Of a stretch of DNA of 45,357 nucleotides, positions 1 to 45,357 are shown one piece after another. Source of the stretch: Anaerolineales bacterium. GTDB taxonomy: Bacteria > Chloroflexota > Anaerolineae > Anaerolineales > UBA4823. Both the position numbers and the translations under genes were made by a program. Within the stretch, counting starts at the first letter, position 1. Each line of letters starts with the position of its first letter. The stretch is from positions 1 to 45,357 of the forward strand of contig JBFENN010000003.1 of NCBI GenBank assembly GCA_041551115.1, read 5' to 3'. Below the pieces are notes generated by a model. The model was not told where the DNA came from. It saw nothing but the letters and a program-made list of their open reading frames with translations, and searched no databases.

Positions 1-219
1 CGCCATAAGATTGTTTTTGATATGACAGATGTTAATTTTATGTCCAGTAAAGCCTGGTGGGTCCTTATTGATGCACAGAAAAAATGCAAACGCTACAATC
101 GTGGTGAAGTAACCCTCGTGAAAGTACAAGAGAATATCCGGGAATCACTGGATTTGGTTGGGATGGGCTCATATTTCCAAATGTTTGATGACGTTACTGC
201 GGCTGTCGGCAGCTTTTGA
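1..219 (+). CDS. STAS-domain anti-sigma factor antagonist (RsbV/SpoIIAA-like), 5'-truncated by the window edge
   Basis: Frame is open from base 1 (RHKIVFDMTDVNFMSSKA...). It has the STAS 'D-x-x-x-V-x-F-M-S-S' phosphoserine motif and C-terminal 'FQMFDDVTAAV', and lies next to an RsbW-like gene. Confidence 0.85.
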   Translation, partial: RHKIVFDMTDVNFMSSKAWWVLIDAQKKCKRYNRGEVTLVKVQENIRESLDLVGMGSYFQMFDDVTAAVGSF

Positions 220-238
220 TCAACACCAGCAAGGTTTC

Positions 239-649
239 ATGGATAGAATGGTTTTTTCCGGGCGTTTAACCAGCCTTCCTCAAATCAGTGAATTCATTGC
301 TAAAAGCGGTGAACGTGCTGATATGGGTAGTAAGGCTATTTACCAGGTGCAACTTGCCGTCGATGAAGCCTGCACCAATATCATCGAGCATGGCTATGGG
401 GGAGAGAACAAAGGTGACATTGATTGTTCGGTGATTATTGGACAGAAAGACATGACAATCATTCTGCGCGATAAAGGTAAGCCGTTCAAGATGGATAAAG
501 TACCGCAGCCGAAACTAAACGTGCCGCTTGAAGAACTACAACCTCGTGGTGTTGGTGTCTTTCTTATGCAGCAGATGATGGACGAAATCAAATACGAACG
601 AACCACTGACGCCGAAAATGTGCTGACAATGATCAAGCGAAAACCTTGA
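239..649 (+). CDS. Anti-sigma factor / Ser kinase, RsbW-like (HATPase_c_2)
   Basis: N-box 'LAVDEACTNIIEHGY', G1 'RDKGKPF', G2 'RGVGVFLM'. Start moved from 158 to ATG 239 to avoid overlapping the STAS gene. Confidence 0.88.
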   Translation: MDRMVFSGRLTSLPQISEFIAKSGERADMGSKAIYQVQLAVDEACTNIIEHGYGGENKGDIDCSVIIGQKDMTIILRDKGKPFKMDKVPQPKLNVPLEELQPRGVGVFLMQQMMDEIKYERTTDAENVLTMIKRKP

Positions 650-749
650 CCGCTGGCAATCTGCGCGTAAAACTGCCCCCCTCAACTGAAGGATTCAAGA
701 ACCCAGTTTGTTCTGTGGTTCTTGATTTGTATCACCCAGCAACAAGATA

Positions 750-1292
750 ATGCCCCTGCAAGAGATCCATACCCAACGAACACGATTAATCGCCCTCTCA
801 CAAGGCGAGCTTGAAGTGTATCTCAACGATCCGAAAAATCTAGCCATGGAATTAGGCTGCCAACTTTCTAGCAAAATCATGACTGATGTGGTTGAAAGAG
901 CTATTCGGATGAAAATCCAGAATATGAGTACTGCTCCAATCAGCTCGCACCCCTGGTACACATATTGGCTTTTGGTGATAACCCATGATTATTTTGGAGC
1001 TGGTTTGATCGGTTTCAAAGGGATCACTTCGGGGTATGAACAAGTCGAAATTGGTTATGGCATCGACCCTGACTACTCGAATGAAGGCTTCACTACTGAA
1101 GGATCCGGAGCATTAATTCAGTGGGCTTTCCAAGATGAGCGCTGCAACTCGGTTGTCGCGTGCCAAGTGCTTAATGACAATTTTGCATCAATTCGAGTGT
1201 TGCAAAAATTGGGTTTTAATGTTTATGAAAGAAATCAGGAAACTAGCAGCTATATTATTCACAAGCAGGAGAGTCAAGCGGTTCCTAACTGA
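750..1292 (+). CDS. GNAT family N-acetyltransferase (RimJ/RimL-like)
   Basis: 'VEIGYGIDPDYSNEGFTTE' acetyl-CoA loop and 'NFASIRVLQKLGF'. Confidence 0.85.
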   Translation: MPLQEIHTQRTRLIALSQGELEVYLNDPKNLAMELGCQLSSKIMTDVVERAIRMKIQNMSTAPISSHPWYTYWLLVITHDYFGAGLIGFKGITSGYEQVEIGYGIDPDYSNEGFTTEGSGALIQWAFQDERCNSVVACQVLNDNFASIRVLQKLGFNVYERNQETSSYIIHKQESQAVPN

Positions 1293-1296
1293 AAGC

Positions 1297-1325
1297 TTGC
1301 CAGTGTATACAACTTTGACTATAGT
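1297..1325 (+). promoter_or_regulatory. Sigma70-type promoter of the SRAP gene, probably leaderless
   Basis: TTGCCA (1297-1302), 17 bp, TATAGT (1320-1325). ATG lies 7 nt downstream with no SD. Confidence 0.65.
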
Positions 1326-1332
1326 ATAGAAA

Positions 1333-2025
1333 ATGTGTGGCCGATTTACACTTACTGCTGAAATGAATACTTTGCAGGCGACTTTTCCCTGGTTGAATAT
1401 ACCTGAGGGGCTAGCACCACGGTATAACATTGCCCCATCCCAACCATTAGCGGTCGTACCCAATGATGGAAAGGACACCTTGGACTTCTATATCTGGGGA
1501 TTGGTGCCTTTTTGGGCGAAGGACTCCAAAATTGGGAATCGCATGATCAATGCGCGTGCAGAAACGGTAGCAGAGAAACCATCATTCAAACACGCTTTCC
1601 GGCGGAGACGCTGTTTGGTGCTTGCGGATGGATTTTATGAATGGCGGCGGAATCCAAGGGCCAGCGGGTCTAGTTCTTCGGGTTCGAAAACTCCGATGTA
1701 CATCAAGATGGCAACGGGTGAACCGTTCGCTTTCGCGGGATTGTGGGAATCGTGGAACCCACCTGATGGCTCACATATCTTATCCTGTACCATCATCACA
1801 ACCGAACCCAACGAACTCACTAGTCAGATACACAACCGAATGCCGGTAATTCTACCCAAAGATGCTTACAAAACTTGGCTAACCCCAGATGAGTGCCCTC
1901 CGAATGTGCTGTCGCCGCTTTTGAAACCTTATCCCGCAGATCAAATGATGGCTTTCCCTGTCTCAAGACAGGTTAATAACCCAGCGAACGATCTCCCCAT
2001 CTGTATCCAAGAAGCACAAGAATAA
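1333..2025 (+). CDS. SOS response-associated peptidase (SRAP, YedK/HMCES-like abasic-site protein)
   Basis: N-terminal MCGRF (catalytic Cys2), 'RYNIAPSQ', 'INARAET', 'GFYEW', 'IHNRMPVIL'. Confidence 0.93.
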   Translation: MCGRFTLTAEMNTLQATFPWLNIPEGLAPRYNIAPSQPLAVVPNDGKDTLDFYIWGLVPFWAKDSKIGNRMINARAETVAEKPSFKHAFRRRRCLVLADGFYEWRRNPRASGSSSSGSKTPMYIKMATGEPFAFAGLWESWNPPDGSHILSCTIITTEPNELTSQIHNRMPVILPKDAYKTWLTPDECPPNVLSPLLKPYPADQMMAFPVSRQVNNPANDLPICIQEAQE

Positions 2026-2066
2026 ACTAGCCAAAATTCGAGAGCATGAGTAATAATTAATGTTTC

Positions 2067-2127
2067 TTGACAACCAAAACGTTTTGGTATAAGATGATAT
2101 TGACAACCAAAACGTTTTGGTTAAGGT
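2067..2127 (+). promoter_or_regulatory. Two tandem promoter/operator units, each TTGACA plus a LacI-type palindrome
   Basis: TTGACAACCAAAACGTTTTGGT at 2067-2088 and 2100-2121 (33 bp period). ACCAAAACGTTTTGGT is a perfect palindrome with central CG. -10 candidates are TAAGAT (2090-2095, 17 bp spacer) and TAAGGT (2122-2127, 16 bp spacer). Confidence 0.85.
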
Positions 2128-2304
2128 TATTTGTCTCCTCTGTCAAAATCTCGTTTAAATCGTAATATGCACCCACGCCTCTTTTGTGATGAGGAAGTTG
2201 TTTACTTCAATTACAAAACTCTGCCATCCACCTATTCATACTCTACAACTATACAATCCTGGACAAATAATTGAAAAACCAGCTGCCATAAGAATCAGCG
2301 CCGT

Positions 2305-3351
2305 ATGCCAATAACACTTGAAGATATCGCAAAAAGGGTTGGAAAATCAATCACTACTGTCTCGCGTGCTCTGCACGATTATGATGACGTGAGCGCTGAA
2401 ACAAAAGCATTGGTGATGCAGGCGGCCGACGAGATGGGCTACATCCCGAGCTCAACAGCTCAGCGACTTCAGAAACGTCGATCAGATACTATTGGTATGG
2501 TTCTGCCAACATTTGGACCGCGCTTTTCCGATCCTTTCTTCAGCGAATTCATCGCCGGCGTCGGGAATAAAGCTGCTTCAATGGGGCAAGATCTGCTCGT
2601 TTCAACTCGTCCACCAGGTGATTTGGAGCTTCAAACATACCGCTTGAACATTCAAAGTGGAAGAGTCGATGGATTTATCATCGTCCGTACCAGACGAGTG
2701 GATGAAAGAATTAAATATCTGCATGAAACGAATTTTCCGTTCGTCGCTTTCGGACGTACAGAAGGCCTTGATGATTTCCCGTTTGTGGATGAAGATAGCC
2801 ATCATGGCATGTACTTGCTCTCAAAGCACCTGTTGGGGCTTGGTCATACTCGCATCGGGTGTATATCTGGTCCACCAGAGCTAAATTTTTCTAACCAACG
2901 CTTGGAAGGAATCAAATCTGCCTTGAGAGAAGTTGGACTTGAATATGATCCAACACTCTGCCTACAGGGCGATATGACTCAATCTGGCGGTTATATTAAT
3001 GCCGAAGAGTTATTATCTCTTGATCAGCCCCCTACCGCGATTATCGCTTGCAATGATCTCATGGCCCTTGGTGCAATGAGCGCAGCACATAAATTAGGTT
3101 TTATCGTTGGTCAGGATATTTCCATCACGGGTTTTGATGACATCCCCATGGCAGAGCATTCGCATCCTCCACTAACTACAGTCAATCAACCTATCTACGA
3201 TATTGGAGAAATGGTATGCGAGATGCTGATAAATCTCATCCTCGGACAAGAACTCGAACAAACCCAAATAATCCTAAAACCGATTCTTGTAGTTCGACAA
3301 TCCACGGGGAGGACAAACAATGATAAAACAAGTAATTTATCTAACCAATAG
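2305..3351 (+). CDS. LacI family transcriptional regulator
   Basis: HTH 'ITLEDIAKRVGKSITTVSRAL' and C-terminal 'ISITGFDDIPMA...PPLTTV'. Confidence 0.95.
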   Translation: MPITLEDIAKRVGKSITTVSRALHDYDDVSAETKALVMQAADEMGYIPSSTAQRLQKRRSDTIGMVLPTFGPRFSDPFFSEFIAGVGNKAASMGQDLLVSTRPPGDLELQTYRLNIQSGRVDGFIIVRTRRVDERIKYLHETNFPFVAFGRTEGLDDFPFVDEDSHHGMYLLSKHLLGLGHTRIGCISGPPELNFSNQRLEGIKSALREVGLEYDPTLCLQGDMTQSGGYINAEELLSLDQPPTAIIACNDLMALGAMSAAHKLGFIVGQDISITGFDDIPMAEHSHPPLTTVNQPIYDIGEMVCEMLINLILGQELEQTQIILKPILVVRQSTGRTNNDKTSNLSNQ

Positions 3352-3449
3352 GAGGTGTCTCATAATAATACCCATATCAACAAATTTCAAACCAATGTAA
3401 TGATGAAATTGTAGTTCAAACCTTAAGGTGATCACAAGGAGCGAGTAAG

Positions 3450-4907
3450 ATGAAAAGAATGTTGTTGATCCTAAGCGCACTAATGGTTTTTGGTCTGCTG
3501 CTCACGGCCTGCCAGCCTGAAACTATTATCGAGACAGTTGTAGTCACGGAAGTTGTAACTGAAAAAGAAGAAGTAATCGTAACTCAAGAAGTCGAAGTAA
3601 TCAAGACCGAAATAGTTGAGGTACCTGCTGAACCAACCGAGAAAACTGTAGTCGAATTCTGGACGACAGACAACGAAGAAGATCGCGTCATTGTTTATGA
3701 AGATGTCGCGGCCCGCTTTATGGAAGAAAATCCAGATATTGATCTTCGTATTGTCCCCATCGAGGAAGCGGGTGTTTCACAACGAATTGCAACTGCTCTT
3801 GCGGCGAACCGTCTACCTGACATCGTTCGTATGGGCGTTGAGCGTGTAGCAACTTTTGCTGCGGATGGCATTTTGGATGAGGATGCAGCTGAAGCAGTAA
3901 TTGCCAGCATTGGTGAGGATGATTTCCGTACCGGACCGCTAGTCATGGTTACCAATCCAGCTACAGGAAACCGCGCTGCAGTCCCATTTGATGGCTGGGT
4001 CCAGGCAATCTGGTACCGACAGGACATCTTTGATAGTGAAGGGCTCAATGCTCCGATAAGTTGGGATGATATCGATGCCGCATGTGATGTCCTGCCAGGT
4101 GCGGGCAACTTGCTGTACGGCTTGACATTAGGAACTGATCCGGGTCAAAACTACCCCCACCAGGTCTTTGAACAATTCGCCATGTCAAATAACGCCTGGC
4201 CTTTTGATGAGAACGGCAATGTGAGCATGAATACACCAGAGATGATCGAAGCACTGCAGTTCTACTCCGACCTCCAACGCTGTGCCCTGCCTGGTCCACA
4301 ATACTGGCGTGGTGCCCGAGAAGCCTATGAGTTAGATCAATCTGGCATGCTGTTCTATTCCACATATATTATGGATGACCTAGTGGACGGATCCGGCCTG
4401 GATGGTGGCGGTAACGTTGAAATCACAATAGATGATCTCCCCGGGAATACCGGTTTTGCTTCCCAGATGGAAGGACCGAACGGCTCCGCCTCCTATGGTC
4501 AGCTAGTCACACTCGGTATTATGCAAGGCGCGGATCCTGCAGCTCAGAAGGTTGTAGAATATTACTTAACCGATGGGTATATCGATGTCCTCGCTCTCGC
4601 ACCGTTTGGCAAGGTGCCGGTTACTGAAAGCGCAGTTGATGGCTGGAAAGAACTCAGTCCTTACTTTGCAAACTACTCAGATGAAACGCTAGCCCAGATC
4701 GCAAATGGTTTCGAGTCCATGCAGCGTTGGCTGTTCCGGCCAGATTATGATGCGACTCAACGAGCTGTTGTCGGCGACATTGAAGGGCTTTTATTGATCC
4801 CTCAGGCAATCAGCAATATTGCACTTGAAGGCACGATGACTCCCGAAACAGCTGCCGAATGGCTACAAGAACAAGTTGAAATCCTGTATGCAGACCGACA
4901 GGAGTAA
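3450..4907 (+). CDS. Carbohydrate ABC transporter substrate-binding lipoprotein
   Basis: SD AAGGAG, lipobox LLTA|C, V/E/T-rich linker, CUT1 SBP features ('LPDIV', 'WYRQDIF', 'APISWDD'). Followed by two permeases. Confidence 0.9.
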   Translation: MKRMLLILSALMVFGLLLTACQPETIIETVVVTEVVTEKEEVIVTQEVEVIKTEIVEVPAEPTEKTVVEFWTTDNEEDRVIVYEDVAARFMEENPDIDLRIVPIEEAGVSQRIATALAANRLPDIVRMGVERVATFAADGILDEDAAEAVIASIGEDDFRTGPLVMVTNPATGNRAAVPFDGWVQAIWYRQDIFDSEGLNAPISWDDIDAACDVLPGAGNLLYGLTLGTDPGQNYPHQVFEQFAMSNNAWPFDENGNVSMNTPEMIEALQFYSDLQRCALPGPQYWRGAREAYELDQSGMLFYSTYIMDDLVDGSGLDGGGNVEITIDDLPGNTGFASQMEGPNGSASYGQLVTLGIMQGADPAAQKVVEYYLTDGYIDVLALAPFGKVPVTESAVDGWKELSPYFANYSDETLAQIANGFESMQRWLFRPDYDATQRAVVGDIEGLLLIPQAISNIALEGTMTPETAAEWLQEQVEILYADRQE

Positions 4908-4921
4908 ATAACTACCAATAT

Positions 4922-4955
4922 GATGTAGGACGCAGCCTGAGCTGCGTCCTACATC
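4922..4955. repeat. Perfect 15-bp inverted repeat (REP-like stem-loop) between the SBP and permease genes
   Basis: GATGTAGGACGCAGC-CTGA-GCTGCGTCCTACATC. Contains GTAG near the 5' end and has no clean U-tract. Confidence 0.8.
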
Positions 4956-5063
4956 TCTTACCTAATCGTTGCACCTGATAGCCGTAAAAACTCCATCGCT
5001 AAAGCAGCATACCAGTTATTTCCAAGTTATATTTTCACTCTGCTATCTTTGTAAGGAGCTGTC

Positions 5064-6023
5064 ATGACTATACCAACAGCTTCCAGCAAGAAAGTGAGCC
5101 CACGTTGGAACTCATCCCAAGCCCGTGAGGCTCGTCTTGCTTGGACCCTTATCCTGCCGACTGCGTTAATCGTTTTTAGCCTGGTATTATTTCCAGCCGT
5201 CTTCAGTGTCTGGATCAGTTTTCACGATGTGGGCTTGAACAATCTCAGTGACGTGTTCAATGCCCCTTATGTTGGATTTGAAAACTACCGGAAAGTGTTT
5301 GGTGATTTTGCATTCAAATTTCAGGGGATGCGATCTTGGGGCGCCGCAGTAACAAGCATTATATATTCATTCGTAGCGACAACCTTAACGGTGTTAGTTG
5401 GATTGTTGGCCGCATTACTTCTCAATCGCCCATTCAGAGGTCGAGGAATTACACGTGCCATTTTCTTGTTCCCATATGTCGCCCCAATTGTCAGTGTAGC
5501 TTTCGTTTGGCGTTGGATACTTGACCCGCGACCATCTGGAGTGCTCAATGATTTACTAATGAGACTGGGGGTTATCGAGCTACCACAGGCTTATCTTGCC
5601 ACCCGTGGTCTCGCCTTGCTGTTAGTTATCATCTTCGAAGCGTGGAGGTATTTTCCATTTGCCATGTTAATGATATTGGCGCGCTTACAAGCAATTGACA
5701 ACACACTTTACGAAGCAGCAAAGGTTGATGGAGCAAATACCTGGCAGCAGTTCTTCCATGTCACCCTTCCAGAGTTGCGATATGTTCTTGGTGCAATATA
5801 TCTCCTGCGGTTGATGTGGACATTTAATAAGTTTGATGACATCTTTCTCCTAACCGGCGGCGGTTTCGGCACCAAAGTCTTACCTGTGCTGACATACGAA
5901 TTTAGCTTTAAGCTGTTTGACTTCGGTCGCGGCGCAGCAACTGCGATGATATTGTTAGTGATATTGGTCGTTTTCATGGCGTTCTATATTGGAGTGGTTA
6001 TGCGGAACGTGGAGGAGGATTAA
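5064..6023 (+). CDS. Carbohydrate ABC transporter permease (MalF-like)
   Basis: SD AAGGAG, about 6 TM segments, EAA loop 'LYEAAKVDGANTWQQFFHVTLP'. Confidence 0.93.
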   Translation: MTIPTASSKKVSPRWNSSQAREARLAWTLILPTALIVFSLVLFPAVFSVWISFHDVGLNNLSDVFNAPYVGFENYRKVFGDFAFKFQGMRSWGAAVTSIIYSFVATTLTVLVGLLAALLLNRPFRGRGITRAIFLFPYVAPIVSVAFVWRWILDPRPSGVLNDLLMRLGVIELPQAYLATRGLALLLVIIFEAWRYFPFAMLMILARLQAIDNTLYEAAKVDGANTWQQFFHVTLPELRYVLGAIYLLRLMWTFNKFDDIFLLTGGGFGTKVLPVLTYEFSFKLFDFGRGAATAMILLVILVVFMAFYIGVVMRNVEED

Positions 6024-6938
6024 ATGGCTGCCCAATCTAATAACAAAGAGAGTAAGAATTTCATTCAGCATCTCGCAGATTGGATCACACTCCCCCGCTT
6101 CATTTTCGCAGCAGGATTGATTTTCTTTCTCACCAGCATTCTCTTCCCATTCTATTGGATGATCAGCTCTTCATTTAAAACTCGGGCCGAAATTGGCGCA
6201 CGTGAACCGGTCTATGTCCCTAGCGCCTTGCGGCTAGATGCATATAAAGAATTACTAGATCCAGACAACCCAAGCTTTCAAGATTTTGCAACTAATATCC
6301 TTAACAGCATGAAAATCGCCATACCTACCGCGTTTATTGCTGTAATTCTCTCCACTTTTGGAGCATATGCTATTGCGCGTTTACGATTCAAAGGGAAAAA
6401 TGTATTACTTAGCAGTATTTTGATGATTTATTTGTTCCCAGGAGTACTCTTAATTATCCCCCTGTTTGCTATGCTAGCCCAGATAGGTGATCGTATCGGA
6501 TTTGATGTACAGGATAATCTATCTGTTCTTGTTTTTACATACTTGGCACAAACCTTGCCGGTAGCCCTTTACATGCTAACAAATTATTTTCGCACAATTC
6601 CTGCTGAGATTGAACAAGCCGGCTTAATCGATGGGTGCAGTCGCTTTGATGTTATCTGGCGGATTACATTACCGCTCGCCATACCAGCACTTGTATCCGT
6701 GGCGATTTACACCTTTATGATTGCATGGAATGAATTTTTATACGCTCTAATTTTCCTAAACAACAATGATCTATTTACTATGCCAATTAAGATCAATACG
6801 TTATATAACGATCCCAGTCCACGGCCGCATGTAGTCATGGCGGCTTCAACAATTATGACTATCCCAATTGTATTATTATTCCTCGCTCTTGAACGGTTTT
6901 TAGAAGAAGGGCTAACTGCAGGTGGTGTGAAAGGCTAG
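6024..6938 (+). CDS. Carbohydrate ABC transporter permease (MalG-like)
   Basis: EAA loop 'EIEQAGLIDGCSRFDVIWRITLP', 'AWNEFLYA', C-terminal 'GLTAGGVKG'. Abuts the upstream stop codon. Confidence 0.93.
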   Translation: MAAQSNNKESKNFIQHLADWITLPRFIFAAGLIFFLTSILFPFYWMISSSFKTRAEIGAREPVYVPSALRLDAYKELLDPDNPSFQDFATNILNSMKIAIPTAFIAVILSTFGAYAIARLRFKGKNVLLSSILMIYLFPGVLLIIPLFAMLAQIGDRIGFDVQDNLSVLVFTYLAQTLPVALYMLTNYFRTIPAEIEQAGLIDGCSRFDVIWRITLPLAIPALVSVAIYTFMIAWNEFLYALIFLNNNDLFTMPIKINTLYNDPSPRPHVVMAASTIMTIPIVLLFLALERFLEEGLTAGGVKG

Positions 6939-7309
6939 GACCATCTTTCTATCCTAAATTCCATAGTTAATCATTGATGCAAGCAGAAGCCTCGCCTCGT
7001 ATACGAACAACTCATTAATTCCAGTTGATGATATTATTTATGCGCTTCAGATTCATCTCTACTCGATTAAATTATACAAACAGAGTATCGCTGGAAGTCG
7101 AGTATTGATGACCTGTCATACGCAAGATGGGAATTGATCTTTTCGATGCCGTTGGTGAGCTGGGTGGGCATTAGCTAAGAACAAAGAAAAAAGGTTATAT
7201 CTTGTATGACGAAATACGCACTATGATCAACACAATTATGATCTTGCGATAGAGTCCTATCTGTTAAACTGCAAGAGAAAATACTAAAGACACTATTAGG
7301 CAATCTGTA

Positions 7310-9085
7310 ATGAACACTGAGAACCGTATACAAAAACAGCTGGAGTTGCTATATGGAGAGGAAGCCAACCGAAAAATCTGGGTTGACCTAAAACAACAAT
7401 TACAAAACTTCAAGAGAAAGTACCCGGTTCCAAGTGGCAGAAAATATGAGATTAGCGAAAAGGACATCGTACTAATAACTTATAGTGACCAATTTAAGGA
7501 AGTAACCCAAACCCCATTACAGTCACTTAATAATTTTTTAAATAGATATTTGCTGGGGGTTATCAACAGTGTTCATATCCTGCCTTTTTTCCCATATTCA
7601 TCAGATGATGGATTCTCTGTGATAGACTTCAAACAAGTTGATCAGAAACTAGGGAATTGGCATGACGTCAATAATTTGGCAAACTCTTTCCGTCTTATGG
7701 TAGATCTCGTGATCAATCACGTATCCAGCCAAAGTGATTGGTTTCAAAAATTCCTCAAAGGAGACAAGACACACCTAGATTTCTTCATCACTGCACATCC
7801 AGACTCAGATCTATCCAAGGTCGTTCGACCGCGCGCCTTACCTCTTCTTACCAAAGTACAAACAAATGCTGGAATAAAGTATGTCTGGACTACCTTCAGC
7901 ACAGATCAAATTGATCTAAACTATAAAAATCCTGAGGTATTGATCGAAGTTATCGATATTCTGCTTCGTTATGTCGCTAATGGTGCAGAGATCATCCGCC
8001 TTGATGCTATCGCTTACCTGTGGAAGGAGATTGGCACATCCTGCATCCACTTACCTCAAACGCATGCGGTTGTAAAGCTGCTGCGCGCTATCCTGGATGA
8101 GGTGGCTCCTGGGGTTATCCTCATTACAGAGACGAATGTCCCTCATCAAGAGAATGTGAGTTACTTTGGTTCTCAGCTTGGGGACAATAAACAGCGCGGA
8201 GATGAAGCCCAATTGGTATACCAATTCCCATTAGCACCACTCGTACTACATGCTTTCTATTCGGGTGATGTAACGGCTTTAAGAGAGTGGGCAAGTGATA
8301 TATCTACCCCATATCTGCAATCACACTTCTTCAACTTTATCGCATCACACGATGGGATTGGATTACGACCAGCAGAAGGCCTACTTACCCAAGATCAGAT
8401 CCAGGATTTGGTTAATTCGACGCTGCAACATGGAGGACAAGTCTCCTATAGATCAAATCCCGATGGCTCCAAAAGTGTATATGAGCTTAATATCACCCTG
8501 TATGACGCGCTTAACGATCCAAAACTTCCAATGCCTGACATCGACGTGCAGCGTTTTCTCGCATCTCAAGTAATTATGCTTTCGCTAGCAGGCATACCTG
8601 GAGTATACGTTCACTCGCTTTTTGGTTCTTCTAATTGCGACCACTGTGTCACTGAAACAGAACGTCTACGGTCAATCAATCGTGAGAAATTTGATTTTAA
8701 TAAATTGATTAAGACATTGAATAATCCAACCTCACGTGCGGCGCGAGTATTCAATGCTTATCGGAAACTGCTGCGTATTCGTAGGGATCACAGTGCTTTT
8801 CATCCCCAGGGTAAACAACGGGTTCACAATCTGGGCGGGGATATATTTGCAATGACCAGAGTTGCACCTGACGAGAGTGAGTACATTCTATGCGTTGTCA
8901 ATATATCTGATACCACAACGGAATACTCTCTCCACCTACCAACGGAAAGGATACTCTATGCTCCGGAGTGGGTTGATTTGATCGGTGGTGGTGAGATTCA
9001 TGCTGAAAAAGATAGACTACCAATAATGTTACTCCCATATCAATATGCTTGGTTAGTCCCCGTAAACGAATCCATAAATAAGTAA
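7310..9085 (+). CDS. GH13_18 sugar phosphorylase, probably glucosylglycerate phosphorylase (YcjM-like)
   Basis: 'HILPFFPYSSDDGF', nucleophile 'RLDAIAY', acid/base 'ITETNVPH', 'SHDGIG', loop 'YELN'. Glycerate kinase lies immediately downstream. Confidence 0.85.
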   Translation: MNTENRIQKQLELLYGEEANRKIWVDLKQQLQNFKRKYPVPSGRKYEISEKDIVLITYSDQFKEVTQTPLQSLNNFLNRYLLGVINSVHILPFFPYSSDDGFSVIDFKQVDQKLGNWHDVNNLANSFRLMVDLVINHVSSQSDWFQKFLKGDKTHLDFFITAHPDSDLSKVVRPRALPLLTKVQTNAGIKYVWTTFSTDQIDLNYKNPEVLIEVIDILLRYVANGAEIIRLDAIAYLWKEIGTSCIHLPQTHAVVKLLRAILDEVAPGVILITETNVPHQENVSYFGSQLGDNKQRGDEAQLVYQFPLAPLVLHAFYSGDVTALREWASDISTPYLQSHFFNFIASHDGIGLRPAEGLLTQDQIQDLVNSTLQHGGQVSYRSNPDGSKSVYELNITLYDALNDPKLPMPDIDVQRFLASQVIMLSLAGIPGVYVHSLFGSSNCDHCVTETERLRSINREKFDFNKLIKTLNNPTSRAARVFNAYRKLLRIRRDHSAFHPQGKQRVHNLGGDIFAMTRVAPDESEYILCVVNISDTTTEYSLHLPTERILYAPEWVDLIGGGEIHAEKDRLPIMLLPYQYAWLVPVNESINK

Positions 9086-9103
9086 AATCATCGGATAAAT
9101 ACA

Positions 9104-10489
9104 TTGGATAGAAATATATTTTGGACTAGATCTCTCCGGGCCGCCAGAAAGGGGAAAGATGTTGTCCAAATCTTGGCGGCTGCCATAAACGCCGTCGATC
9201 CAAAAAAGGCTGTACAGCAGCATTTACGAAGATCCGGCAACAAACTGATCATTTCTGGAATTAATTCTCAGGAACTTTCGATTAACCTATCCGATTTCAA
9301 CTATATATTCATGGTGGCAGTTGGTAAAGCAAGTATCCCAATGGCGGGCGCGCTGGTCGGTATTCTTGCAGAAAAGCTGACGAGTGGGATCATCCTATCA
9401 AAAGATGGGCTACATAGCCATGAAGTCGACTTGCCTGCAAGCTTAAAGTTGTACCGGGCTGCTCACCCAATACCGGATGAACGAGGTGTACTGGCGACTC
9501 AGCAGATTACTGCCCTTTTAAAACAGGCTGGTGTTAACGACCTGGTATTCCTGTTGGTGTCTGGAGGAGCATCTGCCTTATTAACTTCACCAGCCGACGG
9601 TCTCACCCTCCTTGATTACCAACAGCTGACAGAAATCTTGTTGAACTCAGGGGCAAACATTAATGAATTGAATACGCTCCGCAAACATATTGATATTGTC
9701 AAGGGAGGTGGTCTTGCGCGGATTTCTCACCCTGCAAGATTGATTTCATTGATCTTGTCGGATGTGATCGGCGACCCAATAGACGTTATTGCTTCTGGTC
9801 CTACTACACCAGATCCAACAACTTTTTTTCAGTGCTCACAGATCATCGATAATTACGGCATTACTTCTAGAATACCGATAAGGATTTCAAGCCTCTTGTC
9901 CGCTGGGATTGTCGGGGAAGTCATAGAGACTCCAAAGCAAGGAGATGCGATATTCCACCGGGTAAATAATTTCATCATTGGCAACAACTGGATATCAGCT
10001 GAAGCCGCCTGTGAACAAGCCAAGCAAGCCGGCTTCAACAGCATGCTGCTAAGCACCCATCTGCAAGGTGAGGCAAGACAAGCAGGACAATTCATCGCAG
10101 CGATCGCCAAACAGATAGCTTCACTCAACCAACCGATCAGCCGCCCAGCATGCATCGTCATTGGGGGTGAAACAACAGTGACCGTCACCGGGAATGGTCT
10201 CGGTGGGCGCAATCAAGAACTTGCTCTAGCAGCAGTATGTCAGTGTGCAGGACTCAAGGACGTTGCGATAGTGACATTAGCTACTGATGGGGAAGATGGG
10301 CCAACCGATGCTGCCGGTGCTGTTGTAACTGGTGCATCATTGTCAGAAGCAGCTGAACTTGGATTGACAACAGCCGACTATTTGCGAGATAACGATTCAT
10401 ATCATTTCTTCAAAGCTTTGGGAGATCTGATCATCTCTGGACCGACAAATACAAATGTAAATGATCTATCATTCATATTTGCTTTCTAG
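9104..10489 (+). CDS. Glycerate 2-kinase (class II, TtuD/MOFRL family)
   Basis: 'AVGKAS', 'HPIPD', 'SGGASAL', 'SDVIGD', 'GGETTV', 'GGRNQE', 'TDGEDG', 'GPTNTNVND'. TTG start is uncertain. Confidence 0.92.
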   Translation: MDRNIFWTRSLRAARKGKDVVQILAAAINAVDPKKAVQQHLRRSGNKLIISGINSQELSINLSDFNYIFMVAVGKASIPMAGALVGILAEKLTSGIILSKDGLHSHEVDLPASLKLYRAAHPIPDERGVLATQQITALLKQAGVNDLVFLLVSGGASALLTSPADGLTLLDYQQLTEILLNSGANINELNTLRKHIDIVKGGGLARISHPARLISLILSDVIGDPIDVIASGPTTPDPTTFFQCSQIIDNYGITSRIPIRISSLLSAGIVGEVIETPKQGDAIFHRVNNFIIGNNWISAEAACEQAKQAGFNSMLLSTHLQGEARQAGQFIAAIAKQIASLNQPISRPACIVIGGETTVTVTGNGLGGRNQELALAAVCQCAGLKDVAIVTLATDGEDGPTDAAGAVVTGASLSEAAELGLTTADYLRDNDSYHFFKALGDLIISGPTNTNVNDLSFIFAF

Positions 10490-10626
10490 GATTTGAGCAG
10501 TTTGGTCAAGATCAGGGAAATTGTAGCGGTCCAATCAAATTACCCATCTAGATCCAAAATGTGTAGAGGCAATTAGAGATACAGTTGGAAGTATTATGGA
10601 ATTAAAGTGCAGATGATTTTAGACAT

Positions 10627-11568
10627 GTGATGAGCTATCAACCAGCATACACACGTTTACTAGATACCGACATCCTTGCAGAGCGCGCCGAGCAAGCACA
10701 CAATCATCTCAGCAATTGCGACTTGTGCGGCCATGAGTGTGGTGTCGACCGGTTGGCTGGCATTCGCGGTATTTGCCAGACCCTGGAACACGCACGGATT
10801 AGCAGCTATGGTCCTCATCATGGAGAGGAGGACCCTTTACGCGGCTGGCGTGGTTCGGGAACAATTTTTTTCACTCGCTGCAATCTGCACTGCCAGTTTT
10901 GTCAAAATCATGATATCAGCCAGACCGATCAGGGAAAGGAAATCAAAGCAGATGAACTGGCAGCGATCATGCTGACACTACAAAGTTATGGCTGCCATAA
11001 CATTAATCTCGTCTCTCCAAGCCATGTCGTTGTGCCTATTCTTCGGGCAGTTGGAATCGCTGCTCAAGCAGGCTTGCGAGTCCCAATTATTTACAATTCG
11101 GGTGGATATGATTCGATCGCTGCACTTAATCTTCTCGAAGGGGTTATTGATATCTATATGCCGGACATGAAATATGCCAATCCGCGCACAGGTCTTCACT
11201 ACTCGAAGATCCGCAATTATCCACAAATAAACCAGGCTGCGGTTAGAGAGATGCATCGACAGGTTGGGGACTTGAGGATCAATGATGAAGGACTCGCGAC
11301 TAGCGGATTATTAATTCGACATCTCGTCCTGCCGAATGGCTTGGCTGGCAGTGAACAAATAGTCAAATTCCTGGCTGAAGATATTTCACCAAACACGTAT
11401 GTCAACCTGATGGACCAGTACCGGCCCGCGTTTAAAGCCAACCAATACCCAAAACTGAAGCGGCGAATTACCCCTGCTGAATACCAACAAGTTGTCCAGC
11501 TAGCAAACGAGGCTGGATTACAACGTTTAGACAGCCGGCGCGCAGCCCACAAGAAGGTTGATTTTTGA
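10627..11568 (+). CDS. Radical SAM protein, PflX-like (uncharacterised Fe-S protein)
   Basis: CxxxCxxC 'CNLHCQFC', N-terminal 'CDLCGHEC', 'PHHGEE', 'IYMPDMKY', 'RHLVLP'. Confidence 0.88.
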   Translation: MMSYQPAYTRLLDTDILAERAEQAHNHLSNCDLCGHECGVDRLAGIRGICQTLEHARISSYGPHHGEEDPLRGWRGSGTIFFTRCNLHCQFCQNHDISQTDQGKEIKADELAAIMLTLQSYGCHNINLVSPSHVVVPILRAVGIAAQAGLRVPIIYNSGGYDSIAALNLLEGVIDIYMPDMKYANPRTGLHYSKIRNYPQINQAAVREMHRQVGDLRINDEGLATSGLLIRHLVLPNGLAGSEQIVKFLAEDISPNTYVNLMDQYRPAFKANQYPKLKRRITPAEYQQVVQLANEAGLQRLDSRRAAHKKVDF

Positions 11569-11618
11569 TATATCAGATTCGAATCCATCGACTAATCACT
11601 GTGATTTTCTATGAGCCC

Positions 11619-11646
11619 TTGACACTTTTTCAAGCGATGGTAAACT
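11619..11646 (+). promoter_or_regulatory. Promoter of the proS leader
   Basis: TTGACA (11619-11624), 16 bp, extended -10 TG-G-TAAACT (11641-11646). Confidence 0.7.
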
Positions 11647-11656
11647 TCTAGACGTA

Positions 11657-11719
11657 ATGTTGAGTAACAGTATGCATCTTCTAAGCCCGTGCCTGTTCCC
11701 ACCTAGCCGCATGCCATAA
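11657..11719 (+). CDS. Putative Pro-rich leader peptide of proS (MLSNSMHLLSPCLFPPSRMP*)
   Basis: Manual translation gives 20 codons with 4 Pro in the last 10 (CCG, CCA-CCT, CCA). It lies between the promoter and a terminator upstream of proS. Alternative ATG at 11672. Confidence 0.6.
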   Translation: MLSNSMHLLSPCLFPPSRMP

Positions 11720-11775
11720 TTGGCTTTCGGTATCTCAGGCACTGGTAGGGAAAGCAAACGCTCCCAGCTCGTGAA

Positions 11776-11812
11776 CGCCCTCTGGACTGAAAGCCAGAGG
11801 GCGATTTTCTTT
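11776..11812 (+). terminator. Intrinsic terminator (attenuator) in the proS 5' leader
   Basis: CGCCCTCTGG-ACTGAAAG-CCAGAGGGCG followed by ATTTTCTTT, about 100 nt before the proS ATG. Confidence 0.8.
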
Positions 11813-11910
11813 CAAGTATGTCCGATTATTAGCATTGATATATATCCAGTGAAGGTCCTCTATCTGTGTTAAGATAAACAGCCGCTAACATATCAACTAA
11901 GGAGGATATT

Positions 11911-13683
11911 ATGCGAATGTCACAACTCTTCGGCCAAACCCTGCGGGAAGCCCCAGCGGATGCTGAAATCCCCAGTCACAGATTACTAGTCCGAGCCGGC
12001 TTCATCCGTCAGCTTGCCGCCGGGATCTTTACCGTGATGCCGCTAGCCCACCGCTCAATTACAAAAATTGAGAACATCATGCGGGATGAGTTGAACGCTA
12101 TCGGTGGTCAGGAGATGACCATGCCGGTTGTCCATCCAGCAGAGATCTGGCAGGAAACCGAACGCTGGTACCAGATTGGATCCGAGATGGGGCGCTTTAA
12201 AGACAAGAATAACCGAGATATGGTACTCGCCATGACTCACGAAGAAGTTGTCGCTGATATAACACGCACAGAAGTCCAATCCTATCGACAGCTGCCGCGC
12301 CTCATCTATCATATTCAGACTAAGTGGCGTGATGACCCGCGCCCGCGCGCCGGACTGATCCGTGTTCGGGAGTTCACGATGAAAGACAGCTACAGCCTGG
12401 ATATGGACTGGGAAGGGCTGGATAAACAGTACCGCAACCACTACCAGGCATATTTCAACATCTTTCACCGCTGTGATATACCCGTGACAGCGGTTAGATC
12501 AGACGTCGGCATGATGGGTGGTAAGCTGGCCCACGAATACATGTACTTAACAGCTGTCGGAGAGGACACGTTACTGTTGTGCGATAACTGCGGCTATGGC
12601 GCCAACAGGCAAATAGCGCGCTTCCGGAAAAATGAAAACCCACCTGAAGATTTGAAACCAATAAAAAAGGTAGCTACACCTGATACGAAAACGATCGAAA
12701 GTTTAGCCAAACTGCTTAATGTTCCAGAATCAAGAACTGCCAAAGCCGTATTCATGATCGCTGACATTCCGGAAGGAACTGATACGATCGAACGGTTTGT
12801 ATTTGCTGTCATTCGTGGTGACATGGATGTGAATGAAACCAAACTAACGAATGCAATAAAAGCGAAAGCCATGCGACCAGCTACCGAAGAAGAGATTGCA
12901 TCGGTTGGCGCTGTTCCTGGATATGCATCCCCGGTTGGGTTGAAAGATGTTGTGGTCGTCATTGATGATGCGATCCCACAATCACCAAATTTAGTTGCTG
13001 GTGCCAATGAAACTGGCTATCACTTGATGAATGTTAATTATGAGCGCGATTACACAGCAGATATTATTACGGACATCGCTTCCGCTCAAGAAGGTGATGC
13101 TTGCCCGGACTGTGGATCGGATCTCCGAACGATCCGCGGGGTTGAGGTAGGCAATATTTTCAAACTTGGGACTCGGTATACTGAAGCCATGGGGAGCTAT
13201 TTCCTGGATAGGGATGGGCAGGAAAAGCCAATTATCATGGGATCATATGGGATCGGGAGCGGTCGTTTAATAGCATGTGTTGCAGAAGAGCACCATGATG
13301 ATTTGGGTCTGATTTGGCCGATAACCGTTGCGCCATACGAGATCCATTTGGTTGCCCTTTCTGGGCGCGGCACCAGCGAAACCCTTGAAGATGCTGAGAA
13401 ATTATACGCTGAACTGGAAGCCGCTGGATACGAAATTCTTTTCGATGATCGCGATGAGAGCCCGGGAGTAAAATTCAATGATGCCGATTTGTTGGGCATG
13501 CCCATTCGCTTGACGGTCAGCGACCGTGCACGATCGCAAGGTGGGGTGGAATATAAACGACGTGATAAACAGGAAAAAGAGATCATCCCTAGCGGAGATG
13601 TGGTCAAGCGCATCTCCGAGGAGATAAACCAAATGCATGCTGAGATTCAAGCTAAGGTAGTGTCGATACCATATGACGGGTGA
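11911..13683 (+). CDS. proS: Proline--tRNA ligase (bacterial type with insertion/editing domain)
   Basis: SD AAGGAGG, 'THEE', motif 2 'RPRAGLIRVREFTMKDSYS', 'GIEVG'-like 'GVEVGNIFKLG', 'MGSYGIG', anticodon domain 'PGVKFNDADLLGMP'. Confidence 0.98.
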   Translation: MRMSQLFGQTLREAPADAEIPSHRLLVRAGFIRQLAAGIFTVMPLAHRSITKIENIMRDELNAIGGQEMTMPVVHPAEIWQETERWYQIGSEMGRFKDKNNRDMVLAMTHEEVVADITRTEVQSYRQLPRLIYHIQTKWRDDPRPRAGLIRVREFTMKDSYSLDMDWEGLDKQYRNHYQAYFNIFHRCDIPVTAVRSDVGMMGGKLAHEYMYLTAVGEDTLLLCDNCGYGANRQIARFRKNENPPEDLKPIKKVATPDTKTIESLAKLLNVPESRTAKAVFMIADIPEGTDTIERFVFAVIRGDMDVNETKLTNAIKAKAMRPATEEEIASVGAVPGYASPVGLKDVVVVIDDAIPQSPNLVAGANETGYHLMNVNYERDYTADIITDIASAQEGDACPDCGSDLRTIRGVEVGNIFKLGTRYTEAMGSYFLDRDGQEKPIIMGSYGIGSGRLIACVAEEHHDDLGLIWPITVAPYEIHLVALSGRGTSETLEDAEKLYAELEAAGYEILFDDRDESPGVKFNDADLLGMPIRLTVSDRARSQGGVEYKRRDKQEKEIIPSGDVVKRISEEINQMHAEIQAKVVSIPYDG

Positions 13684-13698
13684 GACTATTTATCACTG

Positions 13699-13729
13699 CG
13701 GGACTCTAGTTTCAGAGTCCCGTTTTTTT
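13699..13729 (+). terminator. Intrinsic terminator after proS
   Basis: CGGGACTCT-AGTTTC-AGAGTCCCG followed by T7. Confidence 0.9.
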
Positions 13730-13750
13730 CGGTAGTAATTATCATTACTC

Positions 13751-14278
13751 TTATGATTTATCCAGCTCATCGTGCAGTGATGCATGGATTTCATCACTGT
13801 GATGTTCAAGTTCAGTGAGAAGCTCATCTGGAATATCAACCGTCATGATATCCGAACTAAACTCCCCAATTTGATCATGAACAACCTGCACTTTGGTATC
13901 ATCTACTACAACCAGCAGCGCAGAAGTAGATGGTTTCAATGCAGCAACCAACTGGTTTACCTGCTCGGCCGATATGCGGCTGTCACGCTGTTTCCGCCCG
14001 ATGATTCCTCCAATGAGTCCGCCCAAGGCACCTAACACCAAGGCTAAACCGCCTGTCAGCACACCTACCAACGCTCCCAAGGCTAATCCCCCTACAGCAC
14101 CCTTAGCGGGAGTCATTCCGACATCTTTATATATAACCCGACCTTGATCATCTTTTTGGACAACTACTGCGCCCTGGATGTGCCGCTTTTCTTCTGATTT
14201 CAACTTGCCAAGTGTTGCCTCGCCCGCATCTATTTCATCGAAGAAGGCGATCAATATCCGTATTTTTTCATCAGTCAT
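13751..14278 (-). CDS. DUF1269-like membrane protein with glycine-zipper segment
   Basis: 'AVVVQKDDQGRV', 'GAVGGLALGALVGVLTGG...GALGGLIGG', 'LKPSTSALLVVV'. Confidence 0.75.
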   Translation of the reverse strand: MTDEKIRILIAFFDEIDAGEATLGKLKSEEKRHIQGAVVVQKDDQGRVIYKDVGMTPAKGAVGGLALGALVGVLTGGLALVLGALGGLIGGIIGRKQRDSRISAEQVNQLVAALKPSTSALLVVVDDTKVQVVHDQIGEFSSDIMTVDIPDELLTELEHHSDEIHASLHDELDKS

Positions 14279-14359
14279 TAGCTTTTTCCTTGATTTTCAA
14301 CTTCTTAATGGTCTATACCTTTCAGCGTAGATTTAATACACTTTGTCTGTTAATGATTC

Positions 14360-14396
14360 AAAAATCGAGGCATAATTTGTTATTATATGCCTCGAT
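14360..14396 (-). terminator. Probable terminator of the beta-oxidation operon
   Basis: ATCGAGGCATA (14364-14374) / TATGCCTCGAT (14386-14396) stem, followed by a short T-run on the minus strand, just after the SCP2 stop. Confidence 0.65.
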
Positions 14397-14419
14397 GATA
14401 ATTAGGCTGGCATAATCTG

Positions 14420-14749
14420 TTAACCCATCTTGAAGAAAGTTGTCAGCTTCATAGCCAGGTTGAGGTCACCCGCAAGCTTAAGCTTGCCTTTCATAAAGTA
14501 CTGCATACCATTGACATTTCCAAGTAGAACATCCTTGAAATCTTGCGCGTCTGCAGTAAGCGTCATCTTCGGAGATTCAGAAACCCCTTCAGCGACTGTA
14601 CATTTCCCGTCTTTGATATTAACGATCCAATCACCCCCCTCATCACCGGTCAGGTGATATTGGATAATAGCCTCTACCCCTTCTGCTTCATCTGGTTTAA
14701 ATGCCTTTTCATGGTTCCGCACAAGCTGTGCAACTGTTATATCTGCCAT
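14420..14749 (-). CDS. SCP2 sterol/lipid-binding domain protein
   Basis: 'IQYHLTGDEGGDW', 'MKGKLKLAGDLNLAMKL'. ATG 14749 fits the AGGAGA SD better than TTG 14758. Confidence 0.88.
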   Translation of the reverse strand: MADITVAQLVRNHEKAFKPDEAEGVEAIIQYHLTGDEGGDWIVNIKDGKCTVAEGVSESPKMTLTADAQDFKDVLLGNVNGMQYFMKGKLKLAGDLNLAMKLTTFFKMG

Positions 14750-14854
14750 TTTTTCCAATCTCCTGTGATGAATTTATATGTGTTTATCAGCAAGTTATTT
14801 GCATAACTATCGATTTATTACGAAGCGATCTGTCATATTTCAGAATGCTGGTTA

Positions 14855-16057
14855 TCAGTTCAAGCTTTCGAATATACCCGCGGCACCCATCCCACCGCCA
14901 ATGCACATCGTTACTAGACCATACTTTATATCCCGCCGTTTCATTTCATAGATCATTTGTGTGGTCAGTTTAGCACCTGTACAACCTAATGGGTGACCCA
15001 AAGCTATAGCTCCACCATTCACATTGGTGATTTCCTCGTCCAATTCTAATTCACGCATCACAGCTATCCCTTGAGCGGCAAAAGCCTCGTTCAACTCCAC
15101 CAACCCAATTTCCTTCAATGATAAGCCAGCCAGGGCAAGGGCTTTCGGAACGGCAGCAATTGGTCCGATGCCCATCACCTCGGGTGGCACGCCGCCAACT
15201 GCATAGGAGACGAAACGAACCAGTGGCTGGTGGCCAATTTCCTCCGCCTTTGCACGCGACATAATGACCACACCCGCAGCACCATCCGACATCTGGGATG
15301 AATTGCCTGCGGTAACAGTTCCGCCATCTTTAAATACCGGTCGTAATTTCGCCAGAGCTTCAAGACTAGTATCGGCGCGTGGACCTTCATCTTGGGTGAA
15401 GATATACTTGCTTTCTTTGGGTTTACCGTTGTCACCGCTCGCCAGTGTGTTTACCTCGACCGGAACGATCTGTGGTGCGAAAAGATCTGATTCTAGGGCT
15501 GCGATCGCTTTCATATGGCTCCGATAAGCAAACGCATCTTGGTCACCTCGGCTGATACCGTATTGTTCAGCCACATTCTCAGCGGTCAACCCCATATTGG
15601 TGTATGCTTGCGGGGAATTTTCCGCTAAGTATGGGTTGGGTGAATATTTTAACCCCCCCGTCAGCGTTGGTACCATTGTCATCGATTCAGTTCCTCCTGC
15701 GACAGCGACATCGTAATAACCGGCCGAAATCATTGCTGCAGCGTGGGCGATGCTCTGGAGCCCAGATGAACAGAATCGGTTGATCGTTTCGGCTGGTACA
15801 GATACAGGCAAGCCAGCTCGAATCGCTACCATACGAGCTATATTCATACCTTGCTCACCCTCCGGGAACGCACACCCGAGGATGACATCATCGATATCTT
15901 CCGGCTTCAACTCAGGAACTCGTTTCAAGAGATCTTGGATAACCAATGCGGCTAGCTCATCTGGACGAGTGGTTTTCAAACTTCCCCGCATGGCTTTTCC
16001 AATTGCTGTCCTGGCAGCAGCTACAATTACTGGTTCTCGTGCTGGATCTACTTTCAT
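14855..16057 (-). CDS. fadA: Acetyl-CoA C-acyltransferase (3-ketoacyl-CoA thiolase)
   Basis: '[10 protein letters not shown]', 'NEAFAAQ', 'GHPLGCTG', 'MCIGGGMG'. Start set at ATG 16057 after SD AAGGGAG. Confidence 0.95.
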
Positions 16058-16242
16058 ATTACACTCCCTTTCTGAAGAGCTAGTCGATTCATACTTCACC
16101 AACCATCGATCTTGACTATTTGGATTGACGCTGTTTCAGCAGAATATATTGACAAATTTCTGCTGGATAGAGAAAAGACTTTTGGGTACTCAAACCGTTA
16201 CATTTTGCCCAGACGAAAAAATATCACGCCCGTATTATCACA

Positions 16243-18663
16243 TTAATTGCGTAGAGGCTTTCCCGTTTGCAGTGTATGCCACAGCCTTTCTTGGGTCTTC
16301 TCAGTACCGCAAAGTGACAAGAACGCTTCTCTCTCGAGATCTAGGATATACTGCTCTGATACCCAAGCAGGTTGGCTAAGCTCTCCGCCGGTAAGGACTG
16401 AACCCAACTTTTCAGCAATCAGCTTATCATGATCACTGATAAATTTCCCTTCCCGGAGCATGAATACGTTCACTCTCAGCGCGCCTAATGCATCACGACC
16501 GGCAGCGAATATCTTCTCCGGTAGGGGTGCTGCGTATCCAGCTGCTGCCATGTGCAGGACTTCGCGCTTCGCTTCACTTAGTAAATAATCTCGGTTCATA
16601 ACAATGCGGTCGGTGGGGCTTAGGAGTCCCATCTCACGCGCTTCAACAGCACTGGTAGCCACCTTAGCGAAACCGATTTGTTCGAAGGCTCGCCGGAGGT
16701 ACGGCAGACTGATAGGATTCGGTGTCCGCATGGCTGGATTGACAATTCGGCGCAGCATTTCCTTCGTTCCCCCCCAAGCTGGGATCACGCCAACCCCAAA
16801 TTCTACGAGACCAGTATACAGTTCAGCAGCAGCGACCACCCGACTGGCATGCATCGGCATCTCTGCACCGCCTCCCAGGGCTAAACCTGCCGGTGCAACA
16901 ACAACCGGCTTTGGGAAATAGCGCATTCGCATGTAAGTCTCCTGACCACGCTTAAGAGCGGTCTCTAATTGATCCCACATGCCATTTTGAGCTGCCATGA
17001 CCACCATAAAGAGATTTGCTCCCGCACTGAAGTTATCAGCTTCATTGCCGATAACCAAGCCATCAAATTCCCGCTCGGTGCGGTCAAGCCCTTCGATGAT
17101 CATCGCGATAATGTCATCGTCAAGGGCGTTCATCTTAGTGTGGAATTCAACACAAGCCACACCATCGCCAATATCGATCAGCGAGGCACCCGGATTTCTC
17201 TTTATCACTTTGCCAGCCGCTTTCTGTTGGTCGAGGATCACCATCCCGTGTGGCTTGGCAATTGGATCGTACTGCTTCCGTTCCGGGTTATAGACCGCAA
17301 CTTTTGTTGGGCCATCGCGCTCATAAAATCTATCAAACCCGGCCTCAAGCATCGTCTCAACCCAATCGGGTGCAGTAAAGCCTGCGGCTTGCATGGCATC
17401 CTTGGTCTCAGCTACTCCCAGCATATCCCAAATCTCAAAAGGACCAGCTTGATGCCCAAAACCCCACCGCATTGCATCATCCATCGGTTTGGGTGTGTCG
17501 GCAATTTCAGGGATTAAATGGGCCGCATAGAACAAGCTCTGATAGGTAAAAGTACGCACGAGTTCGCTGGCGCGGTCATCACCAGCCATGATGATCTTCA
17601 GCCGTTCTCCCAGGTCAGGTTCATCTTTCGCTTTCCCGATCGATTCAAAGCGCGGTTTGGTTGGTTCGACATGTTCCATTAACTTTAAATCTAAGGGCCA
17701 GAACTCTTTCTTCCCATCGACCTTCACTTGCTTGTAAAAACCCTGCTTGGTTTTATTCCCAAACCATCCGTTATCCACCATAGTGGTAACAAGTTTTTTC
17801 ACGCGTTCAGAACTCATATACTGCATTGCTAATTCGTCATGGCTGATAAGTGGGGCGAGGTTTTTTGACACATGCGCCCAGACATCCATGCCGATAAGAT
17901 CGAAGAGCCTGAAAGTGGCAGTCTTCGGATGCCCTATCGGTGGCCCCGTGATTGCATCCACTTCAGGAATCGTGTATTGATGCTCTAGGATAAAGTCCAT
18001 CTGGAACGCCACCCATCCGGCAAACAAGCGGTTACCGATGAAATTGGGTGTATCCTTTGCGGGAACGATACCCTTTCCTAGGCGGTATTCGCTAAATCTG
18101 CTGATAAATTCAACCACTTCAGGCAGCGTATCCGCAGTCGGAATAACTTCCAGGAGCTTAAGATAGCGGGGGGGATTGAAGAAGTGTGTCCCAAGGAAAT
18201 GCTCCCGAAACCCAATGGTTAATCCTTCTGTTATGGATGCGACTGGGATGCCGGAAGTGTTCGTCGAGACGATCGTGTATGGCGCCCGAATCGCATCGAT
18301 GCGAGCCATTAAGTCTCTTTTGATTTCCAGATTTTCTATGATCGCTTCTACAACCCAATCTGCATGCTCGATGGTATCAAAATTGTCTTCGAGGTTGCCA
18401 ATTGTCACCAGGGTGGCTAACTCCTTGCTGAAAAAGCTGGCAGGTTTTGATTTGACGGCAGCTTGGAGTCCCTCTCGAACGATCCGGTTGCGGACTTGGG
18501 GGTCAGCTAAGCTTAATCCGCCCTCCTGCTCGTTGGGGTTTAGCTCGTGAGGGACAATATCGAGCAGAGTCACCAGAATGCCCGCGTTTGCTAAATGAGC
18601 TGCAATCGCCGCCCCCATCGTTCCCGCCCCAATAACAACCGCTCTATGAATTTGGTACTTCAT
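16243..18663 (-). CDS. fadN: 3-hydroxyacyl-CoA dehydrogenase / enoyl-CoA hydratase fusion (Bacillus FadN-like domain order)
   Basis: N-terminal 'GAGTMG', 'STNTSG', 'HFFNPPRY', then C-terminal crotonase 'FSAGANL', 'LGGGAE', 'GLVEFGVG', ending 'GKPLRN'. Confidence 0.92.
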   Translation of the reverse strand: MKYQIHRAVVIGAGTMGAAIAAHLANAGILVTLLDIVPHELNPNEQEGGLSLADPQVRNRIVREGLQAAVKSKPASFFSKELATLVTIGNLEDNFDTIEHADWVVEAIIENLEIKRDLMARIDAIRAPYTIVSTNTSGIPVASITEGLTIGFREHFLGTHFFNPPRYLKLLEVIPTADTLPEVVEFISRFSEYRLGKGIVPAKDTPNFIGNRLFAGWVAFQMDFILEHQYTIPEVDAITGPPIGHPKTATFRLFDLIGMDVWAHVSKNLAPLISHDELAMQYMSSERVKKLVTTMVDNGWFGNKTKQGFYKQVKVDGKKEFWPLDLKLMEHVEPTKPRFESIGKAKDEPDLGERLKIIMAGDDRASELVRTFTYQSLFYAAHLIPEIADTPKPMDDAMRWGFGHQAGPFEIWDMLGVAETKDAMQAAGFTAPDWVETMLEAGFDRFYERDGPTKVAVYNPERKQYDPIAKPHGMVILDQQKAAGKVIKRNPGASLIDIGDGVACVEFHTKMNALDDDIIAMIIEGLDRTEREFDGLVIGNEADNFSAGANLFMVVMAAQNGMWDQLETALKRGQETYMRMRYFPKPVVVAPAGLALGGGAEMPMHASRVVAAAELYTGLVEFGVGVIPAWGGTKEMLRRIVNPAMRTPNPISLPYLRRAFEQIGFAKVATSAVEAREMGLLSPTDRIVMNRDYLLSEAKREVLHMAAAGYAAPLPEKIFAAGRDALGALRVNVFMLREGKFISDHDKLIAEKLGSVLTGGELSQPAWVSEQYILDLEREAFLSLCGTEKTQERLWHTLQTGKPLRN

Positions 18664-18760
18664 ATGACCTCCTAATACACGCTCAAATAACCATCTTTTT
18701 GATCAAACAATATGATTGCTGATGTAGATCTCTTTCAATCCAATATGCACCTCCGGAAGC

Positions 18761-20098
18761 TCATGGATTATCAGTTTCCGCAACATCTGCGCATGATCCG
18801 ACATCAGCTAGATTTACCATAACTTTATCAACGCGGTGACCATCCATATCAACAACCTCAAAACAAAGATTGCTCCAGACAAAAGTATCTGCGGTCTTAG
18901 GTATGCGGCCAAGTTTTGTCATGACCAAGCCACCCAAGGTCTGGTAATGTCCCCGCTCCTCTTCTGGGAAATCAAATATACGGAATAGGTCTTCGAATTC
19001 GTCAATGGGAAGCATTCCATCCAACAGCCACGAACCATCTGCTCGTTGGACAACTTCCGAGGTTTCATCACCGAAAGTATCGGGGATCTCACCAACTAGC
19101 GCTTCAAGCAAATCAAACACTGTAACCATGCCCTGCAATCCACCGAACTCATCGATGATCAAAGCCGTGTGGACACTGGTTTGTTTAAATAATTCTAAAA
19201 CTTTTAGCGCAGACATACTCTCTGGGACATATAGTGGCTCAAAGATGGCTTTCTCGACATCAGCTTGTTTTATAACAGTTGTATCTGCTAGCAAATCTTT
19301 CGCCTGGATAACGCCCATCACACTATCTAAACTTTTATATGCAACGGGGAACCGAGAATGGACGCGGCTGGCGAGTTTTCGTTGGTTTACATCCCAGGAG
19401 TCTTCCATGTCTAACCATACAATCTCTGTCCGCGGGGTCATCAGCGAGCCTACCCGCCGATCAGTAAACCGGAAGACTGCCGAAACCATTTCCTGTTCGG
19501 CAGATTCGAATATCCCCGCCCGGGTGCCCTGATCGATTAATACTTTGATCTCTTCTTCTGTTATGGGCGGATCCTGAGAAGGTTTAACTCTTAATAGCCG
19601 GATCATTACCTCAGATGAAGCACTCATCAGCCTCACGATAGGCAAGGTTAGTTGGGTAAATCTCTGCATTGGTTTAGAAACACGCATGGCTACACGCTCG
19701 GGATTATTCAAACCGAGGCGCTTTGGTACCAGCTCACCAAAAATCAAAGTCAAGTACGTTATTATGGCTACAACAAAAACTAATGCAATCAGCTCATTGT
19801 ACGTTCCTAGTATTGGAAAATTCTCTATCCACGAAGCAAGCTGTTCGGCGATTGTAGCCCCACCAAATGCACCCGCTAAAATACCGACCAGAGTGATCCC
19901 GATCTGAATGGTAGACAAGAAATCGCCGGGGTCGTTCGCCAATTGCAGCGCACCAACAGCATGCTCTTCCCCTTGTTCAACCAACTGCTGCAAGCGAGCC
20001 TTTCGTGCTGAGACAACCGAAATCTCAGCCATCGCCAATAAACCATTCACTCCAATCAGTACCAATATGATTAATACTTCAATAGCTATACTTGACAT
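18761..20098 (-). CDS. CNNM/HlyC-CorC family transporter (DUF21 + 2 CBS + CorC domains)
   Basis: 'NGLLAMAEIS', 'FLSTIQIGIT', 'FGELVPK', 'MTPRTEI', 'DEFGG', 'DMDGHRVDKV'. Confidence 0.92.
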   Translation of the reverse strand: MSSIAIEVLIILVLIGVNGLLAMAEISVVSARKARLQQLVEQGEEHAVGALQLANDPGDFLSTIQIGITLVGILAGAFGGATIAEQLASWIENFPILGTYNELIALVFVVAIITYLTLIFGELVPKRLGLNNPERVAMRVSKPMQRFTQLTLPIVRLMSASSEVMIRLLRVKPSQDPPITEEEIKVLIDQGTRAGIFESAEQEMVSAVFRFTDRRVGSLMTPRTEIVWLDMEDSWDVNQRKLASRVHSRFPVAYKSLDSVMGVIQAKDLLADTTVIKQADVEKAIFEPLYVPESMSALKVLELFKQTSVHTALIIDEFGGLQGMVTVFDLLEALVGEIPDTFGDETSEVVQRADGSWLLDGMLPIDEFEDLFRIFDFPEEERGHYQTLGGLVMTKLGRIPKTADTFVWSNLCFEVVDMDGHRVDKVMVNLADVGSCADVAETDNP

Positions 20099-20284
20099 TT
20101 TATTGTACGGATCCTTAAGAGTTAATCACTTTCCACTAAAACTAATTCAGACCATTTGTCCACCAGAAATGTAGAGGCACAGACTGGTTTAAGATTCCAT
20201 AACGACAGTGCTCCATTGACCAAAATACGGTAACTAGATGATTGTCATGACGAGAATCTCATCAAGCAAAAACCTCCAATTTCC

Positions 20285-21538
20285 CTAGCGCAGTTCACGT
20301 CCGCTATAACCGAGGATGTTGCGAGCGACAATTAGCCGGTTAATTTGACCAGTACCTTCGTAGATATCAGTGATCTTGGCGTCCCGGAACCATTTTTCTA
20401 GTAATAGATCACGGCTGTAGCCAAGTGGTCCCATCAACTCAACAGCCTTTTGGGTTATATTGGTTACCACATCGCCCGCCCGGACCTTTGACATCGACGC
20501 TTCCAGAGGGTTCGGTTTTTGGTTATCCGCCATCCAAACTGCCTTGATCACCAACAACCAAGCGGATCTGAGCATCACTTCCATGTCAATGATTTCCTTC
20601 TCAATATATGTCAGTTTCTGCCTGGGTATCCCATAACGAACGGTCACGCCTTGTTGTTGTAGCAGCTCTTTAAGCAGTTCCAAAGTCGCCCGCGCAACAC
20701 CTATACCTGTCGCTGCCACCAGCGGTCTGGTTGCATCGAACGTCGCCATCGCGCCCTTGAAACCCCGGGTGGATTTTGTCTGTACTTCGGGACTACCAAG
20801 AATGTTTTCGAACGGCACTTTGGCATCCTGCAGTACGATCGAAGCTGTATCACTGGCCCGGATGCCAAGTTTGTGCTCAAGTTTCGTCACTTGCACACCC
20901 GGAGTACCTGCTTCGACAACAAAAGGTCGCATACCGGCCCGACCTGCGCTCGGGTCAATCGTGGCCCAAACAACTACAAAACCATCACTAACTTCCAGCG
21001 ATTTGTGACCGGCAGTAACGAATATCTTTTCTCCGTTTAATATCCATTCATTCGTGTTGGGATCTAATACAGCCGTTGCTTTTATTGCAGATGTATCGGA
21101 CCCAGCATCCGGTTCAGTCATCGCCATAGCACCAAAACCTGGTTTTTCGCCAGCAAAACGGGCCAGGAATTTTTGTTTTTGTTCAGGTGTTCCAGTAGCT
21201 TCAACTGCAGCCGCCCCTAGCCCACCACCCGGTGTCACCAAATATAAGCCTACATCACCCCACGAAAGAATCTCCAGCATGAAAGCTAATGATTGGTAGC
21301 CAATTGGGGGATATTTTGGCTTATCAGTTTCCGGTTTTTTCTCGCTCTTTCGGGGTGCTAGGGAACCAACGCCAGTGGCTCGCATCGCCATATGCATGAA
21401 ATTGATGTAATCCCATGGAATCTCATGCTCGTTTTCATCAAAATATCGTGATACCGGCCGCATCATATTCTCAGCAACAGTTTTTAACGCAACCTCCTGC
21501 TGAGCAATTGGTTTGGGAGCCTCAAATTCAATCATCAC
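20285..21538 (-). CDS. Acyl-CoA dehydrogenase, catalytic subunit (FadE23-like)
   Basis: 'MAMTEPDAGSD', 'KLGIRASDT', 'RDAKITDIYEGTGQI' with the catalytic Glu. Confidence 0.93.
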   Translation of the reverse strand: MMIEFEAPKPIAQQEVALKTVAENMMRPVSRYFDENEHEIPWDYINFMHMAMRATGVGSLAPRKSEKKPETDKPKYPPIGYQSLAFMLEILSWGDVGLYLVTPGGGLGAAAVEATGTPEQKQKFLARFAGEKPGFGAMAMTEPDAGSDTSAIKATAVLDPNTNEWILNGEKIFVTAGHKSLEVSDGFVVVWATIDPSAGRAGMRPFVVEAGTPGVQVTKLEHKLGIRASDTASIVLQDAKVPFENILGSPEVQTKSTRGFKGAMATFDATRPLVAATGIGVARATLELLKELLQQQGVTVRYGIPRQKLTYIEKEIIDMEVMLRSAWLLVIKAVWMADNQKPNPLEASMSKVRAGDVVTNITQKAVELMGPLGYSRDLLLEKWFRDAKITDIYEGTGQINRLIVARNILGYSGRELR

Positions 21539-21601
21539 TTTTCTCCTCTACTTCCATAACAGTATCTGTGAACAACCATTCTGTACAGAAACCTAGAATC
21601 G

Positions 21602-22696
21602 TTATACGATTGCCAAACCGTTCAACATCGCAATTCCACGTCCATTACGCATCCACAGCTCAACCGGGTGCTCGCGGATATAACCATGACCACCAAGAAT
21701 TTGGACGGCGCGATCTGTGACCATCATAGCCATATCGATTGCGCCTGTGAGCGCCAGGTAGGTGTGCGTGTTCGCTTCAGGTTTTTCACTGTCCAACATC
21801 CAGGCAGCTTCCCATGTGAGCAGCCGAATCGCTTCGATCTCTGTTGCCATCTCTGCTATCATAAAAGCAATCGTTTGCTTCTGCGCAACCTTCACACCAA
21901 ATACATCCCGCTCCTTGGCATAATCACGGGCATACTCTAAAGCTGCACGTGAAAGCCCCACTGCCATCCCTGCTAGTGCCACCTGCATGGAAGCCAAGAT
22001 AGTGGAGAAATCGTGACCGACTTCACCTCCGAGCCGATTTCCTTGCGGGATAGAAGCCTGGCTAAATTTAACCTTATACAGGGGCAGGCCATTAATCCCC
22101 ATCAGCTTCTCACGTTCGACGATTTCCACTCCCTCAGCAGCAGGTGGCAGGATAAAGCCTTGGGTTACGCCATCCAAGCTGGCATACACAATCATCCCAG
22201 CTGCACCATCTGCGTACGGCACAAAGCATTTCTCTCCATCGAGCAGGTAACCGTTACCATTTTTTTTTGCGGTTGTCTTTAGTTCATTGGGATCAAAATT
22301 ATATTCAGGTTCAATCAAAGCCGCAGTATATGGCAGCCATTCAGCTTCGACCACTTTCTCCAGGTACATTTGCTTCTGATCTTGACTACCGGCAATCAAG
22401 ATCGGAACAGCAAATAAACCTGGCAGCATCACTGCCAAACTCCCCGCCAGGTCTCCCCAAGCAAGTTCTTCGGCAGCCAGAACACCGCAAACAGCCGAGC
22501 GCTCACCAAAGCCACCATACTCCTCTGGCGTAGAAGCTTGCAGATAACCCAGTTCCCAACCTTTCTCAACTAGCTTAGACGGTATTTGGTTCTCTTCGTC
22601 AGCATCATGTGCCTGAGGGCGCAGGTCATTTGTTGAGAAACGTTGAATGGCATCCACCAACATTTTCTGTTCTTCCGAAGGTTCAAATGAATACAT
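21602..22696 (-). CDS. Acyl-CoA dehydrogenase family protein, probable non-catalytic partner (FadE24-like)
   Basis: ACAD fold motifs 'PEEYGG', 'YAKERDVFG', 'QILGGHGYIREHPVE'. The protein ends before any YEGT-type segment. Confidence 0.88.
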   Translation of the reverse strand: MYSFEPSEEQKMLVDAIQRFSTNDLRPQAHDADEENQIPSKLVEKGWELGYLQASTPEEYGGFGERSAVCGVLAAEELAWGDLAGSLAVMLPGLFAVPILIAGSQDQKQMYLEKVVEAEWLPYTAALIEPEYNFDPNELKTTAKKNGNGYLLDGEKCFVPYADGAAGMIVYASLDGVTQGFILPPAAEGVEIVEREKLMGINGLPLYKVKFSQASIPQGNRLGGEVGHDFSTILASMQVALAGMAVGLSRAALEYARDYAKERDVFGVKVAQKQTIAFMIAEMATEIEAIRLLTWEAAWMLDSEKPEANTHTYLALTGAIDMAMMVTDRAVQILGGHGYIREHPVELWMRNGRGIAMLNGLAIV

Positions 22697-22766
22697 TGCC
22701 TATCTCCTTCAAACTCGTTCGTGCAACTCTTCCATAGGATTCTATTCACAAACAGCCGCGCTCACC

Positions 22767-23813
22767 TTAGAACCGGCAATAGCGCATGTGAATCGGAGTA
22801 TCGCTGCGAACCAATTCTTCATGATTGATCATTCTCAGTTCGCCATGTTGGTATAAGAACTCTACATAGGCTCCAGCCTCCTCTAGCGCAAGAAGATTAT
22901 TGTAGCCTTCCACGTCTACAAACAGTTTATCGCAGATATCTGCGATAGTATTCGGAGAACCACATAGATCTTTGACAGCTTCGAGGCGCTCTTCATGCAG
23001 CCAGCGAATTTCTTCAATTCGTTGTATTAAATTTGTGATTGGTTTTTTGTGACCTCCTAAGGTTAGCTTGATTTGCCCAGCCCAATCGAGAACCTTATCC
23101 AGCGACTCCAAGTAATGCCTCAACCCGGTGAAAGAAGCCAATCTCTCAGGTGATTGATGTGGACTGAGTTCACTGAGAATGTGATCCCCGCTGAAAAGAA
23201 TATCATCCAACCGCAAGACAACATGACCTGGGCTGTGACCCGGGACATGGAGGATATAAAAAGGTCCCACCTGCATTCCTGCTTCTTCGAACGTGAAATC
23301 CACTTCTATAGAATGGAAAAGCATCTTGTGAAGCCGGAAAAACTCGAGACACTCTGCCTGAAGCTGGTCTGGAACACCAGTTTCAGCAATATATCTTGCT
23401 AATCTATGTGTTGCTATCTCAATCTGCTCCTCGTAGTTATTCAAGTTGTGTACATCTAATTCATGGATACCGAGTAAGGCATCTGAGCGTTCGCGGATGT
23501 AGTGCAATCCACCAATGTGGTCGATGTGCCCATGGGTGATCAAAATATGGGTCAGGTCATGGAAATCCAAGGGGGAGCCATACTGGAGGCCTACTTGCTT
23601 TAGGCCTTCGTGGAGGTGCATGTTTGAATTACCAAAACCTGAACCCGTATCAATCAGCACCCGGTAAGGTGAGCCTTCGTAATCGTCTATTAGGGCGATG
23701 TAGGCGTACCCCTCCAATATCGGGAACTCGTGTAGCGGAATCTGAAAAACCTGGGCACCACTCCCTGTTTCAAAACGCTTGACTTCCAGCGTGCTGATAG
23801 AACTAATCCTCAT
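22767..23813 (-). CDS. Metallo-beta-lactamase-fold hydrolase
   Basis: 'LIDTG', 'THGHIDHIGG', 'PGHSPGH', 'SGDH', 'GH'. Start set at ATG 23813, overlapping the TetR 3' end. Confidence 0.88.
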   Translation of the reverse strand: MRISSISTLEVKRFETGSGAQVFQIPLHEFPILEGYAYIALIDDYEGSPYRVLIDTGSGFGNSNMHLHEGLKQVGLQYGSPLDFHDLTHILITHGHIDHIGGLHYIRERSDALLGIHELDVHNLNNYEEQIEIATHRLARYIAETGVPDQLQAECLEFFRLHKMLFHSIEVDFTFEEAGMQVGPFYILHVPGHSPGHVVLRLDDILFSGDHILSELSPHQSPERLASFTGLRHYLESLDKVLDWAGQIKLTLGGHKKPITNLIQRIEEIRWLHEERLEAVKDLCGSPNTIADICDKLFVDVEGYNNLLALEEAGAYVEFLYQHGELRMINHEELVRSDTPIHMRYCRF

Positions 23814-24384
23814 TTGTTTGCCTCTGCAGTAATCCGCTGAGGAATAGGTTAGCATATTGATCAGCGATCTGGTTGGGTGTGAGTACTCCTTCAGGGTGAT
23901 ACCAAGTGATTGTCCAGTTCATAACTCCCAATAACGCGCGTGAAGCTACTGCGGGGTCAGTGCTATTGAAAACGCCAGCGTCAATCCCTTCTTGGATTAA
24001 ATCCCGCCATAATTGTTCAAAACGATCTCGCCGAAAGATATGCCGAGAACGATATTCATCCCGCAGGGAGCGGTATTCGAGCAGTAAAACTGAAGCAAGT
24101 TCACGGTTTTCCAACATATCAGTTAAGTAAACATACATGACTTGACGCAGCTTGCTCGTAATCGGGATGGGCTGATTGATAACCGGGTAAATGTGCTCAA
24201 TCAGCATATCCAACGCCTGGTCCAACAATGCAAGTAAGATTTCTTGTTTGCTATCAATGTGGTGATATAGACTGGCTTTCTGTAAATTCACCGTCTGGGC
24301 AATATCCTGCATAGAAGCGGCGTGGAACCCTTTCTGGCTAAATACTTGGGCAGCTGCTGTCAAGATATCATTCCGATTCATCAT
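23803..24384 (-). CDS. TetR family regulator (KstR2/PaaR/PfmR-like, probably acyl-CoA responsive)
   Basis: HTH 'GFHAASMQDIAQTVNLQKASLYHHIDSK' and C-terminal 'MNWTITWYHPEG'. First gene of the fatty-acid cluster. Confidence 0.93.
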   Translation of the reverse strand: MMNRNDILTAAAQVFSQKGFHAASMQDIAQTVNLQKASLYHHIDSKQEILLALLDQALDMLIEHIYPVINQPIPITSKLRQVMYVYLTDMLENRELASVLLLEYRSLRDEYRSRHIFRRDRFEQLWRDLIQEGIDAGVFNSTDPAVASRALLGVMNWTITWYHPEGVLTPNQIADQYANLFLSGLLQRQTNED

Positions 24385-24390
24385 GCTTCC

Positions 24391-24441
24391 CTACCGACCG
24401 TTCGGTAGTTAGAGCATAGCAAAATTCTACCTCACTGTCAA
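24391..24441 (-). promoter_or_regulatory. Promoter and palindromic TetR operator of the beta-oxidation cluster
   Basis: Minus strand TTGACA (24441-24436), 17 bp, TG-C-TATGCT (24418-24413). Operator CTACCGA-CCGT-TCGGTAG (24391-24408) overlaps the predicted +1. Confidence 0.8.
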
Positions 24442-24569
24442 GTTAACTACAGAGAGCTATAAATGTATCTGCTATACCTGTTTGGGAGCTTTATTTCGAA
24501 ATGCTTGAACCAAGTCACTCACAACGCCCCACTGGGCTAAAAGTGCCTGATTCAGTTTGCGGCCCATCA

Positions 24570-25460
24570 TCACGGTCCTTGGGGAGAAAGACTCGATGCG
24601 TGTAATTCATATAAATGGAATGGATCGAAATGTGTGAACTCGCCACCAGTCCGCCAGCGGGTGTAGTTGCTCCGCTCTTCGGGTGTTGTCTGGGTGCTGT
24701 AGTAGCTCATCCCTTCAAAGACTTCTCCAGAAGGGCCAATGCGTGTTTCCATGTGCAGGTGCGGGACACCTGCATTGCCACTTTTGCCAACGAAGCCAAC
24801 AATATCACACGCGGGTAAGCTTTCCATGAGAGCTACCGATGGTGGGTCAGAGAGATGGGCATATAGAATATACAAGGCTTCTCCATATTCAATACCCAAG
24901 CCGTCCTGGACATATTGTGGTAAAGCCGTCCAAGCCGTCTCCAGCATGATTGCGTTGCCGTAGGGGAACGAATCGGCCAACACCATCACAACTTTGGACG
25001 CCATCACGGTTTGGACACCCATACCCAGTATCGATGCGATATCACCACGCCTGTAAAACGAGAAGTCCACTCCATGGTGGCGGTCTTCTTTGCCGGGTGG
25101 TGGCGGCTCATATGGCGCTGAAACAATATCCGCCAATTCGTCAATAGGTATATCCGCCAAAGGCGAACAAATCTCAAACTCATCAACTGGCTTTCGATCA
25201 GCTTGTATAGACGGCGGCGCTAAACCCACACCAGGAGCCATGGTTGCAGTGGATTTGGTTACGCTCTCCGTTGATAATTGGATAGCTGATTGCCGCGTTT
25301 GTTGATTAGTTTTCGGCAAATCAACAGACCCTTTACCTCGCGCTATTGTCGTTGGGGTTATTGTAAATGTTGTTTGAGACTTGTACCGGTTTGTTGGGCT
25401 GCAACTGACAAGTATCATCACCAGGAACAGCAGGTACGCTTTACACGCATAGCGCATCAT
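24570..25460 (-). CDS. M23 family metallopeptidase, predicted lipoprotein
   Basis: Lipobox LVS|C, T/S-rich linker, HxxxD 'HHGVD', 'YAHL', HxH 'PHLH'. Confidence 0.85.
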   Translation of the reverse strand: MMRYACKAYLLFLVMILVSCSPTNRYKSQTTFTITPTTIARGKGSVDLPKTNQQTRQSAIQLSTESVTKSTATMAPGVGLAPPSIQADRKPVDEFEICSPLADIPIDELADIVSAPYEPPPPGKEDRHHGVDFSFYRRGDIASILGMGVQTVMASKVVMVLADSFPYGNAIMLETAWTALPQYVQDGLGIEYGEALYILYAHLSDPPSVALMESLPACDIVGFVGKSGNAGVPHLHMETRIGPSGEVFEGMSYYSTQTTPEERSNYTRWRTGGEFTHFDPFHLYELHASSLSPQGP

Positions 25461-25534
25461 AGGTGTTTCCCTTGAATCATTGTTCGAATTATACTTGCCA
25501 ATAGGTTTATATTTTCAAGGAAGCTCAGCGTGGG

Positions 25535-25563
25535 TTGTCAGAAGATGGGTATCGCGCTATAAT
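25535..25563 (+). promoter_or_regulatory. Promoter of tRNA-Pro
   Basis: TTGTCA (25535-25540), 17 bp, TATAAT (25558-25563). Confidence 0.75.
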
Positions 25564-25576
25564 GTGTGCCTTATTA

Positions 25577-25651
25577 CGGGGCGTGGCGCAGTCCGGCTAG
25601 CGCGCTTGCATGGGGTGCAAGAGGCCCTGGGTTCAAATCCCAGCGCCCCGA
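25577..25651 (+). tRNA. tRNA-Pro (anticodon GGG), CCA not encoded
   Basis: Acceptor stem CGGGGCG/CGCCCCG plus discriminator A, D stem GCGC/GCGC, anticodon arm CTTGC-ATGGGGT-GCAAG, T arm CTGGG-TTCAAAT-CCCAG. Confidence 0.97.
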
Positions 25652-25656
25652 CTCAG

Positions 25657-25691
25657 AACCGCTTGCTCATTTCTCTGAACGAGCGGTTTTG
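25657..25691 (+). terminator. Probable terminator after tRNA-Pro
   Basis: AACCGCTTGCTCA / TGAACGAGCGGTT imperfect stem followed by a T-rich tail. Confidence 0.6.
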
Positions 25692-25929
25692 TGTTACGAT
25701 GACCTTCTAGCAGAGCAGGGTGAGATAGAATATATACCTGCCCGTATTGTTTCTTCCTGCTGATAATTATTCAGTATTGCTTCCACAGCCGTTGCGCCTT
25801 AAGCTGAATTGTAAATCCAGCAATCCTCTCCAGCTTCCTCGCCTTGCAAAAGACCAAGTCCAGCCATAGCAGATTTGCTTTATAAGAAAAACAATCACAT
25901 GTGGTTCGAGAAGATCATCAAGCTTGTCT

Positions 25930-25977
25930 CATAAATTGCGAACGCCCGGGTGAGGGGGGCACCCGGACGCTCGCGAC
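25930..25977 (-). ncRNA. Candidate small RNA: 15-bp hairpin with CCCCCCU loop
   Basis: Minus strand GCGAGCGUCCGGGUG-CCCCCCU-CACCCGGGCGUUCGC, fully paired with two G-U pairs only in this orientation. Promoter TTGAAT (26009-26004), 17 bp, TG-G-TATATT (25986-25981) sits directly upstream. Ends are approximate. Confidence 0.5.
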
Positions 25978-26125
25978 TTCAATATACCATACTACCCATA
26001 TAAATTCAATAGGTGCTTCATAATAATGTACCTCTGATCAACTAAATACCAGGATGTTTATCCTTTTTGGCATATATTAGCCGCTCTTAATCTCATTAAT
26101 ACTGGCCTCAGGTATAATTCGCCGT

Positions 26126-27199
26126 ATGCAGCGCAAGATTACACGCAGGGATTTCTTGAAAATAAGCGGATTAGCCCTCGGAAGTGTCGCCTTTGGACCT
26201 GTATTTCCTCGTCCGTTAGAGCAAGATTATGGCGAGATTGCTCGGGTCACAATTGCGGAAATCGACCTATATGCCAAACCGCGAGATGATAGTGAAATCA
26301 TAGGCAAACGCTATCGCGACCAGATTGTCCATATCTACGAAGAAATCGAATCCTCTGCAGGTCCAGCCCACAATCCGTTCTGGTATCGGGTTTGGGGTGG
26401 CTATCTGCACAGCCGGTATATGCAAAAAGTAAAAGTCCAGCATAACAAACCCCTTTCTTTGATTCCAGAAGCCGGTCAACTATCTGAAGTGACTGTCCCC
26501 TATTCCATAGCCTATCAGCATTCATACTGGGAGGGTTGGCAGCCCTGGAAAGGGTCACGTCTGTATTATTCGACCACCCATTGGATTACCGGAATCGAAG
26601 AAGGGTATGATGGCAAGCCGTGGTACCAACTCACGTCGGAGATAGATGCCAATCTGAAGTACTACGTACCAACTGCACATTTGCGTCCGATTCAAGACGA
26701 AGAAATAAGTCCCATCTCCCCCGATGTACCTGAACACGAAAAGCATATCGAAGTATCAATCGGTCGACAAACTTTCTCCGCCTACGAATATGACCAGGTA
26801 GTTCACGAAGCAAGAATCTCTTCCGGTATTCCCAGTCCACTCCGATCACCAAACGATTTCCCAACTGCAACCCCTGCTGGGACTTTCCGCATTTTCTCAA
26901 AGATGCCTAACAAACACATGGGCAGCGTAAGCGGTAATCCTGATGCCAATAATGGAGATTCGTTCTCCTTACCCGGTGTACCATGGACAAGCTTTTTCAA
27001 GAATCCCGGGGGATATGCCTTCCATGGCACGTATTGGCATAACAATTTTGGCGTCCAGATGAGTCATGGATGTATCAATATGCGCAACGAGGATGCCAAA
27101 TGGCTCTTTCGCTGGTGTAACCCAGTATATGAAACGCCAATTGAGAGTGATTTCGACTGGGAGCGGCGCGGCCGCGGCACACAGGTGATCATCACTTAA
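26126..27199 (+). CDS. L,D-transpeptidase (YkuD domain) with Tat signal
   Basis: 'TRRDFLK' and 'AFHGTYWHNNFGVQMSHGCIN'. TATAAT 7 nt upstream suggests a leaderless mRNA. Confidence 0.9.
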   Translation: MQRKITRRDFLKISGLALGSVAFGPVFPRPLEQDYGEIARVTIAEIDLYAKPRDDSEIIGKRYRDQIVHIYEEIESSAGPAHNPFWYRVWGGYLHSRYMQKVKVQHNKPLSLIPEAGQLSEVTVPYSIAYQHSYWEGWQPWKGSRLYYSTTHWITGIEEGYDGKPWYQLTSEIDANLKYYVPTAHLRPIQDEEISPISPDVPEHEKHIEVSIGRQTFSAYEYDQVVHEARISSGIPSPLRSPNDFPTATPAGTFRIFSKMPNKHMGSVSGNPDANNGDSFSLPGVPWTSFFKNPGGYAFHGTYWHNNFGVQMSHGCINMRNEDAKWLFRWCNPVYETPIESDFDWERRGRGTQVIIT

Positions 27200-27209
27200 T
27201 TTTGCGGAG

Positions 27210-28277
27210 ATGGATAAAAATACATCCACTCAGCTCTCCCGGCGTAGTTTCTTACAAACCAGCCTTCTTTCCGCTTGTTCATTCCTATTCCAACCTTTCA
27301 AGATAAATATCCCCATCGATATTGAACTGCCCCCTCCAATTGGGCAAGGACGTGTCTCTACTACTATCATCTATTACTACCAGGAACCATCATTTAAGTC
27401 CAAGCGCAACGGAATTCTCCTGAGAGATGAGCTGATCGCGCTGTACGATACGATCATCAGCCCAAATGGGCCTGGATACAATCCGCGTTGGTATCAGATT
27501 TCAAAGGGCTATATCCACAGCGGGTATATCCAACGGGTAGAACGGGCCAAATTAAATATCCCGCCGCTCAAAGAAGTTAGGACTGAAGGACAGTTAGGGG
27601 AAATCAGCGTACCATTCACACGCTCATACCGCCTGGTAGGTAAGGAATGGAAACCGCTTTACCGTTTGTATTTCGGTTCTGTTCATTGGATCACAGATGT
27701 ATTAAAAGGCCGCGATCGGAGGACTTGGTATCGGCTAACAGATGAGCGAATGCATGTTCACCACATTGTCCCTGGTGTTCATGTGCGCCCGTTACCAGAT
27801 AGAGAGCTGTCGCCCCTCTCTAGGCATGTTCCCGCAGAAGAAAAACGGATTCAGGTCTCCATACCTGAACAGAAACTGATCGCGTCAGAAGGCAGCCGAA
27901 CGATTTTTCAGATTCCAATTTCGAGTGGGATGCGCCTTACCGAACCACCTGCCAATGGGATCCCCACGGAAACTCCCATCGGCCGATTCCGTATAAGCAC
28001 CAAAATGCCCTCTAAGCACATGGGGGAAGGGAATTTATCAGATGACATCGAGGCATATGAGCTGTTAGGTGTGCCGTGGGTAGGTTTTTTCCACAGCGAT
28101 GGCTACGGTGTGCATGGCACTTACTGGCATGATAATTTTGGGCGGCGGATGAGCCATGGCTGTATCAACGCCCCCAGCCAATACGCCAAGTGGCTATATC
28201 GCTGGATGGATCCAGTTATTGGAATCGGGGAATGGTATCGTCGAGGATCCGGAACGGTTATTGAAATTACTGGCTGA
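27210..28277 (+). CDS. L,D-transpeptidase (YkuD domain) with Tat-like signal, paralog of the upstream gene
   Basis: 'SRRSFLQ' and 'GVHGTYWHDNFGRRMSHGCIN'. Colinear with the upstream protein. Confidence 0.9.
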   Translation: MDKNTSTQLSRRSFLQTSLLSACSFLFQPFKINIPIDIELPPPIGQGRVSTTIIYYYQEPSFKSKRNGILLRDELIALYDTIISPNGPGYNPRWYQISKGYIHSGYIQRVERAKLNIPPLKEVRTEGQLGEISVPFTRSYRLVGKEWKPLYRLYFGSVHWITDVLKGRDRRTWYRLTDERMHVHHIVPGVHVRPLPDRELSPLSRHVPAEEKRIQVSIPEQKLIASEGSRTIFQIPISSGMRLTEPPANGIPTETPIGRFRISTKMPSKHMGEGNLSDDIEAYELLGVPWVGFFHSDGYGVHGTYWHDNFGRRMSHGCINAPSQYAKWLYRWMDPVIGIGEWYRRGSGTVIEITG

Positions 28278-28297
28278 ATCAATCCGATAACATCCAT

Positions 28298-29140
28298 TTA
28301 TACTGAATTGCTCACCTGTAAAATCTGGCGTAGTGCTTCTTCCTGACCGCTCGATATACCCATTTGTTCCAGAGCCTTCTGTTCACCATTGACGATTCGG
28401 CGCCCCAAACCCGAATAGCGCCACATTTTTAAATCTTCTTCCAAAGGTGAACCGATAATGTCTTCGCGGGCAATTTTTCCGTCCGCCATGACCAGCACCC
28501 GTTTAGTTTGCCGGGCAACTTCAGGGTCATGTGTCACAATCAAGAAAGTTGTTCCTTGTGATTCATTCAATTCCCGTAGAAGTTTTAGCAGGTCCCTACC
28601 AGCCACACTATCTAAGCTACCAGTCGGCTCATCAGCTAGGATGATGGGCGGATTATTTGCTAACGCTCGGGCAACAGCCACCCGCTGCCTTTGACCACCT
28701 GAGAGCTGGTTAGGGAGATGCCTCATCCGGTCCGGCAAACCTACGAGTTCTAACAACTCCTGAGCTCGATGTCGCCGTTCCCGTGCACCGGAATAACCAA
28801 TCATAGGCACTTCTACATTCTCACGGGCGGTCAAGGTCGGTAAGAGATTATGTAATTGAAACATGAAACCGACAGTCTTGGCACGAAAGCGATCTTTGTC
28901 ACGAATTTTCGCCAAATCTTGTCCATGGACCATCACAATGCCGGAAGTTGGTTTATCTAGAGCGCCCACCATGTTCAACAGCGTACTTTTGCCGCTTCCG
29001 CTTGGTCCCATGACTGTGACAAGTTCACCCCGTGCAATCTGAATATCCACACCATCCAGGGCGCGGATCTGCTCCCCATCTCCATAGATCCTAGTTAAAC
29101 CCTGGGTTTCAACAATCCAATCGATTAATTGTTCAGCCAT
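28298..29140 (-). CDS. ABC transporter ATP-binding protein (LolD/MacB-type)
   Basis: Walker A 'GPSGSGKS', 'LSGGQRQR', 'ILADEPTG', 'VTHD'. Start set at ATG 29140 after GGAG. Confidence 0.94.
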   Translation of the reverse strand: MAEQLIDWIVETQGLTRIYGDGEQIRALDGVDIQIARGELVTVMGPSGSGKSTLLNMVGALDKPTSGIVMVHGQDLAKIRDKDRFRAKTVGFMFQLHNLLPTLTARENVEVPMIGYSGARERRHRAQELLELVGLPDRMRHLPNQLSGGQRQRVAVARALANNPPIILADEPTGSLDSVAGRDLLKLLRELNESQGTTFLIVTHDPEVARQTKRVLVMADGKIAREDIIGSPLEEDLKMWRYSGLGRRIVNGEQKALEQMGISSGQEEALRQILQVSNSV

Positions 29141-29204
29141 ATTCATCGCTCCACTTACCAAGATCATCTGGTAGCCTATTGACACCCCACAAATCACATA
29201 GTGG

Positions 29205-30392
29205 CTACTCAACCTCAATATCTACAAATGCCGTCATGCCCCAAAGGATTTTCTCAGGAATATCTTCTGATTCGATCACCACTTTATAATTCACTCCAGC
29301 TCCTTCATCCGATTTCGGTGCAATACGGACGATACTACCGATAACCTCAACGTCAGGAATGGCATCAAACGTCACTATCGCAGGACTGCCAACTTCGATA
29401 CGCGCCACATCGATCTCACTCAGATCGGTTGTCTCAATCTGCAAACGATCTAAATCTGCTAACTGCAGGACTGGTGTTCCGGCTGAGATCCATTCATTTT
29501 GATTGACATACATATTGCTGACCGTACCATCAAAAGGGGCACTTAGGATGAGGTCCTCTTGAGCCGCTTTTGCAGCGGTTAACTGTGCTTCAGCATTAAT
29601 AATCCGCTCTTGAGTAATGCGGACATCGTCGGGGTCTGGTCCAGCCTTATAGATCTCGTAATCCCGTTCAGCTAGCTGCAGCTGCAGTTCTGCCAACGCC
29701 AAGTCCGCTTCAGCTTCTTCGATGTCTAGCTCGCTAGCCGCACCGCCAAGGTTATTCACCCGGCGTACAGCATTCTCATAAAGCTTCTCGGCATCAGCTA
29801 ACTTGCTGAAGAGGGCTGCGCGAATCTTATTGTCTTCCTTTTTCTTTCCATAAGGCTCAAAATCATCTTGGGCTTTGTCAAGAGCAATTTTGGCAAGCAG
29901 CATATTGGCCTTCGCTTGATCGATATCGCCTTGGGAGGGTGGCTCACCGAGGTTATTCAAATAACGGGCAGCATCCTTGACTTCCTGCCGACCACGGACG
30001 ACCGCTTGGTATGACTCAGCGGCCAGAAGATCAGTATCCTTATACAGCTGTTCCAGATCGAATTGGGCGGAGGCTAGTTCAAATTCAGCGGACGCGATGG
30101 CAGCATTCAAATACTCTGCACCCTTAAGCTGTACCAATAGATCGCCAGCAGAAACCTGATCATTTTCTGCTACAGCCAGGTTGCTAATAATGCCGGAGGT
30201 TGACATGCTGAGTGTGGATTTCCTCACCGGAACAACAACACCTGTTGCCGATACGATCGGGGTGTAATCCTCTAGAACCTGAGGCTCGGCGGTAGGTGGA
30301 GGAGCAGTCTGCAAAGCATCACACCCTGTCAGAAAAATCAGGAATATGGTGAAGACCAACCCAACATAATTAAAAAATCTTCTTCTCTTCAT
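29205..30392 (-). CDS. Efflux adaptor / membrane fusion protein (HlyD/MacA-like), lipoprotein
   Basis: SD GGAGG before ATG 30392, lipobox LTG|C, lipoyl half-motifs 'VSAGDLLVQL' and 'LSAPFDGTV' flanking a long helical hairpin. Confidence 0.88.
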   Translation of the reverse strand: MKRRRFFNYVGLVFTIFLIFLTGCDALQTAPPPTAEPQVLEDYTPIVSATGVVVPVRKSTLSMSTSGIISNLAVAENDQVSAGDLLVQLKGAEYLNAAIASAEFELASAQFDLEQLYKDTDLLAAESYQAVVRGRQEVKDAARYLNNLGEPPSQGDIDQAKANMLLAKIALDKAQDDFEPYGKKKEDNKIRAALFSKLADAEKLYENAVRRVNNLGGAASELDIEEAEADLALAELQLQLAERDYEIYKAGPDPDDVRITQERIINAEAQLTAAKAAQEDLILSAPFDGTVSNMYVNQNEWISAGTPVLQLADLDRLQIETTDLSEIDVARIEVGSPAIVTFDAIPDVEVIGSIVRIAPKSDEGAGVNYKVVIESEDIPEKILWGMTAFVDIEVE

Positions 30393-30456
30393 AGTGTTAC
30401 CTCCATATCCGTGGATATTACGTGTTATCACACGGTTCAACTCACTGACAATTAAA

Positions 30457-32697
30457 CTATTCATAACGCAGTGCCTCTACCGGCTGCAGACGAGTTGCTC
30501 GGTAAGCCGGGTACAAACCACCCAAAACACCCAATAATAGAGCGATAAATAACGCCCGAGCAATAACATTTAGATCCCAAATGGGGGTGAGCATCCCCCC
30601 AATCATGGGGGCAACCGTGATCAAATAGGCTAAGAGCACCGCAATAATTAACCCTGCCAGCCCTCCCAGAAATCCCAACCAAAGAGCTTCTCGCAAGATC
30701 AAACCAAGGATTGACCTTCGTCGCCACCCTAATGAACGCAGCACTCCGATCTCTCGTGTTCGTTCGTAGACTGACATCAACATCGTATTCAAAACCCCCA
30801 CACCACCGATCAAAATCGCCAGAAAAGAAATCCCATCAATCATTGCTCCAGAAGATTCCATATCGGGCATCTGTTCAGCAAACTCCCCACTCAATGAAGC
30901 CAGCACTTCTGGATAACTAGCATTTATGTATTCAACCAGGTTCTTTGCCTTTGAGGGATTATGTAATTTCACTGAGTACATCGTCACTTTTCTAGGCATG
31001 CCAGCCATGTTCTGACCGTCGCGTAAAGTGACAACGCCTCCCATCTCATCCCATCCCACCTGAGATTCATAAATGCCGACAATTTTGAAGCGGGTTCCAC
31101 TGAGATCTATCGTATCGCCAATTCCTTTTGCCAGTGAATCAGCCATCATGCGTCCAACAATGATCTGGCGATTAGATTTCAAAGGTTTACCCTCTACAAT
31201 CGTTAACCGGTTGATTCCGTAACTATTCGGTGGCATCCCTTGGAGGATGAAGAAGCTGTTAGATTCCGGCAGCATAACTGCAGTAAAAACGAGCCCTGTT
31301 GTGCTTTCCACTTCTGGAAGGGCAGCTAATTTTTCTCCGACCCTCTCATCAATCGCGCTTAAGCCAGTGTCGGAAACATTAGCCTGGCGGAGCATGATTT
31401 CAGAATCGAATGCCCAGCCTCCAATTGAGTCTGCCATCCCGCTTATGACAACTTCCAAGGCTATAATTGCACCCACAGTGATCCCGATCACCGATAAAGT
31501 TAAGAATGTACGCGATGACCGCTGCCACAAATTTTGAATGGCCATCCCGCCGAATGGCAGCCGGCGGGCTTTACCTCGGCTTCCGCCCTCATACTGAAGT
31601 GCTTCCACTGGCGTAAGCCGGGAGGCGCGCCAGGCTGGATAGAGCCCGCCAACTAATCCGAGCAGAGCGACAACAATGAGGGCTTGGAGCAGGATCGTGT
31701 TTGGTATATCCGTACTTACTAGACCCATCGCCAAGACCTCACTGGAAAGTCCGCTCAGCAGCAACCAGCCAAGGATGATTCCAAACACGCCGCCCAAAAG
31801 TGACACGAGCATAGTTTCGCTTAATATCATCCGCAAGATTCGATTGCGAGACCACCCAACTGCGCGCAAAACACCAATCTCCCTTGTACGTTCATTTACT
31901 GACATAAGCTGTGCGTTCATCATCCCTATTCCCCCAATAATGATTGCTAATCCACCAATAACCCAAACAAAAGCCTGCAACATATCGGCCATCATCTGGT
32001 TTTCGGAAAACTCTGCGATTCCGCTGACGGAGAGATCCGTCCAGCGGCGCTCTATCCGGGTAATCAAACGATCTTGATCAGCCGATTCTTTCAGTTTGAT
32101 ATAAAATACACTCACAAGCCGCGGTTTTCCGATCAGGGTTTGGGCATCCTCCAGACGCAGCACTGCCCCAGCATCTTCAAAGACATCACCAGTTTGATAT
32201 AGCCCAATAATCCGGAAAGTGCTGCCAGATATCTGGATGCTGTCCCCCGACTGCTTGTTAAATGCTTCTGCCGCGGCTGTACCCAGCATTACAGGTTTCC
32301 CACGTGCAGTTCTCGCTTCACGACCTTCGAACCCAGCACCTTCAATCACTTGAAAACGCTCCAAGATAAAACTATCCTCCGGATGGCCGAAGACAAAGAA
32401 AAATGGTTCGTCTTCAGCTTGCGCCCAACCCTGGAGCATCCCCTCGATTTCGTCAACCTCCGGCATCGGCGCCAATTCAGCACCGATTCCCTCGTCAACC
32501 GAGGACATACTGATATCGTAGGAATCGGGCTGACTGATGATCAAATCCGCTTTAGTACCAGCCAACATGGATGAATACCCCGAATACAATCCATCGGACA
32601 ATGTCCCCAGGGCTACTATTGCCGCAACCCCGACACTGATCCCTACGATCGTTAGTAAGGTGCGGGCTTTTCTACGAAAGAGGTTCTTTAATACCAT
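30457..32697 (-). CDS. ABC transporter permease with tandem duplicated MacB/FtsX modules
   Basis: Two copies of 'ERTREIGVLRx(V/L)GW' and 'LYPAxRAxRLxPVEALxYE'. Confidence 0.92.
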   Translation of the reverse strand: MVLKNLFRRKARTLLTIVGISVGVAAIVALGTLSDGLYSGYSSMLAGTKADLIISQPDSYDISMSSVDEGIGAELAPMPEVDEIEGMLQGWAQAEDEPFFFVFGHPEDSFILERFQVIEGAGFEGREARTARGKPVMLGTAAAEAFNKQSGDSIQISGSTFRIIGLYQTGDVFEDAGAVLRLEDAQTLIGKPRLVSVFYIKLKESADQDRLITRIERRWTDLSVSGIAEFSENQMMADMLQAFVWVIGGLAIIIGGIGMMNAQLMSVNERTREIGVLRAVGWSRNRILRMILSETMLVSLLGGVFGIILGWLLLSGLSSEVLAMGLVSTDIPNTILLQALIVVALLGLVGGLYPAWRASRLTPVEALQYEGGSRGKARRLPFGGMAIQNLWQRSSRTFLTLSVIGITVGAIIALEVVISGMADSIGGWAFDSEIMLRQANVSDTGLSAIDERVGEKLAALPEVESTTGLVFTAVMLPESNSFFILQGMPPNSYGINRLTIVEGKPLKSNRQIIVGRMMADSLAKGIGDTIDLSGTRFKIVGIYESQVGWDEMGGVVTLRDGQNMAGMPRKVTMYSVKLHNPSKAKNLVEYINASYPEVLASLSGEFAEQMPDMESSGAMIDGISFLAILIGGVGVLNTMLMSVYERTREIGVLRSLGWRRRSILGLILREALWLGFLGGLAGLIIAVLLAYLITVAPMIGGMLTPIWDLNVIARALFIALLLGVLGGLYPAYRATRLQPVEALRYE

Positions 32698-33077
32698 TGC
32701 AGTTAACCGCTATGCCCTTCTGCGTGAAATTTCCTCTCGTGCATCTTTTTGGGTAACACCCAACAGCTGAAAATATTTCAACAAGTACTCCGGTTTCATC
32801 TCTACTTGTCCGAATAATATCCTTTCCAAGCTGTTATCATCGGAGTGCGTAAATAGTAATGACTGTGATCCGAAACTGATATTATTTATTTTACACGTTG
32901 AATTTTGGGTAACAGGATTTTCTTACCCATATAATACGGGTAATCGTATCTATCCTAAACCTATAAAGGTGTTTCAAGTATGGAAAAATCATTCGCTGTC
33001 CGGCTAAAACCCCCTTGACGAACCGTAAAGCGTTCCGTCTACATGCTTTATTCCCAATGAACTAAATTAACGGAGGG

Positions 33078-33884
33078 CTAGTAATAATCTTCAATAAATG
33101 GTGTAGTGAGCAGATGGAACGCCAACGTCGACATCCATGGGGCTTTGCGGAGTTTTCCTGTGCGCGAATTTGAGTGAGCCCGCTCAAGAATAGTTTCACA
33201 GCGAGCTAAGACTAATTCATCTTCAAAGTAATGGTTAAGCGGTACTTGCCCAGAAAGGATTTCATGAATGCCTAGTTTTTCATAGATGTTCCCCATCGCT
33301 TCTGATATCCAATCCGTGCCGATCACCAGTTCGTCAGCGATATCACGCTGGGACAGGTTGAAAATGATACCCAAGTGTACAATTTCACTCTCTCTCCGGG
33401 AGAAATTGGCAACTTTGCCACAGCCATCAAGCACTTTGATATCCCTTCCGACAGCACCTCTCCCCAACCAATTTTGCACACCAGGTGTTATCACCCGGAA
33501 ACCTCTGGATGATAGTGCTACCGCCGTAGCCATAGAATACAAAACTTCACTCTTTAAGACATATCCACCGAACAAATCATGAGTGCTGTAATATGATAGA
33601 TTGTGATTCACTGTAGTTCCAGCGTAAAGGACCACCGGTGGCGAATCGATAGAAGCCAGTTTATCCAAGATTTGAAAAGGCCATGCATGATCATCCGGGG
33701 ATTCCACCCCGATTAATATCACATCAACCTGTTTGATTGGTTTATCCAAAATATCAATGATGTCATCCCGACCATACAGTTCACTAATAACGCGCGTCCG
33801 CCAATCACGGGTCAGCATCATTGCCATCATATTTCGGGAGTAGATATCATCTTCGACGATAAGTACACAAATATCTTTAGCCAT
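33078..33884 (-). CDS. Atypical response regulator (pseudo-receiver + LuxR-like HTH + C-terminal extension)
   Basis: 'VLIVEDD', 'GGYVLK', HTH-like 'FSRRESEIV...SQRDIADELVI...IYEKLGI'. The phospho-Asp position reads 'DVILIG'. Confidence 0.72.
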   Translation of the reverse strand: MAKDICVLIVEDDIYSRNMMAMMLTRDWRTRVISELYGRDDIIDILDKPIKQVDVILIGVESPDDHAWPFQILDKLASIDSPPVVLYAGTTVNHNLSYYSTHDLFGGYVLKSEVLYSMATAVALSSRGFRVITPGVQNWLGRGAVGRDIKVLDGCGKVANFSRRESEIVHLGIIFNLSQRDIADELVIGTDWISEAMGNIYEKLGIHEILSGQVPLNHYFEDELVLARCETILERAHSNSRTGKLRKAPWMSTLAFHLLTTPFIEDYY

Positions 33885-34051
33885 AAAAACCGCCTAGGAC
33901 TCAGCTAATTGATGCAACAACAAGATTGCATCCGAGAAAAGTGGCATAAATATAAACACATTTCGGGTTCAGGATCATGCTCAATTTTACCCCCAAAACA
34001 AACCGCCTCGGATATTTCCAGGGCAGGAAGGTACTGTCATCTATCTGATGA

Positions 34052-35875
34052 TTAGAACACGGCGTCTACCATCAGTACAGCCATCAAAAATGCCAGGTAC
34101 ATGCTTGAATACCGGTACATCTTCCAAGCTACTTTGTTGCCAGCCTGCTTCCAGACTTGCCAAGCGGTTAAAACTAACCAACCGCCTAAGACGATTGCGC
34201 CAACAAAATAAATATTGCTTCCCAACCCAAACAGTGGTAGGACTAATGTCAAGATCACCAATTCGACAGTATATACAAGTATCTGCCGGCGAGTTTCCCT
34301 CTCCCCCTTGATGACTGGTAACATCGGGACACCGGCTCGGGCATAATCTTTCCGTCGCACGAGGGCTAACGCCCAAAAATGAGGTGGGGTCCACATAAAG
34401 ATCACTGCGAACAAGAATAATGAAGGGATATTGAGGCTGCCGGTTGCCGCTGCCCAACCAACCAGTGGAGGGATTGCGCCGGCACCTCCCCCAATGACGA
34501 TGTTCTGAACTGTAGTCTTCTTTAAGAGAATACTGTATAAAAAGACATAATAGAAAATACCTGCGAGCGTTAATAACGCAGCCAATAAATTGACAAATGC
34601 CACCATGATGAAGAATGAGGCTAGAGAAATGGCAACACCGAAAGCAAGCCCTTCTGCAGGGGTTAGCCTTCCTGAGGGGATTGGCCTTTTTTGGGTGCGT
34701 TGCATCTTGAGATCATCACGGCGATCAATATATTGATTTATTGCACCTGAACCGCCGGCTGCCATAAAACCACCGACGAGCGTCCAAAACGTTAACCCTG
34801 CACCAGGCCAAGCCTCAGCTCCGATTACCATCCCAGCGTAAGTTGTCACAAGGAGCAGTACAACCACGATTGGTTTTGTAAGTAGCAACAAGTCTTTCGC
34901 CATCCCTGACAGCCTGCGCGGCTCTTCCGAATGAATATGGACAGTTTTTGTCTCGTGCTTGGTTAATCCAACAAAAGCAAGAAGAACGACGAGGGCTCCC
35001 CAGACCGCAATGGATGTAACGCTATGAAGCATATAAAGGCTTGCGGAGGTCTCGACTATCATTTTGCTGCCTAGAAGCGCCTGGCTGAAGATCAATACTA
35101 CTGCAACTGTCACCGGGACAAGTACAGTCGCCTGCATCCGATATGTTTTCCAGGCCTTCAACATCGTGGACAGCAGCAAACCAAATGTGATCAACACCAA
35201 ACTGCGATGCACTATGTTTAGGACAACCAAGAATGCCGGTTGGTCGCTTGAAAAACTGCACAATGGCCAAGATGGGCATGCTCCGCCAGCATCTGTAGCA
35301 GCAATTACTGCCCCACTGATGGTTAGCAGTGCATATGCCGTTATAACAGCAACCACCTGCCTGGCGTAAGCTGAATTCATGGTAAAACCTATTTCCTGCT
35401 CATTACTTGAGTGCTTGATTTGGTCATAGCGGGAAAAACCGAAGACAGCTGCGATAACGAATGCAGCTAACGCAAGCATGGATAATCCTAGATGAAATGT
35501 TGGGAGCCACAAACTTTGCTGGTTGGCCATAATCGCCCCAATGCCAATTTGGACAATGATCATAACGGCCGCTGCAATCACAGGCAGCTGGAGTAAACGT
35601 ATCCCACGCGCCCACCGTAAAGTAAAAACCACCGCAACCAATGTCAGGACAGCGGAGATTAGCGTTGTTAGCCGGTGGAGATAGTCAATGAACCCAGATT
35701 GATCGGTTGGCGGAGAAAAAGTTCCATAACACGTCGGCCAATCTGGGCACCCCGCTCCGGAAGTGGAACTGCGCAGCATCCCGCCCAGCACGATCACAGC
35801 AATGACTGAGAGCGCAGCAGCCAATAATAAGAAGCGAACTAGTGATGCTTTTCTACGGTTATCGGTGGGTATCAT
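34052..35875 (-). CDS. ctaB: Fused heme A synthase-like (CtaA/COX15) and heme O synthase (protoheme IX farnesyltransferase)
   Basis: N-half 'GCPDWPTC...YLHR' and 'ACPSWPLC...IVHR'. C-half 'LTKP', 'DRRDDLKMQRTQKRPIPSG', 'WTPPHFWAL', 'DYARAGVPMLP'. Confidence 0.92.
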   Translation of the reverse strand: MIPTDNRRKASLVRFLLLAAALSVIAVIVLGGMLRSSTSGAGCPDWPTCYGTFSPPTDQSGFIDYLHRLTTLISAVLTLVAVVFTLRWARGIRLLQLPVIAAAVMIIVQIGIGAIMANQQSLWLPTFHLGLSMLALAAFVIAAVFGFSRYDQIKHSSNEQEIGFTMNSAYARQVVAVITAYALLTISGAVIAATDAGGACPSWPLCSFSSDQPAFLVVLNIVHRSLVLITFGLLLSTMLKAWKTYRMQATVLVPVTVAVVLIFSQALLGSKMIVETSASLYMLHSVTSIAVWGALVVLLAFVGLTKHETKTVHIHSEEPRRLSGMAKDLLLLTKPIVVVLLLVTTYAGMVIGAEAWPGAGLTFWTLVGGFMAAGGSGAINQYIDRRDDLKMQRTQKRPIPSGRLTPAEGLAFGVAISLASFFIMVAFVNLLAALLTLAGIFYYVFLYSILLKKTTVQNIVIGGGAGAIPPLVGWAAATGSLNIPSLFLFAVIFMWTPPHFWALALVRRKDYARAGVPMLPVIKGERETRRQILVYTVELVILTLVLPLFGLGSNIYFVGAIVLGGWLVLTAWQVWKQAGNKVAWKMYRYSSMYLAFLMAVLMVDAVF

Positions 35876-35923
35876 TTTCGTACTCGCAAGCTAATAATGA
35901 AATTATGATTTAGACAAGAGCAT

Positions 35924-36745
35924 CTAATTGGATTTGTTCATGCGGTGATATATCAAGATCGGATAACCAATTCCTAAGATAATCGCAAACGTAAACCACT
36001 GCAGTGCGTATCCAAAATGAGGGCCTTCTGTGAGTTCCAGTTGGGGTAAAGCCCGGTAAGGCAAATCTTTCCAGGCCTCATCAGGTGCTTGCTGCACATA
36101 TGCAATTGGCTGCAGTTCAAAAGGTACCTGCTTGGCAATCTGTGCTGTATTGGCAAAATTCCATACTCGCAGTGGCTCTTCACCAGGTAGAGGAATAGGG
36201 TCAGTCCGCCGCCCATAGTCAGGTTTATCTTGTGACGCCCGCAGCATGCCTCTTGCTTCCACCAGACCAGTTTCGGCATAAGTTGACCAATCCTCGTATT
36301 GAAAATTTTCTATTGGAACCCAACCCCGGTTGACCAAAATATACGTATCTGTGCCAGATATTTTTAGGGGAGTAAGTAAATTCACACCTATCCGATTGCC
36401 CCTGGCTTGGTTGCGAAGAGCAACCTCGTGCGAGAAGTCATATTCCCCACGGACTACAACAGAGCGATATTCCATATCGCCGAGATCAAGATCCATTGTG
36501 GATTGATCCAGGATCAGGGTGGGCTGTGCAAGCTGAGCAGATACACGAGCATTGAACGAACGGCGTTGTTCAAGACGATCGAGCTGCCAGATTCCTAACC
36601 GGACCATAACAGCCATCGCGATTATGACAATGAAAGTAGCAAAGATCCACCGTCGGGTAATCATCGCCAGCACAGTACTGCTGCCCATTCTGAGAGCATG
36701 ATTGCGCTGTTCAATATCTTTAGAGCTATCGATTGCGTGTGTCAT
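35924..36745 (-). CDS. SURF1 family cytochrome oxidase assembly protein
   Basis: 'LGIWQLDR', 'LVNRGWVP', 'HFGYALQWF'. ATG 36745 forms an ATGA overlap with the upstream stop. Confidence 0.92.
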   Translation of the reverse strand: MTHAIDSSKDIEQRNHALRMGSSTVLAMITRRWIFATFIVIIAMAVMVRLGIWQLDRLEQRRSFNARVSAQLAQPTLILDQSTMDLDLGDMEYRSVVVRGEYDFSHEVALRNQARGNRIGVNLLTPLKISGTDTYILVNRGWVPIENFQYEDWSTYAETGLVEARGMLRASQDKPDYGRRTDPIPLPGEEPLRVWNFANTAQIAKQVPFELQPIAYVQQAPDEAWKDLPYRALPQLELTEGPHFGYALQWFTFAIILGIGYPILIYHRMNKSN

Positions 36746-37266
36746 GCAGATTGTTCCATCCATTTAAGTGGATCATCTTTCTTCACTGGAAAAACCAAGA
36801 AAGAATATAAAAATAGAAAAGCGGTTGTCGTCGGGACCGAAATACCTAAACCGACTAGACGGGTAGTCCATGTCGTCGGTTGGCGGACATCAAACCCCAA
36901 ATATTGACTGGGCACGAAGGAACAGGTGTAAGAATATTCGTTAGCTTCATCAAGCACCAAGCTGCCTGCGGCACCGGGTGGTACCCAAATCGGCCCAAGC
37001 TGGTGGTTGACTGTATCTTGGTTAATGACTTCCAGCACATCACCTAAGACAAAAACCGAATCTGCAGGTAATGAGATTACATCCTCACCTGCTTCTACAC
37101 TTTGCGAGGCCCCTTCGGGGATCACAAGTTGAATCGTCTTGGGCGCTCGACCGGTCTCATCCCGCTGGAGTAAAAACGCACCCTCGGTGATAATAACCAT
37201 CATTCCCAACGAGATCAAGAATATGACGACCAATCGAAGCACATACGGTCGGTACTCGGGCTTCAT
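36742..37266 (-). CDS. Membrane-anchored protein with a cupredoxin-like domain, function unknown
   Basis: Two terminal TM helices around 'LGDVLEVINQDTVNHQLGP...YSYTCSF'. Embedded between the SCO and SURF1 genes. Confidence 0.6.
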   Translation of the reverse strand: MKPEYRPYVLRLVVIFLISLGMMVIITEGAFLLQRDETGRAPKTIQLVIPEGASQSVEAGEDVISLPADSVFVLGDVLEVINQDTVNHQLGPIWVPPGAAGSLVLDEANEYSYTCSFVPSQYLGFDVRQPTTWTTRLVGLGISVPTTTAFLFLYSFLVFPVKKDDPLKWMEQSA

Positions 37267-37270
37267 TTAA

Positions 37271-37876
37271 CTACCCCTCCCCGACCAAATTCTCGATATC
37301 CGCAAGCATATCTTCCCAATCCATCTCAAAAGGGTACGTCAAACGCCAATTGCCTGCTTTATCTATGAGATAAGTTCTTGCAGTGTGATCAACAAGATAC
37401 CCTGATGCACTGCCTAACTCTTGCTTAGCCCGGTAAACACCATAATCCTGGTAAACCATCTCTAGAGCTGCGACCTCACCGGTCAAACCCAATATGGACG
37501 GATGATAGAATCCCAAATATGTGTTTAATCGAGCGACATCATCCCGCTCAGGATCCACAGTTATGAACGCGAAGCGGACTTGATCCGCCTGATCACCTAA
37601 GCTCTCAATTATCTTCTTGTACTCAGAGAGCGTAATCGGGCAAACATCCGGGCAGTTTGTATACCCAAAGAAAATCAACACCACATCACCAGCCTGCTCA
37701 CTCAATCGAAAAGTTTCCCCATGGTGGTCCGTAAGTTCAAAATCTGCTGCAGGTATTGGAGGTTCTATATGGGAACCTTTGAATTCATATGGCTGGTTCG
37801 ATATTTGCCAACCAACAAGCAACAATCCAAGTCCGATTAATATCCCCACCCCGAGGTACAACATCCTTGATTTCAT
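37271..37876 (-). CDS. SCO1/SenC copper chaperone
   Basis: 'FFGYTNCPDVCP', 'TVDPERD', 'VDHT', N-terminal TM helix. Confidence 0.95.
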   Translation of the reverse strand: MKSRMLYLGVGILIGLGLLLVGWQISNQPYEFKGSHIEPPIPAADFELTDHHGETFRLSEQAGDVVLIFFGYTNCPDVCPITLSEYKKIIESLGDQADQVRFAFITVDPERDDVARLNTYLGFYHPSILGLTGEVAALEMVYQDYGVYRAKQELGSASGYLVDHTARTYLIDKAGNWRLTYPFEMDWEDMLADIENLVGEG

Positions 37877-37954
37877 AACATCACGTGTCCAGAGTTAGCG
37901 TTGATTTACCATCTCCAACAGTCACTTGATTTGCTAACCGATCTTTATCGGTTA

Positions 37955-38530
37955 TTAAATTGGCGTACCGATTAAGTAAAGCGCTGGATAGAAAAATATC
38001 CACACAACATCAACAAAATGCCAATATACAGCCACAGCTTCAACTGGCCAATGCCTTTCAGAATTGTACAAACCTTTACGACTGTTTCGGTAAACGATGA
38101 TCAGGAAGATTACACCGGAAAACACATGGAAGGCGTGGAACCCAGTCATAATATAGAATAACGAAGCCGCGACGCTATCGCTCGGTCCGAAGGGCGCGAT
38201 ACGCCATTCAACACCAACAACCCCAACCAGAAAGATAATCCCTAATACGATTGTGATCAGGATGCTGATATTGAAATTCTTCTTATCATCATATGCCATA
38301 GCAGTCTCAGCTCGGTTCATAAAGAAGCTGCTGATTAACAAGATGCTGGTCACCGCCAAACCCAAGAGCTGATTTAATTCCGGTCGGAAATCAGTTCCCA
38401 GCAAATAGAAACGGCTAACTAGCAATCCTCCGAAAATGAAAACCTCTGATAACAAGAACAGCCACAGCCCAAGCCGGTTGGTGGAGGTCTTATGTTTGTA
38501 GTCTTGGATCGTAGTCGAATGTGTAGCCAT
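37955..38530 (-). CDS. coxC: Cytochrome c oxidase subunit III (short form)
   Basis: 'GLWLFLLSEVFIFG', 'TGFHAFHV', 'YWHFVDVVW'. True start is ATG 38530 (TAATG coupling, SD GGAGG). Confidence 0.93.
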   Translation of the reverse strand: MATHSTTIQDYKHKTSTNRLGLWLFLLSEVFIFGGLLVSRFYLLGTDFRPELNQLLGLAVTSILLISSFFMNRAETAMAYDDKKNFNISILITIVLGIIFLVGVVGVEWRIAPFGPSDSVAASLFYIMTGFHAFHVFSGVIFLIIVYRNSRKGLYNSERHWPVEAVAVYWHFVDVVWIFFYPALYLIGTPI

Positions 38531-38781
38531 TAATGCGCCTCCTCTTCTCCAGCAAACAGACGGCCAATGTGCATGTAATCCCTTAGTACCAATGCGGCCT
38601 TTAACACTGCGATAGCGACTAATGGTGCCCACCAGCCGATGGCGATCGAGCCCAACCAATATTCTCCGATTGTAAAAACCCCTAACAATACCAATACAAC
38701 GATACCAATTCGGTAGGCTTCATTTCTGTTTTCCACCAATTGCTCTTCGCTGTTTGAGGTTGATTCTTTTTTTTCTGCCAT
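38530..38781 (-). CDS. Cytochrome c oxidase subunit IV family protein
   Basis: Two TM helices, 'FTIGEY' and 'AVLKAALVLRDYMH'. Position within the cox operon. Confidence 0.82.
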   Translation of the reverse strand: MAEKKESTSNSEEQLVENRNEAYRIGIVVLVLLGVFTIGEYWLGSIAIGWWAPLVAIAVLKAALVLRDYMHIGRLFAGEEEAH

Positions 38782-38882
38782 TTCAGTAATCTCCTGCCTA
38801 AATCCTCTTCCTGCTGTGTTAAATCATGATAAAAAATGGTGCTTCTAAGGGCACATAGACCGAAATTCATGCCTTTATTATG

Positions 38883-40829
38883 TTAGTCCGCGGTCGCTGG
38901 GATCGCTTCGGCACTCGGAGTCGCTTTGTCATGATCCGGGTGCATATCGATATAGACTGATCCTTCCAGACCATAATCATACGGGTCTCCCACAACTTCG
39001 AAAGGTTCATCGTAATTGATCGCAGGTGCCGGATTAGGTGTTTGCCACTCAGGTGAACGCGAACGCCACGGGTTGGTTCGGGCTATCTCTCCGCGCTTAG
39101 CGCTCGAGTAGAAGTTATATAAAGCAACTAATACTGAAAACGCAATTGCAAATCCAGCGATCGTTATCATCAAGTGTTGAATTTCAATCCCCAAAGCTGG
39201 ATCATAATCGGCAATCCGGCGCCTCATTCCCAACAGACCAACCTGCATCTGACTCAATGATTGCAGATAGAAAGCCGGAAGCATCACAAAGAAATGCAGC
39301 TTCCCAAGCCTTTCACTATACATTCGCCCAGTCACCTTTGGGAACCAATAGTAAATTGCCGCAAAAAACGGAAAGACAAATCCCCCAAACATTGTCGCGT
39401 GGAAATGCCCTACGATCCAATATGTATCCTGGACATGAAGATCGGTTGCCACAACCCCGTTTGGGGGGCCGCTTAATCCACCCAATAGGAATATCGAGAT
39501 TGCACCCAGCACAAACAACATGGGTGTCTCAAAAGACAATTTCCCTTCCCATAAAGTGCCAATCCAGCTGAAAAACTTTATGCCAGTCGGTACGGCAACA
39601 AGCAGCGTGCTGTACATGAAAGGCACTCGCAAATAGGGTGCCATACCAGAAGTAAACATATGGTGAGCCCAAACGAGGAACCCGACAATCGCGATCCCAA
39701 ATGAAGAAACCGCCACCCACTTATATCCAAACAACGGTTTCCGGGAGAACACTGGCAGCAGTTCACTGATTACTCCCAAGCCGGTCAGGATGAATACATA
39801 TACAGCGGGGTGGGAGTAAAACCAGAAAAGGTGCTGAAACAAGATCGGATTTCCACCCAACTCGGGTTTGAAAAAGCCCATCCCAAACAACCGCTCCAAC
39901 ATGACCATCTCAAAAGATAGACCAATTAATTGGGTAGCCGTCAGGCTGATCACAGCTGTTGCCAATGCAGTCCAGACGAAAATCGGCATCCGGAAATAGC
40001 TCATCCCAGGAGCACGCATTGTTACAACCGTTACAATGATATTCAACGATCCAAAAACGGAAGATAACCCGATGATAATTACCCCCAGGAAGAACATCTG
40101 CATCCCTAAAGGTGCTTGAGCGCTGAGTGGAGGATAACCAGTCCAACCGGTGTCAAAACCACCTAAGAAGAGTGTGCTGACCAGCCAGATTCCAGCAGGA
40201 ATATTCAGCCAGTATGCAAAAGCATTCAATCGGGGAAATGCCATGTCATTGGCACCAATCATCAGCGGGACAAGATAGTTCGATAGTGCCGCCACACCAA
40301 GCAGGATTGCACCAATCATGACGATGCCGTGCAAACTCATGATGGTGTTATAGAAATTCAAACCGCTCATTCCCAAAATCTCAGCATCCTGGGTCATGAA
40401 CTGCAGTTCCGATGCCGCCAATTCAGTGCGAAATGTCAACGCGAAGATGCCAGCCAGGGTGAACAGTATCAAGGATGTGATACCGTACTGGAGCCCAATG
40501 ACCTTGTGATCGAATGATATGTTAAGCAGCTTTCGCCAGCCTGACAATTCTGGCGCGTGGGGATGGTTTGTTGTTTCAACACCATTCATCCATTTCAGCC
40601 AATCTGAGAGTGTGCCTGCCCCAAACAGGAAACCGAACGATCCAAAAATAGCCCCGACAACCCAGGCGGCTTCGGCAAACCATGCTTCGAGCCCCATCAA
40701 TAGGCGCACACCGGTTACCAGTCCCATACCTAGCAAGAGACCAATCACCAATCCGATAAGACCACGTACCATACTCAAAGTGAAGAAGCTGACTTTATTT
40801 TCTTCGTTCATATTTTCTCCGCTCATCAT
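38883..40829 (-). CDS. coxA: Cytochrome c oxidase subunit I, A2-type, with N-terminal hydrophobic extension
   Basis: His ligands 'SLHG', 'WFYSHPAVY', 'WAHHM', 'GHFH'. D-channel 'DMAFPRLN', K-channel 'PTGIK'. Alternative start at 40811. Confidence 0.97.
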   Translation of the reverse strand: MMSGENMNEENKVSFFTLSMVRGLIGLVIGLLLGMGLVTGVRLLMGLEAWFAEAAWVVGAIFGSFGFLFGAGTLSDWLKWMNGVETTNHPHAPELSGWRKLLNISFDHKVIGLQYGITSLILFTLAGIFALTFRTELAASELQFMTQDAEILGMSGLNFYNTIMSLHGIVMIGAILLGVAALSNYLVPLMIGANDMAFPRLNAFAYWLNIPAGIWLVSTLFLGGFDTGWTGYPPLSAQAPLGMQMFFLGVIIIGLSSVFGSLNIIVTVVTMRAPGMSYFRMPIFVWTALATAVISLTATQLIGLSFEMVMLERLFGMGFFKPELGGNPILFQHLFWFYSHPAVYVFILTGLGVISELLPVFSRKPLFGYKWVAVSSFGIAIVGFLVWAHHMFTSGMAPYLRVPFMYSTLLVAVPTGIKFFSWIGTLWEGKLSFETPMLFVLGAISIFLLGGLSGPPNGVVATDLHVQDTYWIVGHFHATMFGGFVFPFFAAIYYWFPKVTGRMYSERLGKLHFFVMLPAFYLQSLSQMQVGLLGMRRRIADYDPALGIEIQHLMITIAGFAIAFSVLVALYNFYSSAKRGEIARTNPWRSRSPEWQTPNPAPAINYDEPFEVVGDPYDYGLEGSVYIDMHPDHDKATPSAEAIPATAD

Positions 40830-40845
40830 TTCTATCCTTCCGCGC

Positions 40846-42258
40846 TTACTGCAAACTCTCGATGAAACTGATCACGTCATCAATCTGCTGATCCGTCAAT
40901 TCGGCAGCAACATTGACTGGCATGATATTGCCAAATCCTTGGACGATGTTCGCTCCGGGGTTGCGGATTGATTCAAATAAATATTCATAGTCGGCGACTG
41001 TTGTGCTGCCATCATCAAATACCCGCTCACTACCATATAATCCAGTCCAGGTAGGACCTACTCCCTCGCTGCCATCAATAGAATGGCAAGCTTGGCAGCC
41101 ATAAGTAACATACAAATTCTGGCCGCGTGCGACAGGATCGGCCTCGTCTCCAGCTTGAGAGATCAACCAATCTTCAAATGCGGTTTTCTCCATGACGATG
41201 ACTGGAGCAGTCATATAAGTATGCTGTAACCCACATAACTCGGCACAACGTAAGGTGAAGTCACCGACTTGCGTGGGCGTCACCCGTAAATCTCTAACCA
41301 GATCCTCGCCGGGTAAAACATCTTGCTTAACTCTGAATTCTGGTACCCAGAATGAGTGAATGACATCGACCGAAGATAGATGGAGCAGTGCCTGCTCATC
41401 AACAGGCAAACGCAACTCGGTAGTAGTTATGCCGTATTCGGGGTATTCGAAGCGCCAAGACCACTGCTGCCCAATCACATTAACTTCCATCGCCTCTTGA
41501 ATTTTTTGTGTATCTGCTAAAGCGATGCTACCTACGTAGGCAAAATAGATAACAACAGCTAGTGGGATAACGGTCCATATGACCTCTAGTCGTGTGTTCC
41601 CTTCGACATGCTTGGCGTCGGAATAATCGCCCTTCTTGCGGCGGAATACGACAATGCTGTAGAGCATAAAAACGATAATCAGCGCAAACAAGAATGCGAT
41701 CACCATAAATTCCATTCTAAACATGCGGTCAATTGGTGCCGCTTGCGCGCTAGCTGCATCAGGAAGTAGTCTTACCTGACCCAATCCGAAGACCAACAAG
41801 GCAGTAACAAAAACTACCAATATACCCACAATAACAAAATGCTTCATACCACTTCTCCTAGTAGAGTCGCTATCAGGCTTTCCTGGTATTTTCTCGATTT
41901 GATTTTCTTGGTTGCTGTCACCCTGCCACTTTTTTAACCAATCATCAACCTGGGAACCGGACATGGTTCGACGGTCATATACTAGCGCTTCTTGCCCACC
42001 ATCATGCAGCGAGAGTACTACTACACGTAGCTGTTTCCCAGCTTCTAAAAAACGCGCTAAGATCTCCTTGCGGTTTAGTAATTCATCGTCATGATCGACA
42101 AGAATTAGATCTGGATTCTGCCTTTCCAAATATGGAACAGCTTCATCTACGCTGGAGACGACGCCAATGACTTCAACATCGCCGCCTTTACGCTCTTGCA
42201 GCAAACTGCGTAATCCCTCACCAAAAAGAGCATGGTTTGAGGCAATTAGCACGCGCAT
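40846..42258 (-). CDS. coxB: Cytochrome c oxidase subunit II (CuA + C-terminal cytochrome c, caa3-type) with an in-frame N-terminal receiver-like domain
   Basis: CuA 'DVIHSFW...CAELCGLQHTYM' and heme c 'CQACH'. N-terminal 'MRVLIASNHALFGEGLRSLL...PDLILVD'. SD-preceded ATGs at 42258 (GAGGA) and 41847 (AGGAGA). Confidence 0.9.
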   Translation of the reverse strand: MRVLIASNHALFGEGLRSLLQERKGGDVEVIGVVSSVDEAVPYLERQNPDLILVDHDDELLNRKEILARFLEAGKQLRVVVLSLHDGGQEALVYDRRTMSGSQVDDWLKKWQGDSNQENQIEKIPGKPDSDSTRRSGMKHFVIVGILVVFVTALLVFGLGQVRLLPDAASAQAAPIDRMFRMEFMVIAFLFALIIVFMLYSIVVFRRKKGDYSDAKHVEGNTRLEVIWTVIPLAVVIYFAYVGSIALADTQKIQEAMEVNVIGQQWSWRFEYPEYGITTTELRLPVDEQALLHLSSVDVIHSFWVPEFRVKQDVLPGEDLVRDLRVTPTQVGDFTLRCAELCGLQHTYMTAPVIVMEKTAFEDWLISQAGDEADPVARGQNLYVTYGCQACHSIDGSEGVGPTWTGLYGSERVFDDGSTTVADYEYLFESIRNPGANIVQGFGNIMPVNVAAELTDQQIDDVISFIESLQ

Positions 42259-42327
42259 GGGTTTCCTCATTCTATCCACCGTATTTTTCTAATTCAGACC
42301 TGTATTATGAGAGTTTCTCCAATAGCA

Positions 42328-42356
42328 AATTTACCAAATTGCTCCCGGCGTGTCAT
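42328..42356 (-). promoter_or_regulatory. Predicted promoter of the cox operon
   Basis: Minus strand ATGACA (42356-42351), 17 bp, TG-G-TAAATT (42333-42328). Confidence 0.55.
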
Positions 42357-42393
42357 CCTTCCAGCCTGAAAATAAGGAGGATATTAAATAACA

Positions 42394-42423
42394 CGGAGGG
42401 GTGATTTAGCAATCACCCCTCCG
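42394..42423 (-). terminator. Perfect 13-bp inverted repeat: terminator of the two-component genes and/or regulator binding site
   Basis: CGGAGGGGTGATT-TAGC-AATCACCCCTCCG, followed on the minus strand by TGTTATTT. Confidence 0.6.
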
Positions 42424-42451
42424 CAGATTTATTTTCTAGACTTGGTTTTTC

Positions 42452-43096
42452 TTAGAGTTCTCGTTGAATTAACCCCATCTGCGTAGCTTTACTAACTGCT
42501 TCAGCTCGATTTGCAGCTTCCATTTTTTCCAAAATATGCCTCACATGCGTTTTGACTGTATTCTCAGAGATGAATAATGCATCAGATATCTGAGCTGTCG
42601 TCATCCCATTGGCAAGACAATCTAGCACATCCTTCTCCCGGCTGCTGAGGCCGAAATCTTGGGACTTCGAACGGTCGACGTCCACCGCCTGCAAGACCCT
42701 TTTTGTCACATCTGGCGAGAGCACTGCCAATCCTTCATTTACTTTTCTGATTGCAGAAGATAATTCATCTGGCGTTGCATTCTTCAAAAGATATCCATCC
42801 GCTCCAGCTTTGATGGCACCAAAAAGATCTTCGTCATTTTTTGAGACCGTCAGCATCAAGATTTGGCATGAAGCGGTTTTTTTAAGGATTTTTACCGTCT
42901 CAACACCGTCCATGATCGGCATGTTTACATCCAACAGCACAACATCGGGTTTTTTTTCTGCAATTACAGATAATGCTTCACGACCGTTTCCTGCTTCACC
43001 AACTAAATCAAATTCAGGCATGCCATTCAACAAACTAACCAATCCCGAACGAAATAAGGCATGGTCATCAACAACAACTAACCTGATTTTACTCAT
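42452..43096 (-). CDS. NarL/LuxR family response regulator
   Basis: 'VVDDH', 'PDVVLLDVNMP', 'GYLLK', HTH 'LSSREKDVL...ISENTVKTHVRHILEKM'. Confidence 0.96.
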   Translation of the reverse strand: MSKIRLVVVDDHALFRSGLVSLLNGMPEFDLVGEAGNGREALSVIAEKKPDVVLLDVNMPIMDGVETVKILKKTASCQILMLTVSKNDEDLFGAIKAGADGYLLKNATPDELSSAIRKVNEGLAVLSPDVTKRVLQAVDVDRSKSQDFGLSSREKDVLDCLANGMTTAQISDALFISENTVKTHVRHILEKMEAANRAEAVSKATQMGLIQREL

Positions 43097-44925
43097 GAGA
43101 CACTCTCTCTCATATTCAACGGCATACGAACTCGGACAATGGTCCCATCATTATGTTTGCCGATGACCTGGAATTCTCCGCCTATCAATTCAGCCCTCTC
43201 ACGCATACTCCGTAAACCATGTGTAGTTGGCACTTGGATATCGGAAGTATCGAACCCAATCCCATTATCTCGTATTTCAAGGATCAAATCGCCGTGGTAC
43301 TTGCCACATGATATATGAATTAGGTTAGCCTTGGAATGCTTGCGGATATTATTCAATGCTTCCTGAACCACACGCATAAGTTGAGCATTTACTTCAGGTG
43401 ATAGTTCCAGATCATCCCCCTCAATGGTTATGTCAATCTCTAATCCGGTATTTTCGACAAAATCTGCGGCCATCTTTTCCAACCAGATCTTAATTCCGGG
43501 ATCCTCGCTTGGTACACGCAAGCCATCAATCGCTTGTCGTGCATCCAGGTAGGCATTTGATACAGTCTCGTAACAGATAGGGACGGTCATCTCCAACTGG
43601 TCATATTCACCAAACTCCAAGAAGGTTTTCATCTGTGCGATCTTGAGTTTCAAGAATCCCAAGGTTTGTGCTAAGCCATCATGGATTTCACGTGAAAGAC
43701 GTTTCCGTTCATCCATCACCGTGCGATACTCCAATTCGGTAAGCATTTCCATATTATTGAGCACCAAGGCAGCCTGACTGGCTAACGATCTAATCAAGCT
43801 GCGCTGACGTTTGGTTAGGTCGAGGTTTCGATTCTTGCCAACAATCAGCACTCCTTGGATTGACTCGTCGGGGGAAATCATTGGCACGCCGATAATGGTA
43901 TAACCGCCTGATTTTATGTTTTCATCTTGATCATAGTTTTTAAGAATGACAACATCATCCGAAGTCATTACGGTGGGAAATAAGCCTTGAATAAAGCCAT
44001 TCACATTCTCTGGAAACATACCGTTCGAAACCCAAATCTCTGGTGGTCCGCTGGGCGATATCTGTTTAATAATCAGGGAATAATCCAATTCCAGGCTTTC
44101 GTGTAGGTTTTCTAAAAACTCAGAAAGCACGCTCTTTGGATCCGTCTTCGCCCGGATCGCATTCATTTGGCGCAGAGTATTCAATTCTCTATTCCGCAAA
44201 CGGATCGCTTCTAATGCAACTGCGGTTTCATCAGTAATTTTCTTTAAAAATTCCTTTGAATCCTTACTCAAATCACCAGCTTCAGGCAAGTATAGGTTTA
44301 AAAGTCCATACTCTTGTTCACCGCGCTGCAAGCGGACGCAGTATATGTTGGTGTGTTCGCTAAATGTTCCAATGAGCAGCGGGCAGCTTTTGGATAATGA
44401 CTCTACGGACTGACAATCGGAGCATCGGGCTCGCATTTTTGGCGATGCCAGGTATTCTAACCAGGCGTCAGCGGCAGGCAGCGGCATCTCTCCGCGAGTT
44501 GTCGCTGTCAGAGGCTGGGCTCGGTCATCCAACGGAACGAAAGACGCACCGCGTGCACCAAGGATGTCTATTGAAAGCTTCAAGATCAGTTCGACAACTT
44601 CGCCCTCGGCTTGAGCGGAAGCAAAAAGCTGTGAAATTTCAAACACAACCTGCTGCATTATTTGAGCAGCAGTCAACTCATCCTCTAGTGTTCTGATACG
44701 CGTCAATAATGCTGCATGCTTAGCTCGATAGGTGTGCTCTCGGCCGACAATAGCATAAGTCAGCAAACCTAAGAAAGCAAGAAAAAAGCTGCCCATCGAA
44801 GCCCAAAGACCAGCCGCGCCAATGGGAACTACGAAATGGATGATGATTTCATTCGCAGCAATTAATCCTAATGTGATTAAGATAATGCTATGCTGAGTTT
44901 TTGGTCGCCAGGTTATCTTTTGCAT
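43093..44925 (-). CDS. Membrane histidine kinase (2 TM, two GAF-like domains, HisKA_3, HATPase)
   Basis: H-box 'ERKRLSREIHDGLAQ', 'QEALNNIRKHS', 'DNGIGF', 'HGLRSMRERA'. 4-bp overlap with the response regulator gene. Confidence 0.94.
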   Translation of the reverse strand: MQKITWRPKTQHSIILITLGLIAANEIIIHFVVPIGAAGLWASMGSFFLAFLGLLTYAIVGREHTYRAKHAALLTRIRTLEDELTAAQIMQQVVFEISQLFASAQAEGEVVELILKLSIDILGARGASFVPLDDRAQPLTATTRGEMPLPAADAWLEYLASPKMRARCSDCQSVESLSKSCPLLIGTFSEHTNIYCVRLQRGEQEYGLLNLYLPEAGDLSKDSKEFLKKITDETAVALEAIRLRNRELNTLRQMNAIRAKTDPKSVLSEFLENLHESLELDYSLIIKQISPSGPPEIWVSNGMFPENVNGFIQGLFPTVMTSDDVVILKNYDQDENIKSGGYTIIGVPMISPDESIQGVLIVGKNRNLDLTKRQRSLIRSLASQAALVLNNMEMLTELEYRTVMDERKRLSREIHDGLAQTLGFLKLKIAQMKTFLEFGEYDQLEMTVPICYETVSNAYLDARQAIDGLRVPSEDPGIKIWLEKMAADFVENTGLEIDITIEGDDLELSPEVNAQLMRVVQEALNNIRKHSKANLIHISCGKYHGDLILEIRDNGIGFDTSDIQVPTTHGLRSMRERAELIGGEFQVIGKHNDGTIVRVRMPLNMRESVS

Positions 44926-45125
44926 ATCGTCGCCAACAAACTACATCAATCTAATTCTACCCGAGTTATATATTATGGATTTTGGAGATATCTGTCTCAC
45001 CCAGGATCTGTTTGGGCCTATCGAAAGCCACCCGCTATCATTGATAATACAAATAGCAATCTGGCTTCAACAACTAAATATATCCCTTTTTGGTATAAGT
45101 CTACAAGTCATCCTGGAATATGAAT

Positions 45126-45357
45126 CTAGCCTAGCGATTGTAAAGTTTGCAGAATCTCCGAGCTGTGTTCAGCGGGTTTCACTTTTTCAAATACGCGCAC
45201 GATTTCACTCTTCGCACTGATGATATAAGTTGTACGCAACACCCCGTCATACTCACGTCCCATAAACTTTTTCCGGCCCCACACACCATAAAGTTCACAT
45301 ACTTCGTGGTCTTGATCTGCAAGTAGGGTAAAGGGCAGCTCATATTTGGTTTTAAAC
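45126..45357 (-). CDS. bcp: Peroxiredoxin BCP/PrxQ, 3' part only (absent from the ORF track)
   Basis: Manual translation from 45356: FKTKYELPFTLLADQDHEVCELYGVWGRKKFMGREYDGVLRTTYIISAKSEIVRVFEKVKPAEHSSEILQTLQSLG*. Confidence 0.9.
   Translation of the reverse strand, partial: FKTKYELPFTLLADQDHEVCELYGVWGRKKFMGREYDGVLRTTYIISAKSEIVRVFEKVKPAEHSSEILQTLQSLG

Follow-up and report, generated by a model that had tools for sequence, protein, structure and literature searches.

A predicted proline-specific leader-peptide attenuator in front of proS in Anaerolineales

The stretch of DNA analyzed here (the window; 45,357 nt of contig JBFENN010000003.1 from an Anaerolineales bacterium, forward strand) very probably carries a ribosome-mediated transcription attenuator of the trp type that is specific for proline, senses Pro-tRNAPro, and controls the proS gene behind it. 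The case is built on the parts of the leader, their conservation in relatives, a constraint on Pro codons, covariation in three helices, a link to ProRS genes, and analogous leaders with Lys or Arg codons; a response of proS to proline is what this arrangement would predict. The features of the locus are as follows.

11619..11624, + strand: -35 hexamer TTGACA (promoter consensus scan)
11638..11646, + strand: extended -10 element, TG-G-TAAACT (promoter consensus scan)
11657..11719, + strand: predicted leader peptide uORF of 20 codons, MLSNSMHLLSPCLFPPSRMP* (ORF list, translation)
11687..11704, + strand: putative regulatory Pro-codon cluster, CCG at 11687-89, CCA at 11699-701, and CCT at 11702-04 (read from the sequence)
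11707..11715, + strand: region 1 (CCGCATGCC), inside the uORF, predicted 5' strand of the anti-antiterminator (covariation, RNAalifold)
11721..11731, + strand: region 2 (TGGCTTTCGGT), shared strand whose partner would be region 1 or region 3 (covariation, folding)
11740..11773, + strand: hairpin of variable, nonconserved sequence that spaces region 2 from the terminator (predicted fold only)
11776..11812, + strand: predicted intrinsic terminator with arms 11776-11785 and 11794-11803, followed by a T-rich run (terminator scan)
11786..11796, + strand: region 3 (ACTGAAAGCCA), terminator loop and first 3 nt of the 3' arm, predicted 3' strand of the antiterminator (covariation)
11900..11905, + strand: Shine-Dalgarno sequence AGGAGG of proS (read from the sequence)
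11911..13683, + strand: proS, bacterial-type proline--tRNA ligase with editing domain (Pfam, NCBIfam)

The promoter has a 16-nt spacer, 10/12 consensus matches, and the TG of an extended -10 element, and it ranks best among seven sites in 11300-12100, where shuffled sequences yield 0.7. The ATG of the uORF lies 10 nt past the -10 box and lacks a Shine-Dalgarno sequence; all four Pro residues of the 20-codon frame fall among its final 10 codons, the fourth (CCA at 11714-16) directly before the stop. The terminator hairpin at 11776-11803 comprises 10 pairs, eight of them G-C, around a loop of 8 and is followed by ATTTTCTTTC; alone it is worth -20.2 kcal/mol, and the duplex of regions 2 and 3 (11 bp, one G-U) is worth -17.6 kcal/mol. 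A preliminary description of this DNA had named the promoter (11619-11646), the 20-codon uORF with its four late Pro codons, the 11-bp pairing of 11721-11731 with 11786-11796, and the 10-bp terminator with its U-tract (11776-11812), and each of these was recovered in place. The same description had called the gene behind the leader proS, an identification borne out by Pfam and by a score of 701.7 bits (cut-off 558) against the NCBIfam proline--tRNA ligase model PRK09194.

Comparison covered the DNA before proS at 28 loci from related genomes and 80 public ones, the closest public records with this ProRS being MAGs titled Anaerolineales, Anaerolineae, or Chloroflexota. Many of the compared leaders have the same order of parts, namely promoter, ATG 6 to 10 nt on, P-x-P-x-P ORF, the motif GGCTTTCGG, and terminator. 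The promoter is almost invariant, with TTGACA and the 16-nt spacer common to most of 59 related leaders, and the in-frame start lies 6 to 11 nt after the -10 box in 53/59. From this near invariance and the fixed start distance, we infer that the transcript encoding the peptide is leaderless or almost so. A covariance model, R1, was built from 33 aligned leaders (alignment A2) that span the Pro cluster through the T-run; its structure comprises the terminator and the helix of regions 1 and 2, and its E-values are rough. On the window's own genome (87% complete), R1 gave one match, at 11688-11810 with 87.2 bits, besides a 20.9-bit reverse-strand echo of the terminator. Counted in samples, in which misses in incomplete genomes are not absences, R1 matched 97/137 genomes, 41/55 genera, and 37/46 high-quality genomes of the family, nearly always once and strongly per genome, 22/151 genomes in an even sample of the order (mostly from three families), and, in an even sample of the class, gave three weak matches among 150 other genomes. 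The R1 sequence family therefore appears mainly restricted to a few families within a single order. Weak R1 matches in genomes G100 and G071 (E about 3e-4) were set aside as ordinary terminators or unrelated leaders.

The best 30 loci of the family all lie directly before a ProRS gene, which is of bacterial type in 25 and of archaeal type (Pfam ProRS-C_1) in 5. One genome (G008) has an archaeal-type ProRS gene followed by a bacterial-type proS, and one genome holds two copies of the element, each preceding a proS-like gene. Since it stands before both types of ProRS, the element follows the function of prolyl-tRNA synthesis rather than a single lineage of genes. In the window's own genome, only the bacterial type of ProRS was seen. 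In some genera, the archaeal-type ProRS gene sits immediately upstream of a bacterial-type proS as one putatively leader-controlled pair (archaeal-type ProRS pairs at L123:1674-3113, L032, L033, L058, L121, L127, L128, and L130).

Codons and helices were counted on an R1 alignment (A3) of 67 matches, 61 of them distinct and 59 of Pro type. In the uORF frame, 57/59 leaders have an ORF that starts with ATG, is at least 10 codons long, and runs through the Pro cluster; the two alternative frames have such an ORF in 6 and 10 leaders. Of the two leaders lacking it in the uORF frame, one has a GTG start and the other a one-base alignment gap. The preliminary description had made its model depend on conservation of the uORF in relatives, and the uORF is conserved, Pro codons included. 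Pro occupies codons 0, +2, and +4 in 45, 53, and 56 of 57 relatives, respectively, but codons +1 and +3 in 0/57 and codon +5 in 2/57. All four CCN codons are used, as at +2, where CCC occurs 13 times, CCT 14, CCG 11, and CCA 15. Selection on codon identity, not on RNA sequence, would predict just this combination of third-base freedom and a six-base period. In a strict census, in which a terminator and a P-x-P-x-P uORF were both required in 103 distinct proS upstream regions, 32/103 were positive and none on the reverse complement, while 0 to 2 were found with Ala, Gly, Ser, Thr, Arg, Leu, or Val instead of Pro. The window's own leader was not picked up by this strict P-x-P-x-P census: its peptide has Pro at 0, +4, +5, and +9, Leu at +2, and hence a Pro-Pro pair at +4/+5, and its uORF reads as a slightly degenerate member of the family. 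As in trp-type attenuators, the leader ORF, which is predicted to be translated, is enriched in codons for the cognate amino acid. At the best-conserved regulatory codon (+4), CCT is used in 44/56 leaders.

Region 1 pairs with 11722-11730 (7/9 pairs in the window). Over 61 leaders, this helix is 81.8% paired, with changes on both sides in 6/9 pairs, and RNAalifold independently predicts part of it; the terminator is 95.7% paired over the same leaders, with 5 pairs changed on both sides. These two helices together show 11 pairs changed on both sides, compared to 5.4 in shuffles (0/500 shuffles reach 11), and controls with slid partners are 33 to 53% paired; because the sequences are related, significance is inflated here, as in all of the covariation and duplex controls. 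The antiterminator is 82.5% paired over the 61 leaders (25 to 64% when slid) and 74.9% paired in alignment A2. Subject to the same inflation, cognate region 2:3 duplexes have a mean of -15.7 kcal/mol, compared to -13.1 for non-cognate (0/5000 permutations) and -7.1 for shuffled duplexes, and region 1:2 duplexes have -11.0 when cognate and -9.7 kcal/mol when non-cognate (1/5000 permutations). Individual compensations can be read in the alignment: region 2 TTT changed to TTC pairs with loop GAAA changed to GGAA, and CGG to CGA accompanies CTG to TTG between region 2 and region 3. The leaders share the motif GGCTTTCGG before the terminator, and the terminator of related leaders, GCCCTCTGGACTGAAAGCCAGAGGGC, has a conserved loop, which is unusual for a plain terminator. 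In leaders with longer loops, GAAAGCC lies wholly within the loop, outside the stem, yet it is kept, which makes sense only if it is paired with GGCTTTC. In several leaders, inspection by eye also suggests that the tract of Pro codons could pair with G-rich sequence behind region 2, a possible further helix that does not form part of the model.

Covariation supports the view that the three helices (1:2, 2:3, and the terminator) would be mutually exclusive alternatives, and exclusivity of antiterminator and terminator would follow from their shared bases and topology. The comparison of these two stems across relatives that had been proposed beforehand found both conserved with covariation. As in trp-type attenuators, an intrinsic terminator is predicted between the leader ORF and the gene, and region 1, which overlaps or follows the regulatory codons, is predicted to pair with the antiterminator strand, the footprint distances being those we infer for a stalled ribosome.

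Folding with and without a ribosome footprint, also proposed beforehand, switches the structure of the window RNA as the attenuation model predicts. In the unmasked RNA 11657-11796, region 2 is paired with region 1 (6/9) and not at all with region 3, and the full unmasked leader forms the terminator (10/10 pairs). Removal of everything 5' of 11717, as for a ribosome waiting at 11699-11704, yields region 2:3 pairing (9/9), and removal of everything 5' of 11732, as for a ribosome at the stop, yields the terminator. When the structures are forced, the antiterminator has -31.1 and the terminator -33.1 kcal/mol; the former is about 2 kcal/mol less stable, and read-through would therefore need the antiterminator to form first, by kinetic trapping. 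Among the 61 leaders, the terminator forms in 57 as full naked RNA and in 60 when region 2 is masked, and region 2:3 pairing forms in 59 when region 1 is masked. The full-length minimum-energy fold with region 1 masked still contains the terminator in 43/61. Naked RNA cut after region 3 prefers 1:2 pairing in 29/61 leaders and 2:3 pairing in another 29, and for this RNA the order of synthesis has to be invoked in the folding model.

We propose that transcription starts at AUG 11657 or a few bases before it and that the leader would be translated without a Shine-Dalgarno sequence. When charged tRNAPro is plentiful, the ribosome would reach the stop at 11717 and cover region 2 (11721-11731), the terminator at 11776-11803 would form, RNA polymerase would stop at the T-run, and little proS mRNA would be made. 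Were the leader left untranslated, region 1 (11707-11715) would pair with region 2, and termination would ensue as well. When Pro-tRNAPro is scarce, the ribosome would wait at the Pro codons at 11699-11704 with its footprint over region 1, so that region 2, once freed, could pair with region 3 (11786-11796) as soon as region 3 emerges; the terminator hairpin could then not close, and polymerase would read into proS. The preliminary description had likewise held that masking at the stop leads to the terminator and stalling to the antiterminator, on which masked folds and covariation agree, but it missed region 1: the strand that it took to be left free by stalling would be released from an anti-antiterminator (11707-11715:11722-11730), as in the trp leader. 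A stalled ribosome would reach about a dozen bases beyond the A site. Among the points against the model, only the last Pro codons lie so close to region 1 that a ribosome stalled on them would cover it, and the C-rich Pro codons could partly serve RNA pairing. The alternation of Pro and non-Pro codons plausibly avoids EF-P-dependent polyproline stalls. Four RNA libraries were examined over 11300-13800 as low-depth assembled contigs, in which no starts, ends, levels, or regulation are readable, and a contig from one library bridges 11742-11988, across the terminator into proS.

R1 also matches, from model position 18 on, leaders without the Pro cluster. Lys-type leaders occur in nine genomes of the order (G028, G633, G495, G574, G186, G549, G202, G524, and G619) and score 27.7 to 44.8 bits. 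Their promoter, start distance, regions 1 (AACCGCAAGCC-like) and 2, and terminator are the same, but KKAKK, KNKKAKK, KVKK, or KKVKK replaces the Pro codons at codons +1 to +5. These Lys-codon leaders (L165 [G028:C12], L201-L208, and L180) lie just before the gene for LysX of the aminoadipate lysine pathway (NCBIfam 349 to 361 bits, cut-off 275.6, three tested), which in G028 is followed by a homocitrate-synthase-like gene. Judged by their sequences, the lysX leaders are homologous to the predicted proS attenuator and would constitute a natural codon swap; regulatory codons matched to the amino acid that the following gene deals with are the signature that leader-peptide attenuation would be expected to leave. 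Arg-rich uORFs (e.g., SRNRRPNTRPPDRRSG) with terminators precede argC (L197:1501-1630) and argG (L198:1501-1624) in two other Anaerolineae genomes and are likely candidates for arginine leader-peptide attenuators. It seems reasonably likely to us that Anaerolineales possess one homologous leaderless scaffold that is re-aimed by swapping only the regulatory codons (P-x-P-x-P before both ProRS types, K-K-x-K-K before the lysX operon) and in which Pro/non-Pro alternation is a design for reporting Pro-tRNAPro without EF-P-dependent polyproline stalling.

T-box riboswitches control proS in Firmicutes. Like the leader proposed here, a T-box (RF00230) responds to whether its cognate tRNA is aminoacylated and prevents termination ahead of synthetase genes; the difference is that a T-box binds the tRNA directly, whereas the proS leader would sense it through the ribosome. 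The preliminary description had named a T-box as a finding that would speak against it, and none was detected in 11500-12000 at E up to 10, nor was any other Rfam family, bar a chance 14-bit snoRNA match; T-box identity is thereby ruled out for the proS leader. With Rfam 15 at the gathering threshold, the only match in the whole window is a tRNA at 25577-25651. The same genome has six T-box-like matches with E-values of 1e-7 to 1e-17, on other contigs only (C69, C95, C93, C249, C20, and C14; loci L113-L118), four of which precede valS, pheS, trpS, and serS. All six fall below the Rfam gathering score of 93 bits, a cut-off that may be too strict for this lineage.

An alternative hypothesis is that the same attenuator reads not the charging of tRNAPro but a general difficulty in forming Pro-Pro bonds (translation stress or EF-P activity). 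Consecutive prolines stall ribosomes, which EF-P rescues, according to the available text of PMC4176338, and both the window and a genus-mate carry a Pro-Pro pair (FPPS and IPPT, respectively). We consider this improbable, as the Pro codons of the family alternate (Pro at +1 and +3 in 0/57, at +5 in 2/57), so that the consecutive-proline motifs that need EF-P are avoided, as the element goes with ProRS genes, and with two unrelated types of them, and as Lys codons before lysX in the sister scaffold fit the sensing of a cognate aminoacyl-tRNA. A leader that binds a protein or a tRNA, through ProRS autoregulation or as a non-T-box tRNA sensor, would make the open frame incidental. For such a leader, the conserved, single-stranded-looking motifs GGCTTTCGG and GAAAGCC could be binding sites, but they covary with each other, and although T-box-like leaders do serve elsewhere in the same genome, no Rfam family matches at 11500-12000. 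The frame, moreover, is open in one register only (57/59 versus 6 and 10), its Pro codons vary freely in their third base with a six-base periodicity, the distance between the -10 box and its start codon is fixed, and a Lys-codon swap accompanies a lysine gene, all of which makes a binding leader very improbable.

We give slightly less credence again to a nascent peptide that senses free proline in the ribosome tunnel and arrests, as TnaC does. The C-terminal part of the peptide is indeed conserved, with Arg at +7 in 50/57 and then often Lys-Pro, and the window's peptide ends in Pro-stop. However, codons +7 to +9 are exactly region 1, which covaries with region 2, and they would be conserved because they form this pairing; the position of the stop and the length of the peptide vary widely among the leaders (15 to >30 residues); and a ribosome arrested close to the stop would mask region 2 and favor termination, the wrong direction for a synthetase gene. 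A chance ORF beside an ordinary terminator, with no regulatory role, is scarcely credible: short frames are common here (87 ORFs of at least 20 aa in 9000-15000), but chance would have to account for conservation in 41/55 genera, covarying helices, 0/103 hits on the reverse complement, and a terminator placed between a strong promoter and an essential gene.

In pheST, synthetase genes are under leader-peptide attenuation, the same class of target as proS. Like the Escherichia coli trp and pheST attenuators, the proS leader combines a short ORF containing cognate codons with an intrinsic terminator, has regions 1:2, 2:3, and 3:4 as alternative helices, and places the stop just before region 2. 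It differs from them in its proline signal, its proS target, and its phylum, Chloroflexota, and in a uORF that lacks a Shine-Dalgarno sequence and starts at or near the 5' end. In addition, region 3 consists of the terminator loop together with the beginning of the 3' arm, not of the 5' arm, and the regulatory codons alternate as P-x-P-x-P, whereas the known ones are consecutive.

The available text of Seliverstov et al. 2005 (PMC1262725) names pheST as a leader-peptide-controlled synthetase target and gives candidate attenuators before trpS and leuS in Streptomyces, and that of Naville and Gautheret 2010 (PMC2965389) gives a His leader before hisS paralogs in bacilli. As presented there, these are likewise predictions of attenuation by comparative genomics for synthetase genes outside Proteobacteria; they differ in concerning other amino acids and other phyla. 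The terms proS, prolyl, and proline are absent from the main texts of both papers, and Chloroflex- is absent from the main text of PMC2965389. In Salmonella, mgtP (mgtCBR) and mgtL (mgtA) are short ORFs rich in Pro codons, as here, that increase transcription of the genes behind them under conditions predicted to lower charged tRNAPro (available text of PMC3641672), and the mgtA leader uses Rho (available text of PMC12856214). These enterobacterial leaders differ in their targets, Mg2+ transport and virulence, and in their RNA structures, and no sequence relation is expected. Leaderless polycysteine short ORFs of mycobacteria are described in title and abstract as cysteine-responsive attenuators (bioRxiv 10.1101/834739); at that level of description, they resemble the proS leader as leaderless short ORFs whose amino-acid-specific codons attenuate the following operon and differ in using Cys instead of Pro, in belonging to Actinobacteria, and in having other targets. 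A 2016 survey of leader genes mentions Chloroflexi, in its available text, only as a group with too few genomes (PMC4833913). Searches of the freely accessible full-text literature found no proline leader for proS; the preliminary description had known of none either, and such an attenuator has apparently not been described before.

Proline and proS would thus join the short list of amino acids and genes under leader-peptide attenuation, and the mechanism would be placed in Chloroflexota, with two ways of reading tRNA charging, T-box-like and leader peptide, side by side in one genome. The Pro and Lys versions of the scaffold would amount to a natural codon-swap experiment and could supply a compact part for amino-acid-specific switches, and the alternating Pro codons could help to distinguish tRNAPro supply from EF-P-dependent stalling. 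With the R1 covariance model, the small ORF and its RNA can be annotated in about 100 uncultivated genomes.

Other proS leaders of Anaerolineales have unrelated RNA sequences (L061, L073, L076, L077, and L083; L014, L103, L107, L109, and L110; L043, L049, L052, L056, and L063), and the R1 family is therefore only one of several proS-leader solutions in the order. Two further unrelated types again have a P-x-P uORF and a terminator, and one unrelated type is an approximately 50-nt leader with a terminator and no uORF. Elsewhere in the window, a weak terminator-like hairpin of 5 pairs with a T-run (11543-11560, + strand) overlaps the final codons of the upstream radical-SAM gene (10627-11568), and a tRNA-Pro gene with anticodon GGG lies at 25577-25652 (+ strand), 14 kb downstream of the attenuator.

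Follow-up and report, generated by a model that had tools for sequence, protein, structure and literature searches.

A receiver-like domain is fused in frame to the N-terminus of cytochrome oxidase subunit II (CoxII) in a bacterium of the order Anaerolineales (Chloroflexota), in a stretch of 45,357 nucleotides (positions 1 to 45,357 of contig JBFENN010000003.1, forward strand), hereafter called the window. Comparison with related genomes confirms that the open reading frame (ORF) is a genuine and recurrent gene fusion of this domain, which we refer to as PsR (pseudo-receiver), a disordered linker and a complete caa3-type CoxII-cytochrome c. The reading that we develop below, and hold with about as much doubt as confidence, is that PsR is a non-canonical receiver-like adaptor joining the caa3 oxidase to a co-occurring two-component system.

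The fused gene

The fused gene comprises the following elements:

40846..42279, minus strand: PsR-CoxII fused ORF, 477 aa counted from GTG 42279 (ORF listing)
41935..42258, minus strand: PsR, receiver-like (pseudo-receiver) domain of about 108 aa from ATG 42258 (Response_reg match below the cut-off, AF2 model)
41848..41934, minus strand: variable, disordered polar linker of 29 aa, which holds the internal Shine-Dalgarno (SD) motif AGGAG at 41855-41859 (AF2 model and alignment)
41845..41847, minus strand: internal ATG, putative start of a short CoxII isoform (SD-like motif and ATG retained in relatives)
41779..41838, minus strand: TM0, N-terminal signal-anchor or signal-peptide helix of CoxII, FVIVGILVVFVTALLVFGLG (AF2 helix 132-160)
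41740..41757, minus strand: A-S-x-Q-A motif (AASAQA), candidate signal-peptidase I site after TM0 (conservation)
40849..41742, minus strand: mature caa3-type CoxII with TM1, TM2, the CuA cupredoxin domain and a C-terminal cytochrome c (PF02790, PF00116, PF00034; stop codon at 40846-40848)

Two alternative in-frame ATG codons lie at 42270 and 42258, the latter with GAGGA 5 nt upstream. The ORF exceeds the Pfam cut-offs for COX2_TM (49.8 bits), COX2 (56.9) and Cytochrom_C (40.8), and its match to Response_reg (PF00072) over residues 10-95 reaches 22.4 bits against a cut-off of 30.2. The strings HALFGEGLRSLL, PDLILVD and SNH are found in the fused ORF and HALFRSGLVSLL in the neighboring regulator. 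The in-frame fusion had been proposed in the initial annotation of the window, and the relatives bear it out: PsR and CoxII share one frame here, and PsR is fused to CoxII in 30 of the 45 genomes in which we found it.

A long frame of this kind might arise from an assembly or sequencing error or mark a pseudogene, and a TGA codon in the linker of a same-genus genome could be taken that way. Against this explanation, the fused frame recurs in 29 other genomes, the domain is present in 62 public protein clusters (463-504 aa, including two fragments of 280 and 284 aa), selection on it is strongly purifying, and an independent DNA run spans 40846-43100 without insertions or deletions. The sole difference of that run in the linker, 41864 G>A, replaces Ser by Phe and creates no stop. 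With PsR present in 45 genomes of this order, the fused ORF is not an assembly error, and we reject an artefactual origin as scarcely credible. Three short contigs from an RNA library (X16-X18) overlap parts of PsR, the linker and CoxII; they reveal neither starts nor strand, may stem from DNA carry-over and are no proof of transcription.

Fold and conserved residues of PsR

PsR is an order-specific, NarL-derived pseudo-receiver, in which the receiver fold is kept over its first four fifths; its losses are helix alpha4, the metal-binding Asp-Asp pair and the Lys. By itself the domain scores 26.7 bits with Response_reg, under the gathering cut-off of 30.2, with a match confined to profile positions 1-83 of 111. 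All 17 aligned PsR members match the same profile at E<=0.01 (best 4.6e-8), and roughly half of the 62 public clusters with the fusion come with a precomputed PF00072 match. We found no dedicated Pfam or NCBIfam family for PsR and, among 401 sampled genomes of the phylum, no PsR match at E<=1e-15 beyond the order. The AF2 model (pLDDT 82) has the topology b1-a1-b2-a2-b3-a3-b4-hairpin-b5-a5; no helix is predicted between b4 and b5, and the model thus departs from the (beta-alpha)5 topology.

The closest folds are the receivers of NarL, DesR and DosR (Foldseek E about 1e-4). A search of PDB sequences with the PsR profile found 10 of them, NarL with E 1e-8, and the alpha1 helix is NarL-like. In a wide fold search with the PsR model, 47 of the 50 matches listed carry titles of receiver or pseudo-receiver domains (Z 7.3-9.1); the exceptions comprise one chimera of fold fragments, a human protein with a Rossmann fold, and an entry for complex I in which the matching chain is itself a receiver protein. 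In the ESM Atlas, the clusters nearest to PsR consist of unnamed Chloroflexota proteins 127-137 aa long. The special closeness to the neighboring regulator that the initial annotation perceived did not hold up: that regulator scores 21.5 bits against PsR, compared with up to 35 bits for receivers elsewhere in the same genome, and we accordingly rejected the idea that PsR is a recent duplicate of the adjacent receiver. The same genome also encodes a paralogous protein lacking alpha4, next to NuoF-like and Fe-S genes.

Receiver catalysis requires an acidic pair, which forms the Mg2+ site, and a Lys. The alignment of 17 PsR sequences (A2) contains the invariant residues S7, H9, F12, G15, D50, D55, D57, D58, R78, S83 and R96. 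D55, at the end of beta3, occupies the acceptor position and, like S83, is invariant also in 21 full-length sequences. S83 is a candidate counterpart of the switch Thr/Ser that canonical receivers have where beta4 ends. The acidic pair after beta1 is missing in 17 of 17 sequences, where the invariant S7 is followed by S, N, G or H, and where beta5 ends the alignment shows no Lys that is constant or nearly so. R97 is nearly as constant as R96, in a strand modeled as a hairpin with b4. Alignment and model thus agree with the earlier description of a receiver-like domain with the acceptor Asp kept and the acidic pair and Lys gone.

These residues bear on the suggestion that PsR is a true phospho-accepting receiver, with D55 phosphorylated by the neighboring kinase in direct control of oxidase activity or assembly. 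Some phosphorylation chemistry is possible, since the acceptor-position Asp, the D-x-D-D there and S83 are all invariant, and both the NarL-like alpha1 and the co-occurrence of the kinase with PsR would fit such a role. Ordinary Mg-dependent phosphotransfer, on the other hand, appears unlikely because alpha4, the Asp-Asp pair and the Lys are lost; with S-[S/N/G/H] in place of the pair throughout, a b4-b5 hairpin in the model where alpha4 would be, and a Pfam score under the gathering cut-off, we regard a true phospho-accepting receiver as very improbable.

Fused and separate PsR genes

The 45 PsR genomes consist of 17 of 41 relatives and 28 more from a sample of 301 genomes of the order, of which 35 matched strongly; a weak match in G098 (55 bits) was left out of the count. 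The 30 fusions are spread over four families. In 13 genomes PsR has a gene of its own immediately ahead of coxII; in one it stands ahead of coxI and in one ahead of a CtaA-like gene, so that it directly precedes an oxidase gene in all 45 loci. The initial annotation had reasoned that a separate receiver gene in relatives would speak against the fusion. Such relatives do exist, namely the 13 split loci, including the same-genus genome with its linker TGA, in which a stop precedes the CoxII ATG; the reasoning thus holds in part. With 13 of 45 loci split, the fused and split arrangements are interchangeable and fusion is not obligatory, except in one genus described below.

The split genes remain tightly coupled, with a GTGA start/stop overlap in one locus (L019) and an SD motif overlapping the stop in another (L016), and seven of the 13 split loci are a single in-frame stop away from fusion. 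We considered recoding or readthrough of these single stops and rejected it: two are TGA and five TAA, hence no one reassigned codon can be involved. On the CoxII tree the state changed between fused and split at least 8 times, and at least 7 of these changes are forced by well-supported branches. Such frequent flipping indicates that the covalent link between PsR and CoxII matters little by itself; that the join has been repeatedly made and broken suggests an oxidase wired to a nearby sensor system. In the family of the window, PsR and CoxII parts share one frame in all 15 loci inspected at the junction. The dN/dS values, proposed earlier as a check on the domain and linker, are 0.04-0.16 for PsR and 0.12-0.40 for the linker, compared with 0.03-0.22 for CoxII; PsR is constrained as strongly as CoxII.

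The same data invite an explanation in which fusion is nearly neutral. PsR would then be a soluble accessory protein that serves the two-component system as a decoy or connector for the kinase or the regulator, the join a tolerated loss of a stop codon, and the long isoform without a role of its own. With a separate start for CoxII and with TM0 as a cleaved signal peptide, the join would do no harm. This explanation draws on the repeated state changes, which include the sister pair of the window and the same-genus genome, on the single stops, on the internal SD and ATG retained in 27 of the 30 fused genes, and on the kinase tracking PsR. It has difficulty with the number and spread of the fused loci, with the unbroken frame of the 15 loci in the window's family, where linkers vary widely in length and sequence from genus to genus (which argues against free drift), with the genus that has no internal start left and needs the fusion for its CoxII, and with the genomic neighbors of PsR: all 45 loci have an oxidase gene next to it, but only some two thirds of the loci examined have the kinase there. 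We consider a near-neutral fusion possible but rather unlikely.

Internal start, probable isoforms and possible processing

The linker is predicted to be disordered (residues 96-135 have pLDDT below 50 in the full-length AF2 model), and its amino-acid identity between genera is 25-41%. Embedded in it, AGGAG at 41855-41859 lies 7 nt upstream of ATG 41847. That CoxII has its own SD motif and start within the fusion was an earlier claim, which conservation at the nucleotide level supports: an SD-like motif and the internal ATG are present in 27 of 30 fused genes, and the matching ATG is the start of CoxII in split loci. AGGAG or GGAGG lies 6-9 nt upstream in 25 of the 27, the others having TGGAG in one case and AGGAG at 15 nt in one. 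The AGGAG-N6-9-ATG nucleotides are conserved even though the encoded residues vary (RR, RS, WR). The three exceptions (L032-L034) are genomes of a single genus that have lost both the internal SD and the ATG and use CGN codons for Arg at this place, which indicates that the AGG AGx codons elsewhere serve as a ribosome-binding site rather than an amino-acid need. For that genus, loss of the internal start leaves the fusion as the only route to CoxII. Two isoforms are likely elsewhere, given that the AGGAG and ATG of CoxII are kept in 27 of 30 fused genes, and judging from these signals the locus in the window probably makes both a short CoxII from ATG 41847 and a long PsR-linker-TM0-CoxII from ATG 42258.

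TM0 is present also in split CoxII and in CoxII of genomes without PsR. Behind it, A169, Q172, A173 and D177 are invariant among 21 fused proteins, and S170 and I176 nearly so; by the -3/-1 rule we take the A-S-x-Q-A motif to be a candidate cleavage site. The remainder of the protein is a typical oxidase subunit, with a TIGR02866 CoxB score of 158.1 (cut-off 147.7) and, as its closest solved relative, Thermus caa3 subunit II (2yev_B, E 1.5e-37). Invariant in 21 sequences are H301, C338, C342, H346 and M349, presumably the CuA ligands, and C388, C391 and H392, presumably the CxxCH motif of heme c. The full-length AF2 model (pTM 0.52) places PsR without confident contact or position relative to the membrane part.

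Operon context and co-occurrence with a histidine kinase

The fused gene heads an oxidase operon and is preceded by genes of a two-component system:

43093..44925, minus strand: membrane-anchored GAF-HisKA_3-HATPase_c histidine kinase (Pfam)
42452..43096, minus strand: NarL/LuxR-type response regulator (Response_reg 95.3 bits, GerE 75.6 bits)
42392..42425, minus strand: terminator-like hairpin separating the regulator gene from PsR, with a 15-bp stem and TTATTT behind it
42328..42356, minus strand: promoter-like site upstream of PsR, ATGACA-17-TAAATT with a TG extension (consensus match only)
34052..40829, minus strand: remaining oxidase operon (Pfam), as follows
38883-40829, minus strand: CoxI (Pfam)
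38530-38781, minus strand: CoxIV (Pfam)
37955-38659, minus strand: CoxIII (Pfam)
37271-37876, minus strand: SCO1 (Pfam)
between SCO1 and SURF1, minus strand: ORF of 174 aa with no assigned function
35924-36763, minus strand: SURF1 (Pfam)
34052-35875, minus strand: CtaA-CtaB fusion (Pfam)

The terminator-like hairpin is identical in the same-genus genome, where the surrounding spacer differs. The promoter-like consensus, found once compared with 1.4 occurrences expected by shuffling, is conserved in genome G001.

The GAF-HisKA_3 kinase tracks PsR, not CoxII. In the 301-genome sample of the order, a kinase ortholog (E<=1e-60) is present in 33 of 35 PsR genomes compared with 3 of the 266 others, counts that come from related genomes and do not represent independent events. 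CoxII occurs in 128 of the 301 genomes; 95 of these 128 lack PsR, and just one of the 95 has the kinase. PsR genomes with no adjacent kinase carry it elsewhere in 5 of 5 cases, and genomes of the same family without PsR have it in 0 of 5. The link to the kinase made in the initial annotation therefore stands as tight genomic co-occurrence, whereas adjacency does not generalize: in 11 of 36 loci examined, kinase and regulator are outside the flank (about 1.4-3.5 kb), where the neighbors are unrelated genes. A complex prediction combining two copies of the kinase DHp-CA region (alignment A4) with PsR (A2) gave a score of 0.00, which we counted neither way.

These distributions also bear on the view of PsR as nothing more than a subunit of the oxidase or a factor in its assembly, docking on the cytoplasmic side of caa3 or assisting CoxII insertion or CuA/heme maturation, while the kinase and regulator control transcription of the operon. 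That view agrees with the fusion to CoxII and with the leading place that PsR takes in the oxidase operon at all 45 loci, and likewise with the loss of phosphorylation residues, the alpha4-less paralog near the NuoF-like and Fe-S genes, and the precedent of a structural receiver protein with an occluded Asp in complex I, as described in PMC10068793. But PsR is not needed for this oxidase, as 95 of 128 CoxII genomes do without it, and its distribution is nearly identical to that of the kinase (33 genomes shared), which goes beyond co-regulation alone because the kinase is found in only 1 of the 95 PsR-less CoxII genomes. A purely structural role is therefore improbable in our estimation.

Under the adaptor reading set out at the beginning, PsR would act through protein-protein contacts and be produced in step with CoxII, connecting the caa3 oxidase with the GAF-HisKA_3 kinase and the NarL-type regulator as its probable partners. 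Information could flow in either direction: PsR may report oxidase synthesis to the sensor, or pass the output of the sensor to the enzyme. Points that weigh against this reading are the frequent switching between fused and split genes, the lack of confident PsR contacts in the full-length AF2 model, the 11 loci with kinase and regulator outside the flank, the relatedness of the genomes behind the co-occurrence counts, and the invariance of the acceptor-position Asp, the D-x-D-D and S83. TM0 would anchor the long form so that PsR stays on the cytoplasmic side of the membrane, and cleavage after A-S-x-Q-A may release mature CoxII. A more specific and tentative version, to which we give a low probability, makes PsR a stable caa3 subunit at the cytoplasmic face, held by TM0 when fused and directly acted on by, or informing, the GAF kinase. 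If this were true, the third partner of the two-component system would be a respiratory enzyme and not DNA, and together with mycobacterial complex I the case would suggest that regulatory subunits with a receiver fold form a general class in respiratory complexes that has been overlooked.

A fusion that occurs in nature hints strongly that its parts work together, and PsR offers a concrete, testable case in which a two-component system and a terminal oxidase may communicate at a post-transcriptional level, in bacteria that are little studied and for the most part uncultured. The loci also form a natural series for the fixation of a fusion, from separate genes through fused genes with an internal start to fused genes without one.

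Comparison with known systems

To our knowledge, subunit II of heme-copper oxidases is not known to carry a cytoplasmic signaling domain, and a literature search that covered few subscription journals found no description of a receiver or pseudo-receiver on this subunit. Subunit IIc of the Thermus thermophilus caa3 oxidase (2yev_B) resembles the CoxII part in its fused cytochrome c and aligns with it from TM1 to the C-terminus; its solved chain has no N-terminal cytoplasmic domain.

For PsR itself, NarL (1a04/1rnl), DesR and VraR provide the best matches in sequence and fold over positions 2-92. Past beta4 PsR cannot be aligned with NarL/LuxR regulators, and it has no GerE output domain. DosR (3c3w), of the NarL family, covers most of the PsR model (102 residues, Z 8.9). 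The DosR receiver has a non-canonical (beta-alpha)4 topology, and its kinases DosS and DosT combine GAF and HisKA_3 domains, a layout to which the GAF + HisKA_3 + HATPase_c kinase of the window corresponds. DosR is, however, a phosphorylated DNA-binding regulator, whereas PsR lacks both an output domain and the acidic pair. The pseudo-receivers of CikA and KaiA (2j48 and 1m2f; Z 8.1 and 7.8) share with PsR a receiver fold and an incomplete set of phosphorylation residues. They serve protein-protein signaling in cyanobacterial clock proteins and also bind quinones. Unlike them, PsR keeps the acceptor-position Asp, and the likeness seen is one of fold.

The closest precedent is MSMEG_2064/Rv3143, by analogy and not by membership in one family. 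According to two reports (PMC10068793, PMC9274095) this 'orphan' single-domain response regulator is a subunit of mycobacterial complex I, encoded 5' of nuoA, with Asp63 as its phosphorylation target and no known kinase. The PsR model aligns with it (8e9g chain O) with Z 7.9 over 91 residues at 19% identity, and it was not among the 10 PDB sequences found with the PsR profile. As far as those accounts go, the two proteins both have a receiver fold and a gene at the 5' end of the operon for a respiratory complex, and MSMEG_2064 acts by protein-protein contact with the respiratory enzyme, as we propose for PsR. They differ in the complex concerned (complex I as opposed to a heme-copper oxidase), in the phosphorylation residues (MSMEG_2064 is described with a target Asp63, whereas PsR is without alpha4, acidic pair and Lys), and in linkage, MSMEG_2064 being never fused to a subunit in the same accounts while PsR is often covalently fused and co-occurs with a kinase. 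PsR would thus add to mycobacterial complex I, so far the only respiratory complex known to incorporate a receiver protein.

The long reading frame and its neighborhood

The initial annotation placed a receiver-like domain (PsR) and CoxII, subunit II of a caa3-type cytochrome c oxidase, in one open frame, and the ORF listing of the window indeed contains a single ORF at 40846..42279 on the minus strand. Counted from GTG 42279, the ORF encodes 477 aa. ATG codons in the same frame stand at 42270, at 42258 (preceded by GAGGA) and, internally, at 41847, this last with AGGAG (41855-41859) 7 nt ahead. Residues 172-476 match COX2_TM, COX2 and Cytochrom_C in Pfam, all over the cut-off, and the C-terminal part is CoxB by NCBIfam (158.1 bits vs. 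a cut-off of 147.7); residues 10-95 match Response_reg at 22.4 bits, under the cut-off of 30.2. The features located 5' of this ORF are the following:

42392-42425: terminator-like perfect hairpin of 15 bp, between the regulator gene and the long ORF
42452..43096, minus strand: NarL/LuxR-type regulator (Pfam)
43093..44925, minus strand: GAF-HisKA_3-HATPase_c kinase (Pfam)

The kinase translation starts with hydrophobic stretches, read as putative membrane helices. Genes 3' of the long ORF are, by Pfam, CoxI, CoxIV, CoxIII, SCO1, a 174-aa ORF, SURF1 and a CtaA-CtaB fusion. The last (34052-35875, minus strand, 607 aa) is a second fusion within this oxidase operon, with heme A synthase (COX15-CtaA) at residues 16-296 and heme O synthase (UbiA/CtaB) at 341-592. 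No Pfam family was matched at E ≤ 1e-4 by the 174-aa ORF (36742-37266, minus strand, between SCO1 and SURF1) or by a 268-aa ORF directly 3' of CtaA-CtaB (33078-33884, minus strand).

The hairpin looks like a terminator for the minus strand, less so for the plus strand; it is identical in the same-genus genome, where the preceding 40 nt are mostly unlike. The interval that separates the regulator gene from the long ORF also has one promoter-like site, a count no higher than that of shuffled sequence. Both elements are kept in the same-genus genome despite the differing adjacent spacer, which hints that the oxidase operon probably has its own promoter.

Fused and split loci

The N-terminal 144 aa of the long ORF, used as a first query against 41 related genomes, detected an orthologous PsR domain in 17 of them at 69-307 bits, with ordinary receivers reaching at most 45 bits. 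With a profile from an alignment of 17 PsR sequences, 35 genomes of a 301-genome sample of the order, from 8 of the order's 18 families, matched strongly (101-182 bits), and one weak match was left uncounted; no PsR was found outside the order at E ≤ 1e-15 among 401 genomes sampled across the phylum. Both searches together gave 45 PsR genomes, and the loci of all 45 were read.

PsR and CoxII share one open frame in 30 of the 45 loci, so the fusion recurs in relatives. The possibility, raised at the outset, that relatives carry the receiver as a separate ORF holds for 13 loci, with PsR directly 5' of coxII, and not for the 30 fused ones. Seven of these split loci have both genes in the same frame with one stop between them (TGA in two, TAA in five), and the other six have a different frame or a short gap; stop and start overlap as GTGA in one split locus (L019), and in another (L016) the Shine-Dalgarno (SD) motif overlaps the stop. 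In the two remaining loci PsR is directly 5' of a CoxI-like gene (L023, genome G072) or a CtaA-like gene (L025, G127) without CoxII between, and no CoxII was matched at E ≤ 1e-60 in either genome (82% and 84% complete, respectively).

In public protein collections, the PsR N-terminal domain (E ≤ 1e-8) is present in 62 clusters, of 463-504 aa except for two fragments. Their only name is 'cytochrome c oxidase subunit II'; the label Anaerolineales bacterium is attached to one, and about half carry a precomputed PF00072 match. The junction also stood up to a sequence check, as an independent DNA run spans 40846-43100 with no insertions or deletions and a single difference in the linker (Ser to Phe). 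An artefactual origin of the fusion is ruled out by the fused relatives, the public clusters and this indel-free run.

The proposed dN/dS check of the fused region (NG86, pairs with unsaturated dS) gave 0.04-0.16 for PsR and 0.12-0.40 for the linker, with 0.03-0.22 for CoxII. Between genera, linker identity falls to 25-41% and that of PsR is 74-81%. On a quick IQ-TREE phylogeny of CoxII from 34 PsR-linked loci and two PsR-less relatives, the fused/split label changes at least 8 times, and well-supported branches force at least 7 changes. Sister pairs differ in state: the window, for one, is fused, and the genome of the same genus has a TGA in its linker. The two arrangements must therefore be near equivalent. 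The same changes favor a rival explanation, in which PsR is a soluble signaling accessory and its fusion to CoxII is neutral; against it, PsR and CoxII are kept in one frame at each of the 15 junctions inspected within the window's family, although the linker varies widely in length and sequence among genera.

A compact pseudo-receiver

The AF2 model of PsR (pLDDT 82) has the order b1-a1-b2-a2-b3-a3-b4, hairpin, b5, a5, with helix alpha4 missing. Foldseek against the PDB matched the NarL, DesR, VraR and DosR receivers (TM 0.55-0.62 over 80-89 residues). In a wide VIA-align search nearly all of the matches listed were receivers or pseudo-receivers (Z 7.3-9.1), DosR having the widest coverage (102 residues) and the pseudo-receivers CikA and KaiA scoring 8.1 and 7.8, next to mycobacterial complex I chain O at 7.9. 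The PsR profile matched NarL in the PDB with E 1e-8, at positions 3-92 only.

That PsR is a true phospho-receiver would fit the acceptor-position D55, invariant in the 17 aligned sequences and followed by invariant D57 and D58. The acidic-pair site of all 17, on the other side, reads S7 followed by S, N, G or H, no conserved Lys is present among them, and S83 and R96 are invariant; altogether PsR departs from canonical receivers in four defining features. Pfam and NCBIfam contain no model dedicated to the family. An exhaustive representative search returned 113 proteins at E ≤ 1e-10, mostly stand-alone proteins of 110-160 aa, and the closest clusters in the Atlas consist of unnamed Chloroflexota proteins. 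Fold and residues thus identify PsR as a new compact pseudo-receiver subfamily of NarL-type receiver origin, not a canonical receiver.

Many further proteins of ~110-135 aa, at 50-65 bits in the representative search, may form a wider PsR family. The window's genome also encodes a stand-alone 110-aa paralog with the same alpha4-less layout (L041:3545-3877, plus strand, contig C62), in which S-R occupies the acidic-pair site and the acceptor-position residue is Asn (IINCDD). The paralog gene is directly 3' of a NuoF-like gene and a gene for a 673-aa Fe-S/polyferredoxin membrane protein, and has a counterpart in the same-genus genome.

Topology, processing and internal start

In the full-length AF2 model, PsR (1-114) is followed by a low-confidence linker (96-135), the helices TM0 (132-160, the N-terminal helix of CoxII itself), TM1 (173-204) and TM2 (222-250), a cupredoxin domain and a cytochrome c domain. 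Given three helices and a CuA domain on the outer side, the N-terminal PsR domain of this model would have to be cytoplasmic. An A-S-x-Q-A-x-x-I-D motif 3' of TM0 is invariant or nearly so among the aligned fused proteins. Signal peptidase I sites have Ala at -1, and the motif fits as a candidate site of this kind. TM0 and A-S-x-Q-A are common to split and PsR-less CoxII. If the candidate site is cut, fused and split genes would yield identical mature CoxII, the fusion adding only a membrane tether to PsR, and this would explain why flipping between the two states is tolerated.

Of the 30 fused genes, 25 have AGGAG or GGAGG 6-9 nt 5' of the TM0-opening ATG; among the others, one carries TGGAG and another carries AGGAG, at 15 nt. 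The SD-like motif is kept at the nucleotide level while the encoded residues vary (RR, RS or WR). Three loci of one genus (L032-L034) have no ATG at this position and encode the same basic residues by CGG, CGA or CGC. This contrast argues for a ribosome-binding site within the long frame, so that in most lineages a working site for CoxII, and with it a short CoxII isoform, is predicted. In the genus of L032-L034 the fused protein is, judged from the gene sequences, the sole route to CoxII, and the long isoform there must then be translated and competent.

Association with the kinase and the oxidase

PsR adjoins an oxidase-operon gene in 45 of 45 loci, as would be expected if it were purely an oxidase subunit or assembly factor. 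Of 36 loci examined, 23 have kinase and regulator directly 5', two (L015 and L020) have the regulator ~2 kb off, and 11 have neither within the flank (~1.4-3.5 kb), their neighbors being unrelated genes. In two loci of one family (f12; L021 and L024), a ~660-aa protein with weak Pfam matches of the multiheme CxxCH type, on the opposite strand, replaces the kinase-regulator pair directly 5' of PsR.

Across the same 301 genomes, a kinase ortholog (E ≤ 1e-60) was found in 36, of which 33 are among the 35 PsR genomes; both PsR genomes under the threshold have a truncated or shorter kinase gene beside PsR. CoxII occurs in 128 of the 301 (including G262, a genome flagged unpublished), 95 of them without PsR, and the kinase in one of these 95; the counts come from kin genomes, which overstates their independence. 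Five of the PsR genomes without an adjacent kinase were examined and all have it elsewhere, and none of five PsR-less genomes of the same family has the kinase at E ≤ 1e-30. This common patchy distribution ties PsR to the kinase in addition to the oxidase.

Three genomes of the order sample (G117, G299, G315) have a kinase ortholog and no PsR match; on a short contig of G117, CoxII lies in an open frame of 363 aa. G300, from the genus of three PsR genomes, has CoxII, with neither PsR nor kinase matched. These four assemblies are fragmented (310-600 contigs).

The most economical reading is that PsR is an adaptor of receiver origin, its amount fixed relative to CoxII by translational coupling or fusion, that would act by protein contacts linking the oxidase to the two-component system. 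A published precedent is MSMEG_2064/Rv3143, a single-domain regulator encoded 5' of nuoA that is built into mycobacterial complex I as a structural subunit, its target Asp being occluded (PMC10068793); it is described in a second report as modulating complex I via protein interactions (PMC9274095).

Full-text literature searches for a receiver-like domain joined to oxidase subunit II brought up no description of one, and PsR-CoxII proteins already have entries in public databases, with automatic names. Pseudo-receivers are a known kind, as are respiratory complexes with an attached receiver protein; new here are the unusual alpha4-less fold and the natural series that leads from separate genes to committed fusion.

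Follow-up and report, generated by a model that had tools for sequence, protein, structure and literature searches.

A membrane-anchored histidine kinase with a four-cysteine GAF domain as a candidate oxygen or redox sensor linked to aerobic respiration genes in Anaerolineae

The sensor histidine kinase considered here very probably switches the genes of the oxygen-respiring chain located beside it, and it is a good candidate for a new oxygen sensor that works through a metal or through redox chemistry. The linkage of the kinase to respiration genes is strong. The defining invariant feature of its first cytoplasmic domain, which has a GAF fold, is a set of four cysteines, and the preferred reading, held tentatively at a little under an even chance, is that this site holds an iron-sulfur cluster. 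The window, that is, the whole analysed stretch of 45,357 nucleotides (contig JBFENN010000003.1 of an Anaerolineales bacterium), encodes the kinase and its partner as follows:

43093..44925, minus strand: sensor histidine kinase of 610 residues with two transmembrane segments, GAF(Cys4), GAF, HisKA_3 and HATPase_c (ORF and Pfam)
44746..44886, minus strand: two hydrophobic (membrane) segments, residues 14-32 and 42-60 (hydropathy scan)
44161..44688, minus strand: first cytoplasmic domain, residues 80-255, GAF fold with the Cys4 site (AlphaFold2, Foldseek, Pfam)
44338..44424, minus strand: Cys168-x2-Cys171-x9-Cys181-x14-Cys196 (C-x2-C-x9-C-x14-C), residues 168-196 (translation, alignments)
43759..44142, minus strand: second GAF domain, residues 262-389, without a cysteine cluster (Pfam GAF_2, E 6.5e-12)
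42452..43096, minus strand: NarL/LuxR-type response regulator, REC and GerE HTH (Pfam Response_reg 3.4e-27, GerE 2.3e-21)

The kinase and the regulator are intact, judged by their motifs. Pfam matches in the kinase cover GAF (262-389), HisKA_3 (406-473) and HATPase_c (514-604), and the H-box (EIHDG at 413), the N-box (NNIRKH) and the G1 box (DNGIGF) are found. The HisKA_3 DHp domain, HATPase_c and an adjoining REC and GerE regulator are all present, in agreement with the NarL-type partner named in the original prediction. The regulator gene overlaps the kinase stop by 4 nt, and its product carries the Asp pair, the phospho-Asp and the Lys; its match to the NCBIfam NarL model (7.7e-54) lies under the cut-off of that model. 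Profile matches of the kinase in the PDB are VraS, DesK and DevS, and the sequence-profile search with alignment A1 matched only parts outside the cysteine-bearing GAF domain. The connector between the hydrophobic cores, 14-32 and 42-60, is nine residues long, which bears out the tiny loop described beforehand, and the hydropathy scan leaves no periplasmic domain. Because of this absence, the sensing is cytoplasmic or membrane-proximal, so that the cytoplasmic location proposed earlier holds in this form. Of 214 family members that have the motif, 154 likewise show two hydrophobic segments, joined by no more than 22 residues.

The linkage to respiration begins with the neighbouring genes. A downstream caa3 oxidase operon and an upstream peroxiredoxin had been predicted, and both were confirmed with Pfam and NCBIfam:

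45126..45356, minus strand: peroxiredoxin (AhpC/TSA, Bcp-like), 3′ part, cut by the window end (Pfam PF00578, E 1.6e-8)
40846..42279, minus strand: CoxB (subunit II) of a caa3-type oxidase, with receiver domain, three transmembrane segments, CuA and a C-terminal cytochrome c with CQACH (Pfam, NCBIfam, motifs)
38883-40829, minus strand: CoxA (Pfam)
38530-38781, minus strand: COX4-like protein (Pfam)
37955-38659, minus strand: CoxC (Pfam)
37271-37876, minus strand: Sco1 (Pfam)
36742-37266, minus strand: conserved gene of unknown function, 174 residues (Pfam; same order in related loci)
35924-36763, minus strand: Surf1 (Pfam)
34052-35875, minus strand: CtaA-CtaB fusion (Pfam)

Beyond CoxB, the cluster spans 34052..40829 on the minus strand, and related loci keep its gene order. 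The N-terminal part of CoxB (about residues 8-120, nucleotides 41920-42258) is an atypical receiver domain, for which the receiver fold was found.

The synteny with cox genes, put forward earlier as a check, is found in most relatives: coxB/coxA follow the regulator in 23 of 34 related loci, and two further loci have oxidase assembly genes. Distant relatives of the kinase adjoin a second, divergent heme-copper oxidase. The genome under study has one such kinase and one COX1, which adjoin each other, and the kinase locus is also borne by at least one cultured species, Levilinea saccharolytica (L011). Within the sample of the class, a COX1 match is present in 27 of 29 kinase-positive genomes versus 135 of 221 others, a modest enrichment among related genomes that are not independent, with three of the 27 matches being weak (E 1e-5 to 5e-4). 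Of the 34 related loci, 28 have a peroxiredoxin homolog 0.05-7 kb upstream of the kinase and on its strand, and a cytochrome c gene stands between bcp and the kinase in six of 12 ORFs tested. Two distant relatives (L037 and L038) have bcp directly upstream of the kinase and no cox within 12 kb.

A second line of evidence is a palindrome shared by the respiratory operons, which in the window lies between the regulator gene and coxB:

42392..42425, minus strand: hairpin and candidate operator, core GGGTGAT-N6-ATCACCC at 42399-42418
42328..42356, minus strand: promoter-like site ATGACA-17-TAAATT with TG upstream, 35 nt downstream of the hairpin

The core has one match in the window versus 0.01 expected. 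Its conserved form upstream of the cox promoter is GGGTGAT-N5-8-ATCACCC, exact in 20 of 25 cox-linked loci and with one or two mismatches in four more, while none of the six loci without cox downstream has the exact core behind the regulator. In five genomes in which kinase and cox are unlinked, the exact palindrome stands before REC-coxB in all five and before the Rieske/cytochrome b genes in four, with no control matches, and it likewise precedes unlinked cox and Rieske/cytochrome b operons in G251 and G253. The genome under study has it upstream of the Rieske gene as well. Among five genomes of the same order with COX1 and without such a kinase, 0 of 15 core matches were obtained near cox/Rieske genes. 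The hairpin has a terminator-like stem of 15 pairs behind the regulator gene; a role solely as the terminator of the kinase-regulator operon is out, given its absence where cox is not downstream (0/6) and its position in front of unlinked cox and Rieske genes. A search for a known RNA element in Rfam gave no match at E<=1. Other genes adjoin five of the 19 exact palindromes that related genomes yielded, and Levilinea has a degenerate copy only. On visual inspection, the regions upstream of related cox and Rieske genes repeat the arrangement of hairpin and promoter-like site. The palindrome recalls what we take to be half-sites of the CRP/FNR type with a longer spacer, and its binder could be another transcription factor.

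The original prediction tied the kinase to the adjacent caa3 oxidase. Conserved synteny (23/34) and the shared palindrome uphold this link, but since Rieske/cytochrome b operons share the palindrome, the regulon judged from these upstream sequences is likely wider than the adjacent oxidase.

The translation of the kinase ORF includes RCSDCQSVESLSKSCPLLIGTFSEHTNIYC. The predicted C-x2-C-x9-C-x14-C motif maps exactly to 44338-44424, as Cys168, Cys171, Cys181 and Cys196. The motif consists of one CxxC pair and two lone cysteines, with Cys-Pro at the third position. The kinase has six cysteines in all; when these were placed at random 200000 times, four of the six fell within 29 residues in 954 trials. 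Conservation of the four cysteines, the other check suggested at the outset, is nearly complete. None of the four varies among 121 sequences (121/121; the query and 120 word-index homologs at 40-99% identity) or in the alignment of 94 rows (94/94). They are kept in 140 of 142 cluster representatives, i.e., the 50%-identity representatives that cover the cysteine region, down to about 26% identity. The two exceptions are P0218, a protein of 367 residues whose fourth cysteine is replaced by Ser, and P0258, a protein of 2332 residues with a marginal match (E 0.002). Distant relatives with 27-30% identity likewise carry the motif, in 19 of 20 loci. The family spacing is C-x2-C-x(7-15)-C-x(12-25)-C, with modes of x9/x10 and x14, and the third cysteine is followed by a conserved Pro-Leu (P182 in 83% of sequences). 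Invariant residues of the domain are the four cysteines and, in the domain-only alignment A3, two glycines; no histidine is invariant. The spacing of the kinase recalls the HiPIP pattern CX2CX12-16CX13C quoted in PMC6949291.

The domain that carries these cysteines had been called GAF-like, which stands by fold and falls below threshold by sequence. The AlphaFold2 model of the domain has a pLDDT of 87.9 and a pTM of 0.84, and among the best Foldseek matches listed from the PDB almost all are GAF domains (probability 1.0, TMq 0.5-0.68); the Atlas feature search with the domain likewise gives GAF clusters. By sequence, the domain alone spans the full Pfam models GAF_3, with 23.8 bits (cut-off 27, E 6.3e-5), and GAF_2, with 18.2 bits (cut-off 28.6). 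Searched by itself, it gathers 251 cluster representatives at E<=1e-3. The best PDB match of the domain-only profile A3 is the C-terminal half of a GAF domain (E 0.0048), and profile comparison with the second GAF domain of the same kinase yields colinearity only (E 0.035, probability 1.4%). In the model, Cys168 lies between two short helices and Cys171 within the second of them, Cys181 is placed in a lower-confidence loop (block pLDDT 64-69, the lowest of the model), and Cys196 is on a beta-strand. The model thus distributes the four cysteines over the strand that follows beta2 and over the helices and loop leading to it. In GAF domains, the helix and loop segment after beta2 covers the ligand pocket. 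From the predicted structure, we propose that the cysteines would sit in the pocket where GAF domains usually hold their ligand, in its lid and its floor.

Many homologs carry the database label NarX. This identity is out, as the kinase has neither the periplasmic sensor nor HAMP: Pfam gives no match to PF13675 or PF00672, both of which true NarX proteins have. The NCBIfam NarX/NarQ models match residues 357-605 only, with 105-116 bits versus cut-offs of 553-578, and the NarX model does not match the cysteine domain alone. The original prediction of a distinct family is supported by cysteine spacing that differs from AirS and by a domain that differs from that of NreB, but it needs a caveat because the cysteine-bearing GAF domain resembles the cysteine-cluster module of E. 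coli NarX, weakly but specifically as far as the sequences suggest. NarX is likewise a HisKA_3 kinase with a NarL partner, and it has four invariant cysteines (302, 308, 313 and 316) at the same place in its GAF-like module, before the last two strands; the ligand contexts 'CQ' and 'CP' are common to both proteins. BLASTP aligns kinase residues 157-247 with NarX 299-382 (E 4e-4). The Smith-Waterman score is 64 versus 29.2 +/- 4.8 for shuffles, none of 1000 reaching 64, with the second GAF domain as a control scoring at chance, and hhalign gives E 2.2e-4 versus 0.14 for the control, at a probability of only 23-45%. In contrast, the NarX spacing is C-x5-C-x4-C-x2-C, and only two cysteines align with the kinase. 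The cysteine cluster is called a NarX signature in PMC3519889 and PMC1805755. A function for it was not found in the portions of the literature available.

The architecture of the kinase is closest to DosS/DosT of the mycobacterial DosS/DosT-DosR (DevS/DevR) system, with the same GAF-A, GAF-B, HisKA_3, HATPase_c and NarL/LuxR-type regulator. Its profile and model match structures of DevS/DosT kinase cores, GAF-A and GAF-B, the fold matches having a sequence identity of only 12-15%. For DosS, a redox- or gas-sensing cofactor is described in GAF-A, and no ligand is known for GAF-B (PMC8063818, PMC4601167). DosS/DosT have a heme ligated by His, whereas the kinase has four cysteines and a membrane anchor, and their output is a dormancy regulon rather than the aerobic chain.

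Other sensors use iron-sulfur clusters. PMC4601167 describes AirS (YhcS) of Staphylococcus aureus, in which oxidation, loss or nitrosylation of a [2Fe-2S] cluster sets kinase activity, with the motif Cys-X7-Cys-X-Cys-X17-Cys in its 'N-terminal region', and staphylococcal NreB, in which four cysteines of a PAS domain hold an O2-labile [4Fe-4S] cluster and the NarL-type partner NreC controls respiratory genes. The AirS spacing differs from that of the kinase, as the original prediction had it, and the NreB domain differs as well. For the AirS cluster, which the original prediction placed in a GAF domain, PMC4601167 names only this N-terminal region. AirS, compared here by its published description, also has a four-cysteine site in an N-terminal sensory region and a NarL-type partner, but its spacing is unlike that of the kinase family and it is a global regulator of a Firmicute. 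It is not known to have a membrane anchor. NreB is a cytoplasmic protein with its cluster in PAS, in contrast to the GAF domain and two transmembrane segments of the kinase, and in the absence of O2 it switches on anaerobic (nitrate) respiration. In Hik2/CSK, a GAF domain with a redox-active [3Fe-4S] cluster reads the quinone pool, the oxidised form being the active kinase (PMC6949291). Hik2/CSK, again compared by description, has one identified cysteine ligand and no cysteine motif, and Hik2 is soluble and of a different kinase class. ArcB and RegB (PrrB) are membrane-anchored with almost no periplasmic loop and control respiratory genes by means of redox-active cysteines. They share the membrane anchoring and respiratory control of the kinase, but have one or two cysteines, PAS or DHp-proximal, no four-cysteine GAF, and belong to other kinase and regulator families; both are named in PMC8199190.

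On the explanation that we prefer, the kinase would be the sensor of a two-component system governing the aerobic respiratory chain in a group of Anaerolineae. Two helices would hold it at the membrane with nothing outside, and the four cysteines would be the ligands of an iron-sulfur cluster that registers O2 or the redox state of respiration, either by staying intact or not or by its oxidation state. From there the second GAF domain and the coiled-coil linkers would relay the signal to the HisKA_3/HATPase core, with the oxidised state as kinase on, on the model of AirS and Hik2/CSK. The phosphorylated NarL-type regulator would then bind GGGTGAT-N6-ATCACCC, about 40-47 nt upstream of weak -35 elements, and activate the caa3 and Rieske/cytochrome b operons. 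We infer both the signal, O2 or redox state, and the regulator as the activating binder of the palindrome. Taken as a whole, this explanation falls somewhat short of probable.

The rival readings differ mainly in what the cysteines hold. A structural Zn(II) may merely stabilise the enlarged lid of the GAF domain, with the respiratory operons still controlled and the true input arriving via the membrane helices, the second GAF domain or a partner protein. Zinc is commonly bound by four cysteines that include one CxxC pair, and the observed invariance (121/121, 140/142) would be expected of a structural site. There is, according to PMC8199190, no evidence that the GAF-like module of NarX/NarQ senses anything. 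The second GAF domain, free of such cysteines, could serve as the sensor. The likeness of the cysteine region to the RING of RBX1 is one of pattern only (E 2-10, not significant). Zinc ribbons typically use a beta-hairpin 'knuckle', whereas the CxxC is here modelled in short helices, with the remaining cysteines lone and nine and 14 positions apart. The predicted site is on the ligand-pocket side of a sensory fold, in the domain most specific to the family, and the kinase offers no other obvious domain for an input. We consider structural zinc unlikely. Similarly improbable is a thiol switch, metal-free or zinc-releasing, that forms disulfides on an oxidised quinone pool or on peroxide relayed by Bcp. 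The known iron-sulfur kinases NreB and AirS are soluble, and the membrane location of the kinase is at least as compatible with quinone or thiol sensing as with an iron-sulfur cluster; an anchor without a periplasmic domain is in the style of ArcB/RegB, and the CxxC is a classic redox-active dithiol. Redox-sensitive cysteines in ArcBA, PrrBA and RegBA are mentioned in PMC8199190. The conserved upstream peroxiredoxin (28/34 loci, directly upstream in L037 and L038) fits a peroxide or thiol relay, but the gap between its gene and the kinase gene ranges over 0.05-7 kb and can contain further genes. Furthermore, one or two cysteines usually suffice for such a switch, whereas here four are invariant at near-fixed spacing across deep divergence.

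The site may also sense a cofactor of the oxidase, as a Cu(I) thiolate cluster or as heme bound via Cys-Pro, so that the complexes are made when the metals are available. The oxidase cluster does include Sco1, Surf1 and the CtaA-CtaB fusion for copper and heme a handling, GAF domains bind heme elsewhere, with DosS/DosT GAF-A among the fold matches, and Cys181-Pro182 resembles what is presumably a heme regulatory motif. However, heme requires one or two ligands and not four invariant cysteines, the kinase has no CxxCH, and the Rieske/cytochrome b operons with the same palindrome contain no copper; to our knowledge, Cu(I) sensing by a GAF domain has no precedent. This reading is very unlikely. 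Covalent attachment of a c-type heme is out, as the sole CxxCH is in CoxB, and a bilin-binding GAF domain of the phytochrome or cyanobacteriochrome type was set aside: Cys181 falls opposite the cysteine of a Cph2 GAF domain in a profile alignment that is not significant (E 0.57), with no His after it.

A broader version of the iron-sulfur reading is rather doubtful. It jointly takes the kinase as an undescribed sensor class, a membrane-tethered GAF kinase with a four-cysteine iron-sulfur or redox-metal site, that would explain the NarX cluster; as the master switch of the Rieske/cytochrome b complex and the caa3 oxidase in Anaerolineae; and as tied to the CoxB receiver, which might, e.g., give feedback on its own regulator.

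Cultured Anaerolineae are described as strict anaerobes, and their genomes encode aerobic respiration (PMC4653796). A literature search for a regulator of an Anaerolineae oxidase found none, returning only work on AirS, NreB, CSK and DosS-type systems. From the candidate sensor site through kinase and regulator to a candidate operator and two target operons, the locus represents a complete circuit. The widespread automatic annotation as NarX is corrected for several hundred database proteins. If the iron-sulfur reading is true, the family would give a lead on the role of the NarX cysteine cluster, and it would represent a third way, after the PAS domain of NreB and AirS/CSK, to wire an iron-sulfur cluster to a histidine kinase.

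The kinase and its neighbors are arranged in the window as follows.

45126–45356, minus strand: AhpC/TSA peroxiredoxin gene, Bcp-type; the window ends inside it
43093–44925, minus strand: kinase ORF with a 610-aa product
42452–43096, minus strand: NarL-type regulator gene; acidic pocket, phospho-Asp and Lys intact
42399–42418: GGGTGAT-N6-ATCACCC palindrome, between the regulator gene and coxB
41920–42258, minus strand: atypical N-terminal receiver domain of CoxB (ORF 40846–42279)

The original prediction placed a four-cysteine cluster, C-x2-C-x9-C-x14-C, in the first cytoplasmic domain of the kinase. This motif comprises residues 168–196 and maps exactly to nucleotides 44338–44424. The kinase contains six cysteines in total; of 200000 random placements, 954 brought four into a stretch of 29 residues. 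Every one of 121 sequences (the query and its 120 best word-index homologs, 40–99% identical) retains all four cysteines, as do all 94 rows of the homolog alignment. An exhaustive HMMER search yielded 251 cluster representatives at E ≤ 1e-3, and among the 150 listed, 140 of the 142 that cover the region keep the cluster; the two deviating are a 367-aa protein, in which the fourth cysteine is replaced by serine, and a marginal 2332-aa match. The spacing across the family is C-x2-C-x(7-15)-C-x(12-25)-C, and the third cysteine is followed by Pro in 83% and Leu in 89% of sequences. Of 34 related genome loci, 32 have the motif, the remaining two being a frameshifted gene and a partial match; of 20 loci from distant relatives (27–30% identity), only one lacks it, and that one lies at a contig end. 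Both the cluster and its conservation among homologs are thus confirmed.

The kinase has no periplasmic domain, since its hydrophobic cores (residues 14–32 and 42–60) are only nine residues apart, in agreement with the tiny inter-helix loop expected; two such segments are also present in 154 of 214 motif-bearing homologs. Pfam assigns GAF (262–389), HisKA_3 (406–473) and HATPase_c (514–604), and the H, N and G boxes are intact. Residues 80–255 give no Pfam match above threshold; GAF_3 scores 23.8 bits on this domain alone, against a cut-off of 27 bits, with the full model length aligned. The AlphaFold2 model of these residues, built from the 94-row alignment, reaches a pLDDT of 87.9 and a pTM of 0.84. 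With few exceptions, the best matches listed by Foldseek against the PDB are GAF domains (probability 1.0, TMq 0.5–0.68), including PDE5A, PtsP, KdpD, GAF-A of DosS/DosT and NifA, so the GAF-like assignment is upheld by the modelled fold. In the model, Cys168 lies between two short helices, Cys171 within the second helix, Cys181 in the loop of lowest confidence (64–69) and Cys196 on the next strand; these elements presumably form the segment over the ligand pocket of GAF domains.

Downstream of the kinase and the adjoining NarL-type regulator, the same strand carries coxB, coxA, a COX4-like gene, coxC, sco1, a conserved gene, surf1 and a ctaA-ctaB fusion. The oxidase is of the caa3 type, as predicted, because the coxB product has CuA and ends in a heme c domain. 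In the window's own genome, which is 87% complete, a single kinase domain of this kind and a single COX1 gene stand side by side. The synteny scan of species-representative genomes yielded 34 loci, all from Anaerolineae-type Chloroflexota. The regulator is followed on the same strand by coxB and/or coxA in 23 of them, the linkage that was looked for, by oxidase assembly genes alone in two, by convergent unrelated genes in six and by a contig end in three. Two loci have the glyoxylate shunt genes (isocitrate lyase and malate synthase) convergent after the regulator, with cox not adjacent, which is probably a coincidence (L006 and L024). The peroxiredoxin noted upstream of the kinase recurs on the same strand, as a Bcp-type gene 0.05–7 kb away, in 28 of 34 loci, and also in two distant relatives without nearby cox. 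Of 12 ORFs tested from short gaps between the two genes, 6 encode a monoheme cytochrome c; locus L021 has an Rrf2-family regulator gene in this position instead.

Two further genes of the cluster deserve description. The 174-aa gene between sco1 and surf1 (36742–37266, minus strand) has no Pfam match, is kept in most related oxidase clusters at 33–66% identity, and possibly encodes an unrecognised oxidase assembly factor. CtaA/COX15 (heme a synthase) and CtaB/UbiA (heme o synthase) form a single 607-aa ORF (34052–35875, minus strand), a fusion common to most related loci.

The palindrome occurs once in the window, where 0.01 matches are expected. It forms a terminator-like hairpin (42392–42425) without a match in Rfam, and a promoter-like ATGACA-17-TAAATT with an upstream TG follows 35 nt beyond it; across the regulon, ATGACA-17-TGnTAAATT-type promoters lie about 40–47 nt downstream of the palindrome. 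What may be a third half-site, AAATC[AC]C.CC, was seen by eye between the −35 element and the palindrome. Of the 25 loci in which the regulator is followed by cox or assembly genes, 20 have the exact core GGTGAT-N5-9-ATCACC, four have it with 1–2 mismatches and one lacks it. Six loci have no cox downstream, and none of them contains the exact core; the same is true of all 18 loci of distant relatives that were examined (of 20, two lacking the kinase–regulator pair). The five scanned genomes behind these six unlinked loci contain the full palindrome (GGGTGAT-N5-8-ATCACCC) 11 times, with 0 control matches: five copies, one per genome, lie about 110–150 nt upstream of coxB preceded by the receiver (REC-coxB), four upstream of Rieske/cytochrome b operons and two elsewhere. 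Five linked-locus genomes hold eight palindromes (three cox, two Rieske/cytochrome b, three elsewhere), and Levilinea has no exact one. The sites are recorded as loci L066, L070 and L074–L084, and in the window's own genome at G000:C168:765-782, a second palindrome upstream of a Rieske gene, with a promoter-like AAGACA-17-TAAACT at the same spacing. In five same-order genomes with COX1 and without the kinase, 0 of 15 core matches fall within 1.5 kb of cox or Rieske/cytochrome b genes. From these sequence patterns, it is concluded that the palindrome is a candidate operator of a small regulon covering complex III and complex IV. It is most likely bound by the adjacent NarL-type regulator, or possibly by another factor. 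Among related genomes, 5 of the 19 exact sites adjoin other genes, namely a PucC-like transporter with NosD, a radical SAM gene and unknown genes.

The first about 120 residues of CoxB are modelled as a receiver (pLDDT 79.1), structurally nearest to DesR, VraR, LiaR and NarL, all receivers of the NarL family. Among 25 sequences, the phospho-Asp position and Ser are invariant, an invariant Ala-Ser replaces the acidic pair and the Lys is lost. Three hydrophobic segments follow, which by our reading would make the receiver cytoplasmic and leave CuA outside. In 22 loci examined, coxB is preceded by such a receiver, which is fused to it in 14 and forms its own ORF in eight; in L021 and L030 it stands ahead of assembly genes only. 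A literature search found no paper combining terms for a receiver and oxidase subunit II fusion. Such a domain might tie the oxidase to the adjacent two-component system.

The Cys-GAF domain is present in 30 of 251 genomes evenly sampled from the class and in 4 of 301 from the phylum, all four of the window's own order. A COX1 match accompanies it in 27 of 29 positive class genomes (the window's own excluded, 3 of the 27 weak) versus 135 of 221 negatives. The enrichment is modest, in genomes that are related and not independent of one another. Several distant Cys4-GAF kinases (27–30% identity, longer third spacer) adjoin a second, divergent heme-copper oxidase (loci L040, L048, L050 and L053; contigs G060:C10, G237:C5, G214:C190, G105:C101 and G036:C90), and therefore the sensor–oxidase pairing covers two oxidase types. 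The COX1 of this oxidase scores about 320–330 bits and is 23–25% identical to the window's CoxA; the palindrome is absent from these loci.

Many homologs of the kinase are labelled NarX by source databases. NarX is defined (PMC8199190) by a periplasmic sensor and HAMP; both are absent, so the kinase is not NarX. PMC3519889 and PMC1805755 regard the 'cysteine cluster' of E. coli NarX as its signature. In the K-12 protein it comprises Cys302, 308, 313 and 316 of the central GAF-like module, invariant in 112–113 of 113 enterobacterial sequences. The Cys-GAF domain matches this module by BLASTP (E 4e-4), Smith-Waterman (64 versus 29.2 ± 4.8, reached by 0 of 1000 shuffles) and hhalign (E 2.2e-4, probability 45%; 23% with the profile of the domain alone), whereas the second GAF scores at chance in Smith-Waterman and E 0.14 in hhalign. 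Of the four cysteines only two align, and the Cys-GAF domain alone gives no match to the NarX HMM; homology of the two is therefore treated as likely but unproven.

Among characterised systems, DosS/DosT-DosR is nearest by architecture, and AirS, NreB and Hik2/CSK are nearest by chemistry; the kinase lacks the defining motifs or domains of these last three. It is tentatively proposed, at slightly below an even chance, that the four cysteines ligate an Fe-S cluster in the GAF pocket and that this cluster reports O2 or redox state. This reading is favoured because four invariant ligand-type residues lie on the pocket side of a sensory fold, as one CxxC pair and two lone cysteines with a Cys-Pro, because the architecture resembles that of DosS, which has its cofactor in the first GAF, and because AirS, NreB and Hik2/CSK offer precedents (PMC4601167 and PMC6949291). 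The same four cysteines might instead hold a structural Zn, with the signal entering elsewhere, which is considered unlikely. Equally improbable is that quinones, or the conserved Bcp peroxiredoxin, drive a switch based on thiols or a zinc thiolate; the main points in its favour are the membrane anchoring of the kinase and its linkage to Bcp. Sensing of Cu(I) or heme by the site is very unlikely.

If the Fe-S cluster senses O2 or redox state, the signal would pass to the NarL-type regulator, which would occupy the palindrome. This occupancy is guessed to activate the respiratory operons, because the operator lies far upstream of weak −35 elements; the kinase would then be on when oxidised, as AirS and CSK are. 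The putative Fe-S/O2 chemistry of the Cys4 site is plausible. The kinase was originally proposed to switch the adjacent caa3 oxidase; synteny and the palindrome support this regulatory link, and its reach probably extends beyond the oxidase alone to Rieske/cytochrome b genes. The link of the kinase to respiration is thus well supported, and wider than first proposed.
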